64,000 nucleotides of DNA from Epithemia pelagica (lineage: Eukaryota > Protista > Bacillariophyta): assembly GCA_946965045.2 (NCBI GenBank), contig OX337232.1, positions 124,001 through 188,000 of the forward strand, given 5' to 3'. Under the pieces are notes generated by a model. The model was given only the letters and a program-made list of their open reading frames with translations. It searched no databases and was not told the DNA's origin. Every line of letters starts with the position of its first letter. The stretch's first letter is position 1. Shown in pieces: positions 1 through 64,000 of this stretch. A program made the translations under genes and the position numbers.

Positions 1-189
1 AGTCCATTTGGATGACGACTGACACACCAATCGTCGTCCTTACAACAGGAAGGATCCATTCATGTGGCCACAAGTGTGTTACTTGAGTGGTCACAAGACA
101 GATCAAATTCACACCAGAATCTCTTGTCGTGGTGGGACAAAGTCGATCCTCGAACTACAGCTTGCTGTGCGGCCAGTTATTGATCCATA

Positions 190-500
190 AGGGCGCTTCC
201 CCAAGACCAAGCTTGCGCGCGCAATTGCAGGCTGGACACTCTCAATCTCTTTGTGTCCGTGTCGCCGTTCCGATCCAATGTCCACAAGACACGCCTTGTT
301 GTGGCGTTCCGACAACAAGGATGGATCATGAAACAAAGCCACGCACATTCTGGATGAGAAGCATTTCGCCGATTGGGAGGAAAACGGTGAGACGGATTGT
401 TGGTTGGAGTATGCCTAGTTTCAATCCACACGACAATGACGAAAACGACAAGAGAAACTCAATGCCAGACCAAAAAGTGACTGGGCTATGAACGTCCTTT
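190..500 (+). pseudogene. Degenerate BTB/POZ-like remnant
   Basis: Fragments RFPKTKLAR (~195-225) and DEKHFADWEENGE (~350-390) echo KFPDTKLAK/RFPESKLAT and DLLHFRYMVDFMRNGE of the two downstream BTB-like genes, but stops and frame changes interrupt them. Confidence 0.3.
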
Positions 501-887
501 TGGAGCAACGACAGTCTTGGCAACCCAGTGCCGCAACGCTACCAACAAACGAACAAGACCAACGTTTGTGTTTGGGAATGGCGCTCCAGAACTTTATTCA
601 TACCGAGGCGGCACGGGACTCACCTTTTTCATTCTGATGGAGCTTGTTTGGAATGAAGAACAAGCAGCTTGATTGGAAGAAACCAAGCAGAACGGCCAGT
701 GGCAAGATCACTGTGGAGAAACACTACCAATAACTCAAGGAGAAGATCTTGTTCTGCACATAGCTATGAGACGGCAGCAAAGGTTTTGAGGGGAAGCACT
801 CACTGCAGAAAAACATTAACACACATCAAACCAGCACATGCTGTGTAATTTGTCCGTATCGACAAAGATAAAGAAGAAATCACAAGA

Positions 888-1774
888 ATGATTCCAACGG
901 TCGTTGTGAAAACCGCAGTGCGGTGCAAGAACATGCTTTGTTCGGGGACGACGACGAGCCGCTTTGGAAGCGTTTCATGTCGAAACCTGCGTGGCATTTC
1001 GTTTCTGGTCGAAGGACTTTCCGTGGATGTGCCACAAACACTCCTGGACAAGTTTCCCGATACCAAGCTAGCGAAACTTGCCAGGGACAACTCAGGAAAA
1101 GACAGTGAGCCTATTGCGATTGAAGTTGATTTGAACCATTTTCGTTTCCTTATAGATTATATGCGTCATGACAAAGTCGTTGTGCCGTACAAGAGCAGTC
1201 TCACGAAGGAGTCCTTGTTGAAGACTTTTCAAAGTTTTGAGTTCGATGATGGAGACAGTGTCTTGTCGTCAGGTGGCGGAATCCAGATGGAAAATATGCC
1301 AGATCTGTCGGAAGAGGTCAAAGAATCCAAAATGTCAACCACACAAACGCGATCCATTGGATGAATACTCTTGAAAAAGAGCAAATTGCGCGTATGTTGG
1401 CCGTGGTGCAAGAAAAACATGAACAAAGACTAGAAGGACATAATCTTGACTACAAGGAAAGGTGCCTTGATGTGGCGCTTTTCCTTTTTCAAGAATACAG
1501 GAAAGCGGGCAGCTTGTCAATTAAGGTGTACGCCAAAGAAAGAGTGAAACGTTTTGAAGACATGAGCCGCAATACTGAAGTAACCGTTTCAGCAATGCAT
1601 ACTAAAGTTGAAACAATCATGACTATGACGGAACATCAGCTCGTTCCTAATACCCTCAAGACGTTCCACCAAGAGTCATTGGCTTTGTTTAGTTTGCAAT
1701 ACGCTGGTTTTTCTAAAACACACGATGGCATTGAAGTTCAGCTGGTCCCCCTTCTTTCGGAAACAGACCCGTAA
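888..1774 (+). pseudogene. BTB/POZ-like protein, split over two frames (888..1364 and 1361..1774)
   Basis: The N-half (ISFLVEGLSVDVPQTLLDKFPDTKLAKL...HFRFLIDYMR) matches KCTD/T1-type BTB motifs and the paralog at 2080. The C-half in another frame (open from ~1250: AIHWMNTLEKEQ...YKERCLDVALFLF...HQESLALFSLQY) matches the paralog's C-half. This implies a frameshift near 1250-1340, or an unrecognised intron. Confidence 0.55.
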
Positions 1775-2079
1775 AAGCATCCTAAAGCAAAAATAAGATC
1801 GATGGAGTTCGGAAAAGTAAGTAGTTTGCTCTCCTATAGTCGCACTGTCAAGTGCCGGTAGCCAACGATGATAGGAATGATGCTGGCTTGGAATCCTCTT
1901 TTGCTGGACAACATTCGACCGACTCAACGGACAAAAACATATCTGACGAGTACGTTCCATACACATAACAACGACCACATCTACAGGTTTTGAGGTGAAG
2001 CAAGAAACGGGGGCGGAACTATACCAGCGACAGACAGGGTCATTTTCGCGTTTTTGACGTTCCCGAACACACACGCATC

Positions 2080-2970
2080 ATGCTTTCGAATGGAGGTCTA
2101 CGGAACACCATGATTAGAAACCAACATCGGGGTCCATTCAATAGGATGCTTCCTACTCGGGTTGCGTCTGCAGCAGTCAATCGTGGCGTCTCGTTTCTGG
2201 TCGAAGGACTCTCGGTGGATGTGCCACAAGACCTTCTGAGACGCTTTCCAGAAAGCAAGTTAGCGACGCTTGCTTCGGAGCGCAAGAAGGGCTTCAGTCA
2301 CACCAATGATGACGAGCCGATTGAAATTGGCATTGATTTGCTCCATTTTCGCTACATGGTTGATTTTATGCGTAACGGAGAAGTAACTCTTGGACCTCGG
2401 GACATTGTGGACAAGCAATCTTTGATGAAAACGCTTGATACTTTTGGATTTCAGAATGCATATGACACGAGGGTGATGAACTACGCGTCCTTGAGCACCA
2501 CAGCTATGTATGCCACAAAACACCTCTGTATCTTGAATGCCGAACATCAATCACGCAGTGCAGCCGTCCAGGACGAATATGGTACCACTGCAACAGCACA
2601 AGAAAAAGTCAAACAGATGTATAAGACACATTGCTTAACTGCAGCGCGGTTTTTGTTTTTCCAGTATTGGAAGACCAACAACATTGTTATAAAAGTACCC
2701 ATGCCTGCTGAAGACGAGTTTTGCCCTGATCCCCTGTGGGACTCACTTGAAGTAATCAGGATCTGTTTTTATTCCAATGGCGACGAAAGTTACCGTGATT
2801 TGCACACCGAACTCATGTTCGAAAGTTGCAAGAAAGATAGTGAGCTTGAAATGTACCATCAAGAATGCCTAAGGTTGTATGGTTTGGAATATATGACAAT
2901 ACAGGGCTCCGCTACTTTTGAAGGGCAAATCACGGTACTGTTGAAACGGCTTTCGAATTTAACGCACTAG
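2080..2970 (+). CDS. BTB/POZ (KCTD/T1-like) domain protein
   Basis: VSFLVEGLSVDVPQDLLRRFPESKLATL...IGIDLLHFRYMVDFMRNGEV is a BTB-like pattern. Continuous 296-aa ORF; tandem paralog of 888..1774. Confidence 0.7.
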   Translation: MLSNGGLRNTMIRNQHRGPFNRMLPTRVASAAVNRGVSFLVEGLSVDVPQDLLRRFPESKLATLASERKKGFSHTNDDEPIEIGIDLLHFRYMVDFMRNGEVTLGPRDIVDKQSLMKTLDTFGFQNAYDTRVMNYASLSTTAMYATKHLCILNAEHQSRSAAVQDEYGTTATAQEKVKQMYKTHCLTAARFLFFQYWKTNNIVIKVPMPAEDEFCPDPLWDSLEVIRICFYSNGDESYRDLHTELMFESCKKDSELEMYHQECLRLYGLEYMTIQGSATFEGQITVLLKRLSNLTH

Positions 2971-3818
2971 CACTCTTGGCCGAGCAGCTTCGTATCCCCT
3001 CTCCGTATATCATGGTGGAATTGCAACAAGTTTGATAATTGACTTAATACGCACTTGGCCTATTTATTAAGGCAATCCAACTTTGAAAGAGCATTGTGCG
3101 TAGGTTACACACTTTTTCGTTTTGCGTTATTCCATTTGTGGCTGGAGGATCCTGAATTGCGTCGCATTGGTTCATGTGGTCGTAGTCGTGTCTTTTTGTG
3201 TATCATCATCAAGTCATTGCAGCCTACCCGTATCTGTGGCACAGTGGGCAAAGCTCTCCCCCAAAAATAGACGTTTTTAGTCTTCCCCATCTTGAGATTT
3301 GACTGTTTCAAGTTCTTTTCTTTCCTTGCATATAACTTCATGGTAGTGTTTATAAAAGTTCTTGTGCATTTTGCAACCCGTTATGCCAACGACAAAGGAC
3401 TCAATGTTGAAATTTGAATTTGTCTTGGGGTGGTGGTGGTCGATTTGTCCATGAGAATGACACGTCCACCACTCCCAGTCCTGTTGTTGTTGGTGGTGGT
3501 GTTGTGGTGGGCGTACACGGGTTTGTGACACATCATGGAACAATACGTGGTCGACGCACACGGCAAGAGGACTCTCGCTGCTTCCAAACGTTGACAGTGG
3601 TGTGTCCATCCGCGATGAACCACACATCCTTGGGGACCCTTATCCGCCGTGTATTGAAGCAATCTCGTGTCGTTTGTGGGTGTGCGTTTCCATATTCTCG
3701 TCGTCGTCGTCGTAGACGGTGCCGGCGGCGGTGGCTTGTTCGTATGTACTGTAGGTTTGATTCCAACTCTTTACCCATTCCTGTGATGGGCCATTTCCTT
3801 TTCTAGTGTCTTGCGCTA

Positions 3819-4805
3819 TTATACTACAGTGTCCTTGTCGTTTGTTTCGTTGCGATACATGGCTTGTTCCAATTGTTGCATCTCGTACAACATTTCATAG
3901 ACGCGATGCAAGGGGACTCCATCCGTGGTCGTTCCATTCGCACCCTTTTCTGGTATCACCAATGGCGCCTTGTCCGTGTCATTCGGACGTGGAATCGGCG
4001 TCATGCCTTCGCAACCGGTGCCTTCCAAGGGATCCCACAATGGCAATGTCGAGTCGGTATCTAAATCACCCCGTCGACATTCGGCATTCCACGATTCGAT
4101 CGATTCCAACAAATTGGGATAAAAGGGATAGATACTGCATTGCAAGGGTCGAGCCGGATAAATTTGACAATGCTTGGTGTCCTCGTCATAAAAGATGCAA
4201 CACGTCAAGTTAGAAATTGGTTCGTCGTCGTTCTTGTTGTCCTTCTTGTCGTGGCGTTCCCGCACAAAGGGTTTCGTCATTGGTTTCTTCTGTAACCGAA
4301 TCCATTGATCCCCGGAAATTGGTTTGCGCAAGGTATGCGAAGCGTATTGGCGGACAAAGGCGACGTCGTCGCCGTCCGTCAACCAGTCGGCCGCCTGTTG
4401 AATTTCGGGTTGCGACAAGTACACAGCACCCCGATCGGTACTGCGAAAACAACAGCGACCACATTCCGTACACGAAAACGGCAATTCGGGTTTCGGCAAG
4501 TCGGTCAAGAGCCACGAGGGAGCTTCCTGTAAGGCAAACTCTCGAACCGCCGGAGATGTAATTTCCTTCAATTCCTCCCATGTGGCATTGGAAATTTGGT
4601 CATCAGTCGGTCGGGTAAAAGAAGGCGAGGCATCTTTCTCTGGAGGACTAGACGAGAATAGCAACGTCGTACGACGATGCAGTCTTCTTGGCGCTCGATC
4701 CACTTTCACCACAAAGGCCATGGTCATTGTCGTTGTTGTTGTTCCTTTGATGGTTGTTTGGAACGCCGCACACACCAACGCCAGACTTAATAATGAGAGA
4801 ACCAT
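3819..4805 (-). CDS. YkgJ-family (CxxCxxCC) putative Zn/Fe-chelating protein with signal/transit-like leader
   Basis: FSCTECGRCC, CCIFYDEDTKHCQIYPARPLQCSIYPF. Probable start is the ATG at 4805 (MVLSLLSLALVCAAF...). Confidence 0.85.
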   Translation of the reverse strand: MVLSLLSLALVCAAFQTTIKGTTTTTMTMAFVVKVDRAPRRLHRRTTLLFSSSPPEKDASPSFTRPTDDQISNATWEELKEITSPAVREFALQEAPSWLLTDLPKPELPFSCTECGRCCFRSTDRGAVYLSQPEIQQAADWLTDGDDVAFVRQYASHTLRKPISGDQWIRLQKKPMTKPFVRERHDKKDNKNDDEPISNLTCCIFYDEDTKHCQIYPARPLQCSIYPFYPNLLESIESWNAECRRGDLDTDSTLPLWDPLEGTGCEGMTPIPRPNDTDKAPLVIPEKGANGTTTDGVPLHRVYEMLYEMQQLEQAMYRNETNDKDTVV

Positions 4806-5199
4806 GGTGGAGACAAACGAAAACGAAGAAGAAGAAAAAGAAGAAGAAGAGTGGGAAACGACGGGTGGCAGCAGCATGGTGACATCGAACCAACTGTGTC
4901 AATGGGATCTTTGGATGGGGAATGGGGAGAATGGACGGTTCTCGTCGGTGATGATGGCCGAGCGACAGACGGACGGTCCCAAATGCGACCACATTAACAA
5001 GAGCGACCTCAATCGTTTGGTCGCCGAAACTGCGTCAGAGCCAAACGCGCGACCGCCAATGGCCGAGGACGACGATGACAAAGCCCAAACGTCGGTCGTC
5101 GTCGTCGGTGTTCCAATACTAGCATCTTCTTCTTCTTCTTCTTCTCGGGCTTCTGGTTGTTGTTGTTGTGTCTGTCGATATACACCACAGCATCATACA

Positions 5200-5782
5200 A
5201 TGACTCTCCTCCTGGTACGATCAATGCGCTTGGCCAAAGCCATGGCCGCAACCACCACCATTCCAGTCCGAGCCACTTCTCGCACGAGACTTCATTCCTT
5301 TTGGTCGTCGTCGTCGTCGTCATCATCATGGTCTTCCGTCTTGTTGCCCTTGCAGACCAAGGAATTGACCATTCAACGCGTTGTACCAAATACATCGGCC
5401 TCGCAGTTGCTGACCATTGTCCAAGACGTGGACCGCTATTCCGACTTTGTTCCCTTTTGTACCCATTCGCAAATTGTATCACATCCCCCGCCCACGACCA
5501 CCAACGACCATTCGTCGTCCAGTCATGTCTTTTACGCCGACTTGACAATTGGCTTTGCACCACCCTTTGGCGTGCAAACCTATACTTCGCGCGTTCAAGT
5601 CTGGCCCCACTTGCATCGGATTGAAACGACGCGGGTTCCAACCAACGCCACCCATCAATCGCCGTCGTCGTGGATGGAATCCTTGTCCAGCACTTGGCAA
5701 TTGACGCCCGTCGTGGAACCAGCACGACAACCAAAACAGTCACAACCATCACAACCATTTCAACAACCACTTCCATCACAAC

Positions 5783-5815
<33 letters not shown>

Positions 5816-6042
5816 TATCATCATCACTTCAATCACACTCACCACCACCACACTTACAATCACCACCACAAGAATCGTGTCAAGTACACTTTTCCATGAC
5901 CTTGCAAACCCGCGATCCCGTCCTCTATCATGCCTTGGATCATGTATTGCCCCAAGTAGCCGAAGCCCAAGTCCAAGCCTTTGTGCAACGCTGTCACCAA
6001 CAACCACAACGACAAGAACAACAAGAACAACAACGACCATGA
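5200..6042 (+). CDS. COQ10: Coenzyme Q-binding protein COQ10-like (START/polyketide-cyclase fold)
   Basis: SQLLTIVQDVDRYSDFVPFCTHS, ADLTIGFAPPFGVQTYTSRV, LSSTWQL, VHFSMTL...AFVQRC. Arg/Ser-rich mitochondrial-type leader from the ATG at 5200 (inside ORF 4582..6042). Confidence 0.8.
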
Positions 6043-7049
6043 CGACACTGACCCCCTCGTCAGGAACCACCACCACCCGGACCCGAACCAATCCATCCCA
6101 CGGACAAGAACAAGAACAAGAACAACACTCGTGAGACGTTACACCACCACGACGTGTCGTGTCGTCCAATGGGGGAAAAAGGAAGAAGGAAGAATGACCA
6201 AGAGGCAATCCTGTGTTTCTTTTTGGTCCCCTCCCTTTCTCTCTCTTTTGAGGGATTGTGTGTTTCTAGAGTTTCGAGACGGAATCCCAAAGGACTGCAC
6301 CACGGCAGTGAAAGAAAGAGTAACGATGAGACTCTAGAGAGAGAGAGAAAGAGAGAGAATGAATGAATGAGAGACGGCGCGCATTGGGAGGAACTACGAC
6401 GCCCTTGTAGTACGTGAAACCCGAACGAGAGGTATGCGATCTGTAGTAGGTGCATGGTACACAAACACCCAAAAATGCCAGTGGGATCTCTGGGTAATGG
6501 GGCTTTGTCAACAAGGGTTCCAGAAGGAGAGAGAGAGAGAGACTCCCTTTTGATAGGGGCACCAAGTGGATTCCAAAAGACACAAAGAACCACGGAGCGC
6601 GAATGGTCCTTTGCGTGGTGGTCGTCCCCTCCGCTGGGCGAGTCACACGGTGTGGTCCTAAACACTCGGAATGTATGTTTCGTGGGTCTCGAACAATTTA
6701 GTAAAATGTCGTAACCTGGAGTTTCTATCGAGACAAAATACTTATCTATACCATCTTATTGTAGTATTTTCCTTACATTGGGCAACCAACCCCAAACCTG
6801 TACCAACACTGAAACAAAACCTGTACTACCACCACGAGTCCCAAAGAAGAAGAAGAGAGTTGTATATAGATGCGTGTGGCTCCGTCCAACGGCAACCCAT
6901 GGCTTTCAACTCTCACGTGCTCTCTTGAGATGTGCGTGTGTCATGATTTAGAGTAATTCTTGGAGAAGCAGACCCTGTAGTAGACTGGACACAGTCTCGT
7001 TGGGTGCCGTGTTCCAACAAAACGTCTTTTTCTCTTGTCCTCCTCTTAA

Positions 7050-8423
7050 TCAACACAAGCTAGATGTTGTTCTTGTTGTTGGTGTGGCAGGGTTCCATTG
7101 GACTTGTGGTGGTTGTCCTTTCTTGTTGGTTTCTTTCTGTTCGTCATGATTGAGAATGGGCAAAAAGAGTGGAGACGTGGAGGAAGATGAGAATACGGCT
7201 GCCGGATCCAGAGACGACGAGGATGTGGACGATGCCAAACTGGGATGGTATCCCGCATGATATCCGCGTGCCAGCGTACTCGTCATGCTACTCGATCGAC
7301 TAATCAAGGTCGGCAAGGTATTGGTGGAACCGTGTCGCTTGTGATAGCCTCCGCGCCGCGTGAGGCGGGGTGCCAACCGTGCGGTACCGGCACTGCTGTC
7401 CATGCTCCCACATCGAAACAGGACCGGTTGTGTCGTGGGTGAGGTAGGACTATTAGTGCTTGCCACAGTGGACAAACTGGAATTCGACTCTTGCCAATCA
7501 TTGTCGTCGTCGTGTTGCAAAAACAAGCGTTTGGGGCGTGGGCGGGGAGCCAAGACTTGTTCTGGATCCACCAAAACACGATGAGAAGCCAAGGGAGACG
7601 ATACAAGGCGATCCAAATCGGGAAATTCAATCGACGACAAGACGTCCACGGAATGGTACCGGCGATGAGCAGGATACTGATGATGCGGTGGCGTTTCCAA
7701 GAGCTCTTGTTGTTGTTGTTCCTCCTCTTCGTCCATGCCCAGATTGGAGGGCATGGAGAGAAGTGGATGAAGCTTGCGCAGAATGCCATTGTTGTTGGCA
7801 TAGTTATCCTCCGTATCATCGAGTTCCATACGCAAGGGTCGAAAGACACTGTCGGGACTCTTGCCTCGTCCATCGAGATAATAGTAATAACTGGAAGCGG
7901 CTGGTTCTTCGTCGTCATCCTCCTCATCATTCTGGTCGGGATTGGGACTTGTCGTGGCACTCGCGGTGCGGCCAAGAGACGGGAATCGTTTCTTGGGTGC
8001 GGCGGGAGGACGTTGCAAAATCATTTCTTGCGTCAAGATTTGATTCGAGGGAGGAGACAGGGCTGGAGTACTTGTGGATGTGGTGGTAGTAGTTGTAATG
8101 GGAGACGCCAAGGACGGAGTGTGGGTTCCACTGTTGGCCTGCGTAGGAGACGTGATGGATCGTGCATTCCATCCATGTGGGTCGTGCTCGTGTGCTTCTA
8201 CAAACTGCGACGACACATAGAGTTGGTCCGTCTCTCGCAATTGTTCGTCTTGTGGTTGTTCTTGTGGTTCGGAATGATAGAGTTGGGGTCGTCGAATGGA
8301 TTCCGACAAGGCTCGTTGCAAGGGATACAAGGATGCGGGCAAGCTCGTTGTGGTTGCCGATGTTGTAGCATCCTCATCCTCCTCATCAAAGGACGAAAAG
8401 GTGGCACCAATTGGACGCTTCAT
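7050..8423 (-). CDS. Low-complexity, probably disordered hypothetical protein (457 aa)
   Basis: Long ATG-initiated ORF rich in S/T/P/E/Q with RxxS motifs; no recognisable domain. Confidence 0.5.
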   Translation of the reverse strand: MKRPIGATFSSFDEEDEDATTSATTTSLPASLYPLQRALSESIRRPQLYHSEPQEQPQDEQLRETDQLYVSSQFVEAHEHDPHGWNARSITSPTQANSGTHTPSLASPITTTTTTSTSTPALSPPSNQILTQEMILQRPPAAPKKRFPSLGRTASATTSPNPDQNDEEDDDEEPAASSYYYYLDGRGKSPDSVFRPLRMELDDTEDNYANNNGILRKLHPLLSMPSNLGMDEEEEQQQQELLETPPHHQYPAHRRYHSVDVLSSIEFPDLDRLVSSPLASHRVLVDPEQVLAPRPRPKRLFLQHDDDNDWQESNSSLSTVASTNSPTSPTTQPVLFRCGSMDSSAGTARLAPRLTRRGGYHKRHGSTNTLPTLISRSSSMTSTLARGYHAGYHPSLASSTSSSSLDPAAVFSSSSTSPLFLPILNHDEQKETNKKGQPPQVQWNPATPTTRTTSSLC

Positions 8424-10431
8424 GGTTGCTTGGTTTACTTTGCTTTGCTTTGCTTTGCTTGTGGCTTGTTGGTTGGTTTGTGTCGATCGCGAGGTTTGTG
8501 TTTCGCACGGTTCGAGTTTTTTTTTAAATATTGTGTGTGTAACGAAAGAGAAAAAAAAGAGTCGGATAATGTCGGTACGAAACCAGCCGAGTGTTTCTGG
8601 CCTCGCTTCCGCTGCGTAGAATTATTGTGGGCAATTGATCGTATGATCGAGAGCGAAAATCGAGAACGAAAAACGTCGAAAGAACGTGGGGAAAGAAGGT
8701 ACCGATCACTACTTCTGGTTGGACAGGAATGGTACTCTATGGCTTTTTCGATATGATATGCGTTGAATGAGAATGGATGTGGTTCCAACGATTGATTTTT
8801 GGGGTGCACCAAGACTCGGATGGCGATATGGGACTTGTTGGCGTCGTGTTGTGTGTTGTCTCTTGTTTCGTTGGTGCACCACGCAAGTCGCGGGGGCAAG
8901 AGGAGCACTGCCACCGACTGATCAGTGAGTAAGTGGACGAAGTACACGAATCAAACCATACGAAGGCGCAAGTCTTGCTTGCTACGTGTGTTGGTTTCTC
9001 GCTCTCTCACAAAAGAGTTTTGCGGCGGCGCAGCGTGAGCAATCTGCGTGGAGCGAGTACCGCTATGTCGTAAGACTGCACCGAAATGTGGCGAGCACCG
9101 CGAATTGGCATCCATCCACGCTCTGCAGGCGTTGCGTCGTGGTAGTACTTTGTCTCATGTCGACGCGCTCGGGAATCAATACTTAATAAAGTACGACCCT
9201 GCTGGCGTGAGTACGTAGGTATCCGAAAAATCAGCGATGAATCGGCAGGCGAGTCCTGTGTTATGTCGGTACCAAGACCAAAGAGCCGACTCAACGGTTG
9301 TCAGACGTGTAGGTAGGCGTACCGGGTGCCTGGGATACATAGCTACTCGGCATTCCATATTATTATTATTATATTCCAATAGATCCATGTTCCTCTCGTT
9401 CCTTGTCATCGTCTTTTGCGAAATCCAAACTTAGACAAATAATAGGAACTTGGTTGGACCGTTGGAGCGAGTGTACTATACCGTGTTCCTCGTCTTCCAC
9501 ATTCTGTTCGACAAGTAGACTATGGATTATTGGTATCATGTCGCGGTTCAATCCCTTTTCTTTCTTGCACGGAGAGAGTCGGATTTAAAAGTATTCGTGT
9601 CGGTCCTGTTCCGCCCCTTCTTTTATAATTGTACGTGTGGATCCTTCCAAAGGACGAAGGGGTGGAACACTGGGGCTATGAGAACACCCATCCTTCTTCT
9701 CGTTCCTTACTTCACCACCACCACCACCACCATGAGAAAATGATGATGAGAGAGACTCGAGCAAATCCTGTCAAGAGACTGAAACAATCGTGTCGGACAA
9801 CCGCACTCGTTTCAAAGCCTTGCCACTGGTCCAGGCTCGTTTCAATTGCCATTCACTGGTGAGGGGCTCGTTTCAAAGCCTTGGTGGGAGGCTCAAACCA
9901 GGCCAGAAACACATAGTCACAGAGTCTTCTCTTTTCTCGTTCTTTGGATCGATCGAATGGGAACCATGAGAAACCAAGAAGAATAGGCCGGAACGAGTGA
10001 GTCGGTAGTTGAGTGAAGGAGATTCTAGTATGCGGCAGGAGACGACGAACCAACCAACCAACCAGCCAACCACACTGAATCCAAAAAGAAGCACACACCC
10101 ACACACCCACACATACAAACGACATTCATCACCACAACCACAGCAAGTCCCCTGTGAACGAACGACACGACTGCGCATGCCCAGTCCACAAAGAACCGGG
10201 AGGGACATGCATTGCTGCTCACGAGGCGTTCTAGGTAGTGTTGCACGACATGGAAGAAGAAGAACGCCGAGGATCCAGTGCTGCTGGTTTGTCTCCCACC
10301 ATTGTGTGTTGTGTCTTTGGGGCCTCTTGATGTTTTGGTTTCCAAGTTCTCTACTATTGGACCACCTTGGGAGGATCCCAACCAAAGAGCAATCCCACAA
10401 ACCCCCTTCTGTGGTTCCATGGAATACTCGT

Positions 10432-10434
<3 letters not shown>

Positions 10435-10474
<40 letters not shown>
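10435..10474. repeat. (CT)20 microsatellite
   Basis: Perfect dinucleotide run read directly from the sequence. Confidence 0.95.
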
Positions 10475-10476
<2 letters not shown>

Positions 10477-11941
10477 GAGGAACCTCTTTCCATGCCACTG
10501 TCTCGCTTCTCCGAGACACGATCGAGATGCACACGCGTACACCATGGAGACCCACATACGTTCCAACCAGCGGCGTTTGTTCTTGCTTGGTACAACAAGA
10601 ACATCAATACAAACAGTTCCATGCCAAACACACCACAAAAGCAATGAGAAATTCAATGCCATTCAACAATCCAACACCATGACCATGACCATGACGACAA
10701 CAAGTGAGCTAGTGAGCTAGCGAGTGGACCAAATTCCCTGGTCCAGGCAGTGCATCTCTAGAGTAGAAAGTACGACGAACGCCATTGCGTGTTCTTGGGG
10801 TTCGGTGTTGCTCTTGGTTCATAGTTGCGTCGTCATCGTTGTCGCCCTCCTCCTCTTCTCATGGATTGTGACGACGCAAACGGTACTTGTATTGCTCTCT
10901 CTTATTCGTACAAGAGAATGCCATTGGGACACCCTTTCCTCCGTCCGAATGTAGTCTAGAGTACTTCCCGGGCGCTGTTGGTGGCATAGCATAGATAGGG
11001 AATTCCCCCGTGAATCATCTTCCAGGGACGGACAACTGACAGACTGCCAGTTCCGCTGTGGATCCGTTTCCGTTTCCAAGTCCGATCAGGACCAAAAATG
11101 CAAGACTGCAACGGACAAACGCTACTTATGGACACTCTCTCCAACTTGAACCCCGCGGCACGATGGACTCGCTGGCGGAGTCTCTCGACAGAGTCCGTCG
11201 CTTCACTGTGACGCAACCAGTACAATTCCCGCCGGGCTTGGGTTCCGTTGAGACAGGGGGAAGGAAATTTTCCTCCTCTAGATATTCTTGATGGCTGCGC
11301 GCCGGCTGGCACTTTGGTCGTCGCTCATCATACACAAACTCAAAGTACCGTGTAATTGTCAAGTCTTTTCTGTTTGTGGAAGACTTGGAAAAGGAGAGAG
11401 AGAGAGGCATGGACCATAGTCTCCACCTCCTCCTCCTTCATCTCCGAAGCAAGGACACCGAACGCAGAGACTGGAACCGGAAAGGATCTCGGAAACGCCG
11501 CAAACGCCGAAGCAACTCCGATTGAGTGTCCTCTCTCTCTCTTTTGTAGCAAGCAAGACCAGAGGACCGTGTCTGTTTGGGTGTGGCATTCCAACGAGTC
11601 GAGTTGTGTTGTGGTTTCTTCTTCCTTGGAGGTGCTCCTCCTCCCATCCATACTGGAAGAGAGTGTCGTGTGAGTTGGTTCTGGAAAAAAACTCAACTCC
11701 CACAAACGGCACCCGTACCTCGAACGTCTTTGGTCTTGTTTCTTGGTTCTGGCTTTTTCTCCAAAACACAAGAAACAGTGATCCATCGCAAGACGAACAA
11801 CACACAAGAGACCCAACTGCTCTCCTTGTGTGTTGTGTTGTGTCGTCGTCGTGCGAGTTGGGAGTTTGAATTGTTGTCCTTGTCGTCTGGGTGGCCTCTC
11901 TCGCGAACAACTGGAGATTGATTGATTGATCGTACTCTACC

Positions 11942-14900
11942 ATGACGACGTTGCAAGCCTTGGCCTTTAATGTGGCGGCCGGATCAGCCTTGGGTTTGGC
12001 CTCCCTCTTTGGCTTTGGCGTGGCCGTGGTGAATCAACACGAATACATTGCGCCCCGATGTGCGGCCCGACCACCGACCGTCATTTACAATACCTCGTAC
12101 GGATCGCCCTTGTTGGGGTGGATTCCCTGGACGTTGCGACAATCGTACGAAACGCTCTTGCAAGGCATTCCCGGGACCGGAACCCGACAGGGCGGACATA
12201 CGGGCAGTTTGTTGCGGTGCAATCTCGATGCCATTGTCTTGTTGCGATTTCATGCCGTCGGTCTCAAAGTGTCGGCCGTGGCCACCTTGCTCTGTCTGGG
12301 ACTCTTGTTTCCTCTCTATTGGACCAGTGAATGTCACGATGTCCAGAGTGGCGGCAGTGACGCCAATACAGAAAATCCCGACTCGACCACGACGAATTGG
12401 CGGTACGATGCCTGTGCCTTTGAAACCAACAATTTGACGGGCTACGAACAAACCACCATTGCCAATGTCCCCTCGTACTTGCCCGAGGAAGCCGAAGAAT
12501 TGTTGGATACCGACGGCTCTAATTTTTATCATCAAGATCAAACCTTGATTCGCTTGTATGCCGCCGTTTTTACCTTGTGGATTTTGACGGCCTATTTGCT
12601 CAATTTGCTCAAACGGGAATGGATTGAACTGCTGGCACTCCGACGCGTGTATTATTTGGAAGCCAATGTCTGGGGCGAACGCAAACAGCAATTGCAAGAA
12701 ACCTTGCGACAGCGACCCGTGACTCCACAATTCTATTCGGGTCGTACGCCTCCTCCTCCCGATTCTCTTCCCGAATGCGATTCGTTACTGCGAGACAACG
12801 AGGAGGACGAGCATTCCAAGCGATTCAAGAAATCGAAAAAGGGACAAGTGACGATTGTCCAACCGGAAAATGACTTGACGCAAGAAAATACCGATGAAAT
12901 TTATTCGCAACACACGGGAGGAGAGCGCGGCTTGTTTCGTCGACGACGACGTCACCCCAATCGTCGTCGTCGTCGCCGCCGATTGCTCGGACACCAACCC
13001 TTTGATGACGACAATATGTATGATGTCGAGGAACGACACTTGATGGATCGTGATCCGTGGATTCCCCATCCCGAACAACGCGATACCGTCAGCAATATTC
13101 AATTGTATTCCGTCTTGGTCGGTGGCTTGCCCTCCTTGCCCGATTTTCGCAATGCGTCGGCCACGACCACCAACAACAACCACAATGGCAGTCCGGCCGA
13201 ATCCAACTTGACTCCCGACCATACCACCAACAAAAATAGCAATTACATGATGGATTGGCAATTGGCCTTGACGTCGGCCTTCTTCGATCATTGTGTACCG
13301 AATCAACCGGGATTTTCCAGCAGTGTCGCCGCCGTCACTCTCTTGCCCTCGTCCAAGGCCATTGCCACGGCGTGGAGCAAATGGTACAAGGCCGCCTCCA
13401 AATTGCGACGTCTCAAATTTATTCGAGCGCAAATTGCCAAGAAATTTCATTACGATGAACAAGGACAGGAAGAAGATGAGTTTGACCTCGAAGACGACAA
13501 TGAAGATGACGAAGAAGAAGCCTTGGACGATGAGTATTCCTCACCGTCGCGTGTGGATGGATCGGAACACGAAGCTTCGCGTCATAGTACCACGTCGAGT
13601 AGCCGCGTGGGTCGTCGGTTGCGCAATCGTCTCGGAATGGCAGGTGGTGGTGGTGCACGATCCAATCCGCACGATGCTCGTTCCCTTGGAATTGCGGATG
13701 GTGGTTCCTTGGCGGGAACGGACGACAATAGTACCCTGGGAGCCTTTTTGCCCGCCGTCGATCTACCGCCGTCTATACACAATCATCATCAGCAGCATCA
13801 CACTGCTACTACCAACAAGAATAACAATAAGAACCCCGATGATGACGAAGAATCGGCGTTGCGCGATCCTTCTCTTGTGTCGTACGCGTATTATCACAAT
13901 GACCCCGAGGAATTGGGTCCACTCGAAGTGGCGGCCGCCACTAATACCGAACAACAGCAACAACAAGAGGAAGAACTGCTGCAAGCCTTGTTGGAACATC
14001 CCTTTGGACCGGAACAAACGGCCATTTATAGCCGTGAAGTGGCACAGTCGGCAGCGGCCTGTTGTCCCAATGGATGTTGGGAGGGTGCCGTCTTGCATGC
14101 AACCATTGATGAATTGCTCGTCTTGGAACGAGAAGCGGCTGAAAATGTTCACAAGGCCAATCTGGAATTGTACCGCGCGCGTCAAGAAGCCGTCTGGCAT
14201 TCCGCCCAACCACCTCCGCCACCACCGACTACAAATACTACGAGTCATTCGCCACCGCACATGTCATCGTCCTCACCAGGTCCTATTCTTACAACCACCA
14301 CAAATTCCCAAACGGTAGTGCCTGCTCCGACAAGGGCGGCAGCCGATGACAGTTCGGCCGATGCGGCACCATCTCGCCCTTTCGGTGCCACAGGAGTTCC
14401 CACAACGATTCAAACGGATTCCATGGAAATGACGACCCCTGCGGAACCGACTGAAAATACCAACAATCTGGATAGTACTTTGGATACCGTTCTTGGGGGA
14501 CAAGAGCAAGCCGCTGGTCCCAAGGAAACAATCTCCATCAAGGGATTGGCGACCATGCCGCCGTTGAATTCGAGCAGCAATGTCCCTCCATCATCCAGGG
14601 TTGGTCATCCGTTGCAACGTGTTGCGGAAGAAAGCTCCTTTGCCACACTCGATGTGGAATCGATTCAGCAATCTCAAACACACGAGTCTACCAAGTCTCT
14701 TCAATCATCCAGCAAACAATTGACGACATCCAAGAAGGCCACAACAACAACAACGACGACGAATAATAGCACAACGACAACCCTGCCACCTCTGCTTCCC
14801 GAAGACTTTGCGACGGCGGCCTGGGAATTTTTCAAACCACCCAATTTGGAATTCAGTTCCATGTTTACGTCCATGTACGAGTCGGCGACCTCCCTCAACA

Positions 14901-17688
14901 GTAACTCCCAGCAACAACAGCAACCAGTAGAGCCTCCCGCCATGGTGGAACGCGCCCGATCGGCTCCCACGGCTGCCATGACTCGAGACCGACTGCCCAG
15001 TGACCTGGCCTTGGAAGGAGACTTGTTGTTTCCGAGCCATTCCAATGTCCCTCCACCGCCGTCCCCCTTTTCGGGTCATCATCGTTCCGGATCTATGCCC
15101 ACACGACACCCTCAATCCATGTGGGGAGTGCCACCGCCACCACCACCCGAATCGTCGTCCTCGTTTGCCTTGGAAGAAACAGAAGCCCCACAAATGCCCC
15201 CTTTGCAAACGACCTCTTCGATGGACACCCCCAAAACAAAAACGCATTCAGGAACCAGTCCCATGACGCTTCCAGCTAAAAAGGTGGATCCAGACCTGGG
15301 TCCGATTCAACGTTCGGGCAGTAGCAGCACAGCTGATTCCGCTTCGCTCGATGACCAAGACAACAGTAAAGACAAGGAGTACCCCAACAATGAGATTGCT
15401 GCCCCTGGGAACTATGTATCGTGGGGATACCAACACGGCACAACAACAGTAGAAGCCCCTCCTCCCGCACGTACTACTTCTGAAAAGACCAAATGGGAAA
15501 AGGTGCAATCGATTGTAGCGTCGACTCGTGCTGCCATGTACTCGAGTCGAAGACGACGATTGCGAAGTAGTTCCAAACGTACCGATGCCCCATCTCATCA
15601 TACTCCTATCAGTGGTGTGTGGCATGGTCGTCCATCGATTTCCGATTTGATGCAAGCGGCATACAGTCGCGCCAAAGCTCTCAGTCGCTTTTTGACAAAG
15701 CAAACAACCGAAGCCATGGATTTGTCTCGAGAATCTTCGTATGCTGTTGTGACGTTCACAAGCCGACAAGCCGCATTGGCGGCCCGTAAATGCCTCGCCG
15801 ATGCCCGTGGAGGCACAGAACGTTGGAAAACGGATCGGGAATTGCCCATTCCTCCCTTGGCGGATGCTGCTGCCTGGGACTTGTGTGTGTGTCGAAACTG
15901 TTGTCGTCCTGTGGCCATCTCCATTGACACACGTCAAAAGACTTGGCGTCATTACTTTTCCTTGCTGCTCCTTGCAGCCTTTTATGCCCTTGCTACGTTT
16001 CCACTCACCATTGTGGCTTCCTTAATGGACCCACAAACACTCGAACGAGCATTTCCCAACTTCTTTGAATGGGCCGACGTAAGTACCAGTTTTGTGTCAT
16101 TAGACTTACCTGATAATGGGCCGATCTAACTTCTACTCCACTGCCGTTCTTTCTACCATACAGCGCAATCAAGAAGGTACTGCCGAACTCACCAGTGGCT
16201 TTTTGCAATCCCTCATGTGGACCATCTTTTTTGCCCTCTGTCCCGTCTTTTTCAAAATGGTGGCCAATTTTGGTTCCAAGGCCAACAGTGTCGCCAATGC
16301 CGAATTGCGTGCCTTGCAATATTTTTGGTGGTTTATGGTCGTGTCGGCCTTTTCGTCGACCTTGATTGCCAATATGGTCTTGTTTGGATTCAATGAAGGA
16401 AGTTTGGGTGGTGAACTCCGTAGTATCTTGCGGTCCATTGCCCGTGCCATTCCTTCCACGACGGCAGCGATGTGGTTAAATTGGTTGATTTTCCGAACGA
16501 CAGTGACCATGCCAGCCCTCTATTTGTTACAAGTCAATTCCTTTCTCTTTGACTTTTTTGGCTTTCGCTGTTGCTCCCGGCTCAGTCGAGGCGGAGGTGA
16601 GTGTGGTACATTCCACGGCTCTCTAATGTTCGAGCATCTGGACATTTCTCACCCAAATTACTACTTGCGTTGTCGTCTCTCTACTCTCAGGTCCCGGTCC
16701 TCCGCCCCCGTATCGCTTGTATGTGGATTCGGGTGTCGTGCTCATGTGCTTGTTGGCATTGGCCACGGCTTCCCCATTGGTGGCACCGGCTGCCTTTTGC
16801 TACTTTATGCTATGCCAACCATTGTTGCGGCGTTGTTGTATCTTTGTCTATCGACCCAAATTTGATGGAGGCGGGTTGCGGTGGCCCTTTATCTTTGACA
16901 TGATTGTCTCGTCCCTCTTTGTGGGTCAAATTCTCTTGACCATTCAAATGGTGCTGAAACAGGCCGTGGGCCCGGCCGTGGCGTCCGCGGCTCCCCTCCT
17001 ACCGACCCTGTTGGCCGTGTTGAACATGAAGAAAAAGTTTCTTCCCGCCTATCGGGACGTGGCGCTCCTGCAAACATCCTTGCTCGATGGATGGGATTCC
17101 ACGTCCCAGGAATCCTCCAGTATGGAGAAACGAGAAGAGTTTCGCCGATTCTTGGTCGATGCCCACAAGGCGGCCTACATTCCCGTTTGTTTGGCGAGTA
17201 CCAATACCCGAGATCAACCCGACATGTCCATGACCGCTGAACCCGCTGTGGTGGTTCCCAAGGAAACGGACATTGTTCGTGAATTGCTTCACGAAGACGA
17301 CTACGACGATCACCCCAAGAACAATCCCAATGGCGGCAGTACGATTGGAGATCGTCAATCGCAATCGGAACTGGGAACGGCCAGTGCCTCGGCAGCAGCG
17401 TGGCATGTGATGGAACGACGGAATCAACAATATGGGGCCACCCTCCGACGTGCCGGAAATACCTTGTCGGCTTTGAGACAACGGGCATCCTCCAAGGCGA
17501 GCCATAGCAGTAACAGTTTGCCGCGAGGTTCCATTGCGACTGCCGAGGGTGGCAATCACCGGCAGCACCATGGAATGGATTCGTCGCAACCAGCACTACC
17601 AAGAGGAGGAGGAACTCAAGAAGGCACCAGCCACTGGAACGACACGGATGTTTCCTCCTTTCGTCATGAAAGCAAACAGGACAAGTAA
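11942..17688 (+). CDS. OSCA/TMEM63 (CSC1/ERD4-like) mechanosensitive/osmosensitive channel, 3 exons, 1855 aa
   Basis: Exons 11942-16078, 16164-16596, 16691-17688. Introns GTAAGT..CAG and GTGAGT..CAG join the three ORFs in frame (5568 nt). Motifs: LDAIVLLRFH, YSVLVGGLP, YAVVTFTSRQAA, ALQYFWWFMVV, GPGPPPPYRLY, PLVAPAAFCYF, VYRPKFDGGGLRWP. Confidence 0.88.
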
Positions 17689-18438
17689 TCATCATCATGA
17701 TACAAATTCTAGAAACACACACTTCACAAACACATTGCCGCCATTCTTTTGCTGTTGGCTTCCTCCACAAGGCAAGTCCAACACATCCATGTGAGAGCTG
17801 TCCTGTCGCCGCGTGCGTATACAATAGATAGTTTGGTGGTACACAAGAAGGTCTAAAGGATCTGCCGAGACGACGAATCCAGGAGTGGATGGTATCTCTA
17901 CTACACTCCCTACTCTAGGAATAGTATACAAGATCATCCCTCTCTTGTCTCCGACTCCCAAAGAATATAGATTATACAAGACCATTCTTTGGTTGAGATG
18001 AGGGCAAGAACTACCAAACAACACGGTAACAGGCTAGTGTGTGTTTTGGTGTGTGTGTGTCTCTCCCGACCAAAGTTTCGTACCCTGGTGCATCTGTGGC
18101 GGCAAATGTAGAGATGACAGAGGAGAGATTCTAGAATAGGATGCGGCAAACGGTCTCTGGGACCACAACAGCAACAACAACCAAGGTTGCGGCACGTTCC
18201 AATCAAGACGGTAAATATACTACATCGACGAGACACTAGTAGAGTGCGATATCGTGACTCGGACGGAGAAACACAACCACCACGAGATGACGAGATTGTG
18301 GTTTCGCGACACCCAGTGTTTTTCCACGTGGATTGCTATAGCGTTTCATTATTCCTACACAAACAGTTCCATTGCATTGCATTACATGCCATGACCATGT
18401 TGTTGAACGTGTTCTTGTTGTTGTTGAATCTCTCTCTG

Positions 18439-19119
18439 TTAAAATCCCAACCACTCATCAAAGGCTTGTGGTTCCAATCCAGTTCGTGGAATGATGCGTT
18501 CCTGCGCAATCGTCTTGACTTGATCCATGGTTAATAACTTCATGGAAATGAGTTGCATCCCGTAGGTATACAAGTGAAAAAATTCTTTCTTGACTTCCGG
18601 CACGTTCAAATTTTGGGGAATGTCAAATTGGGTCGGCGTCATGACGCCCGTTTCCGGATCCTTGTCGTATTGCAAGCCACATTCAATCATGAGTTCGTAC
18701 ATGCATTGGGACAAGTGTTGGACGTCTTGCGAATTGGATTCGACGGCTTCTTCCAAGGCGAGTAATTCCGGTGGTTCGGCGACGTCGGCTGCCAAACTGC
18801 CTCGCACTTGACGGACAAAATCATCGCCTTGTTGCAAAATCCGTTCGGCAAAGGTCCGATTGACGGTCGTCGGAAAGGCGGACGCAAAATCCGATTCCAT
18901 ACTATTGGCCAAAAAGCGTGGCGTTACTGTTCGAGAAAGAACGGCCGTCCGAATGGGACTTTGGACCCTGGTTCTGGTGGTTAAGTCCTCCTCTAAGCCA
19001 ACAGTCCTTGTTGTCGTTGTCGTCGTGAGAGGAATGGGTGCAAAGGCGTGACTGGTCGAATGGGCCAACACCAGAACAACAAGAGTCGTCGTCGTCCAAA
19101 GAAGTAACGTAGAAAACAT
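18439..19119 (-). CDS. Plastid-targeted conserved hypothetical protein
   Basis: Signal peptide ending SHA-FAP (diatom ASAFAP-type motif), Thr/Arg-rich transit peptide, then a globular-looking C-terminal domain. Confidence 0.75.
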   Translation of the reverse strand: MFSTLLLWTTTTLVVLVLAHSTSHAFAPIPLTTTTTTRTVGLEEDLTTRTRVQSPIRTAVLSRTVTPRFLANSMESDFASAFPTTVNRTFAERILQQGDDFVRQVRGSLAADVAEPPELLALEEAVESNSQDVQHLSQCMYELMIECGLQYDKDPETGVMTPTQFDIPQNLNVPEVKKEFFHLYTYGMQLISMKLLTMDQVKTIAQERIIPRTGLEPQAFDEWLGF

Positions 19120-19595
19120 TGTGTTCTTGCTAGCTTGTGTGGTAGTTTTGCTTTCTGGTCCCGTGGAGTTGTGCTTGTTTCGATTCTTTTAGAGTCTTTG
19201 GGATCTATTATAGTAGTATCTTTGCCTCGTCGTCGTCGTCGTTGTTTGCTTTGGTGGATGGAATGGACGCAGTACTATTTTATTGTGATGGAATCTACGT
19301 ACTTCAAGACATTCTTTCCGCTATCGATAAGCGACCCGATCACAGTTGTCTCCGTCCGTCCGTCGATCGAACACAGAGCGATCGAGATATACCTCTAGGT
19401 ACTTGTAGGTAGTTTCGCGCTATTGGTCGACCATGGCGTGCTTCTCTTTTCCATGAACAACTCCTTTACTACTCGTCGTGGACCGCCCTTCCACAAATCC
19501 CAGACCTCTACTAGCTGCTAGACGAGCTCTTGTGCGTATTCTACCAAAACCCAATGGGTTTCTCCATATCTTGGGTGCTAGTAATAGTACTACTA

Positions 19596-20228
19596 CTATT
19601 CATCGGGTTTGCTAGAGATGGGGCCATCATCAAGCCGATTTGTTTTCAGGAAGGGAAGAATGGCCGTCATGACAATGACCACTTGGTTGCAGCGATACTG
19701 TTGTTTCTTCAAGGCCTTCCAGCCATGGTCATGCCAGTGCTTCCATTCGAGATAGGTGCGGGGGACACCCTTGGTGTCATTGTCATTGCTTGGATTCCCA
19801 GCAACGAGACAGGTGAATTTCCACACTGCCAATTCCAACAACGAGATGCGTTCCAAACGCTTGTAGTGGAGTAATAAGCGATTGGCCTCTTGGATGATGG
19901 TTGGATCTTCTTTCATGACGGCACGTCCAATCATCTCATAGATTTTACCCTGCCACGGGCCATACGGAGACACTCGCTGCTCCACTTTGCGGGGTAACAA
20001 GCGTGCATCGTCCCGTACTTGTAGAATTTGGGTAGCGCGATTCAAAACCTCCTCCACAGCGAACTTGTGCTGATACGAATCGGAATGATCCTCGGTTTTT
20101 CCCAACTCTGTTTTGCATAACAAGCAAATGTCGTACTTTTCACTGTAGCGACGACAAGATGAAGGATACTTCGATCGAATGTCAATCCAGGTCAATAAGG
20201 CTTCCTCGGACCCAACGACTCTCGGCAT
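19596..20228 (-). CDS. Zn-finger-like + LLELAVWK family protein, copy 1
   Basis: CLLC-x9-H-x5-H; SPYGPWQGKIYEMIGRA; ERISLLELAVWKF; GWKALKKQQYRCNQVV...ILPFL. Confidence 0.75.
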   Translation of the reverse strand: MPRVVGSEEALLTWIDIRSKYPSSCRRYSEKYDICLLCKTELGKTEDHSDSYQHKFAVEEVLNRATQILQVRDDARLLPRKVEQRVSPYGPWQGKIYEMIGRAVMKEDPTIIQEANRLLLHYKRLERISLLELAVWKFTCLVAGNPSNDNDTKGVPRTYLEWKHWHDHGWKALKKQQYRCNQVVIVMTAILPFLKTNRLDDGPISSKPDE

Positions 20229-20920
20229 TTTTGTTCTTCTTGGATATTTTTGGGTGACACTTGACTGAGAATCCTATCCGCCACATGCGATTCATAAGCG
20301 ACTTCATTCCGTCCATCCGTCGATCGAATCACTCGCCTCTTAGCTACCGATCGTACTATGTAGTCTCGCTGTATGTGATGCTGGTCGATCATGATGAAGC
20401 TGGAGTGCTTCTCTTCCATGAACTGTCGGGAACTATCTAGTCATCATTTACTTGCATACATCCCCTTGCACAGTTCCCAGACTTGTAGGTCTTGTGCGGT
20501 TGCTCGCCATGCAGAAGAATCGGAGAGACCATAGCATTCCCCCACCACCTGGTGCAGCCTACCGACTAGGAGTAGGTGGTTAGGATAAAGGAACAGTCGT
20601 GGGCGTGGTGGTGGAATCTACCAGACGCAACTGCATGTGTTACCGGAACAAAAAGCTCTCGTGTTGGCATCCCAAAAGTTGTCGGTGGATGGATTGCCAT
20701 ACTATCGAGGGAGAGAGTCCTCACTCTCATCTCATCCTTCTAGAATGGTTTCCAATCGTCGTTCTACGGATTATTAAAAAAAAACCAAGCCTTGTCCTTT
20801 CCCCCAAATCTTGGATGCTGGTATTACTCGGGTGTAGGGATAGGGCCATGTCCGGATCGCCAAAACCTGTGGCCAATTCCATTGTCTATCAAGACTATTC
20901 GTGCCCTTCCAACTACCTGT

Positions 20921-21514
20921 CTAGTTTGTACGGAGGAATGGAAGAATGGCCGTCATCAAAATGACCACTTGGTTGCAGCGATAATGTTGTTTCTTCAAGG
21001 CCTTCCAGCCATGGTCATGCCAGTGCTTCCATTCGAGATAGGTTTGGGGCGCCTTGGTGTCGTTGTCGTCATTGTCATCCTTACTTGGATTCACAGTGAC
21101 GATACAGGTGAATTTCCAAACTGCCAATTCCAACAGCGAAATGCGTTCCAACTCCTGGTATTGGAGTAATAAGCGATTGGCCTCTTGGATGACCCTATCT
21201 TCTTCTGTCATGAGGGCACGTCCAATCAACTCATAGATCTTACCCCGCCATGGGCCATACGGAGACAATCGTTCCACTTGTGCTGGAAGATAACGAACGT
21301 TGTCCCGCACTCTTAGAATTTTCGTAACGCGATCCGAAACCTCCTGGACAACGAGCTTGTGCTGGTACGAATCGGAATGATTTTCGTTTTTGCCCAACTT
21401 TGCTTTGCATAGTAAGCAAACGTCGTGCTCCTTGTCTACGGAAAGACGATAATATCTCAGTTCTTCAATGTTGACCAAGGTCCTTAAAGCCTCCTCGGAT
21501 CCAATGTTCGCCAT
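20921..21514 (-). CDS. Zn-finger-like + LLELAVWK family protein, copy 2
   Basis: Close paralog of copy 1 with the same motifs. Confidence 0.75.
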   Translation of the reverse strand: MANIGSEEALRTLVNIEELRYYRLSVDKEHDVCLLCKAKLGKNENHSDSYQHKLVVQEVSDRVTKILRVRDNVRYLPAQVERLSPYGPWRGKIYELIGRALMTEEDRVIQEANRLLLQYQELERISLLELAVWKFTCIVTVNPSKDDNDDNDTKAPQTYLEWKHWHDHGWKALKKQHYRCNQVVILMTAILPFLRTN

Positions 21515-21638
21515 TTTGTTCTGAAGCCCTTTTCAGGCTTCCCCGAAAACACCAACCAGGTGTCACCTCAAAGTCTGGATTTTCGGAAGACTCTTCCATG
21601 TCCGCACTTGGTGTGGACCACAGGGAATCGTTCGTATG

Positions 21639-22466
21639 CTATTCCTCACTCTCTGATTCTTGTGTACTACCCGAATCTTGGGTACTAGTGTCCGATGCAG
21701 CGTGGTTCTCCGATGGATCCTCGTTCTCCGACGGGTCGCTCTCCGACGGGTCGTTCTCCGAGTGGTCCTCATCATAGTTCTCATCGTCCTCCGATTGGTC
21801 CTCGATCTCCGACTCTTCGCTGTTGCTCTCCGGGTAGCGCATGCGATCAAATTCCGACGTGTATCGGAATCCAAGTTCGCGAACCTCCCTTTCGTCGTCG
21901 CGGAGGAGAAAGGGGACAATGGCCTTCATCAAAATAACCACTTGGTTGCACCGATAGTGACTTTTCTTGTGTTGTTTCCACCCGCTGGTATACCACCGAC
22001 TCCACTCGAGAAAGGATTGTTTCGTGCGGTCCTGCTTCTGATCCATGCTCAAACAGGCAAATTTCCACACGGCCAACTCCAACAAGGAGATGCGTTCCAA
22101 GTGTTTGTACTGGCGCAACAGATCCTCCGCGTCTTGGATCAATGTTTGATCCTCTTGCAGAAAGGCCCGTCCAATCACTTCGTAAATCTTGCCCCGCCAA
22201 GGACCATGCTGAGACACGTGCTCGTCCATTTGTTCGGGAATAAAGCGAGCATGGTCGCGTATTCGGAGGATTCGCTGAGAGCGATGTTCCAGTTCCTTAA
22301 CCATGCGCTGGTGCTCACGCGTCTCTTCATGATTTTCGTCATGGCCGGCAGACATTGTGCAGGTACAAAGGTTGTGAATCTTGACAAAGCAATCTCGATG
22401 CGAACGAAATGGCTTGCCTCGAATGTGAACCATGTGCAACCAAGGATAATGAACTAACTCAGGCAT
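21639..22466 (-). CDS. LLELAVWK family protein, copy 3, with acidic repeat tail
   Basis: Family motifs present; finger variant CTC-x9-H-x5-H; C-terminal SENDP/SESDP/SENEDP repeats. Confidence 0.72.
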   Translation of the reverse strand: MPELVHYPWLHMVHIRGKPFRSHRDCFVKIHNLCTCTMSAGHDENHEETREHQRMVKELEHRSQRILRIRDHARFIPEQMDEHVSQHGPWRGKIYEVIGRAFLQEDQTLIQDAEDLLRQYKHLERISLLELAVWKFACLSMDQKQDRTKQSFLEWSRWYTSGWKQHKKSHYRCNQVVILMKAIVPFLLRDDEREVRELGFRYTSEFDRMRYPESNSEESEIEDQSEDDENYDEDHSENDPSESDPSENEDPSENHAASDTSTQDSGSTQESESEE

Positions 22467-22559
22467 TTTGTTGTTTGGATTTGTCGCTACAACGTTTGTC
22501 TACCATCGTTGGTGTGTTGGTGTTGTCTTTGGCCTCACGCTTTACTATGTTTGCTATGT

Positions 22560-23050
22560 GTTGTTTGTCTTCCAGTTTGCACCAATGGCGAAAGGTTTGG
22601 CCTCTTGCATGTCATTGGTTTGGAACGTCAATCCATGCCCATAACGACTATTTGGTCCAGGCCTTGACGAAACCAGACCCTCTAATAGCAAGCAAATTCT
22701 CCGCAAGAAGAGGAGCGCACTCCCATCTGCAACGAGTCGGATTGGAACAACAAGATGATCCACACACACCAACCAATGGTAGGAGAGAACACACAATCTC
22801 TAGAGACAACACACGAAATGAGAGAATGTTTGCGATTAGTACTCCTACAAAACAAACGTCTTCCAGATCTACCGTGGCTCTCCAATCGATAGGTAGCCTT
22901 CCAGTGCGAATCAAGACGCGTACAAGGAGAGAGTTTATAGATCTTGGGCTGAAAAGGACCATGGGAAAACAGGCTTTGTTCCATCCTTGAGATGATGCTT
23001 CCTGCATTACACCCGCGAATCAATATTGCTGATACTCGAACTGACATCCT
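22560..23050 (-). pseudogene. Decayed second-domain and further LLELAVWK remnants
   Basis: SRMEQSLFSHGPFQPKIY matches the second domain of 26071..27336 and then breaks. Further nucleotide remnants resembling the LLELAVWK and RC motifs lie at 22560-22760. Confidence 0.55.
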
Positions 23051-23891
23051 CATTACAGTAGCTATCCTTGTTTCTCACTTCCACCATCACCAACGGTTGG
23101 AGTAAGTCACTCCGAATCTCTTCACCAAAAAGAAATGGGACAATGACATTCATCAGAATGACAACTTGGTTGCACCGAAATTGTTGTTTCTTGTAGGCCT
23201 TCCAGCCATTTGCGTCCCATTGCTTCCATTCGAGATAGGTGCGGGGACCCTCGGCGTCGTCATCGTGTGGATTGACAGTGACACAGGTGAATTTCCAAAC
23301 AGCCAATTCCAACAATGAGATGCATTCCAATTGCTGGTATTTGAGTAATAAACGGTTGGCATCTTTGACTAACGTTCGATCCTCTTCCATAAAGGCTCGT
23401 CCAATCAGCTCGTAGATTTTACCCTGCCAAGGGGCGTAGGGAGATAAGCTTTGTTTTACCAATGACGGCAGAAGTCGAGCTTCGTCGTGAATTTGAATAA
23501 TGGTCGTGGCTCGATCCGATACTTCCTGTGCTCGAGCCTCGTGCTGACGTGAACTTGAATGAGATTCCTCTGACTTAAACTCAATGTTGCAAAGTCTGCA
23601 ATATTGAATGTTGTCGTTGGAATTTAAGGTTACGTAAAGATCCAATGATGGAGGTTCGATTGCACTAATGCTTACGAACTTTGACAATTCGTCCTCGGTT
23701 CTAGGTTTCATCATGGTGGCAACTCTGTCACAAGGTATATTTGCTGGAAACCAAAACACGGACGGGTATCTCATTAAAGTCTGACATTTTCCCACGATTG
23801 GTAGGAGTCTTCCACGACGGTAGTCGTCAGGCCCTGTCAAGTTTTTCGCGAGAAACCCCGAGTTCCAACAAGGAGTCCCTGCGGGGCTCAT
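23007..23891 (-). CDS. Zn-finger-like + LLELAVWK family protein, copy 4
   Basis: YCRLCNIEFKSEESHSSSRQH finger and family motifs. The real start may be the downstream MMKPRTEDEL. Confidence 0.72.
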   Translation of the reverse strand: MSPAGTPCWNSGFLAKNLTGPDDYRRGRLLPIVGKCQTLMRYPSVFWFPANIPCDRVATMMKPRTEDELSKFVSISAIEPPSLDLYVTLNSNDNIQYCRLCNIEFKSEESHSSSRQHEARAQEVSDRATTIIQIHDEARLLPSLVKQSLSPYAPWQGKIYELIGRAFMEEDRTLVKDANRLLLKYQQLECISLLELAVWKFTCVTVNPHDDDAEGPRTYLEWKQWDANGWKAYKKQQFRCNQVVILMNVIVPFLFGEEIRSDLLQPLVMVEVRNKDSYCNEDVSSSISNIDSRV

Positions 23892-24206
23892 TCAAGCCTT
23901 TCGAGTTTGAGCGTGCTCCGATCGAACCCTCGATCCTGTTGCAGAATGGTCAGACCTTCACACTCGCATCGATTACCCCGCTACGGAGCACTGAGGGAAG
24001 GACAATCGAGGAGCACCATTGCGAACTTGAACAAGTTTGAGGCGATTCGACTTTTGTTGCCAGTGCCATCCAAAGAAATACCAGTGCTCTCCAAAGAAAT
24101 ACAAGTGCTCATCTTCTTATCGATTGATCGTATTCTTGACGATCCGCAATGGCGTTCTTGGTAAAACTTAGCATTGATGGTGTCATTGTGTGGACTAGTT
24201 TGTTTG

Positions 24207-24905
24207 CTATGCATTTTGCTCTTCTTCATTTGCCTCCTCTTCTTCAGTTTCTTCCTCGTCTTCGTTCTCCGATTCATCCTCTTCCTCCAATTCATCCGTG
24301 TCATAAATTCTGCCCTCTCCTTGCAGAAATGGGACAATGGCTTCCATAACAATAACCACTTGGTTGCACCGATAGTGACTCTTTTTGTGTTCCTTCCACC
24401 CATTTTCATACCACCGACTCCATTCGACAAAGGACCTCTTCTCGTGGTTGCTGTTCTGATCCGTACTGGTCAAACACGCAAATTTCCAAATGGCCAACTC
24501 CAACAAGGAGGTGCGTTCTAAATGTGCATACCAGGCCAAACGTTCATGGGCGCTGCGGACTAACGCTTGATCTTCTTGCATGACCGCTCTTCCAATCATC
24601 TCGTAGATCTGGCCGCGCCAAGGTCCATTGGGAGACACGTATTGTTCAATCATGGGAGGTAAGTGATTGGCACGATCACGAACATAAAGAATTTCTTTTA
24701 CTCGAGCCATGATTTTGCGGCTACGAATCTTGTGGGGCCATGTTTTGAAATGATCTTCCGATACCTTGAACTCTGTTTCGCAGACATGACAATACCGGTG
24801 CTTGACGCCGTTGGTGGTACGAACCGGTGTCGCCGATGTGCAAATGGCTTTGGCGTCGACAAACAACGCCAGAGATTTCTCCGAATCACTATTGCTTGTG
24901 GCCAT
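24207..24905 (-). CDS. Zn-finger-like + LLELAVWK family protein, copy 5
   Basis: YCHVC-x9-H-x5-H; ERTSLLELAIWKF; HKKSHYRCNQVV; acidic tail. Confidence 0.75.
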   Translation of the reverse strand: MATSNSDSEKSLALFVDAKAICTSATPVRTTNGVKHRYCHVCETEFKVSEDHFKTWPHKIRSRKIMARVKEILYVRDRANHLPPMIEQYVSPNGPWRGQIYEMIGRAVMQEDQALVRSAHERLAWYAHLERTSLLELAIWKFACLTSTDQNSNHEKRSFVEWSRWYENGWKEHKKSHYRCNQVVIVMEAIVPFLQGEGRIYDTDELEEEDESENEDEEETEEEEANEEEQNA

Positions 24906-26070
24906 TGTTTCAGAGACGCTTCTTGCAACGCACTAACAGAGGAGATACCGGCGGTGTATGCAGTTGAAAGATAGAGTTGATGTCTTCTAAACCGAGGGCT
25001 TCTTGCCGCAATCTTTTGTGTTTCGATCATTGTCGGTCGGCGGTCGCAGCAGGGTTTTCTTTACTAGGTTCGCTATGTGGGCCGGTTTTGCGGATGTGGT
25101 GGAGTGAAGAGATGGAATAAAGAGACGCAAGCGCTATTACTCCGGAGTAGGAGTACTACTCTCCTACTCCTCTATATATGGAAAAGGATTAAGGAGTAGG
25201 AAAAGTACTCCGATGCTGCGGTAGAAACGACTATATCACAGTGAGCATGAATTTATTTCATGTTTGCCAACCTAGCTAATAGACTTTTTTGGGAACCATC
25301 ATCTAGTCGAGGAACCTTCGCTGGATGGTGCTTTTGTTGCGACTACGTTTCTCGACCGATACTTTTGCCTGGTTTGCGTCATGATACAAAAGGCCGTGCT
25401 GCGCGAGTCCATGGACACGAACAAACGAATGGGGTGGCACCAACAACGGAATCTCTCTCCTCCCTCTTTTTCATGTCCGACAGATCCACATGGAGTCACA
25501 CGCCTGAACCAGGTGCAACCAAGGATAAACATATAATTCAGGCAGTTTGAGGTTTGGATTTGTCGGCAGCGTTTGTGTGGTTATTGTTGTTGCTCCCTTG
25601 CCTTGCTATGTTCGCCATGTATCTTCAGTCTTCCAGTTTGCGCCAATGGCGATAGAAAAGACTATATGGCAGAGGTGGAGCAGCACAACCAATCTACCGT
25701 AACCCTGGAAGCGGCTCACAAGGACGAACTCTATCATCGAGGCTTGGCCTTGCATGTCCAATTAGGTTTGTAACGTCAATCCAAGCTCATTATGATTATC
25801 TGGTCCTGGCCATGACAAACCAGACCCTCTAGCAAACAAAAACTCACAAACCAGGAGCGCACTCCAATTTGCAAAGTGTGTGATTGGAACAACAAGACGA
25901 TCCAAACCAACAAATGGTACTCCTAGGAGAACAAACGCTCTCGAGAGACAACACACGACATGAAACAATGTTCCTAGTTACACTCTTACACAAATGTCTT
26001 CCAGATCTACCGTAGCTCTCGAATCCACAGGTGGTTTTCCAGTGCTAATGTAGCAACGGAATAACCTGTT

Positions 26071-27336
26071 TCATGATGATCCGTCCATCGTTTCGTCCTT
26101 CAGAAATGGCACAACGTGCTTCATAATACTCACAAGGCGGTTGCTCCGATAATGAGTCTTTTTGTGATCCTTCCATCCAGTGGCAAGCCAACGCTTCCAT
26201 TCGAGATAGCTCCAGCCTCGCGATTTCTCGGACTTGGCGGCCGTGTCGCATGAATCGCAGACAAACTTCCATACTGCCAGTTCCAGTAAAGAGATGCGTT
26301 CCAACGATTCGTACCAAGGAAGATGACGCTTCCTGGTCTTGACAGTCAAAGAAACATCCTCTTCCAGAATGGCGCGTACAATCAGTTCATAGATTTTGGG
26401 CTGAAACGGACCATGACAAGACAAACTTTGTTCCATCCTTGAGAGAATGAATTCTGCATTGTCACGAACTTCGAGAATAGTGCGGACTCTTGACCTGACA
26501 TCCCCGTGACAGCAATACTTGCCTGTGAATTCAACGCTCACCAACGGCTCTAAAACTTGATCAGAATTCCTGATTCTGCTCTTGGTGTTGTCTTTCGCTT
26601 TGAGTGAGTCACTCCGAATCTCTTCATCAAAAAGAAATGGCACAATCGCATTCACGAGAATGACGACTTGATTGCAGCGAAATTGTTGTTTCTTGTAGGC
26701 CTTCCAGCCATTTGCGTCCCATTGCTTCCATTCGAGATAGGTGCGCGGACCCTTGGTGTCGTCACCAAATGGATTCACAGTGACACATGTGAATTTCCAA
26801 ACAGCTAATTCCAATAATGAGATGTGTTCCAAGTGCTTGTATTTGAGTAACAAACTGTTGGCATCTTGGACTAATTTCGGCTCCTCCTCCATAAAGGCTC
26901 GTCCAATCAGCTCGTAGATTTTACCCTGCCAAGGGCCGTAGGGAGATAAGCTATGTTTTATCAATGACGGGAGAAGCCGAGCATCATCGCGAATTTGAAT
27001 AATAGTTGTGACACGAGCCGAAATTTCTTTTGCTCGAGCCTCGTGCTGACGTGAACTTGAATGAGATTCCTCTGACGTGAACTCAATGTTGCAAAGTCTG
27101 CAAAATTCGAATTGGACGTTGTTGTTGGATTCTTTTCTGCGTCTATACGGGTCCAGTCTTATGGGTTCGATTCTTGGAGGTTCGATTCCACTAATGCTTA
27201 CAAGCTTTGACAGCTCGTCCTCGGTTCTTGGTTTCGCCATGGTGGCGAATTTGTCACAGGGTACTTGCTGGATATCCTTTCCGCGAAGAAACACCAACGT
27301 GTGAGCACATCCAGGTATCACATCAAAGTCTGACAT
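26071..27336 (-). CDS. Two-domain LLELAVWK family protein, copy 6
   Basis: One finger plus two tandem LLELAVWK domains in a single 421-aa ORF. Confidence 0.72.
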   Translation of the reverse strand: MSDFDVIPGCAHTLVFLRGKDIQQVPCDKFATMAKPRTEDELSKLVSISGIEPPRIEPIRLDPYRRRKESNNNVQFEFCRLCNIEFTSEESHSSSRQHEARAKEISARVTTIIQIRDDARLLPSLIKHSLSPYGPWQGKIYELIGRAFMEEEPKLVQDANSLLLKYKHLEHISLLELAVWKFTCVTVNPFGDDTKGPRTYLEWKQWDANGWKAYKKQQFRCNQVVILVNAIVPFLFDEEIRSDSLKAKDNTKSRIRNSDQVLEPLVSVEFTGKYCCHGDVRSRVRTILEVRDNAEFILSRMEQSLSCHGPFQPKIYELIVRAILEEDVSLTVKTRKRHLPWYESLERISLLELAVWKFVCDSCDTAAKSEKSRGWSYLEWKRWLATGWKDHKKTHYRSNRLVSIMKHVVPFLKDETMDGSS

Positions 27337-27420
27337 TCTCCCAATGTATCACATCAAAGTCTGACATTCTGCCCTCAAAGTCTGACATTCTCCCAATGTA
27401 TCACATCAAAGTCTGACATT
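27317..27420. repeat. Four direct copies of TCAAAGTCTGACATT (partly a 32-nt unit)
   Basis: Read directly from the sequence; the paralogous position (~23776) has only one copy. Confidence 0.85.
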
Positions 27421-27619
27421 GTTAGGAATCTTCGCCGTCTAGGTAGTCGCAGGGACTTTAAAGAAGAGCAAGAGGCGGCATGGCAAGATTCACCACGTAC
27501 CATGAAACAAGAGAATCATGATTCGATCAACTCAAACGGAAAAGCCATTGGATGTACCTAAAGTCGAAGCAAATCACTGATGAACATGAAGAAAGCGTGG
27601 CACATGACAGTCTTGGGTC

Positions 27620-28400
27620 TTGGGGGTTTGTGGTCCAAGTTCTTTGCGTCGGTAGTGTCCATGGAGGATTCGTACTCTTCTTCAAGTTCTTGTGTGCGTC
27701 CCTCGTTTCGTTGTCGTCGTCGTCTTTTTCGAAAATGTGTAACCCGCATCCTGATTGCCACAACAAGTTCGCTACAAGAGCCCAAGCTGTTTGTGATTCT
27801 TTTTATCCAACTACCGCTTCCATATTCGAGATACCTCCAGCAGCCTCGCGAATCCACAAACCTAGCGGTGTCGCTTCCAAGAAGGAGATGCCCGTTCCAA
27901 CCATTTGAACCACGCACGCACAATGTCGCATCATTCGGGTGTCCTACCTCCAACGATTCTCCTCTCGAATTGACCATACCAACAGTTTCTCAATCGTACC
28001 ACCAACCCAAACCAAACCCGAAAACGACCCACAAGCTTTGTTGCAGCATTGTTTTGGATGGAATCGATTCGGCCTCTCCCGACGAATGGTGAGAATCGGG
28101 AGGACGACGACTCCACATGAGGCTGCTGCGGACCCCTACTACGATGCTGACGGTAGCATCGATACCCATTCTCGAATGGCAGGAGGCTGGATCCCATTTC
28201 CTGATTCTGTCGTGACCAATTGTTGTGGCATACGTCAATGTACGAATTGCTGGATCATGGAGGAATGGCGTTCACCATGAGAATGACAACTTGAATGCAG
28301 CAATGATGAGTGCTCTGTCTAGCTAGTACACACTCCAAACCATGTTCGTCCCAACGCGTCCATTCGAGAGGTAGGTTCGGGGCATTTTCTCCTCGTGTCT
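27620..28400 (-). pseudogene. Highly degenerate LLELAVWK-family remnants (two patches)
   Basis: GHLLLG..RFV / RYLEYGSGSW / CSELVVAIRMRVTHF + acidic tail (27620-27900), and PRTYL / CIQVVILMVNAIP (28250-28400). Confidence 0.45.
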
Positions 28401-28452
28401 TGACATCGCCCGTTTGCTTTCACCACCGCTCGCCATTCTCCCATTCTCCCAT

Positions 28453-29073
28453 TCATCCGTATCTTCTTCTCCGTTGTCCTTGTGTCGTCTTGTCGTCGTG
28501 GAGAAAGGGGATAATGGCCTTCATCAAAAGAACCACTTGCTGGCAACGATAGTGACTCTTTTTGTGTTCCTTCCACCCGCTGGCATACCACCGACTCCAT
28601 TCCACAAAGGACCTTTTCTGGTTGTCTTTCTTTGGATCCGTACTGGTCAAACACGCAAACTTCCACACGGCCAACTCCAACAAGGAGATGCCTTCCAACT
28701 TTTTGTAGTGAAGCAAGAGCTCATTGGCATCTTGACGAATCGATCGATCCTCCATCACTTCTCTTCCAATCGCCTCATAAATCTTGCCCCGCCAAGGGCC
28801 ATGCGGAGACAGGTCCTTCTCCAGTTGTTTGGGAAGACGGCGGAAATTGTCGCGCGAACGCACAATTCGATACGTGAAATGGACAATCTCCTCGACCGCG
28901 CGTTGGTGCTGCAGCGTCTCTTCATGAGTTTGTTCGTTGGTACCGAAATGGGTATTGCAGAGGGCACAAACGTCGTCTCCCCTGTCATAACAATATCGAT
29001 GCGATCGAAATGACTTGACTCCAACGCCAATAAAGTCCAACCAATCATAATCCTCCTCGTTGTTTCCAGCCAT
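28453..29073 (-). CDS. Zn-finger-like + LLELAVWK family protein, copy 7
   Basis: CALC-x10-H-x5-H and family motifs; direct counterpart of 56752..57369. Confidence 0.75.
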   Translation of the reverse strand: MAGNNEEDYDWLDFIGVGVKSFRSHRYCYDRGDDVCALCNTHFGTNEQTHEETLQHQRAVEEIVHFTYRIVRSRDNFRRLPKQLEKDLSPHGPWRGKIYEAIGREVMEDRSIRQDANELLLHYKKLEGISLLELAVWKFACLTSTDPKKDNQKRSFVEWSRWYASGWKEHKKSHYRCQQVVLLMKAIIPFLHDDKTTQGQRRRRYG

Positions 29074-29380
29074 TGTGATGTTCTGTTGTGGTTTGGATGC
29101 GGTGTCTCACCGCATGGCGTTTTGGGGGTATGCGTTTGTTTCCTTCCTTCTCTCATTCATTGCGCCCCATTACTCGCCATCTTGCCCATTTTTATTCGCC
29201 ATCACCCCCTCTTCTTTTCGTTTTTCTGGGGTGCCTGTCCGGCTGTCCGTCCGCGATCGCGTTGGGACTGGAAACTGGATGGGGAGAAATCCATGCCAAC
29301 AACAATAAGGCTACCGATACATAGCGACCATAGCACAATTCGTTGCCCGAGTAGATCGCTGCAGCTCTGAACAAAACACC

Positions 29381-32300
29381 TGATTCAAGCACACCCGGAA
29401 ACACCACTCACAGACCACATGGACGACGAGTTCTTCCGCAAACACAACATGCACGTTTGCCTTCAATGCAACAAACCATCGACAATATACACCTCCGCCG
29501 CACACTTACGGAACCACAGAGAGAATAAACATACTACGACCGACAACAATCTTGACATAGTCCTGAAAACGTACCGCCATGCCTCCGAACACGTCAAAAC
29601 CAACTGGAAACAGGGGCTGGCCTTCCTCCACCGTCTACAGCCATCACCGCCCCCCTTTCGCCGATCAACATGGCACCGCCTCAAACACCCACAGCGCAAG
29701 GAATACTTCGTAACCTACAACAATGTCGTCACCTGGGTCCTTGAAGCCACAACACCCCTCGGAGAATCCATCGTCCGGGACACACAACCACACCCCTCCC
29801 TCATCGACTCGGCCCCCTTTTGGAAGCTCCTTCTCCTGCTCGAGCCACTCCTTCTCGGGCCCATCCAACACACCCAACACAGAAAACACTCGGCCGCCAT
29901 CAGAGAACGCGTCAACCTCCTCAAAGAAGGCCGCCTCCAGGAACTCCACGAAATGGTGTGGAACCCACCCACACAACCACCCCCAAAACACCGAAAGAAG
30001 AAAACCCACAGACGACACAACAACAACAACACAATCGACCCATCTCGGATCAAGGCAGCCCAACAAGCCGCCGACGTCGGCAACTACTCAACAGCATTCT
30101 CCCGTCTCACCACACACATGCCAACCGCCAAACTCACCCCAGCCCGAGTCGCAACCATCCAGAAAGAACTCTTCCCACCAAGACGAGACCCACCACCACT
30201 GACAAGAACTCGGGGATGCCGCCCAGTGCCCCCTCCCACCGACCAATTTCTCAAACTCAGCCCCAACTTGTTCGAACTTTCCCTCCGAATGATGAAACCG
30301 GGCACCGCCTCTGGGCCCTACGCCACCAGCACAGACGCCATCGTGACCATGGCGCTACACCGAACCGCCAGGACTCCCAACGCCACCCGGCCCTATTTCC
30401 GCAACCTCCAAGACCTGTTCCAACTTCTCGTCACGGCACAGCTTCCTCCATCCGTCCACCCCCTCCTCTCCAGCAACTATTTCCTTGCCCTCCACAAGGA
30501 TCCCGCCAAGCCCGAGAAACTACGGCCCATCGGCATCGGAACTGCCCTCAGGCGCATCGCGGCCAAGACCGCCCTCCTGCACTGCACCGACGACATCCGT
30601 CCCCTCCTCCTCCAGGCCGGCCAATACGGGATACAGATCCCAGGCGGCATCGATTTTGTGGCACACACCACAACCAACCACGTACAACAATACATCACCG
30701 AACCGTCTACCCCTACCCGAGCCCTCGTCCTCTTAGACTTGCACAATATGTTTAATAACACTTCGCGCACGGCGGCGCGAAAACTCCTCCTCGACCACCA
30801 AGCAACCCGACCCCTGGTGCCCCTCTACGACCTTCTCACCCAATCACCAACCCCATCCTGGTACTTTGACGACAACGACACGGCCGCACGATTCACGCAG
30901 CAAGAAGGCTTCCCTCAGGGCTGCCCCCTGAGCCCCCTCTTCTCCTGCCTCGTCCTCCGAGCACTCACGACCCGCCTCAACGAAGAACAACACCAACGAG
31001 CACGACAAAGAAAACACAACGGACAACTCCTTGACGACGGTCAGGGTGGCCTTGCCCACACAGCGTCCATCATGGACGACACCTCGGTGTGTTTGCCACA
31101 CGCCGACCTTCCATGGTTCCTCAGGAGACTCGAAGAACTCGGTGCCCCACTGGGCATACGCCTCAACAAAGGCAAAACCCACATCCTCTCCACAACCAGC
31201 GGCTCCTCTCCATCCACCTCCCTTAGTCCCAACGACAAGAAAAGCCTATACGAAGCACTCGTCTTCCTCGACCCCAACAACCCAGACGACCGCGAGATCA
31301 CGGGAGGAACCCGCTTCCTCGGCCAACCAGTGGGATCACCCTCCTTTGCCCGACACTTCCTCCACCTGCGCCTCCAAACCATGGCAGCGCACATCGACCT
31401 CCTCGAAAACCTACCGGACCTCCAAACTAGAAGCCACCTCTTCCGCTACTCCCTCATCCCTTCACTGACACACCTCCTCGCTGCCGACATTGCCCTCGCC
31501 CACCCAGACCCCGACTCGACAACCACCATTTGGCAGAGCCCCGTCACCAACGAGACACTCCGGTTGATTGCCACTTTCCTTTCCCACGTCACCACCCTTC
31601 CACCCACGGATATCACCACCATGGCCATCACCATCGCGGCCCTTCCAAACCGCCTAGGTGGCATCGGCTACCACAACCCCACCGCCATCGCCCGACCTTC
31701 CCTCATCACACAAACAGCACGATCCATCCGCCTTGCATCCTCAACCGAACAACCAATCCCGCCCATGCACCGGGACACTTTTGTCCACTGGCACGACAGC
31801 GAACGCCCATGGTTCCAGGCCTTCCGTAGGAGTATCGCCCTCTTCGCACACGAACAGGCCCCACCCTTCCTCACCGACCCAGCCCGCTTCGACCAAACAA
31901 CTCACCGCCAGCTGGTCCACCACACCACCATCGAACACGTCCTCCCCGCCCTGATCCAAGCCACCCCGCCAGAACTCCGTGCCTCGTTGCCTTCGACACT
32001 CTCACCGCTCACGAGTCTTGCCCTGCACCTCCCTCGGACGGCAGAAGCGTTCCGAATGGACAACGCCATCTTCCGCACGGCCCTCCGCCGCAAGCTCCGC
32101 CTCCCAGTACTCCCCCCACACCTTTGCTCCAACTGCATCTGCCCCGCCAGCCCCCACTTGGACCCCGAAGGCGACCATCTCTTCTCTTGTACCGCCGCAC
32201 CCAAAACGGCCTTGTCCAATGCCATCCGGGACACCACCTTTGACCTTCTCCAACACCTAGCTCCCAGGGCCGGCCTCACCGAGGACCACTTCGGCGTCCA

Positions 32301-33130
32301 CTTGGAACCCCCGGGGCTAGCGCCACAACACTCACGTAACATCCGCCCGGCGGATGTCGGTCTCCTCCTTGCCCCGCCACACGACAACGAGCCTTTCCAC
32401 TACGTGGCTCTGGATATTACCGTCCCTCCCCCTCACTCTCGCGATCCTCTTCCTGACCCGGCCGACCACAACGCCCTTGCACTCGCTGCCTCAAGACCGC
32501 ATCAGGAATCCGCCAGAGCGAAGTTCTGCCGAGACGACGACACCGCTTCCCACCTCCTCAGCAATGGAATCTACCTCTTGCCCTTCACTGTGGACCACCT
32601 CGGATCCCTGGGCTCCTTTGCCCACAACCTCTTGTTCCACCCCGACGACAATCCGCACCCGTTCTCCTCTGCTCTTCCCCCGACATGGGAAGATCCACAC
32701 TTCGGTCGCAACTCTGCCCGAAGCAAGTCCCATCCTGCTGCCTTTTCCCTTTATCGCGAACTCTCCCACCTGCCACGGAACATCACCGCAAAAGCAACCT
32801 CACGTACTCCTGGATTCAAATACCCAGAAGCCCACATCGCTTCCATCGGACACTTCGCACGGGCATCGTTGGCCCATTCCATCGTCTCGTCCCTTGCCAC
32901 TCATCTCAACAAACAGATATCCATCCTGCAGAACAGAGAATTCGTCGGCCGGATGAAAAAAAACTCAGCGCGAACGCTTAGCCACCCCAGGATTTGCCCC
33001 ACAACTGCCACTTTACACACCGTTCACACTAGCACAATTCTTCACATCACTTCCCACATCACCCCACCAGCTAAGTGGCCCTGCCGCTTAGCCACACACC
33101 ACACACCGTAGAACACCATAAAATAACATA
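29381..33130 (+). mobile_element. CRE-like (R2-group, REL-endonuclease) non-LTR retrotransposon
   Basis: Absent from the homologous empty site in block B (56484-56530). Single ORF with RT and restriction-like endonuclease. Ends are approximate because both junctions are A/C-rich. Confidence 0.8.
29419..33111 (+). CDS. Non-LTR polyprotein: C2H2 finger, reverse transcriptase, Zn-knuckle, REL endonuclease
   Basis: CLQC...HLRNHRENKH; KLRPIGIGTALRRIAAK; LDLHNMFN; GFPQGCPLSPLF; SIMDD; RLNKGKT; RFLGQPVG; CICP...DPEGDHLFSC; RPADV...ALDITV. Confidence 0.9.
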   Translation: MDDEFFRKHNMHVCLQCNKPSTIYTSAAHLRNHRENKHTTTDNNLDIVLKTYRHASEHVKTNWKQGLAFLHRLQPSPPPFRRSTWHRLKHPQRKEYFVTYNNVVTWVLEATTPLGESIVRDTQPHPSLIDSAPFWKLLLLLEPLLLGPIQHTQHRKHSAAIRERVNLLKEGRLQELHEMVWNPPTQPPPKHRKKKTHRRHNNNNTIDPSRIKAAQQAADVGNYSTAFSRLTTHMPTAKLTPARVATIQKELFPPRRDPPPLTRTRGCRPVPPPTDQFLKLSPNLFELSLRMMKPGTASGPYATSTDAIVTMALHRTARTPNATRPYFRNLQDLFQLLVTAQLPPSVHPLLSSNYFLALHKDPAKPEKLRPIGIGTALRRIAAKTALLHCTDDIRPLLLQAGQYGIQIPGGIDFVAHTTTNHVQQYITEPSTPTRALVLLDLHNMFNNTSRTAARKLLLDHQATRPLVPLYDLLTQSPTPSWYFDDNDTAARFTQQEGFPQGCPLSPLFSCLVLRALTTRLNEEQHQRARQRKHNGQLLDDGQGGLAHTASIMDDTSVCLPHADLPWFLRRLEELGAPLGIRLNKGKTHILSTTSGSSPSTSLSPNDKKSLYEALVFLDPNNPDDREITGGTRFLGQPVGSPSFARHFLHLRLQTMAAHIDLLENLPDLQTRSHLFRYSLIPSLTHLLAADIALAHPDPDSTTTIWQSPVTNETLRLIATFLSHVTTLPPTDITTMAITIAALPNRLGGIGYHNPTAIARPSLITQTARSIRLASSTEQPIPPMHRDTFVHWHDSERPWFQAFRRSIALFAHEQAPPFLTDPARFDQTTHRQLVHHTTIEHVLPALIQATPPELRASLPSTLSPLTSLALHLPRTAEAFRMDNAIFRTALRRKLRLPVLPPHLCSNCICPASPHLDPEGDHLFSCTAAPKTALSNAIRDTTFDLLQHLAPRAGLTEDHFGVHLEPPGLAPQHSRNIRPADVGLLLAPPHDNEPFHYVALDITVPPPHSRDPLPDPADHNALALAASRPHQESARAKFCRDDDTASHLLSNGIYLLPFTVDHLGSLGSFAHNLLFHPDDNPHPFSSALPPTWEDPHFGRNSARSKSHPAAFSLYRELSHLPRNITAKATSRTPGFKYPEAHIASIGHFARASLAHSIVSSLATHLNKQISILQNREFVGRMKKNSARTLSHPRICPTTATLHTVHTSTILHITSHITPPAKWPCRLATHHTP

Positions 33131-33146
33131 AACCAACAACAACAAC

Positions 33147-33866
33147 ATGCCATATACAAGGTTTGGATATGACGAGGAGGATGGTCGGTCCCCGTTTATC
33201 GACATTCGAGTTCGAGAGTATCCATCCTACTTTCTGCGCGACAACGTTTGTGCACTCTGCCAAGCGCACGTGGTTGATCAAGACACGCATGAAACATCGC
33301 CGCAGCACAAACGCGCTCTCCAGGAATTGCTCCGTCGCACTCGGAGATTTCTCCAAGTCCGGGATGCAGCTCGCACTCTTCCCGAACAAATGTATGAGGG
33401 ATTGTCTCCCCATGGTCCATGGCAGGGCAAGATTTACGAAATCATTGGAAGAACCGCCATGGATGCCGATCCAACGAATGTGATTCAAGATGCCCACAAA
33501 CTCTTGCTCCAGTACCAACACTGGGAACGCATCTCCTTGTTGGAGTTGGCCGTGTGGAAATTTGCATGCTTGAACAGTATGGATGATGAGAATGGGAAGA
33601 CATCCTTTCTCGAATGGAGTCGCTGGTTTGAAAGCGGGTGGAAGCAACACAAGAAAAGTCACTATCGGTGCGACCAAGTGGTGATTGTAATGAAGGCCAT
33701 TGTCCCATTTCTCCAACCAGACGAGACGACGAAAGACAAGGAACAAGACGACTCGGATGAATGGGAGAACCTCGAGCCGCCGGAGAACCATGAGTTGGAC
33801 AGTGCCGATGAGTTGGACCGTACCGAAGATTCGAATAGTGATGATGATGATGATGATGATGATTAG
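33147..33866 (+). CDS. Zn-finger-like + LLELAVWK family protein, copy 8
   Basis: CALC-x9-H-x5-H, family motifs and poly-Asp tail; counterpart of 55737..56483. Confidence 0.75.
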   Translation: MPYTRFGYDEEDGRSPFIDIRVREYPSYFLRDNVCALCQAHVVDQDTHETSPQHKRALQELLRRTRRFLQVRDAARTLPEQMYEGLSPHGPWQGKIYEIIGRTAMDADPTNVIQDAHKLLLQYQHWERISLLELAVWKFACLNSMDDENGKTSFLEWSRWFESGWKQHKKSHYRCDQVVIVMKAIVPFLQPDETTKDKEQDDSDEWENLEPPENHELDSADELDRTEDSNSDDDDDDDD

Positions 33867-34079
33867 CATATACTACAAACGGTTTCCTCTGGTCCACACA
33901 ACAATCAACATCCAAGTGACGCACCAACATGCACCAAGGATTTCGAAAGTCACGGCTTTCAAAAATCGAGTGGACCATGAACTCCAAAGGGTATCCGTTT
34001 TGCTTTGTTGGACGATGGTGCTTCGTGGCAGAATGCTGAGATCTAGGAGCGTGTTGGCCTACCTACTTGGCGCTACTAT

Positions 34080-34420
34080 CTATGGGAAAGGATTGGTCCA
34101 TCCAACAGAAATCTCCTTGTTGGAACTCGGCGTATGATAGTCTTGGTGTCTTGACGACGATGGTGTGGTTGCCACAGGATCCGACGTTTGTCCAATATGG
34201 CACATTCCAATGCACACACACACAAGTCATCTCGTGATTCGAATTCTTTGTGGTTTGGAACTTCACATGTATCGTCATTGTGAATCCAATCGATCCAGAC
34301 GACGACGACGACACCTCCAACGGTTCGCATTGCACCTGTCTCGAATGAAAGCCGCCATGGAACGAAACTGGCAGAACGGCTTACAAGAAATTGGGTGAAT
34401 CTTGTATGGATCATGGGTTG
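34080..34420 (+). pseudogene. Degenerate LLELAVWK copy
   Basis: SLLELG, VWNFTCIVIVNP..DDD, AYKK fragments with stops and frameshifts. Confidence 0.55.
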
Positions 34421-35122
34421 GTGATTGGACGGTTTGGCTTGTTGGAATCTATATTGGAAACCAGCTAACCAATGAAACGACAGAGGACTTCCTCTTTCTC
34501 TAATGCTTGGACAATGGCAATCCACACGTCCACAGAGCTACCTACCTAGAGAAGACGACATGGTGCTGTGATCTGTGTGTGTGTTCCAGTTCCATAATGC
34601 ATTGCTGTGTCGACTACAAACCGGTGCGTGTCCCGATGTACTCCAAGCCGCACAGATCATAACCAACACCGAGTAGGCAAGGCGGTGGAGATGGTCGTGT
34701 GGAACGCATCGTATGGTTGCCTGGAATACCTTCTTCTTCTTCTTCTATGGTCCATGACGTGATGCAGCTTTAGCAGCAGCTCCAGAGCTACAGGTCTGGG
34801 ATTTGGCCAAGAATGCAGGCTCTCGGCCGACCATGACAAGTCAACAGGATGATATATTGGAGTAGACCTCGCTAGGTAGAGGCCTGAAATAATAGAGATC
34901 CAAATAGCAAGCATAGTGTAGTGTCGGGGAAAACTACTATCTTGGGAAAACTAGGTAGGAACTACTCCTAGGACCTAGGACCTAGAGGATGTACATAACT
35001 ATTAACTATCCATCTGTCGTGTGTCGTGTGACAGTCTTGACTTCTTTGAAGCTCAAGGAGATGCCATGCGCATACGTAGGAGACCAAAGAGCAGTTCGTC
35101 AGATTTTAGTTTTTGGAATACG

Positions 35123-35179
35123 TGACGTCGTCAATTTTACGTCACGTCACGTGACGTGCGTCAATTGTGACGTCGTCAC
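35123..35179. promoter_or_regulatory. Dense cluster of TGACGT/ACGTCA (bZIP-type) motifs with a CACGTG G-box
   Basis: TGACGT at 35123, 35152, 35168; ACGTCA at 35139, 35144; CACGTG at 35148. The motifs are seen directly; a regulatory function is inferred. Confidence 0.4.
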
Positions 35180-35503
35180 ATCCTTGCCAGCAGAGATGAG
35201 CTGTTGCTGGAGCCACCTCTAGAGCTACCTATGAATCATTTTGCGTCATGCAGAGTGGTGTTAATTAATTGATCTAGCTCCATATCATCTAATCAACGGT
35301 ACACCGTACTGTTTGTCTTTACTGTAGTATAGCTGTAAGCCGTTCAGCTCGCGAATAGCGTCTGCCGTCTGCCGGCTGTCGGTCTGAAATCTGGATCTTT
35401 TGTAGGCATCGATGATCGATGATTCATTCTCAACAACAAAGCTGCGGCTATGACACGAATGGCCAATACCACGTCGAAAGATACCGAATCAAAACAAGTA
35501 GTA

Positions 35504-35791
35504 CCGTTAATAGCGGAACTTAAGAACCACCGCTTATAAGAACCACTTTGGTCATTTTGTCGGACATGTCCCTTCACCCCCACTTCCCACTACCTAGTGT
35601 CTTAGGTGCACATGCATCCCGTACCCCCTATTCCAAATAGAAGCGAACAGTCATCCCCCGAATTTTAAGAACAATAAAGGGGAGATATAAGAAAATTTTC
35701 AGGGGTCACCCTTTTGTTATATTGCGGAAGATAAGAACCATTTTGCCCGAAATGAGGACATTTGGTGGTTCTTAAGTTCCGCTATTTCCGG
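35504..35791. mobile_element. 288-bp MITE, Tc1/mariner-pogo-type (TA target duplication)
   Basis: 28-bp terminal inverted repeats CCG(TT/GA)AATAGCGGAACTTAAGAACCACC with 2 mismatches, flanked by TA (35502-3, 35792-3). Internal TAAGAACCA repeats; no ORF. Confidence 0.85.
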
Positions 35792-36226
35792 TAGAGCTCT
35801 CTGTTCAGCGCACGTATTCTTCCTCGCTCTCTGCTGTGCTGTTCAATTAAGCAGGAAATACCTGGAACATGGCTTTCCGAGCCCCTTCAAGTCGTTGGAA
35901 AATACTTCCAATTGCGAATTGCGAAGCGACGAATCTACTCGATTAACTATCATTGATCCTAGCAGCACTTAACCTCTCTTGACTCAGCAGCAGCAACAAC
36001 AACAACAACAAAACACTGTCATTGGTCATTGATCTTGAGATTGTGGATCATCCACAACCACCACCACCACCACAACCACAACCAAACCAAAAAAAAGAGT
36101 CCAGAGACCACACCTCCACGACCAGGCTCTCTGGAATATCTACTCATTCGTAATATTCTAGTTTGATTCGAGAAACAGGGTGAGAGAAAAAGACAAGTCT
36201 CCCACTCTACTACAACACAAGGTTGA

Positions 36227-39200
36227 ATGCGCATCCAAAACTCCAGCAGCAGCACCCGCAAGACCAACAACAGCAGCATGGTTCCCCAACAAGCACACGT
36301 CAATGGTCGCAATCCCAAAGCGAACAACAACAACAAGACAGTAAGAGGAAACCACCAGAACCAACGGCAGCACATTGGGACGTTACGAAAACGACCCACA
36401 CCAACACGACGATCTTCCGTGTGGTTCTCACGGTTCACACGCATTCTGCACTCCATGTATTCCACCACTCCCCAAACCAATCACCACAACAAGTCGTGTC
36501 GTCGCTTGTTGGAGCCCGCACAAGTCAATGCCTATTTTCCCAGTGCTTGTCTCTGGGCGATTGGCACGTGGCTCTGTTTGTTGGCCATGGCCTATGGCGT
36601 GACACCGCAATCGGAGTGGACCTATTTGCAAGACTGGGATCGGGTCATTTCCCTGTGGGCCAGTGTCGTGTTGACCAGTAGTTTGATTTCGCTCTGCATG
36701 CCCTTTGTCAATTTTTTGCGAGCCGGACAAGGCCGGCAACGGCCCAGTGGCATTTTGTGGGTGGCCATGACCACTCTCCTCATTTCGATTGGGACCAACT
36801 TGTTGCTCGCCCTGGCGCCCACCATTGTCCGCCGCGATCCTCTCCTACACTCCAAAGTCTTTATTGTCCGATGGTGTGAATGGATTCCCCTGTCCGGGCT
36901 GTTGACATTCTTGTCAGATGCCGTCGACATGGCGCAAGACGAGGAGGACGAGGAACGAAACGACGACAACGACCATGACGAAACTCGTGTGCCAGCCTCT
37001 CCGTGTCGCGTCCCATCCTCATCATCATCATCATCTTCTTCTGCTGCGGCGACGCGTTTGTCGTCCTGGCTTCCCCCCTTGCCCAGTTTGGTCCATGCCA
37101 GCAGTCAAGTCTTGAGCACCTCGTGTGGACTGCTGTTTCCCTATTGTCCCAACACGGCCACCTGGTGCTTGTTGCAAGGCGTGTCGTGGGCCTTGTACGT
37201 GCCCCTCTTTTGTCTCGTGGAACAAAAACGACAAGCCCTCTTGCAAGTGGTCGTCTTGAATCGAAGCAGCAAACCTCAACACGGTCGTGCCAAATTACCG
37301 AATGCGACCAACGACGACTGGCAGACGAAGGAATATGTGCCCGATTCCAGTTCCTATTTGGAAAAGGAGGCCTACGATCGACGATACTTTGCCTATCATT
37401 TGTTGCGACAATGTTCCATTGTTTGGACCTGTCTCGTGGGATTGTACTATGCTCATGCCCTGTGGAGTTTGTGGATTCATCATGCTTCGACCAAAGAGGA
37501 GGAGGAGGCCTCGTTCGATTGGACCACTTCCAATACCACAACGTGTGCCAATTCCACGGGCGACTATCATCTCCATCACAACGATGAGGAATGGATGCAG
37601 GACATCACCACCAACAACAACAACATGGAGGAGGACATGCCTGTTCCACTCAAAGTCTGGAATGCGATATGGACTCGCGTCGTTCAGGTGGTCCAACACC
37701 AACGGCAGCAACAGCAAAAAGAAGAAGATTCCCCAGCCATGGCCTGGCTCCAGTCCAATGAAACCACCTGTCATTCGTGGACACAACAACCAGAACCGCA
37801 ACCCGACCGCGACGACACGGACGGCGATTGGTTCCAGACCTTTTGGCAGCAGCATCACGAATCCTTGGCCATGTGGGCCGATACAGCCTTTGATGTCTTG
37901 GCCAAATGGCTCTATCTCAAGGTTGTCGTGGAAGTCCATGACAAGGTCTTTGATTCCAATGCCCGTGACAAGTGTCAATTGTTTGAATTGCGACGACTCA
38001 TGCAATTGTTGTGGGATTCCACCACGGATACCATTTTGATTAGCGTGCAAGGTCCCACCTCTACCAGTACCTTTTTGTCCCCCTCTTTTTTGCAATCCTT
38101 TGCGGCCACCAGTCCGGATGGATTGGATCCCTCCACGACGACCACCAGGACGGTGGAAGAGGAAGACGATGACGACGATGAAGATGTGCCACTCTCGTTC
38201 CTGACGGCAGAAGGAGGTTCCTCCAGTAACAACAACAACAACACTGTGAGACGTGCCAGTCACGGCCCCTTGCCAAGTCATGAGTCCGACAGTAGCAACA
38301 GACCTGTTCCACGGTCCATGTCGACCTCCTTGTTGCCGTCTCAATCCTTCTTGTCCTCTACCGCCTCCGATCTGTCGGACCTGGCCAGTCCTTCTCCTCG
38401 AATGCTTCGAAACGGCAACCAAACCACCACACCCAAACAAGTCCACAAGAAGAACCACCATTCCTGGTTGACCTCGCATCGCAACGATACCATGGGAGTG
38501 GTCTTACGAACCTCGAATGCACCCACCCCCTTTTCCATGGGATATACTGGACGATTGAATCGTACCGAAACACTGGCCACCGGATCCTCTTCGTCCTCGG
38601 ATTCCTCGAATGCGTCCTCCTCGTCCGGTTTGGTCTATCCTCCCCTCCAAGTCTTGGATGCGCAATACATTGATTCCAGTCACATTAGTTCCACGGCCGC
38701 CTTGGAAAAACTCACCATTGCCACCATGGATCGCGATTCCCCCGAAGTCCAATTGGCCACCGAACTCATTCAAGCCTGTTGGACCAATTTGCACGAACGA
38801 CAACATGAACCACAAGACTATCACAAGGAGGAGGATTCCATGGATCGAGAAGACGAACAAGATGAGAATGATGAATCCTTCCTCAAGGATGACAATCACA
38901 ACAGCACTGGTCCACAGTCACGCAATACCTCCTTTTTGTTGGTTCACGAGTTTCAACGACCTCACAATTCCAAGGATCACCGCACGGACCATCATCCTTC
39001 CTCCTTGCGCGATGATATCACGGACGCGAGCAATCACGATCGGAATTTGTGTTCGTGCGAACTCAAAATTTCGCAAAAATCCCCCGAATCCTTTGTGGCC
39101 ATTGTCCGGGATGTCACGGAACGGTATCGTCGATTTGCCGCCGAACGGGCCCATGCCGAAAACTTGGCTCGACAAAAGGATGCCCAAACGGCCAATCGAT

Positions 39201-41243
39201 TTACCCGTCATGAAATCAAAAATGGCTTGCTTTCCGGCATTGAATTGTGCGACAGTCTTCAACGATCCTTGGAACGTGCCACTGCGCCAGCTTCCTTGAC
39301 ATCCGTCACCGCCACGGACACAACGGCCGAAGGACCAGCAGCACCAACACCGACCGATGCACTGGCCTTGTCGCCAGCCTTGAACAAAATGGCCGGCCTG
39401 ATTGGACAAGTCGATCGAGTCTTTCAGGAAATTCTGGATACGGTCTTGGCCGATGGTACGTGCATTGTGAAGTAGTAGACTGATGTAGATGCATCGGTCT
39501 AGGCGACATATTCCCCCATACAACGTCATTGCTTCACTTTCTAACCCTTGTCCATTGAATCTCTGGATCTCGCCCTTTATTACAGCCATGGCACGCGATG
39601 TAGTCCACGAATGCTACGAACCCCATCCCCAAAAGACGGATTTGGTCGAAGTCTTCAAGGCCTCTTGTTCTCGCATTGGGGAACAACGGTTTCCTTTGCA
39701 AATGTCACCTCAAGGATTCCCCAAGTTGTTGTTGGATGCCCAATTGTTGCGCTTCATTCATCGAAATGCCGTGTCCAATGCCAACAAGTACGGCCGGCGA
39801 GGCGGTATCATCTCGACCCATGTGGACTATGACGATGCTCCGGACAAGCAAATGTTGACCATCAAGGTGATCAATGAACCGGGTCCGGGACATGAAACAC
39901 TCCTGATAGATGCCGAAGAAAGCAGTCGTTCTGTCTTCAAGGCTGGTCGACGACTCCGCAATGCCATTGATACCAATTCCGCCATTGGAGTGTCCTCCAA
40001 CAGTCGATTCCACCCGGACCATGATTCCCAAAACAATTCATCCATTAACGGAAGTAGCAATTTATCTTCGGGAGACGGTGCCTGGATTATGCAAAAATGT
40101 GCCAAAAACATGGGTGGAGTATGCTCCATTACCTTTGAGCCGGAACGAACCGTGTTTGAATTTTGCTGTCACGCCGCACCCGTCTTGGATCGGCCCTCTG
40201 ACACCAGCAAGGCACAGGGGTTCTTTTTGCCGCTCAACACGTGGGCCTTGGGCATTGACGATTCCTGGATCCAACGCAAACTCTTGTTGCGCATTTTTGC
40301 CAATGCCGGCATTCATGCCACACGCAAAAAGGTGATTGGTCGCAGTTTGGAGGAACTCGATTCGACCGCGCGGGTCTTGACGGAATTTTTGCACGACGAT
40401 CCGTCGGCCAAGTGTTTGGTCTTGGTGGATGAGAATTTGGATTATGTCACGGACGAGATTGGGACCAGTCGAGTGATTCGATCGGGTTCGAAAATGATGG
40501 AATCCATTTTGAATGCCTTGCCCGTGTCACAACGGAATCGCATCTTGACGCTGGTCCGATCGGCCAATGACTCGGCTCAAGATGTCATGGTCTATCGGGA
40601 ACGAACGCATGGATTCTTCCCCAAAATGGCAACCCGACGCGACGATGTCATGGAATTGTTGGAATCGGCCTGGAAAAAACGGTTTGGAGGAGATGACCAG
40701 CAACCCTTGGAGGTGGCCAGGACGGCACCGACGGTACTGTCATCCAGTTCACAGCAATCCTCACCAACCGATTCTGGCACCAACAATGAAAACAACAACA
40801 ACAACAACAACAATATCACGCATAGTTCCTCCTCACCAACCGCTTCTGGTACCAACACCGATACCAACAGCAACAACATCACGCAGAATCCAAACCCTAG
40901 AATGAACCCAACCACGACATGTACAACGCGGTTGGAAGGTTCGGAACGGGATACCTCCGAGACGGATGATTCCTATTGCGTGTCCAAGGATGACTTGCGA
41001 GAAGCCGTGTCTTCGGTGGATTCCTTAATGGAACGGCGATCGACCTGTCATGTTCCCTGGTCCCACATTTGGAGTTCCTTGCATTCGCTCAAGGGTGATC
41101 TCATGACGTCCGATCAAGCCGAATTGCAATGGGCCTCGGCGGAAATCTCCAAACTCCAGGGACCCAGCATGCCCGACAATCTCCATGATCAATGGTCTCA
41201 ACTGCTACGACCCGCTATTTTCAAGGGCATTGATTCCTTTTAG
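36227..41243 (+). CDS. Rhodopsin-like hybrid histidine kinase (7TM - PAS-like - HisKA - HATPase - REC - Hpt-like), 2 exons, 1628 aa
   Basis: Exons 36227-39455 and 39586-41243 (intron GTACGT..TACAG, phase 1, giving LAD-A-MARD). RWCEW 36869; DVLAK 37892; VRDVTER; HEIKN 39209; NAVSNANKYG; SSGDGAWI; IDDS...VDENLD (D 40428)...FFPK; LHSLKG 41082. The start codon is uncertain. Confidence 0.85.
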
Positions 41244-42247
41244 CAAAAAAACGACGGAGGATCCACACGCCCACATGGCACCACCCAAGCTTGGGGTGAC
41301 GTACGGTTCACTTTCCTTGTTTCTCTTGTTCACTCTCTATTGTACCCACCAGGGAACATATATACTCAATTTTTCATCTTGTACAATCTCGGCAGCTTCT
41401 ACATACACTCCTATACTACTAATACTCTCATGGCTAAAACGCGAATTGCTTGTGTTTATCCATGGATAGCAGTGGCATTGCTGGATGCAAACACCCGCAC
41501 CACCAAACATGCAGATACAATATACATGCCATCAAACTGTTGCGTGTCTAGAGGTAGATGCAACCGTTCTTGTGGAGATGCCATTGTTCTTGTGGATCCA
41601 ACGACCCCCCGGCATGTGTACACTCATCTGCTGTCGTCGTCCTGTTGTTCGTGTTCGTGGCCGTGACGAGACGTTCCAAACACAAGAGACTGGTACACTC
41701 GGCTTGCGCGCAAGAGCATGCCGATCACGATCACGACCAACATTCTACATCTGTCACAGACCGGCAAGACCAAAAGCATTTCGATAGTTGACACTGCGAC
41801 AGTCGAAGATTGCCCAAAATCTTTTTGGATTGTGGACATCTATATACGTCCTAGCGGTGATGAGAACTCTAAAATTCCAGATAGATATCTCACGACCAGA
41901 TTCTAAACCTGCTTGGGGGTAGATATCCGTTGTCCATCTTCCATCTCCCATTGTGTGGTCGGCAGGTGTCCTGCATGCCAAAAAGGGACCAAAGAAGCAT
42001 TGCCACCAGACAACTGAAACACCTAAAAGAGAAGAATCAACCATTGACCTTTCACAGAACAACTGTTAAGATACGCGCAATCTAAACGCTGTGTGTTTTC
42101 TACTCCTATTTCCGTCACAATAACATGAGGATACAGCTAGCTCATAGGCAACATAGCGCGCTGAAACAACAAATAATACACTCTTGTGGACTATGTCATT
42201 ACATTATAAAACTCTTTTTCACCTTTCTCCTAGAACTCTTATCATTC

Positions 42248-42865
42248 TCAGGATGCATACTGACGCAGATATTTCACAAAGGTGGTGACATCTTGAGCAC
42301 CAGAAAAGGCCGGCTCTCCTTCGAATTCAAAAAAGGGGACTCCATGAATACCCCGTTGATGCGCTTGAGCTGCTTCGTCATGGACCAGACGACGCAATTC
42401 CTGTACCTTTTCTGGATTGGCAAAGAAATCTTGTACTTCGGTGCTTACACCCGCCTGCTCGGCACAGTGCAACAAACCCGTTTGGTCCGGGAAGATGCCC
42501 CGCGTAAAGTAGGCATCAAAGACAGCTTCATGAAAGGCTGTTTGCTGTAGGTGACCATCCAAATAATGCATCGTGGCATGAAAAAGAGAGGTATTGGGTG
42601 TGCGATCCGTCAGTCCAGTAAAGTCAATGCCGGTCAATTCACCGGCCAGTTTCAAGCGCGATCCGACACGCGATGCCGGGGTCCCTCCCTTGGGAATGCC
42701 CTCCTCCGGTGCTTCTGGACGTAACATGAAGGGCTTCCAAGATATCTGGGTCTCGATATTGGCTACCTGGGAAGCTTCTTGGAGTTTGCGAAGTCCTATG
42801 TAGCACCAAGGGCACATGAGGTCACTGGTGATGGCAACAGAGACTGCTTTCGTAATCGGAGCCAT
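42248..42865 (-). CDS. DSBA-like thioredoxin-fold oxidoreductase (FrnE type)
   Basis: ITSDLMCPWCYIG active site; WKPFMLRP; GIHGVPFF; FSGAQD. Confidence 0.9.
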   Translation of the reverse strand: MAPITKAVSVAITSDLMCPWCYIGLRKLQEASQVANIETQISWKPFMLRPEAPEEGIPKGGTPASRVGSRLKLAGELTGIDFTGLTDRTPNTSLFHATMHYLDGHLQQTAFHEAVFDAYFTRGIFPDQTGLLHCAEQAGVSTEVQDFFANPEKVQELRRLVHDEAAQAHQRGIHGVPFFEFEGEPAFSGAQDVTTFVKYLRQYAS

Positions 42866-43433
42866 GATGGTAACTGATAATAAAGGTGTACGTGACGGAT
42901 GCTCTTGATTTCTCTTCAGTGTCTCTTGCTTTTAAAAGCGCAAGAATATTATGAGAACAACCAACGTCGTAATGGTGGCTCCAGCGGTTTCCGCCGCATC
43001 CGCTCATCATGGTCAACCAAAGACGAAGTGGAACAATTTCGACTTCGACGGAGAGTGCGCCGGCCGGCATGTGAATCGCGCGTGAATGGACATCGATCGA
43101 AGTCGAGAGAATTCCAAAGGAAGTCATCAGCGTCTGTCCATCGTCAGCTTCCGATTCCATCCAATAGATCCAAACAGGTCACAACCAGCTGGTCCTTATT
43201 TTTTATTGTTTGGTTCTTTGGTTCATCCGGACGATCTTCTTCTGTTCTTATCGCTGTCCGCGGTGGACCCTGACCACACCATGTTCTTCTTCTCCAGCGG
43301 ATGAGCTTCACTACAACCCTCCGATTGCCGTCCAGGAGATGCCACAACTCTTCTTGTTGGAGGCGTTCCTGGGGTTGCCTCTTTTTGAGGCGCGCGCAAG
43401 ATGCGAGTCCTGAGGAGTCGTAGAGACTTGGAC

Positions 43434-43894
43434 TGTTGTTTTCCTGCTACCGTGGGCAACAAGAACGAGCTCAACCCGTGTAAAACAAAGTTAAGTTGTG
43501 TGTTTAGTCTTTACATCTACTCGTAGCGATGGCTGTGATCCGTTGGATCGTCGGCCGTTTGATAAGGTAGATTGGAGATCTTTTGCGATCTTGTTGCAAT
43601 CTTGGTTTCCTATGTATCGTCGTCCAGCCCGTTCTTGCCAGTCAGAATGTTTAGACGACGACAGTTATGGGATGCCATAGGATCTCGTTTCTCTATGTAT
43701 TGGACTTGTTTGGGCCGTTATTGTTGATGACGCGTTGCTCCAAATGAGACTTGGTCGGCCCATTGGTTCATTTGTTCTGTTTGAAATAACGATGGTACTC
43801 GTCTCTTGTCGGTCGAATCTTCTACTTCCGAATGCCGGTTCCGAATATTGGTCGCACTTCTTGATTCACTGACCATATCTCATTATTTTGAACA
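43434..43894 (-). repeat. 3' LTR of element 1
   Basis: Matches 49262..49722; only one substitution found by eye (43757 g vs 49585 c). Adjacent PPT GAGAGGGAG on the minus strand at 43895-43903. Confidence 0.95.
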
Positions 43895-43921
43895 CTCCCT
43901 CTCGGCCGAGTAGAGTCGATG

Positions 43922-46900
43922 TTACCATCCTTGTATACTCTCGCGATGTTTCTCGAACGATGATTCGTTGAGAGATTTAGTGAAGATATCCGCGGTCTGA
44001 TCGTCTGTCGCGCACGGGTGAATCTCAATCTCTTTTCGTTCCACGAAAGATTTAAAATGGAACAACTTGGTGCACAGATACCGTGTCCTGGGTCTGTACT
44101 TGTATATTGTTGCGAGTTCGACTGCACCACTGTTATCTTCGAAGGCCTTGCAGTGTATATTGGGTGTCGTAGAGAGAATAGGGAATCCCAAATCCTTCAT
44201 CTCACGAGTGATGGCCATCAACGGAATGACAGTACGTAGTGCGTGTGACAAACTTATGATCTCTGCTTCTGTGGTTGATAAGGCTATCTCTGACTGCAGT
44301 TTTGATTGCCAGAGGATGGGGCAACCTGCATAGAAGACCACAAATCCCGTTCGAGACCGAGCCATATCCTTGTTTGGGTGGTCGAGCTTGTTAAAATTGC
44401 CTGCAAAGTCCGCGTCGGCGTACACTTGGAAAGATTTCGTGGTGTCGGGTTTTAGTATCACTCCTTGCTTTCTTGTCCCGGCGAGGTAACGTGCTATGTG
44501 TTTGACGGCTTTCCCATGAATTGCTTTTGGGTTTTCGCAAAATCTGGCGCATTGGTGGACGGCGAAACTAATATCTGGTCTCGTGCTCTTTTCCAGGAAG
44601 TTGAGTTTCCCGATCGCCGACCTGTAATGGAAATGGTGATCAAATGCTTTTCCGTCTTGGTCCTGTCTCAAGCGTACTGTGGTTGGTGCCGGTGTTTCTT
44701 TCTTCTTGGTTGATTCGTCGGCAAGGTGAAGATCTTGGAGGATTGAGTCAATTAAATGTGGTTGAGTCAAGTGGATGGTGCCATCCTCTTTTCTGTCGAT
44801 GTTGACCCCAAGAAAATCGTTGACTCCGTCTTCATAGGTCATCTTCAGACCACTATTCTCCATTGTAACAATCAACCGGTCGAGTTCTTCTTTGTCAGGA
44901 CCCAACAATAAGGAATCGTCCGTATACAAAATGTATACGCATTTACCATGATAAAAGAGGCACTCGTCGTGTGCACTTTGTTGGAAACCGACTTGCTTGA
45001 GTCGTTCCACGAGGTGTTGATTCCATACTCGGGCACCCTGCTTCTGCCCATAGTAATTTTGCTTGATCTTGAGGACGTAGTCTTCTGCTCGCTGGTTTCC
45101 TTTTGTATCGAATGTGAAGCTTTTCGGCGCTTCCATATACATATCAGTCTCGGCGACTGCTTGAGTATATGCCAGCACACAATCTACCTGTTTGATGTGC
45201 CATCCTTGTGTGAGTGCCATAGTCAGGATGAATCTCACGACGGGCCATTGAATCACGGGAGCGTAGGTTTCCCAATAGTTAACCCCCTTTTCTTGCATGG
45301 ACCCATCATATGCCAATCTGGATTTCCATTTGTAGACTTCTCTAGTTTTTAGTCTTCTCTTTCGGACGCAACTCCACACTCCTCGAGAGATTAGCGCTCC
45401 TTTCGGAATGTCCTTTCGCTTGACCACCTCCCATAGCCCATTATCGCTATGATCTTGTACTTCTTTCTGTGCTGCCTTTATGAATTCCGCTCGATCCTCT
45501 TGTTTCATCGCTTCATGCCAGTACATAACATCTGGATTGCTGTTAGCTTGAGCGGTATTGACTGTCACAGTTGGTTTAGCTGTGATAGCTACTTCTCCGA
45601 TCGCGTCTTCGGGCTCTTGGAGCGAAGTCAAGTAGTCTTGATATCGTTGTGTTCGACGAGGAGTACGTTGGGACCGCCTAGCTCCCTCATGCTCTGGCAT
45701 AGTTTCTCGTTCTTCCATTGGCGGGTTAGCATCGTTAGTTTGGTCCCTGTCTTCGGGTATCGTAACGTCGGTCTCACGTCGGGGTGACGTCGTTGTACTT
45801 CCGAATTCCACGCGTGGTTGATTCTCCCTCATGCGTGGTCTGGATTTTGTGAACCCTGCCTTATACTGCCATTGAGATATTGGTTGGGCCTCTCCAAAAC
45901 TTTTGCGTATGGTTTCAAATTGGTCATCGTATTGAACATGAAATTGAGGTGACGTCAATCCGGAAGAAAGGGATAAGATAAGCCCGATTGTCCTTGCATG
46001 TTGAGGAGAATAGCCCAAGAAAATGCCAACTCGAGCTCGTTCGGACCATTTGGGAATTGGAGTTCCGCTTTGTAATTCGTTGTCGAGTACGTATGCTGGG
46101 CATCCGAATGTATGTGCGAGTCGTGTATTGAATCTTACCGTTGAACCTGTAAATAGTTCCATTGGCGTCTTTTCCTTGTGTTTCTTCATTGGTGCCTCAT
46201 TGAACATGTCGTTGGCATAGCGGACTGCATAGGGCCATAAGTTCGTCGTCACTGTACTACGCCAGCGTCGTTGGGCGTGTATTAGCATTGTTCTTCCTGA
46301 TTCTTGTAGTTCTCTAATACGTCGTTCGGCCATGCCACTTTGAAAGTGAGCATTAACTCCACTGAAAGTTAATCGTTGATTCTTCATTTGTACTGCTTCC
46401 CGTAATTTATTGTCGGCAAAGATGCCGTTATCGGCGTGATAATGTCGGATCTTGACTCCGTGAGTGTCTGCCCAAGCTTCAAACCGTTCTTTAGCTTCGA
46501 TCGTGTCTTTTGCTGATGTACTCCGTTGAAGGTGTACATAGCCTACCCCTGAGAAGTGGTCGACGAAAACCGTAGCCACCCTATATCTGTCCCGTGTGGG
46601 AGTCCCACGTAGATGCGCAATGTAACCCGGAGTCTTTGATATCATTTGGTCGACTGATACACATTGACCCGGTGACGTCATGGTATCTAGTGTTCCACGA
46701 TGACCTTTAATTCGCCAGGGACGTCGCGTAGCTTTCCCGTACATACACGCCGTACAGACCGGGACCTTACAGTTTGCAAGTCGCTTTGGGAGTCCTCCTT
46801 CTCGTGCAAGGCTTTGGATTTTCGCCATCGACAGGTGACCCATTCTATGATGCGTTCGGAGTAACTCTAGCGTTGGACTTGCGGGGAGTACCTCTTCTTC

Positions 46901-47917
46901 ATTAGGAATCACATGTACGGTATCGCTGGGGTCTATGAGGAACTCGGTAGTCATCGGTACATCTCTTGTTGGAAAATAATGTTCATTTTGTTCGTCGTCG
47001 AGATTCTTGTGATTTTCGTCGATACTCCAATCGTCTCCCTCATCTTGGTCCATTGTTGATGGAGACCGTTCCATGACGGATTTGTCGTCGTCTTCAATGA
47101 GGTTTGCGTTGTTGACCAGCAAGGGCTTGTTGTCCTCTTGATGGATTGTCGTGCCTGCCTTTTTGCAAAACGCTTCGTATTTTGTGTATCCTGGGGCAGT
47201 CGTAAACTCACCCACATTTGAACCTCGTTGTTTCAATGGAATCGTCCGTTTGAAGAGTCCTTGCCCCCAAATCAATTCGATAGCGTTGCTATATGTCACG
47301 CATCGTGTTCCTCTCGGCAAGGGTTTGATATCTTTTGCTGTTTGTGCCCAATGTTGGGGCGAAAGCAGTTTGGTTGGAGTCGATGGGATGTAGAAGGACC
47401 TTGGGAGCGTGATCGTATGGATCTTGCCGTCGTCGTCCTCGATATCCCATCGTATCGTCGTCTCGTATATATCTGGTTGATATGTTCCTGCTACTCCCTT
47501 GACCTTTCGTTTGATTTTGATTGGTTTGGTGCAGCAGTCTTGTATGTCGTTCGTAATTGACGCGGTTGCGCAATTGTCAATCAAGACTTTCCTGCTGTCG
47601 GTATCAAAGCCAACTTCGTGAGCCGCTCGGTGAGTAACTTGTCCAGTTGTCGAAGTCAGTATCGTTGCCATGCATAATGCCCGGAGGAGTCCTGTATAGT
47701 TAGTTCTCCGTCGTCTCCGGCCATGGTCGATTCTTCGTTTCTTCTTCACTTTGATTTTGGTCGCGAGAGAGGTCGCTATGGAGTCGCATAGCCCTTGGAC
47801 GTAGTCTAGGACTGACTCCAGGTGGTAGCACCTAGGACACCATAGCCCGTAGCACAGCATAGTGTAACTTGATAAAAGGATCGTCACTAATACTGTGTAA
47901 ACGAGCTGCTTGATCAT
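43922..47917 (-). CDS. pol: Copia pol (protease, GAG-pre-integrase, integrase, RT, RNase H), element 1
   Basis: VLIDNCAT; HHRMGH...CTAC; VSVDQ, HADNG, AERRIRE; YAPV, QVD, YGQKQ, LYTDD; YADADFAG, EAEI, EDN, ADIFTK. In frame with gag across the single TGA at 47954-56. Confidence 0.93.
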   Translation of the reverse strand: MIKQLVYTVLVTILLSSYTMLCYGLWCPRCYHLESVLDYVQGLCDSIATSLATKIKVKKKRRIDHGRRRRRTNYTGLLRALCMATILTSTTGQVTHRAAHEVGFDTDSRKVLIDNCATASITNDIQDCCTKPIKIKRKVKGVAGTYQPDIYETTIRWDIEDDDGKIHTITLPRSFYIPSTPTKLLSPQHWAQTAKDIKPLPRGTRCVTYSNAIELIWGQGLFKRTIPLKQRGSNVGEFTTAPGYTKYEAFCKKAGTTIHQEDNKPLLVNNANLIEDDDKSVMERSPSTMDQDEGDDWSIDENHKNLDDEQNEHYFPTRDVPMTTEFLIDPSDTVHVIPNEEEVLPASPTLELLRTHHRMGHLSMAKIQSLAREGGLPKRLANCKVPVCTACMYGKATRRPWRIKGHRGTLDTMTSPGQCVSVDQMISKTPGYIAHLRGTPTRDRYRVATVFVDHFSGVGYVHLQRSTSAKDTIEAKERFEAWADTHGVKIRHYHADNGIFADNKLREAVQMKNQRLTFSGVNAHFQSGMAERRIRELQESGRTMLIHAQRRWRSTVTTNLWPYAVRYANDMFNEAPMKKHKEKTPMELFTGSTVRFNTRLAHTFGCPAYVLDNELQSGTPIPKWSERARVGIFLGYSPQHARTIGLILSLSSGLTSPQFHVQYDDQFETIRKSFGEAQPISQWQYKAGFTKSRPRMRENQPRVEFGSTTTSPRRETDVTIPEDRDQTNDANPPMEERETMPEHEGARRSQRTPRRTQRYQDYLTSLQEPEDAIGEVAITAKPTVTVNTAQANSNPDVMYWHEAMKQEDRAEFIKAAQKEVQDHSDNGLWEVVKRKDIPKGALISRGVWSCVRKRRLKTREVYKWKSRLAYDGSMQEKGVNYWETYAPVIQWPVVRFILTMALTQGWHIKQVDCVLAYTQAVAETDMYMEAPKSFTFDTKGNQRAEDYVLKIKQNYYGQKQGARVWNQHLVERLKQVGFQQSAHDECLFYHGKCVYILYTDDSLLLGPDKEELDRLIVTMENSGLKMTYEDGVNDFLGVNIDRKEDGTIHLTQPHLIDSILQDLHLADESTKKKETPAPTTVRLRQDQDGKAFDHHFHYRSAIGKLNFLEKSTRPDISFAVHQCARFCENPKAIHGKAVKHIARYLAGTRKQGVILKPDTTKSFQVYADADFAGNFNKLDHPNKDMARSRTGFVVFYAGCPILWQSKLQSEIALSTTEAEIISLSHALRTVIPLMAITREMKDLGFPILSTTPNIHCKAFEDNSGAVELATIYKYRPRTRYLCTKLFHFKSFVERKEIEIHPCATDDQTADIFTKSLNESSFEKHRESIQGW

Positions 47918-47953
47918 GTCGTGCAGCCCGGGGAACCATCCCGGGTTTGGTTG

Positions 47954-49210
47954 TCATTCGTCGGTGCTGTTGTCGCTGTCATCGTCTTCATCGTGGGTAG
48001 CACCGGCTAGGGCGCTAGCAAGGCGGAGTCCTGGGTTCGTTCCCGTGTTCTCGGACGTGGTATCATCTCTGTTCTCGTGTGCTGCGTCGTAGGCTCGTTT
48101 CTTATCTCCTGTCAGACCACGTCCGTTACACGTTGCGGACGTGTGGTTTTTGTTGGTCGACCACTTTCCGTGCCACTTGCACCAGTACCACATTTTTCCG
48201 TTGACTTCCTTCGTCTCGGACTGACCACTCTTTGGTCCCACCGTAAGCCAGGCCTTATCGTTGTCAGTTGCCTTGTCCGTCTTCCCTTTGCTTGTCTGTT
48301 TCTTCTGGTCACTGGGGTTAGTCTTGCGTTTCTGTTCCTTGAGTTTATTCACGGATGCTTCAAGTGCGATCAATTTCTGGTCGCGTGCCGAGAGAGCCTG
48401 CCATTTCTTCTGTTCCACGAGCGTCTGGTACTTGGTGCGAGCAACGCTCATTAGTTGACGCGGGGTCAGTCCTGGATTGTCTCCTTCTTCATATGCGTTC
48501 TTCTTTCGACGAATGAACTCTAGAAAGTTATCGTCGTTCACGGTTTCGTAAGCCTTAAATAGATTCGGTAGAAGGTCGAGCGTCTGCTCGCCGCGCGCGT
48601 TGAGAGCCCGAAGAGTCTCGTCTACATAGAAGTTAAACTTGGCGATGTCCGCGTTCACATCCATAATATAGATGTGAAGGTCAGCCAGGCGTTGGCGTAG
48701 AACCATAACGGTGGCTTCGGTGTCCACATGTGCCAACGAGATCAAAACCTTGAGGAGAAGGGGTCCGGAACCACGCCCATCGATAGTGAAGTCTTCGCGT
48801 CGAATATTGACCTGTGCCTTGGCGTCGTCGGTAAGTGATGCCATAATGCAAGTGTATGCCATGTATGCATTCTGTGTCTGACGATTGGCTCCATTGAAGT
48901 GTTCAACGCAGGCACGGACTTGTTGCAAGGAGACACGACCATACTCGCTGGTGAGCAAACGAAGATTGGCGTCGGGGGCAGCGATCGCTTCTGGAATTGC
49001 AAAGATCGAAGTCCAGTTTTGTTCAACGATCCTGTCTTGGAGAGTATCAAGGAACGTCTTGAGTCCGTCGGCTTCAAGGTCGTAGAGATCTCCACTATCG
49101 TACAATCCACGAATCGCTTGCTTGTAAAACTTCGCTCCTCCTGCCGTCGTGAAGTTGATCACTTGATTGGCGTTGGCATGAGCGGGTGAAAGGGCAAAAT
49201 TTGCGGCCAT
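47954..49210 (-). CDS. gag: Copia gag, element 1
   Basis: FALSPA...G.KFY...LKTFLDTL pattern typical of diatom copia gag; GPLLLKVLI; variant knuckle WYWCKWH...HTSATC. Confidence 0.85.
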   Translation of the reverse strand: MAANFALSPAHANANQVINFTTAGGAKFYKQAIRGLYDSGDLYDLEADGLKTFLDTLQDRIVEQNWTSIFAIPEAIAAPDANLRLLTSEYGRVSLQQVRACVEHFNGANRQTQNAYMAYTCIMASLTDDAKAQVNIRREDFTIDGRGSGPLLLKVLISLAHVDTEATVMVLRQRLADLHIYIMDVNADIAKFNFYVDETLRALNARGEQTLDLLPNLFKAYETVNDDNFLEFIRRKKNAYEEGDNPGLTPRQLMSVARTKYQTLVEQKKWQALSARDQKLIALEASVNKLKEQKRKTNPSDQKKQTSKGKTDKATDNDKAWLTVGPKSGQSETKEVNGKMWYWCKWHGKWSTNKNHTSATCNGRGLTGDKKRAYDAAHENRDDTTSENTGTNPGLRLASALAGATHDEDDDSDNSTDE

Positions 49211-49246
49211 GGTGGATGATGAATTGACAACGTTTTAGCTGTAAAC

Positions 49247-49261
49247 AGCGCAGAGGAAGCG
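49247..49261 (-). other. Putative primer-binding site, complementary to a tRNA-iMet D-arm-like sequence
   Basis: Directly abuts the 5' LTR. Element strand reads CGCTTCCTCTGCGCT with no TGG. The complement AGCGCAGAGGAAGCG resembles GGCGCAGCGGAAGCG of eukaryotic initiator tRNA-Met (recalled from memory). Confidence 0.55.
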
Positions 49262-49722
49262 TGTTGTTTTCCTGCTACCGTGGGCAACAAGAACGAGCTC
49301 AACCCGTGTAAAACAAAGTTAAGTTGTGTGTTTAGTCTTTACATCTACTCGTAGCGATGGCTGTGATCCGTTGGATCGTCGGCCGTTTGATAAGGTAGAT
49401 TGGAGATCTTTTGCGATCTTGTTGCAATCTTGGTTTCCTATGTATCGTCGTCCAGCCCGTTCTTGCCAGTCAGAATGTTTAGACGACGACAGTTATGGGA
49501 TGCCATAGGATCTCGTTTCTCTATGTATTGGACTTGTTTGGGCCGTTATTGTTGATGACGCGTTGCTCCAAATGAGACTTGGTCCGCCCATTGGTTCATT
49601 TGTTCTGTTTGAAATAACGATGGTACTCGTCTCTTGTCGGTCGAATCTTCTACTTCCGAATGCCGGTTCCGAATATTGGTCGCACTTCTTGATTCACTGA
49701 CCATATCTCATTATTTTGAACA
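49262..49722 (-). repeat. 5' LTR of element 1
   Basis: Direct repeat of 43434..43894. Confidence 0.95.
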
Positions 49723-50369
49723 TTGGACCTCTCGAACCGGAGGGTGGTGGTGACCATGACAGCAACGACGTTCCATACTAACTCCATACCAGACTATGTA
49801 GGTAGTTCGTCTCACATTTTTATACTACAGTAAGAATTTTTTGTACGACCGGGAAGTAGTTTCTTGCGAGTCGCACGGTTTCCCTTTCGTGTGTGACACT
49901 TGTGAGACATTTGTGTGACACTTTGTGACATGGCTTCTAGGAATTTCTCACTACCTACACAGCTTGATAGGGAGTAAGTTTACTACTTCCCTGTGTCTGG
50001 CCGTCCTCTCGCGTCGGGCGCGCCCGGCTTGTCGGGAGAATGACTCGACGGGCAATTGTCTTGTCGGGCGTGCGCCCTCCTCGACCATTGCCCTCCTCGT
50101 CATTCTACCCTCCGCGCCGGGCGGTCCCTCCTTGAAAGGACTCAACACCGGGAAGTATTAATACTACTCTCTGTCTGTGTGTGGGTAGGTAGGTAAGTCC
50201 TGTGAGGATTTGTGCGCCAGTGTATGGATACTCGAGATTCTATGGTTGCCATGGCTGTGTGCCGACGTGTGTGTGTGTGTGTGTTTTGGATCCGAGAGTT
50301 TCATGGTTTCTGTGAGGTTGCTTGCGGCATGTGGAATGCTCAACATGTGTGTGAATGGAACGACAAAAA

Positions 50370-50990
50370 GCTACTGTTCTTGGTCCATGGAGTCCGGTAC
50401 GATTGCTGGCGATATCATGATCCTTCGTTCCAATTAATGTATGGAATCGCAACGAGTAGTATGGTTCTTGGCGGTTCCGTGAGGATTCCTTGGCTGGCTC
50501 TTGCCAAACCATTCCGGTTGGAACGGAATGTGGCTGGGGGGAAAGATTGGATTGTGTTTTTTTTTTTGCAATGGTGAACCGTGCACCCTTCGTTTTGGTG
50601 GTGTAGTACCGAGACGACGGACGGTTCTGGGGTGGATGATACCTCCTGTAAGGTTGCTTGCACTGCCATTCTCACCAAAGGAGATGTGTACCTTTCGTGT
50701 GGATGGACCTGCAAGCATCCTTACAGGAATCTCCCAACGAACAACAGTGTCCGCCCGGTACACACACATACCTAGAGGTCCCCATTGGTACTAGCGTGCA
50801 AGAGCAGCGCGGTATGGACCGAGACGACTGTTCGTGGGTCGATGATAACTCTTGTAAGATTGCTTGCGATATCATCATCACCAAAGGAGAAATAAGCTTT
50901 ATTGTGGATGGACTCGCAAGCAATTGTGCAGGAATCTCCCAACAAAGAACAGTGTCAGCCCTGTACACACATACACACATCATGGGTATG
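50370..50990 (+). repeat. Two to three degenerate ~200-bp tandem units with Cys-containing coding remnants
   Basis: VDDTSCKVACTAILTKG / VDDNSCKIACDIIITKG and CGWTCKH..RNLPT / CGWTRKQ..RNLPT in shifted frames. Confidence 0.55.
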
Positions 50991-51489
50991 GTGGCGCGCT
51001 TAAGTCCATCCCTGTGGAACCCAAATCGAGGAACAGATCCGACTGTCATCCAAAGAAGAATGTATATATATATATATATAGTCCTTGTGGTGGTACTTTA
51101 AACTGTACCAACGCGCTGTCTCGATCGATACGGTCCGAAGAAGAATGCCGAATGCAAGACTCCTCGTGTGGGAATGGCATGTGGATCGTTTGTAGGGGAG
51201 CGCTACCAAAATTCGGGACGATCCAAGGAACACGATTCGATCCGCGGCACAGTAGATGAATGGAAGCAAGCAACGAACCAATCGAGATCAACCGCCAGGA
51301 GCACATTCCGATTGGATGGAATGTCTACTACTAGCTAGATATGCGACCACCCTGCAATCACCATTCTAGGCATTATCAATATCTCGAATGCATTCCCCAA
51401 TGACCTATAGCCTGAGAGTATAGAATGGATCTGATTGCTTCATATTATATATTGTTATGTAGCTCTATCTTGTTTCGGTCCAGTGTACA

Positions 51490-52650
51490 AGCATCCTCCT
51501 CAACCGATTCTGGGACCGACCACGAAAACAACAGTATCACGCATCGTTCATCCACACCAACCGATTCTGGGACCAACAACGATACCAACAACAAGAACAA
51601 TATCACGCAGAATCCAAACCCTATAATGAACCCAACCAGGACATTCACGACGAGGGTGGAGGGTTCTGAAAGACGGATTTGTATTGCGTGTCCAAGGATG
51701 ATTTACGACAAGCCGTTTCTTTGGTGGATCCCTGGATGGAACGGCGGTCGACCTTCCCACATTTGGAGTTCTTTTCATTTGCTCAAGGGTATCTTGGCGG
51801 AAATCTCCAAACTCAAGGGACCCAGCATGCCCGACAATTTCGATGATCCATGGTCTCAACTGCTACTATTTTCAAGGGTATTAATTCCTTTTAAAAAGAC
51901 GGATCAACGCCCACATGGCACCATACAAGCTTTGGGTGACCTAGGGTGCACTTCCCTGGCTGTTGTGTCTGGTTCACTCTCCCTACTATACCCACAGGGA
52001 CGCCCTGCGCAGGTTCAATTTTTCATCTTGTACAATTACGATTGCTGCGTTAGCTTCAACATATATATGACTAGAATACTCTCATTGCTCAAGCACTCAT
52101 TGCTTTGGTCTTTCTCATTGCTGGATGCCAACACTCGCACCGGCGTCCACCAACATGTACATCCCCCCACTGTTGTGTGTCTATAGATGCAACAGTTCTT
52201 GTGGACCCAACGACCAGGCCACACCACGGAGGTGCGTTTCGTAGCAGAGGGATGGTGAGGCTTTTCCAAACTGCAGATGGAACTCTCCTTGGCCATTGAC
52301 GTGCCGTACCCATCCATGACACAAGCCACAACATGGTGTTGCCCAAACAACGTTTCACTGCCGTTCGTGTTCGAGGTTTTGCAACATGAAATACTCGATT
52401 CTCTAGACGCGTTCGAGTGTGATCATGATGGTCCGTTCGTCTCATCATCCAGAAAGTTGTCACCTGATATCTGATATGGTTGTTCCTGTCGTCATGTTCG
52501 TGGCAGTGACGAGTGACGACGTACCAAACAAGTGAATGGTACACTCGGCTTGCGTGAGGGAGCATGCCGACCACGACCAGGACCAATATTATGGAGACCA
52601 TGCGAAAAAGCTGTCACACACAAGACCAAAAGCATTTTCCTTAAATCGAA
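51490..52650 (+). pseudogene. Partial direct duplicate of the 3' end and downstream flank of the rhodopsin kinase gene (~40750-41810)
   Basis: TDSGT...ITQNPNP, VEGSER, IWSSFHLLKG, AEISKLKGPSMPDN; the non-coding flanks also align. Frameshifts and deletions relative to the parent. Confidence 0.75.
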
Positions 52651-52869
52651 ACCATGCCGGCGCTACTTCCGAATGTCAGCCAAACGTCACATTCTACTTC
52701 CAGTAGAATGTAGAATGCGCAGGCGCATATGACTCATGTATTTTTCACGATTCTCATCTTTTCAAGAACATTTTCTCATAAAATTTCAATTGGACCTTGT
52801 CTTCTCCGTCAAAGCGCTCTCTTGATCAAATTCATCTCTTGCCTTTTTCAAATAGAATCCAAGAATACA

Positions 52870-54018
52870 ATGAAGACGTCTCTCGCCCTTTCCTTCAGGT
52901 ACGTGTTCTTGGTGACCGTCGTTTGTGTGGCTTTGTCGTCGTATTGGTCATTCTCACACGCGCGTCTCTCTTTCTCTTGCGTTCTTTCGCTTTTCCAACA
53001 ATCACGGTTCAGTCTGTTGCACCTCTTGTCTCAGTTCGAGACCAGCGCCGCCGCTACCACCGCCTGTCGTTCCATTATCGATGTGGTGTGCGACAGTCAG
53101 GAGCCGTTTCGATTCTTGTGCACCGCCATGACACGTGATCCCGACCTGGTAGAGAAACTATCGGCCGCGGATACCGACTTTACCATTTTTGCTCCCATTG
53201 ACAAGGCCTTTCATGCTCTGGGCTTTACCTTTTTGTACGAAACCATGACGGACGATTTCCAACGCAACGACCTCTTGTCGTACCACGTCTTTCAGGGAAC
53301 CAAGTATTTCCATGAATTGGGCTGTACACAGCTTTTAACAATGTCCAATGGACTAAACACGCGGACCGTCTGCGATCACAATGACAACAAAGCTCAAAAG
53401 GGCCGAAACAATCCGAGAGAGGACATGCCCAACATTATACGATACGACATTGAGGCATGCAATGCCGTCATTCATGTCGTGGACCAAGTCTTGTTCTCCC
53501 GACACGTTCATCCTCCGGTCCCGGACGTTCCTCCGGCTCCCGACAATACCTTGGCCTGTCTCGCTCAAGCCTTTTCCGAAGTGAATGACTTTCACGTTCT
53601 GGGATATCTCTTGTCCGCCATTGTCAATGCCAAATCCATGGTGGGAGTGTTGCCCGAGGACTTTACCCTCTTTGCTCCCAACGACGGTGCCTTTGGTCGA
53701 CTTTTGCTCATTGCCGGCCCCAATCTTACACCCTTCATCCAAGAAACTGCGTTGATTACGGATGTGTTGAGCTTCCACTTGGTGCTCGAGAAGGAACTTC
53801 TTGCCGACGAACTCAAAATGAGTTGTACGAATCAAGTGGAAATGGCCAATGGTAAGAACAGTCGCACGGTGTGTGACCACCAAACGGACAAGGTTTACCA
53901 AAAGGGGGCGGACAATGACCGAGCCAAAATGCCTGAAATTGTGGGTATGGATTGGGAAGTGTGTGGTGGCATTGTCCATTTCGTCAATCAGGTCATGCTC
54001 CCTCCCAATACTGTGTAA
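52870..54018 (+). CDS. Secreted fasciclin (two FAS1 domains)
   Basis: FTIFAPIDKAF..LLSYHV..NAVIHVVDQVL and FTLFAPNDGAF..LSFHLV..GIVHFVNQVM. A probable in-frame 114-nt intron 52899-53012 (GTACGT..TTCAG) gives the clean signal peptide MKTSLALSFSLLHLLSQFETSAA. Confidence 0.88.
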   Translation: MKTSLALSFRYVFLVTVVCVALSSYWSFSHARLSFSCVLSLFQQSRFSLLHLLSQFETSAAATTACRSIIDVVCDSQEPFRFLCTAMTRDPDLVEKLSAADTDFTIFAPIDKAFHALGFTFLYETMTDDFQRNDLLSYHVFQGTKYFHELGCTQLLTMSNGLNTRTVCDHNDNKAQKGRNNPREDMPNIIRYDIEACNAVIHVVDQVLFSRHVHPPVPDVPPAPDNTLACLAQAFSEVNDFHVLGYLLSAIVNAKSMVGVLPEDFTLFAPNDGAFGRLLLIAGPNLTPFIQETALITDVLSFHLVLEKELLADELKMSCTNQVEMANGKNSRTVCDHQTDKVYQKGADNDRAKMPEIVGMDWEVCGGIVHFVNQVMLPPNTV

Positions 54019-55079
54019 GAAGGGGCACGAGACTGCCCTTGTCGTTAAATGCGCTTTAACTGTTTCTCTCTACTAATACGGAATCTACTCTCTTATTTCT
54101 TTGACTGTGTAGAAATATCATTGCGGAATTGCCACTGGTGCATGATGGGGGTTCCATTAGTTCAATGAGTAACTCGACGGCAACTGGAACAACAATCGAC
54201 ATGCCAAGGAGAGTTGGCTCCATTACCAATGGCTCCATCGTCAAACAGGGCCATTGATCTCCCAATTTTTCGATTGCGTTCCTCGTCACCGTCGTGCACG
54301 TTCGCAGTCACCTTGGCATCGAAAAGCCTCTTTTTAATCTAGGTAGGTAGATACCAGTGAGTGCATGCCGTAGACCTTCCTTCTATATAAGGTGTTACTA
54401 CTCGCTCGAATCATGATTGACGCGAGCTCTTGGAATCCTCAAGATGTGAAAGCATGATCACACTAGAAATATCGCAGGGTCGGTACAAATCTTCTCCGCA
54501 GGAGCAATCCACATACCTACAGAGAGCTCGGTAGAATCGGACGACACGAGGTCTCCTCGAGTTGGTGTGTGTGCGTGCGTGTTTTGGTAAAATGCTTGGC
54601 TTTCTTTCATGGCGTGGTGCCGGAGCACCGTCCAGAGTCTCCACGCACCCACTGCCGTTCCTGGATCCACAAAGTACCTACCATCAAGGGTGGTTGGTAG
54701 GCGACATCACGACGTGGAGAGTTTCCTCTGTGGAATGCATGGTCCACCGGACACACACATTCTATCCGGATGGTTTGGGGGAATGTCGTTTCCATGACGT
54801 AGAATCAAGCAGCAGCAGCAGCATCCGCAGCAGTACAAGAGCTCTACAGAGGTCTGGAATATCTGTGTGGAAGGGAACGTAGGAATGCTCCGCCCACGAC
54901 ACGTAAATGATGTAGGACTAAAGGTAGATAGTACCCGAATGTTCATGGACGAGAAGCACTCCATTGTCATTATGGATCGTGTGGATTGCCATGGCTCGGG
55001 GAGGGAGGGAATCCTCCGTCCTTTTATTCGTTTGCTGGTTTCCAATCGTTGTACAGATTCCAACAAGCCGAACCCTCCA

Positions 55080-55520
55080 ATTGCCAGCCCATCCATACAA
55101 GAGTCACCCAATTTCTTGCAAGCCCTTCAACCATTAGTTTTGTACCATGGCTTTCATTCGAGAAAGGTGCAATGGGGAACCCCTTGGTGATGTCGTCGTC
55201 GTCGTCTGGATCCTTTGGATTCCCAGTGACGACATGTGTAAAGTTCCAAACCTCCAATGCCAATTCATTACGTCATTCTCCTACACTATTGGCCGATCGC
55301 ATGTGGCAACACAACCTGGTGAACACACATGCCCCGAGTTCCAACCAGGAGATTCCTGTTGGATGGACCAAACCATTGATCCTTTCCCATGGTGTAGTGA
55401 CTAGGCATCAGGTCAACACCCAACCAACATGGTGAACCCACACAAACTTTCTTGTGTTATCAGCATGCCCCGAGTTCCAACCAGGAGATTCCTGTTGGAT
55501 GGACCAAACCAGAGATCTTT
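55080..55520 (-). pseudogene. Degenerate LLELAVWK copy with internal ~50-bp duplication
   Basis: LEVWNFTHVVTGNP..DDDD fragment; CATGCCCCGAGTTCCAACCAGGAGATTCCTGTTGGATGGACCAAACC occurs twice (~55328, ~55463). Confidence 0.55.
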
Positions 55521-55736
55521 TCCCATCGCTCCTACCCAAATCTCAGCACCCTGCCCAGCAGCACCATATATATATCGACCAAGCACCATCGTCCCAAGAA
55601 GCAAAACGGATACTCTTTTGAATTCATGGTCCACACGATTTCAGAAGCAGTGATGTTCCACGTTCTTTTGTTGGTGCGTCACTTGGTTCTTGGTTGTTGA
55701 CTTTTGTGTGGACCACAGGGAACCGTTCGTTTTATG

Positions 55737-56483
55737 CTAATCATCATCATCATCATCATCATCACTTTTCGAATCTTCGGTACGGTCGGATTCAGTTGTA
55801 CGGTCCAAATCATCGGCACTGTCCAATTCGTGGTTCTCCGGCGGCTCCAAGTTCTCCAACTCATCCGAGTCCTCTTGTTCGTGGTGATTCGTCTCGTCTG
55901 GTTGGAGAAATGGCACAATAGCCTTCATCACAATCACCACTTGGTCGCACCGATAGTGACGTTTCTTGTGTTGCTTCCATCCGCTTGCATACCACCGACT
56001 CCACTCGAGAAAGGATGTGTTCCCATTCTCATCATCCATACTGTTCAAGCAGGCAAACTTCCACACGGCCAACTCCAACAAGGAGATGCGTTCCCAGTGT
56101 TGGTACTGGCGCAAGAGTTTGTGGGCGTCTTGAATGACACTTGTTGCTGGATCGGCATCCATGGCGGTTCTTCCAATGATTTCGTAAATCTTGCCCTGCC
56201 ATGGACCATGGGGAGACAGTTGTTCGTCCATTTGCTCGGGAAGATTGCGAGCTGCATCCCGCACTTGGAGAAATCTTCGAGTGCGACGGAGCAATTCCTG
56301 GAGAGCGCGCTTGTGCTGCGGCAATGTTTCATGCGTGTCTTGGTCCCTTTTGCCAACCACGTGGGCTTGGCAGAGTGCACAAACGTTGTCGCGCAGAAAG
56401 TAGGAGGGATACTCTCGAACTCGAATGTCGATAAACTGGGACCGACCATCCTCCTCCTCGTATCCAAACCATGTAAATGGCAT
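55737..56483 (-). CDS. Zn-finger-like + LLELAVWK family protein, copy 9
   Basis: Probable start MPFTWFGY at 56483 by alignment with 33147; CALC-x12-H-x5-H; poly-Asp tail. Confidence 0.75.
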   Translation of the reverse strand: MPFTWFGYEEEDGRSQFIDIRVREYPSYFLRDNVCALCQAHVVGKRDQDTHETLPQHKRALQELLRRTRRFLQVRDAARNLPEQMDEQLSPHGPWQGKIYEIIGRTAMDADPATSVIQDAHKLLRQYQHWERISLLELAVWKFACLNSMDDENGNTSFLEWSRWYASGWKQHKKRHYRCDQVVIVMKAIVPFLQPDETNHHEQEDSDELENLEPPENHELDSADDLDRTTESDRTEDSKSDDDDDDDD

Positions 56484-56751
56484 GTTGGTGTTGTGGTTGG
56501 TTTGTTGTTGGTTTTGTGTTGAGAGCTGCAGCGCTGCGATATTTGAAGCCAACGACTTGCTATTGTCGCTCTGCATCATGGATTTCTCATTTCTCCATAT
56601 CGCGGACGGACAACCGGACTGGCACCCCAAGAATGGGGAAAAATAAGAGGGGGTGAGGGCGAATGATGGGGCAACGAATGAGAGAAGGAAGGAAACAAAA
56701 GTATACCCCCCCCCCCGCAACCCAAGGATTCACAAAACTCAAAACAAGACA

Positions 56752-57369
56752 ATGGCTCGAACCAACGAGGAGTATGGTTGGTTGAACTTTATTGGCTTTG
56801 GAGTCAAGTCGTTTCATTCGCATCGATATTGTTATGACAAGGGGGACGACATTTGTGCCCTCTGCAATACCCATTTCGGTAGCAACGAACAAACTCATGA
56901 AGACACGCTGCAGCACCAACGCGCAGTGGAGGAGATTCTCGTGTTGACGCATGAAATTCTAAAATCCCGCGACAACTTCCGCCGTCTTCCCGAGCAAATG
57001 GAACAGGACCTGTCTCCGCATGGCCCTTGGCGGGGCAAGATTTACGAAGCGATTGGAAGAGAAGTCATGGAGAGGCGATCGATTCGTCAAGATGCCAATG
57101 TGCTCTTGCTCCAGTACAAACAGTTGGAACGCATCTCCTTGTTGGAGTTGGCCGTGTGGAAGTTTGCGTGCTTGGCCAGTACAGATCCGAAGAAGGACAA
57201 CCAGAAGAGGTCCTTTCTCGAATGGAGTCGGTGGTATGAAAGCGGATGGAAGCATCACAAGAAGAGTCGCTATCGGTGCAAGCAAGTGGTTCTTTTGATG
57301 AAGGCCATTGTCCCATTTCTCCACGACGACAAGACGACACAAGGACAACGGAAAAGAAGATACGGATGA
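56752..57369 (+). CDS. Zn-finger-like + LLELAVWK family protein, copy 10
   Basis: Probable start MARTNEE at 56752 by alignment with 29073; family motifs intact. Confidence 0.75.
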   Translation: MARTNEEYGWLNFIGFGVKSFHSHRYCYDKGDDICALCNTHFGSNEQTHEDTLQHQRAVEEILVLTHEILKSRDNFRRLPEQMEQDLSPHGPWRGKIYEAIGREVMERRSIRQDANVLLLQYKQLERISLLELAVWKFACLASTDPKKDNQKRSFLEWSRWYESGWKHHKKSRYRCKQVVLLMKAIVPFLHDDKTTQGQRKRRYG

Positions 57370-57399
57370 ATGGGATAACCGCGAGCCGTGGTGCAAGTT

Positions 57400-57560
57400 T
57401 TGCTGTGCTGGTGTCACTCGAGGAAGCAACATCAAGACAAGGGGAGAAATGACCCGAACCTATCTCTCGATTGGACACGTTGGGACAAAGGTGGTTGGAA
57501 TGTGCAACCAAGGTGTCATTTTCATGGCGAACACCATTCTTCCATTCCTCCACGACCCAG
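57400..57560 (+). pseudogene. Degenerate LLELAVWK C-terminal remnant
   Basis: TRTYL...CNQGVIFMANTILPFLHD. Confidence 0.5.
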
Positions 57561-57836
57561 CGCTTCGTAGAGAGACGTTTGCCACAACAAAAGCGCCACT
57601 ACAGAATCAGCAAAGTGAATCCGGCCTACCCTTTGAGGATGGGTATCAATGCTTGAAGGGATCGGCGGCGGCCTCATGTGACCACATGATTTTAACCATT
57701 CGTCATGATAGGCCGAAACGATTTCATCCACAGAACAATGACCCATCCCTGTCATGTGAACCAGTGCAAGAGCGCTTGATCCATCCGGGCGGCATGTCGT
57801 TTTGAGCCATTGGGCGTTGTCGCGCTTGTCTGGCGA

Positions 57837-58005
57837 TGAAAAGGGTATGTATTCGTAAAATTATGATAGAAGATTACCTAGTTCGTACGTTCCTAAAAGA
57901 TATGCAAGTAGTGCGTCATCCAGAGTGTGAGGCTGGTTGGGCAAGGTGACGTCGACCCTATACGTCAGCCCTATGGCTAGTCTCCATTAGGTCGCGCCCT
58001 TTTCA
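57837..58005 (-). repeat. 3' LTR of element 2 (169 bp)
   Basis: Follows PPT GAGAGGGAG (58006-58014) and is bounded by the perfect 9-bp inverted repeat TGAAAAGGG...CCCTTTTCA. The partner LTR is not in the window, so the left boundary is inferred. Confidence 0.7.
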
Positions 58006-58072
58006 CTCCCTCTCAGTCGAACACGGATGAGATAATGGCTTTGAAATGTGTAAATTGTGAGAATAGATTTGG

Positions 58073-59929
58073 TCACCACCCACAGAGGAGCTTCCGAATG
58101 TGTTCGAATGTGGTTTGTGTGAGACCTTTCGTCAAGATGTCGGCGCGTTGTTGTGTCGTATCCACTTTGACGACTCGCAGCCGATCACTGATATGCTGTC
58201 GAAACCAATGAATCTTAACAGCGTAGTATTTCGATCGTGGTGTGATCCGCCCGGGTTCTAGGTTGGCCAAAGTCAAGGCTCCCATGTTATCTTCCCAAAT
58301 TGTCGTTTTAAATGTTGTTGTGTATTCTTTGCTGAGCCCAACTCCTTCTGCAACGTGGGTCAGCAACTCTTGTAGTGGTAGGACCGATTTCAACGACTCA
58401 CTCAGTGCGTTATATTCGGCCTCCATAGTGCTCAAGGCAATGGATGTTTGTAGTTTACTTGTCCAAACCATGGGACAATTTGCCAGACAGATCACAAATC
58501 CTGTACGACTTTTCACACAGGTCGAGTCCAGCTTTTCTTCATATGGCCACAATCCAGCGAAGTCGGCGTCGACAAAACAATCGATGTCCAGACTTGTGGC
58601 GGGCTTAAGGATCAGTCCTTGGTCTTGCGTGTGCTTAAGGTACTGTCCAATCTTTTCAACCGCTTGCTCATGGGATCTCTTTGGACTGAAAGCAAAGCGT
58701 GCACATTGGCTCACCGCATAGGTAATGTCGGGGCGACTGTGTGCCTGTAAATATTGTAGCATCCCAATCACACTTGCATAATTGTATCTGCCTTGTGGGG
58801 GATCTCCATTCTTGTCCTCTATCAGGGGCTTAGAAAGAGCTGGGGTACAACTCCGGTCCAAGTCACCAACTTGTAGGGCCTCTAAGATGCGTTTAATCAA
58901 GCCCTTCTGTACTAGCTTGATTGTTCCTTGGGTCTCGTCCCTTTCAATATGGACACCCAGAAAACCAGCAACGCTATCCTCAACATCGAGTTCTGCGTGC
59001 TCTTCGGTTTTCAGTCTGTTGAGTACCTCATCAATGTACTCTCTTTTGGGACTGTAAAATAGCGTGTCATCCACATAGACTACGGCTATTACCTTGTCCG
59101 AAATAAATAGGCATGGATCAACCGAGTCCTGGGCAACAAAGCCGACTCGTTCCAATTGCCCTTTAAAGTGTTGAAAGAAATTCCGTGGGGCTTGTTTCAG
59201 GCCGTACAGTGAACGCTTCAGCTTCAGTACTTTGCCGTCTTGTCCGAATCCTCTGGGCATCTCAACGTAGACACCGCTCCTTTCCCGCTCTTGACGTGTC
59301 ATTGAGTCCCATTTGGGATCACGATCAATTGGGGCGTGAAGGAATGCCGCAGTATAGTCTACCTGCACCGTTGCAAGGTTAAGGATAATCGACAGGATAA
59401 GCATTAGGCGGACTGTAGTCCAGTTCACCACTGGAGCAAAGGTGTCGAAGAAGTCTATCCCTTCCACCTGGTAATCTCCACGAGCACAGAATCGTGCTTT
59501 CAACTTCTTGACCGTTCCATCTGGGAAACGCTTTCTCTTGAACGCCCAAGTTGATGGGATGACGTTCATCCAAGGTTCGCGATCGACGACTATCCAGGCT
59601 TTCATCAGGCGGAATAGCGTATCGATCTCCTTCTTGCATGCTTCCATGAAGCCAGCAGCATCTGGTCCACTCATGGCTTCGTTCCATCGTGGGTTATCTG
59701 CTGCGTCGGCCTTGGTAATGAGGAACATCGGATGCATAGCTTCCACAGTTCCCGTCTTAGGGTTGGTGTTCATAGCTAGGATGCGACTCATCAGCGTTGA
59801 CTGAGATGACTTGAGGTCACGAATGGTTGAGGTCCAATCAAGTCTTGCCAGGAATGAATCGTTAAGGCAGTCACGTTTCACCTTGAGTCGCGCATAATCG
59901 TCGTGACCAAATAAGGCTTGTTCTTTCAT
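58073..59929 (-). CDS. pol: Copia RT + RNase H, element 2
   Basis: FAPVV, QVDYTAAFLHA, LYGLKQAPRNF, VYVDD; FVDADFAG, EAEY, WEDN, ADILTK. Confidence 0.9.
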   Translation of the reverse strand: MKEQALFGHDDYARLKVKRDCLNDSFLARLDWTSTIRDLKSSQSTLMSRILAMNTNPKTGTVEAMHPMFLITKADAADNPRWNEAMSGPDAAGFMEACKKEIDTLFRLMKAWIVVDREPWMNVIPSTWAFKRKRFPDGTVKKLKARFCARGDYQVEGIDFFDTFAPVVNWTTVRLMLILSIILNLATVQVDYTAAFLHAPIDRDPKWDSMTRQERERSGVYVEMPRGFGQDGKVLKLKRSLYGLKQAPRNFFQHFKGQLERVGFVAQDSVDPCLFISDKVIAVVYVDDTLFYSPKREYIDEVLNRLKTEEHAELDVEDSVAGFLGVHIERDETQGTIKLVQKGLIKRILEALQVGDLDRSCTPALSKPLIEDKNGDPPQGRYNYASVIGMLQYLQAHSRPDITYAVSQCARFAFSPKRSHEQAVEKIGQYLKHTQDQGLILKPATSLDIDCFVDADFAGLWPYEEKLDSTCVKSRTGFVICLANCPMVWTSKLQTSIALSTMEAEYNALSESLKSVLPLQELLTHVAEGVGLSKEYTTTFKTTIWEDNMGALTLANLEPGRITPRSKYYAVKIHWFRQHISDRLRVVKVDTTQQRADILTKGLTQTTFEHIRKLLCGW

Positions 59930-62900
59930 CGTTCGCGCGAGTACGCAGCATACTTAGGATTGGGCTTGCGTGCGCGCTTGCCACGACCAAAATGCATTTC
60001 ATCCGGCTGTTCCAGGTGCTGGGCACGTCTCATTTTCTCCTGTGCCCGGACTGGATCTTCCACATCCTGCTCCTCATTCTCAAAAATCACAACTTCGTCT
60101 CCAGAGTCAATGGTGGAGTTGTTTGGGCCGTCCCATACTCCATCCATCACCAAAGGAGGAATCAAGTCCTGGGGATCGTTGTCAGGAGGAGCTGCTGGTG
60201 GATTTGGCTCCACATCCAAATCAAGGGGAGGAAAAAGAGGTTCCCCATCGTTGATCTCACCATCACCATTGTCCTCTCCCTCTGGAGCCAAGGGCACCAG
60301 AGCTCCCTCTGGAGCGGCCGCTCCCTCTGGAGCAGGGGCGCGTGGAGGAAGGATAGGAGGCATAGGCAAGGGGTTAATACGAGCCATGTCGTTTTGGTGG
60401 TGCCGTAGGGCATCAATCTCTTCAGGAGTGAGCCAATCTTGGTGGAGGGGTGGTGGCTGGGGCTGCTCGTCCTCAAAGTCACCATCATCAATTCGCTCCA
60501 GACCAGAGGCCACCAACTGGTCCCAAAAAGACCCAGTAAACATATCTTGTTGTAGGACACCGCCGGTTTCGGCATTAGGAACACTTGAAAAGAGGTCGTT
60601 GTAGACGACGTGATATTGCGGGCTAACATAGCCAGTCGCAATATTCAGAATTAAGCCCACCGTGCTAGAATGGTCGGGAGAAACGCCAAGATATTGCCCT
60701 CGTCGGGCACGTGGCGACCATTTAGGGAGCTTCTTTCCGTCCTGAATCTTGGGGTCCAGTACATAGACTGGGCATCCCCACACATGGCTTCGATGTAGAT
60801 GGTCCAAGGTAGGGAAGACTGTGCCAGAGAAAAGTTCAAGCGGGGCCATAAACGAGCCACGCTTGGGAAGGTTATTCCACATCCATACTGCGTGGTTGAG
60901 GGCAAATGGCCAGAGGCTTAAATCGTGAGCATGCTCAGGCCAGTGCAACACAGCGTGTAGCATCATAGTACGGGCCCAAGAGGTTACCGTACGAACGCCG
61001 CGCTCGGCCACACCGTTTTGGTGATGGGCCCCCACACCAGAAAACGACAGGGACTGACCAGCATGTTTCACTGCGTCCACAAACTTGGTATTGCCAAAAG
61101 GGGCATTATCCGCCAGATACGACTTGACGGTGACTCCATGGTCCTGTGCAAACCGTTCGAACTGAAGTTTGGCTTCGATGGTTTCACCAGTGTTTAGGGA
61201 GACTTGATGTACACAATGCATTAGTCCCGTAGCATGGTCGATAAAGAGCGTGCCGCCAGTGTACTGGTCCTTCTTTGGTTCTTTGCCGCGTGTATGCGGA
61301 AGACGGCCAGTCAACGTCGAGTCATATTGGTCAAGACTGACGCAGTCACCGGGACGAAGATTATTTGACCGAGTGACCATAAAACGACCATCCTTGGTGT
61401 TAGTGTGCTGTGTGTTTGCACCGCGACGCCGCTGTTTTCCCAATTGACAGGCGGCACATCGCAAACCGTTGACGGGACAACTTGACACGTGACGGTGTCG
61501 TGTCCGAAGGATTCGGCGTCGATCGGTTTTAGGATCTCGACACAAATCTTGGATCCACTCAAAATTCGCATGGCTTAGCTTCCAGTGCCATGTCAACAGC
61601 TCTCTTTGAGCCTGTGTTACATTTTGATTCACTTCGTCCGCTACCGACATCAAACCATGACAATCAAACTCTTTGGACAATGCCATGACATCTTCAAAGG
61701 CAAGTCCCATCTTGGTTTGGCGGCCAGACAGCATTAAGGGGAGATTGCTGTTGGGATGAAAGGGAAACTCTAGTTCGCTTCCATCATGAAGAGTCAACCT
61801 GGAACGGAAGGCATTAACCGACAATTCGCCTTTGGCTTGTTCTTGGAAGTAGGTTTGGGGGCTAAACAGGCGGATTTGCGCCTCTGGAACGTAATAGGCA
61901 CGTGTTCGGATGGTTCGTACCACTCCAAACACGTCCTTCAGTGTCCAGGCAGCCATCCCTACTCCAACCACAGTCGTTGTACTCGACAATCCATTGAGCT
62001 CGGTTGTCTCGCAATCCTTGATTGGTCCATCGAAATCTTCCAGCCGAGGAGTCAAAGACGTTGATGCTCCTGTATCAATCACTACAGGAAGGTCGGCATC
62101 ATCGGCTGCATTGAGATAGACTGACATGCGTTGCTGCAGCAAAGGTGGCAGTGATCCTTGTTTGACTTGGGAAGGCACAGCACCAGTCAGCTTGGCAGCA
62201 GCAATCATTGCTTTCTGCATGCGTTTCTTTGGTGCATGACTTTTGGAGAAAGGTGACCCACTCAGTACCCGTATAGCGTGGAACTGGGCTAGAGGATCTG
62301 GACCTTTTCTTGGCCAAGGCTTGAAGATGGCATCTTCCAGCTCCTCCATCGTTCCAAACCAACGAGAAAGTCGCTCTGATGTTCGATCTGGCGGCTCCTC
62401 TTGTTGTATTGTCCACGTTGTAGGGACATAGATTCCTTGGAAGTTAAACTCATAGCTATCCGTTGCACTTCTTCGTGGTATGGTAGCTTTCTTGTGTTTC
62501 GGTTTCTTGCCTCGCCTTGCGCGTCGTCTTGGAAGGCGCGCTCTGGCTTTGGTAAAGGGAGTCCGTTGAATATCAATCGTACCAGCCCATGTAACCGTCG
62601 AATCCGTTACGACGTTAAAGGCCATACTCTGTGTGGTAAAGCGCCGTCGTACGTGATAAATCCGAGTCTTGCGACGTCGTCGTATCTGGTTGGGACCAAA
62701 CATCGCACGCGAAAAAGGGTTGCGTCCACGTGCACCTCCCTCTCGCAAACAGATGGAGACGAAAGACGCACAAGCGAACGGACAAAGGGGGCAATACTGT
62801 GACTCAAAGGACAAGGCCCAGTGCATCATGGAACGAAAACACAAAACGAGGATCACAGAAAAAGAAAACAACAACCAAACTGAGGTTACCCAGGTATCCC

Positions 62901-62964
62901 TCCTGGGAAGAGAGGTTTGAGGGAAAGGGTGGCCTGCATCGACACGAGGTCGACGGCCACGCCA
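59926..62964 (-). CDS. pol: Copia protease + integrase, element 2
   Basis: VVIDTGAS; WHWKLSH...CAAC; SLDQ, LADNAPF, HQNGVAERG; CPVYVL. The frame is open from 62964, immediately after the gag TGA. Confidence 0.88.
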   Translation of the reverse strand, partial: WRGRRPRVDAGHPFPQTSLPRRDTWVTSVWLLFSFSVILVLCFRSMMHWALSFESQYCPLCPFACASFVSICLREGGARGRNPFSRAMFGPNQIRRRRKTRIYHVRRRFTTQSMAFNVVTDSTVTWAGTIDIQRTPFTKARARLPRRRARRGKKPKHKKATIPRRSATDSYEFNFQGIYVPTTWTIQQEEPPDRTSERLSRWFGTMEELEDAIFKPWPRKGPDPLAQFHAIRVLSGSPFSKSHAPKKRMQKAMIAAAKLTGAVPSQVKQGSLPPLLQQRMSVYLNAADDADLPVVIDTGASTSLTPRLEDFDGPIKDCETTELNGLSSTTTVVGVGMAAWTLKDVFGVVRTIRTRAYYVPEAQIRLFSPQTYFQEQAKGELSVNAFRSRLTLHDGSELEFPFHPNSNLPLMLSGRQTKMGLAFEDVMALSKEFDCHGLMSVADEVNQNVTQAQRELLTWHWKLSHANFEWIQDLCRDPKTDRRRILRTRHRHVSSCPVNGLRCAACQLGKQRRRGANTQHTNTKDGRFMVTRSNNLRPGDCVSLDQYDSTLTGRLPHTRGKEPKKDQYTGGTLFIDHATGLMHCVHQVSLNTGETIEAKLQFERFAQDHGVTVKSYLADNAPFGNTKFVDAVKHAGQSLSFSGVGAHHQNGVAERGVRTVTSWARTMMLHAVLHWPEHAHDLSLWPFALNHAVWMWNNLPKRGSFMAPLELFSGTVFPTLDHLHRSHVWGCPVYVLDPKIQDGKKLPKWSPRARRGQYLGVSPDHSSTVGLILNIATGYVSPQYHVVYNDLFSSVPNAETGGVLQQDMFTGSFWDQLVASGLERIDDGDFEDEQPQPPPLHQDWLTPEEIDALRHHQNDMARINPLPMPPILPPRAPAPEGAAAPEGALVPLAPEGEDNGDGEINDGEPLFPPLDLDVEPNPPAAPPDNDPQDLIPPLVMDGVWDGPNNSTIDSGDEVVIFENEEQDVEDPVRAQEKMRRAQHLEQPDEMHFGRGKRARKPNPKYAAYSRER

Positions 62965-63999
62965 TCAAGATAAGTTCTGCACCTGGGTCATTAAAGACTC
63001 AAGGGTGCGCTCAAGAACGCGACGAGACTGAGCGTGGGTCGTCGCAGCAGAGCCAGTGGCAGCAACATTGGCAGTGGCACCAGCAAACCGCACTGGGGAG
63101 GTCGAGGTCGAAGAGTCGGTTGCTGGAGCGGCTTGATCATTGGCAACATTGCCTTGAGGCTTGTTCCAACGTTTGGTAGTGGCATCCCAGTGCATGGTTT
63201 TGCCATCAATGATGCGCTTGCCATTCTCGTCGGACGAAGGAGGGCGCCACTTGTTAGAGCTACGGTTACGATCGCCATTGCCGTTGCCAGCGCTGGCCTT
63301 CTTCTTGGCCTGATATTTTTGACGATTGGCCTCAATGAGGGCTTCGTTCTTTGGTTTGGGGCAGTCCTTGATGGTATGTTCCCCACCACAGTTCCAACAG
63401 ACGGGCTTCCATTTCCGAGAACCGCCTGAATCAGCCGTGAGGCCACCAGCCGTGAATGTAGAGGGGCTTCCCCGTGTCTTGCTCCCCGTCCAATCGTTGG
63501 AGCGACAAAGGGAGAGATATTCTTGCTCGGCTAGATCCAACAAGGCTTCAACAGAGGGGATCTGGAACTGTGCTTGGGTAGATGGCGTAGAGCGAGTCAA
63601 GGCGCCAGCAATGCGTGCTTGGCTCTCAATTAGCTCAAACACTTTATTAAACTGATCCACGGAACTAGTCTGTAAGACCTTTAGAACCGTTTTAGAGAAA
63701 TCATCGGGAACATTCGAAATTGCCTCCAATCGTTCGTGAGCACCGAGGATGAGGCTTACGATCTTAGAAACATTCTCCCCACGGACTTTAGAAATCTTAA
63801 GATTTTCAACTGTGTCTACAAGATTCTTCGTTGCTTGTTCGGTGTGGGTCACGAGAAGCTTCATCATGATCACAAAAAGTAAAGGACCACCTTGCTGTTC
63901 GGTCTTGTAACGTTTGTACCGTTCATAGACCTTGGTCCAAAGGGAATTCTTCATGCTGGCCTCAAGTTGCTTCGCGGTTAACATTAAGTTTTCACGATA
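62965..63999 (-). CDS. gag: Copia gag (partial), element 2
   Basis: GGPLLFVIMMK, LKISKVRGENV, knuckle CWNCGGEHTIKDC; reading frame open to the window end. Confidence 0.85.
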   Translation of the reverse strand, partial: YRENLMLTAKQLEASMKNSLWTKVYERYKRYKTEQQGGPLLFVIMMKLLVTHTEQATKNLVDTVENLKISKVRGENVSKIVSLILGAHERLEAISNVPDDFSKTVLKVLQTSSVDQFNKVFELIESQARIAGALTRSTPSTQAQFQIPSVEALLDLAEQEYLSLCRSNDWTGSKTRGSPSTFTAGGLTADSGGSRKWKPVCWNCGGEHTIKDCPKPKNEALIEANRQKYQAKKKASAGNGNGDRNRSSNKWRPPSSDENGKRIIDGKTMHWDATTKRWNKPQGNVANDQAAPATDSSTSTSPVRFAGATANVAATGSAATTHAQSRRVLERTLESLMTQVQNLS

Positions 64000-64000
64000 C

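Follow-up and report, generated by a model that had tools for sequence, protein, structure and literature searches.

Rhodopsins fused to histidine kinases (HKs) have been described from green algae, namely Chlamydomonas HKR1/Cop5 and Cr2c-Cyclop1/Cop6 and Ostreococcus Ot-HKR, in which an 8-TM opsin, a DHp, a CA and a response-regulator domain follow one another in one chain (PMC8006352; PMC12558739). A set of eight helices with both termini in the cytosol is described as distinctive of enzyme rhodopsins, among them the HK-containing 2c-Cyclops (PMC8006352). The Rh-PDE of Salpingoeca rosetta (PDB 7cj3, 7d7q) has a phosphodiesterase as its output, and in bestrhodopsin (PDB 7pl9) a bestrophin channel is joined to a tandem rhodopsin. 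The archaeal kinase of the sensory rhodopsin II-HtrII/CheA system is a separate protein reached through the transducer, and the eighth helix is lacking in bacteriorhodopsin (BR) and sensory rhodopsin II. The order HK-receiver (REC)-HPt in one chain is known from E. coli ArcB, BarA, EvgS, and TorS; eukaryotic HPt proteins are usually separate. Diatoms account for much of the primary production in the sea. Their responses to light have been ascribed to cryptochromes, aureochromes, phytochromes, and proton-pumping rhodopsins, and to our knowledge a retinal-based sensory photoreceptor is absent from the current list of diatom photoreceptors.

Within the window analyzed (64,000 nucleotides of Epithemia pelagica contig OX337232.1), a gene consisting of two exons on the forward strand was found to encode a product of 1628 aa (Table 1). 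With a probability of roughly three in four, this protein is an enzyme rhodopsin in which an 8-TM type-1 sensor with a cytosolic N-terminus, most likely binding retinal through K560, is joined to a divergent hybrid HK, a REC, and a probable HPt. The opsin-DHp-CA-REC order and logic are those of the green-algal proteins; by description, the latter end in a guanylyl cyclase, whereas the diatom protein ends in an HPt-like four-helix bundle, and no cyclase domain was found in it using Pfam. Compared to the other systems, the output is a kinase and not a phosphodiesterase as in Rh-PDE, the rhodopsin is fused to an enzyme and not to a channel as in bestrhodopsin, the kinase is covalently attached unlike that of the archaeal system, and the opsin has one helix more than BR or sensory rhodopsin II. 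The order of phosphorelay modules is shared with the unorthodox E. coli kinases, from which the protein differs in having a rhodopsin as its sensor and a eukaryote as its host.

Table 1. Features of the Epithemia pelagica gene (positions in the window).
Feature	Position	Strand	Details	Evidence
Exon 1	36227..39455	+	N-terminal low-complexity tail, 8-TM rhodopsin domain, linker/PAS-like region, first half of DHp	ORF list; splice donor GT at 39456
8-TM microbial-rhodopsin domain	36515..37951	+	aa 97-575; TM0 and helices A-G	Alignment to paralogue P0003; AlphaFold model; Foldseek/VIA; profile against PDB
Helix C motif RWCEW	36869..36883	+	R215 = BR R82; E218 = D85 (counterion); W219 = W86	Family conservation
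Helix F Trp, W400	37424..37426	+	BR W182 position	Conservation; within model helix 212-251 (P0003)
Helix G motif DVLAK	37892..37906	+	D556 = BR D212; K560, candidate Schiff-base lysine	Family conservation; alignment
Linker and possible PAS-like region	37955..39121	+	Helix G extended as a helical linker, then an ill-defined stretch carrying long Ser/Thr/Asn-rich inserts	Model; conservation
H-box RFTRHEIKNGL	39197..39229	+	H995 (39209-39211), candidate autophosphorylation site	Conservation; profile
Intron	39456..39585	+	130 nt, GT-AG, phase 1, within DHp-coding region	Sequence; P0002 junction; spliced contig
Exon 2	39586..41243	+	Second DHp helix, CA (ATP-binding), receiver, disordered linker, HPt-like four-helix bundle, stop codon	ORF list; spliced product
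CA (HATPase_c) domain	39750..40181	+	F box also present	Pfam sub-threshold; profile; box conservation
CA N box	39765-39767, 39777-39779	+	N1137, N1141	
CA G1 box, atypical	39867-39893	+	VINEPGPGH	
CA G2 box	40065-40085	+	SSGDGAW	
Receiver (REC)	40224..40688	+	DD1301/1302; phospho-acceptor D1358 (40428-40430); S1402; K1423	
C-terminal HPt-like four-helix bundle	40986..41240	+	LHSLKGD motif; H1576 (41082-41084)	

The range 36227-41243 given in the preliminary description of this locus is not a single ORF: two ORFs in different frames are separated by the intron, and the spliced product contains no internal stop. The splice junction (VLAD/A/MARDVVHE) agrees with that of the Epithemia clementina orthologue P0002, and in the public run X2 one contig skips exactly the 130 nt with GT..AG ends, the second allele also being spliced. 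The start codon is ambiguous among M1 (36227), M18 (36278), and M77 (36455). Alignment to the compact paralogue P0003 (1006 aa, short loops) revealed three long low-complexity loop inserts, between helices C and D (aa 236-283), E and F (336-373), and F and G (413-545). The possibility that these loops are unannotated in-frame introns was rejected because run X2, which splices the intron, reads through them in contigs continuous over 36288-36967, 37057-37402, and 37442-39276, and the Epithemia orthologue keeps comparable inserts. An apparent joint from 36279 to 38224 in runs X3 and X4, with a shorter side of 20 nt and non-canonical ends, was set aside as a low-complexity repeat artefact.

Comparison of the family profile with the PDB gave matches exclusively to microbial rhodopsins, with E-values of 4.8e-5 and 6.7e-6 for Rh-PDE (7cj3) and 4.7e-4 and 7.8e-5 for bestrhodopsin (7pl9) in the profiles used. 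A profile limited to helices E-G was non-significant (E 1.3-10), all four of its matches being rhodopsins with the lysine aligned. The Pfam model Bac_rhodopsin (PF01036) produced no match at E<=1 for the E. pelagica protein or its two closest relatives and matched just two of the 66 family members (best E 6.5e-4); as its gathering score was not reached, the domain is a remote homologue lying outside the Pfam family as currently drawn. A phmmer search of the TM region and exon 2 against PDB sequences returned nothing meaningful.

The fold was assessed on paralogue P0003, which is approximately 49-72% identical to the E. pelagica protein across the helices. The AlphaFold model of P0003:1-335 (pLDDT 93.5) contains eight TM helices and matches rhodopsins in both Foldseek and VIA, with a seven-helix bundle superposable on BR or sensory rhodopsin. 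The rhodopsin fold anticipated in the preliminary description was thus found in the model and can be assigned to the family. The seven hydrophobic segments listed there had to be revised to eight TM helices, with an extra N-terminal TM0 as in 8-TM enzyme rhodopsins, and RWCEW therefore sits on the fourth helix. The VIA alignment with Rh-PDE begins at model residue 5 and spans TM0 and the linker, at a structure-based identity of only 11-13%. Helix G runs on as a helix (residues 293-314), followed by two beta strands at the edge of the model, with the HK modules downstream; the cytosolic enzyme domain is thus joined through a helical linker, as in enzyme rhodopsins. In an Atlas shape search, the TM scores of the rhodopsin model stayed below 0.36 throughout and were regarded as noise.

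All three chromophore-site motifs proposed earlier could be located: RWCEW, with D85 changed to E, which aligns with mRYaEW of Rh-PDE; the helix F Trp; and FDVLAKW with its Lys codon at 37904-37906, K560 being counted from the ATG at 36227. Among the 66 members, the lysine is invariant (66/66) and the Arg (65/66), the Glu (59/66), and the Asp or Glu at position 212 (64/66) are nearly so, as are the pocket residues corresponding to W86 (61/66), W138 (62/66), and W182 (65/66). The invariant lysine aligns with the Schiff-base lysines of bestrhodopsin (DVVMK), xanthorhodopsin (DVLAK), and ChRmine (DIVAK), and R215, E218, and D556 occupy the aligned positions of the counterion complex. In the classical pocket, Leu stands at the position of BR Y185 and Val at that of P186, and W189 is mostly Tyr or Phe. 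The earlier reading of helix C as that of a non-pump agrees with the family alignment, which has E at D85, L at T89, and Leu or Met for D96; a sensor and not a pump is suggested because a proton-donor residue is missing.

The rhodopsin fold could have been kept and retinal lost, leaving the kinase with a membrane sensor of the chemo-, lipid- or voltage type. The blindness of Bac_rhodopsin to the sequence, the Leu/Val replacements at Y185/P186, the large extracellular and cytosolic loop inserts, which could be ligand or partner sites, and the finding of no retinal-synthesis gene near the locus would fit such a sensor. Opsin-related proteins with the fold and without the chromophore do exist, and the helix G lysine is typically lost in them. 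Here, in contrast, it is kept in every member from centric to pennate diatoms, together with the equivalents of R82, D85 (as E), D212, W86, W138, and W182. This joint conservation of lysine and pocket is hard to explain otherwise than by a protonated Schiff base, which makes the loss of retinal unlikely. K560 most likely binds retinal, as judged by these alignments, and the retinal-binding enzyme-rhodopsin sensor put forward in the preliminary description is supported by the family profile, the fold, and the conserved lysine, with light control of the kinase as its putative consequence.

The linker region closes with a conserved block, CELK...VAIVRDVTERYRRF. A PAS search of the region between sensor and DHp returned no more than PAS_9 or PAS_4 in three of 25 members (E 0.07-0.08), and the profile of the linker/PAS region had no PDB match and no PAS support in Pfam. 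The VRDVTER motif previously called PAC-like is present, but with no significant PAS match its identity as PAS/PAC is unconfirmed.

The H-box, read earlier as HEIKN, was recovered in full, with its H, E, N, and G invariant in 25/25 members. The family profile matched DHp+CA of HprS and the CA of YycG (E 1.6e-4). Invariant in 25/25 members of the CA (P0003:470-740 numbering) were both N-box Asn (N150, N154), the F-box Phe (F205), and the G2 glycines (G228, G230). The N and G boxes reported before are therefore present, but G1 is atypical: an invariant Asn stands in place of its Asp in [VI]-N-x-P-G-x-G, with one extra residue ahead of the glycines, so that ATP binding is not assured and the kinase has to be called divergent. 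Among the five Pfam models named in the preliminary description, HATPase_c alone matched the E. pelagica protein, below threshold (E 0.0027; 2.5e-5 in the paralogue), and HisKA, Response_reg, and Hpt, like Bac_rhodopsin, went unmatched in this screen of the protein and its two closest relatives.

The receiver noted earlier held up: its sequence profile was not significant against the PDB, and its identity was rescued by structure comparison, which revealed a REC fold with the DD, D, S, and K residues invariant or nearly so across members. In the C-terminal bundle four helices were predicted with pLDDT >90. Its profile against the PDB was likewise not significant, and Pfam Hpt matched below threshold in four of 17 members (best 0.008) and in P0002 (0.074). 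The domain of unknown function DUF7032, for which no literature was found, matched this bundle in 10 of 17 members. In hhalign against five E. coli HPt domains, the histidine of LHxLKGD aligned on H717 in the HxxKG motif of ArcB, with a suggestive P of 0.023, and 16 of the 20 members carry this histidine. An Atlas shape search with the C-terminal model yielded only REC-containing clusters, filled by REC matches. The bundle is thus a probable HPt phosphotransfer domain, on suggestive grounds.

A genuine retinal rhodopsin could also be coupled to a pseudokinase or scaffold that signals through protein-protein contacts. Such a module would account for the G1 substitution and its extra residue, for the unmatched HisKA and Response_reg and sub-threshold HATPase_c models, and for the four members without the HPt histidine. 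It would not account for the invariance of the H-box, N-box, F-box, and G2 residues or for the conservation of the receiver; the pattern points to a requirement of the catalytic type and not to the need of a scaffold, and a pseudokinase is accordingly improbable.

It is very hard to maintain that the motif likeness is due to chance in an ordinary multi-pass sensor domain of the MASE, MHYT or 7TMR-DISM type, as the blank single-sequence searches and the ESM-Atlas language-model neighbours (generic bacterial membrane sensors of the MHYT/MASE/ETR1_N type, scores 0.78-0.83) might suggest, because the profile matches to PDB rhodopsins and the Foldseek and VIA fold matches already refute it. Those neighbours were themselves dismissed as chance relatives, and, by the alignments, the likeness of RWCEW and DVLAK to microbial rhodopsins is more than chance.

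For the preferred reading, a retinal-binding rhodopsin with a working kinase, the following mechanism can be proposed. The counterion complex would consist of R215, E218, and D556, and retinal isomerisation would shift helices F and G, the best conserved parts of the protein, with approximately 90% identity to the orthologue. Through the helical linker this motion may reach the DHp dimer and alter autophosphorylation, in a putative light response of whichever sign. The phosphoryl group could then pass from H995 via D1358 and H1576 to a response regulator that is a separate protein.

The family comprised 355 cluster representatives (E<1e-3); those that bear a name are all diatoms, the members coming from Epithemia, Fistulifera, Mayamaea, Entomoneis/Amphiprora, Cylindrotheca, and Corethron and thus spanning centrics (Corethron) to raphid pennates. 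Word-index searches for named relatives gave no taxa beyond diatoms, and literature searches turned up no report of a histidine-kinase rhodopsin in a diatom. Within the enzyme rhodopsins the family branches deeply, and the position of rhodopsin, HisKA, and REC below Pfam thresholds suggests a separate, deeply diverged lineage. It probably constitutes a clade of eight-helix enzyme rhodopsins that occurs across the diatoms and had not been recognised before, in which a retinal sensory photoreceptor has its own divergent HK-REC-HPt phosphorelay and the pocket may have unusual photochemistry, in view of the Glu counterion, the Leu/Val pair at Tyr185/Pro186, and a Met at the Leu93 position.

The gene can be considered a strong candidate for a diatom light sensor of a new class. 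If this is true, a sensory rhodopsin wired to a two-component phosphorelay would be a new light input channel in diatoms and would tie stramenopile His-Asp signalling to light. Microbial rhodopsins typically absorb green light, and the protein could therefore be the missing green-light sensor. As the family escapes Pfam-based annotation, surveys using rhodopsin HMMs would miss its members; an example is a metatranscriptome study in which no rhodopsin-histidine kinase transcripts were found (PMC8017926). The family is useful for studying the ways in which 8-TM rhodopsins are coupled with different enzymes and is a possible source of new optogenetic kinases, with the compact paralogue P0003 as a ready expression target. 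Members are at present labelled 'hypothetical protein' or just 'histidine kinase'. One metagenomic member, P0209, carries a PDEase_I domain N-terminal to the rhodopsin.

The candidate rhodopsin-histidine kinase gene was present in the ORF list as two ORFs in different frames, and sequence inspection revealed a canonical phase 1 intron of 130 nt between them, with the donor G|GTACGT at 39456 and the acceptor TTATTACAG ending at 39585. The spliced translation gave 1628 aa without interruption, and its junction (...LDTVLAD-A-MARDVVHE) was identical at every residue in P0002, the annotated orthologue of Epithemia clementina. The intron was confirmed in the public run X2, where one contig lacked exactly the 130 nt and the missing piece had GT..AG ends. 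Another contig, representing a second allele, was likewise spliced; the joint was not seen in a further three runs from that study. Because unspliced X2 contigs cover the rest of the gene (36288-36967, 37057-37402, 37442-39276 and 39942-41500), the long low-complexity stretches are coding sequence rather than hidden introns. The choice of start codon among M1 (36227), M18 and M77 (36455) is uncertain; residue numbers were counted from 36227, the same basis as K560 in the preliminary description.

Features of the window and of the window protein (window positions, or residues where marked aa)
Feature	Position	Strand	Evidence or remark
Reverse-transcriptase ORF, 1230 aa	29419-33111	+	RVT_1, E 3e-8; upstream of gene
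ORF 1	36227-39475	+	ORF list; frame differs from ORF 2
Insert in C-D loop	aa 236-283		Large; in loop of model
Insert in E-F loop	aa 336-373		Large; in loop of model
Insert in F-G loop	aa 413-545 (37463-37861)		Large; in loop of model
ORF 2	39489-41243	+	ORF list; frame differs from ORF 1
REC-HPt linker	40689-40976	+	Asn/Thr/Ser-rich tract, disordered
DSBA-like thioredoxin-fold gene, intact, 205 aa	42248-42865	-	PF01323, E 6e-29; directly downstream, opposite strand
Copia-type retrotransposon polyprotein ORF, 1331 aa	43922-47917	-	RVT_2, gag_pre-integrase, retroviral SH3-like; downstream

A word-index search identified two relatives in Epithemia clementina, one of which, P0003, was a compact paralogue of 1006 aa with short loops. 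At E<=1, Pfam recognised a rhodopsin neither in the window protein nor in these two closest relatives, the sole signal being a sub-threshold HATPase_c; phmmer gave no match among PDB sequences, and the language-model neighbours were generic bacterial membrane sensors with low scores. On such single-sequence results alone, the protein would pass for an ordinary sensor kinase with a multi-pass membrane domain.

Exhaustive phmmer analysis with P0003:1-335 as the query revealed 355 cluster representatives at E<1e-3, including 111 below 1e-30. The named members came from Epithemia clementina, Fistulifera solaris (FisN_19Hh075), Mayamaea pseudoterrestris, Entomoneis/Amphiprora (MMETSP0727), Cylindrotheca fusiformis and the radial centric Corethron hystrix (A0A7S1FW96); their annotations read hypothetical, uncharacterised or 'signal transduction histidine kinase'. 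None of them had a non-diatom source; Phaeodactylum and Thalassiosira were absent from these named members, which does not imply genus-wide absence. A deviating architecture was found in the metagenomic member P0209 (666 aa), which retains RWCEW and the helix-G lysine; N-terminal to its eight-TM rhodopsin it carries a PDEase_I domain (PF00233) and the tail of a class-III cyclase-like domain, suggesting that the diatom-type rhodopsin is also coupled to cyclic-nucleotide enzymes.

Alignment of 66 TM domains revealed the lysine of the DVLAK motif as one of just three invariant columns. Relative to bacteriorhodopsin (BR), the family retained R82 (R, 65/66), W86 (W, 61/66), G122 (G, 62/66), W138 (W, 62/66), W182 (W, 65/66) and K216 (K, 66/66), with E at D85 (59/66) and D or E at D212 (64/66). 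The BR Y185 and P186 positions were occupied by Leu and Val, respectively. Since the D96 position held Leu, Met or Phe and the T89 position Leu, the family has no pump-type donor. In the window protein, alignment to P0003 and P0002 placed R215, E218 and W219 (36869-36883), W400 and D556 on conserved columns, and the proposed Schiff-base lysine K560 (37904-37906) likewise held its place on the conserved column of the family. A retinal-free sensor with a rhodopsin fold is a rival explanation, against which the invariant chromophore residues of the family argue.

The template-free AlphaFold model of P0003:1-335 is confident (pLDDT 93.5, pTM 0.88) and has eight TM helices. The third and fourth of these are linked by a beta hairpin, the equivalent of the B-C loop of BR, and helix G runs on as a long cytosolic helix. 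According to the literature, every enzyme rhodopsin characterised so far, the kinase-containing 2c-Cyclops among them, shares the hallmark of eight helices with cytosolic termini (PMC8006352). The seven hydrophobic segments of the preliminary description should therefore read eight. As the model is that of the paralogue, the orientation of the lysine in the window protein is taken from homology. The predicted extracellular F-G loop of the window protein is enlarged to 133 aa, has a high content of Trp, Thr, Gln and acidic residues, and contains two Cys and three N-x-S/T sequons; at this site the orthologue P0002 carries a different insert and the paralogue P0003 none.

The conserved region past the rhodopsin linker could not be assigned to a domain class; faint PAS hints were all that could be recovered of the 'PAC-like' assignment made earlier, with no PDB match. 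The H-box was found as RFTRHEIKNGL, bearing out the earlier reading, and its H, E, N and G were invariant in 25/25 members, as were both N-box Asn, the F-box Phe and the G2 glycines across the family kinase, while the G1 Asp was replaced by an invariant Asn. The family profile matched histidine kinase catalytic domains (YycG, 1.6e-4; HprS DHp+CA, 5.7e-4). Judged from sequence, the kinase is real but divergent; the rival possibility of an inactive kinase module is opposed by the invariant catalytic residues.

The C-terminal end (40986-41240) was predicted with confidence as a four-helix bundle containing LHSLKGD. Pfam gave no Hpt match for the window sequence itself, and sub-threshold Hpt in 4/17 family members. 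The HPt-like region of 10/17 members matched DUF7032, a domain of unknown function (best E 1.4e-6), of which no mention was found in the literature searched. Comparison with five E. coli HPt domains by hhalign gave P 0.023 with the His aligned on ArcB H717, and this His was kept in 16/20 members. The bundle is probably an HPt.

The profile built from the 66-member TM alignment retrieved only microbial rhodopsins from 177,635 PDB sequences, the best being Rh-PDE 7cj3 (4.8e-5), 7d7q and bestrhodopsin 7pl9 (4.7e-4); cruxrhodopsin, ChRmine and others ranked below these. In the alignments, RWCEW corresponded to RYAEW in Rh-PDE, and the lysine to that of DVVMK in bestrhodopsin. The full-length profile left the top matches unchanged (Rh-PDE, 6.7e-6). 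A helix E-G sub-profile gave only non-significant matches, all four of them rhodopsins; the lysine coincided with that of the DVLAK/DIVAK motif in xanthorhodopsin, 7w74 and ChRmine. Together with the structure-based matches to rhodopsins, this exclusively rhodopsin outcome of the PDB profile search excludes a chance resemblance.

The window protein is most likely a light-regulated hybrid histidine kinase. Retinal on K560 would isomerise and shift helices F and G, the helix-G extension would carry the movement to the DHp dimer, and the phosphoryl route from H995 (H-box) through D1358 (REC) and H1576 (HPt-like) to a separate response regulator would be altered as a result. Light is inhibitory in Cr2c-Cyclop1 (PMC8006352). 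Conservation was highest in helices F, G and the linker (identity of approximately 90% with the orthologue and 59-72% with the paralogue), which fits a signalling role. From sequence and model, the protein would work like the green-algal histidine-kinase rhodopsins (HKRs); in contrast to these, it has no cyclase, an extra HPt-like end and every module under Pfam thresholds. Its closest solved relatives are Rh-PDE and bestrhodopsin.

In full-text literature searches, with partial coverage that makes earlier publication possible, no diatom histidine-kinase rhodopsin was found described. Recent reviews record HKRs in green algae alone (PMC12558739), and no diatom kinase of the rhodopsin type is mentioned in a survey of eukaryotic histidine kinases that covered Fistulifera solaris (PMC6324907). 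A metatranscriptome study based on a rhodopsin HMM found no rhodopsin-histidine kinase transcripts (PMC8017926).

No retinal-synthesis gene was located near the rhodopsin-kinase gene in the window. The upstream reverse-transcriptase ORF sits in a GC-rich stretch (30000-33000, 59-63% GC) whose GC skew is very strongly negative (-0.37 to -0.43), which sets it apart from the remaining window.
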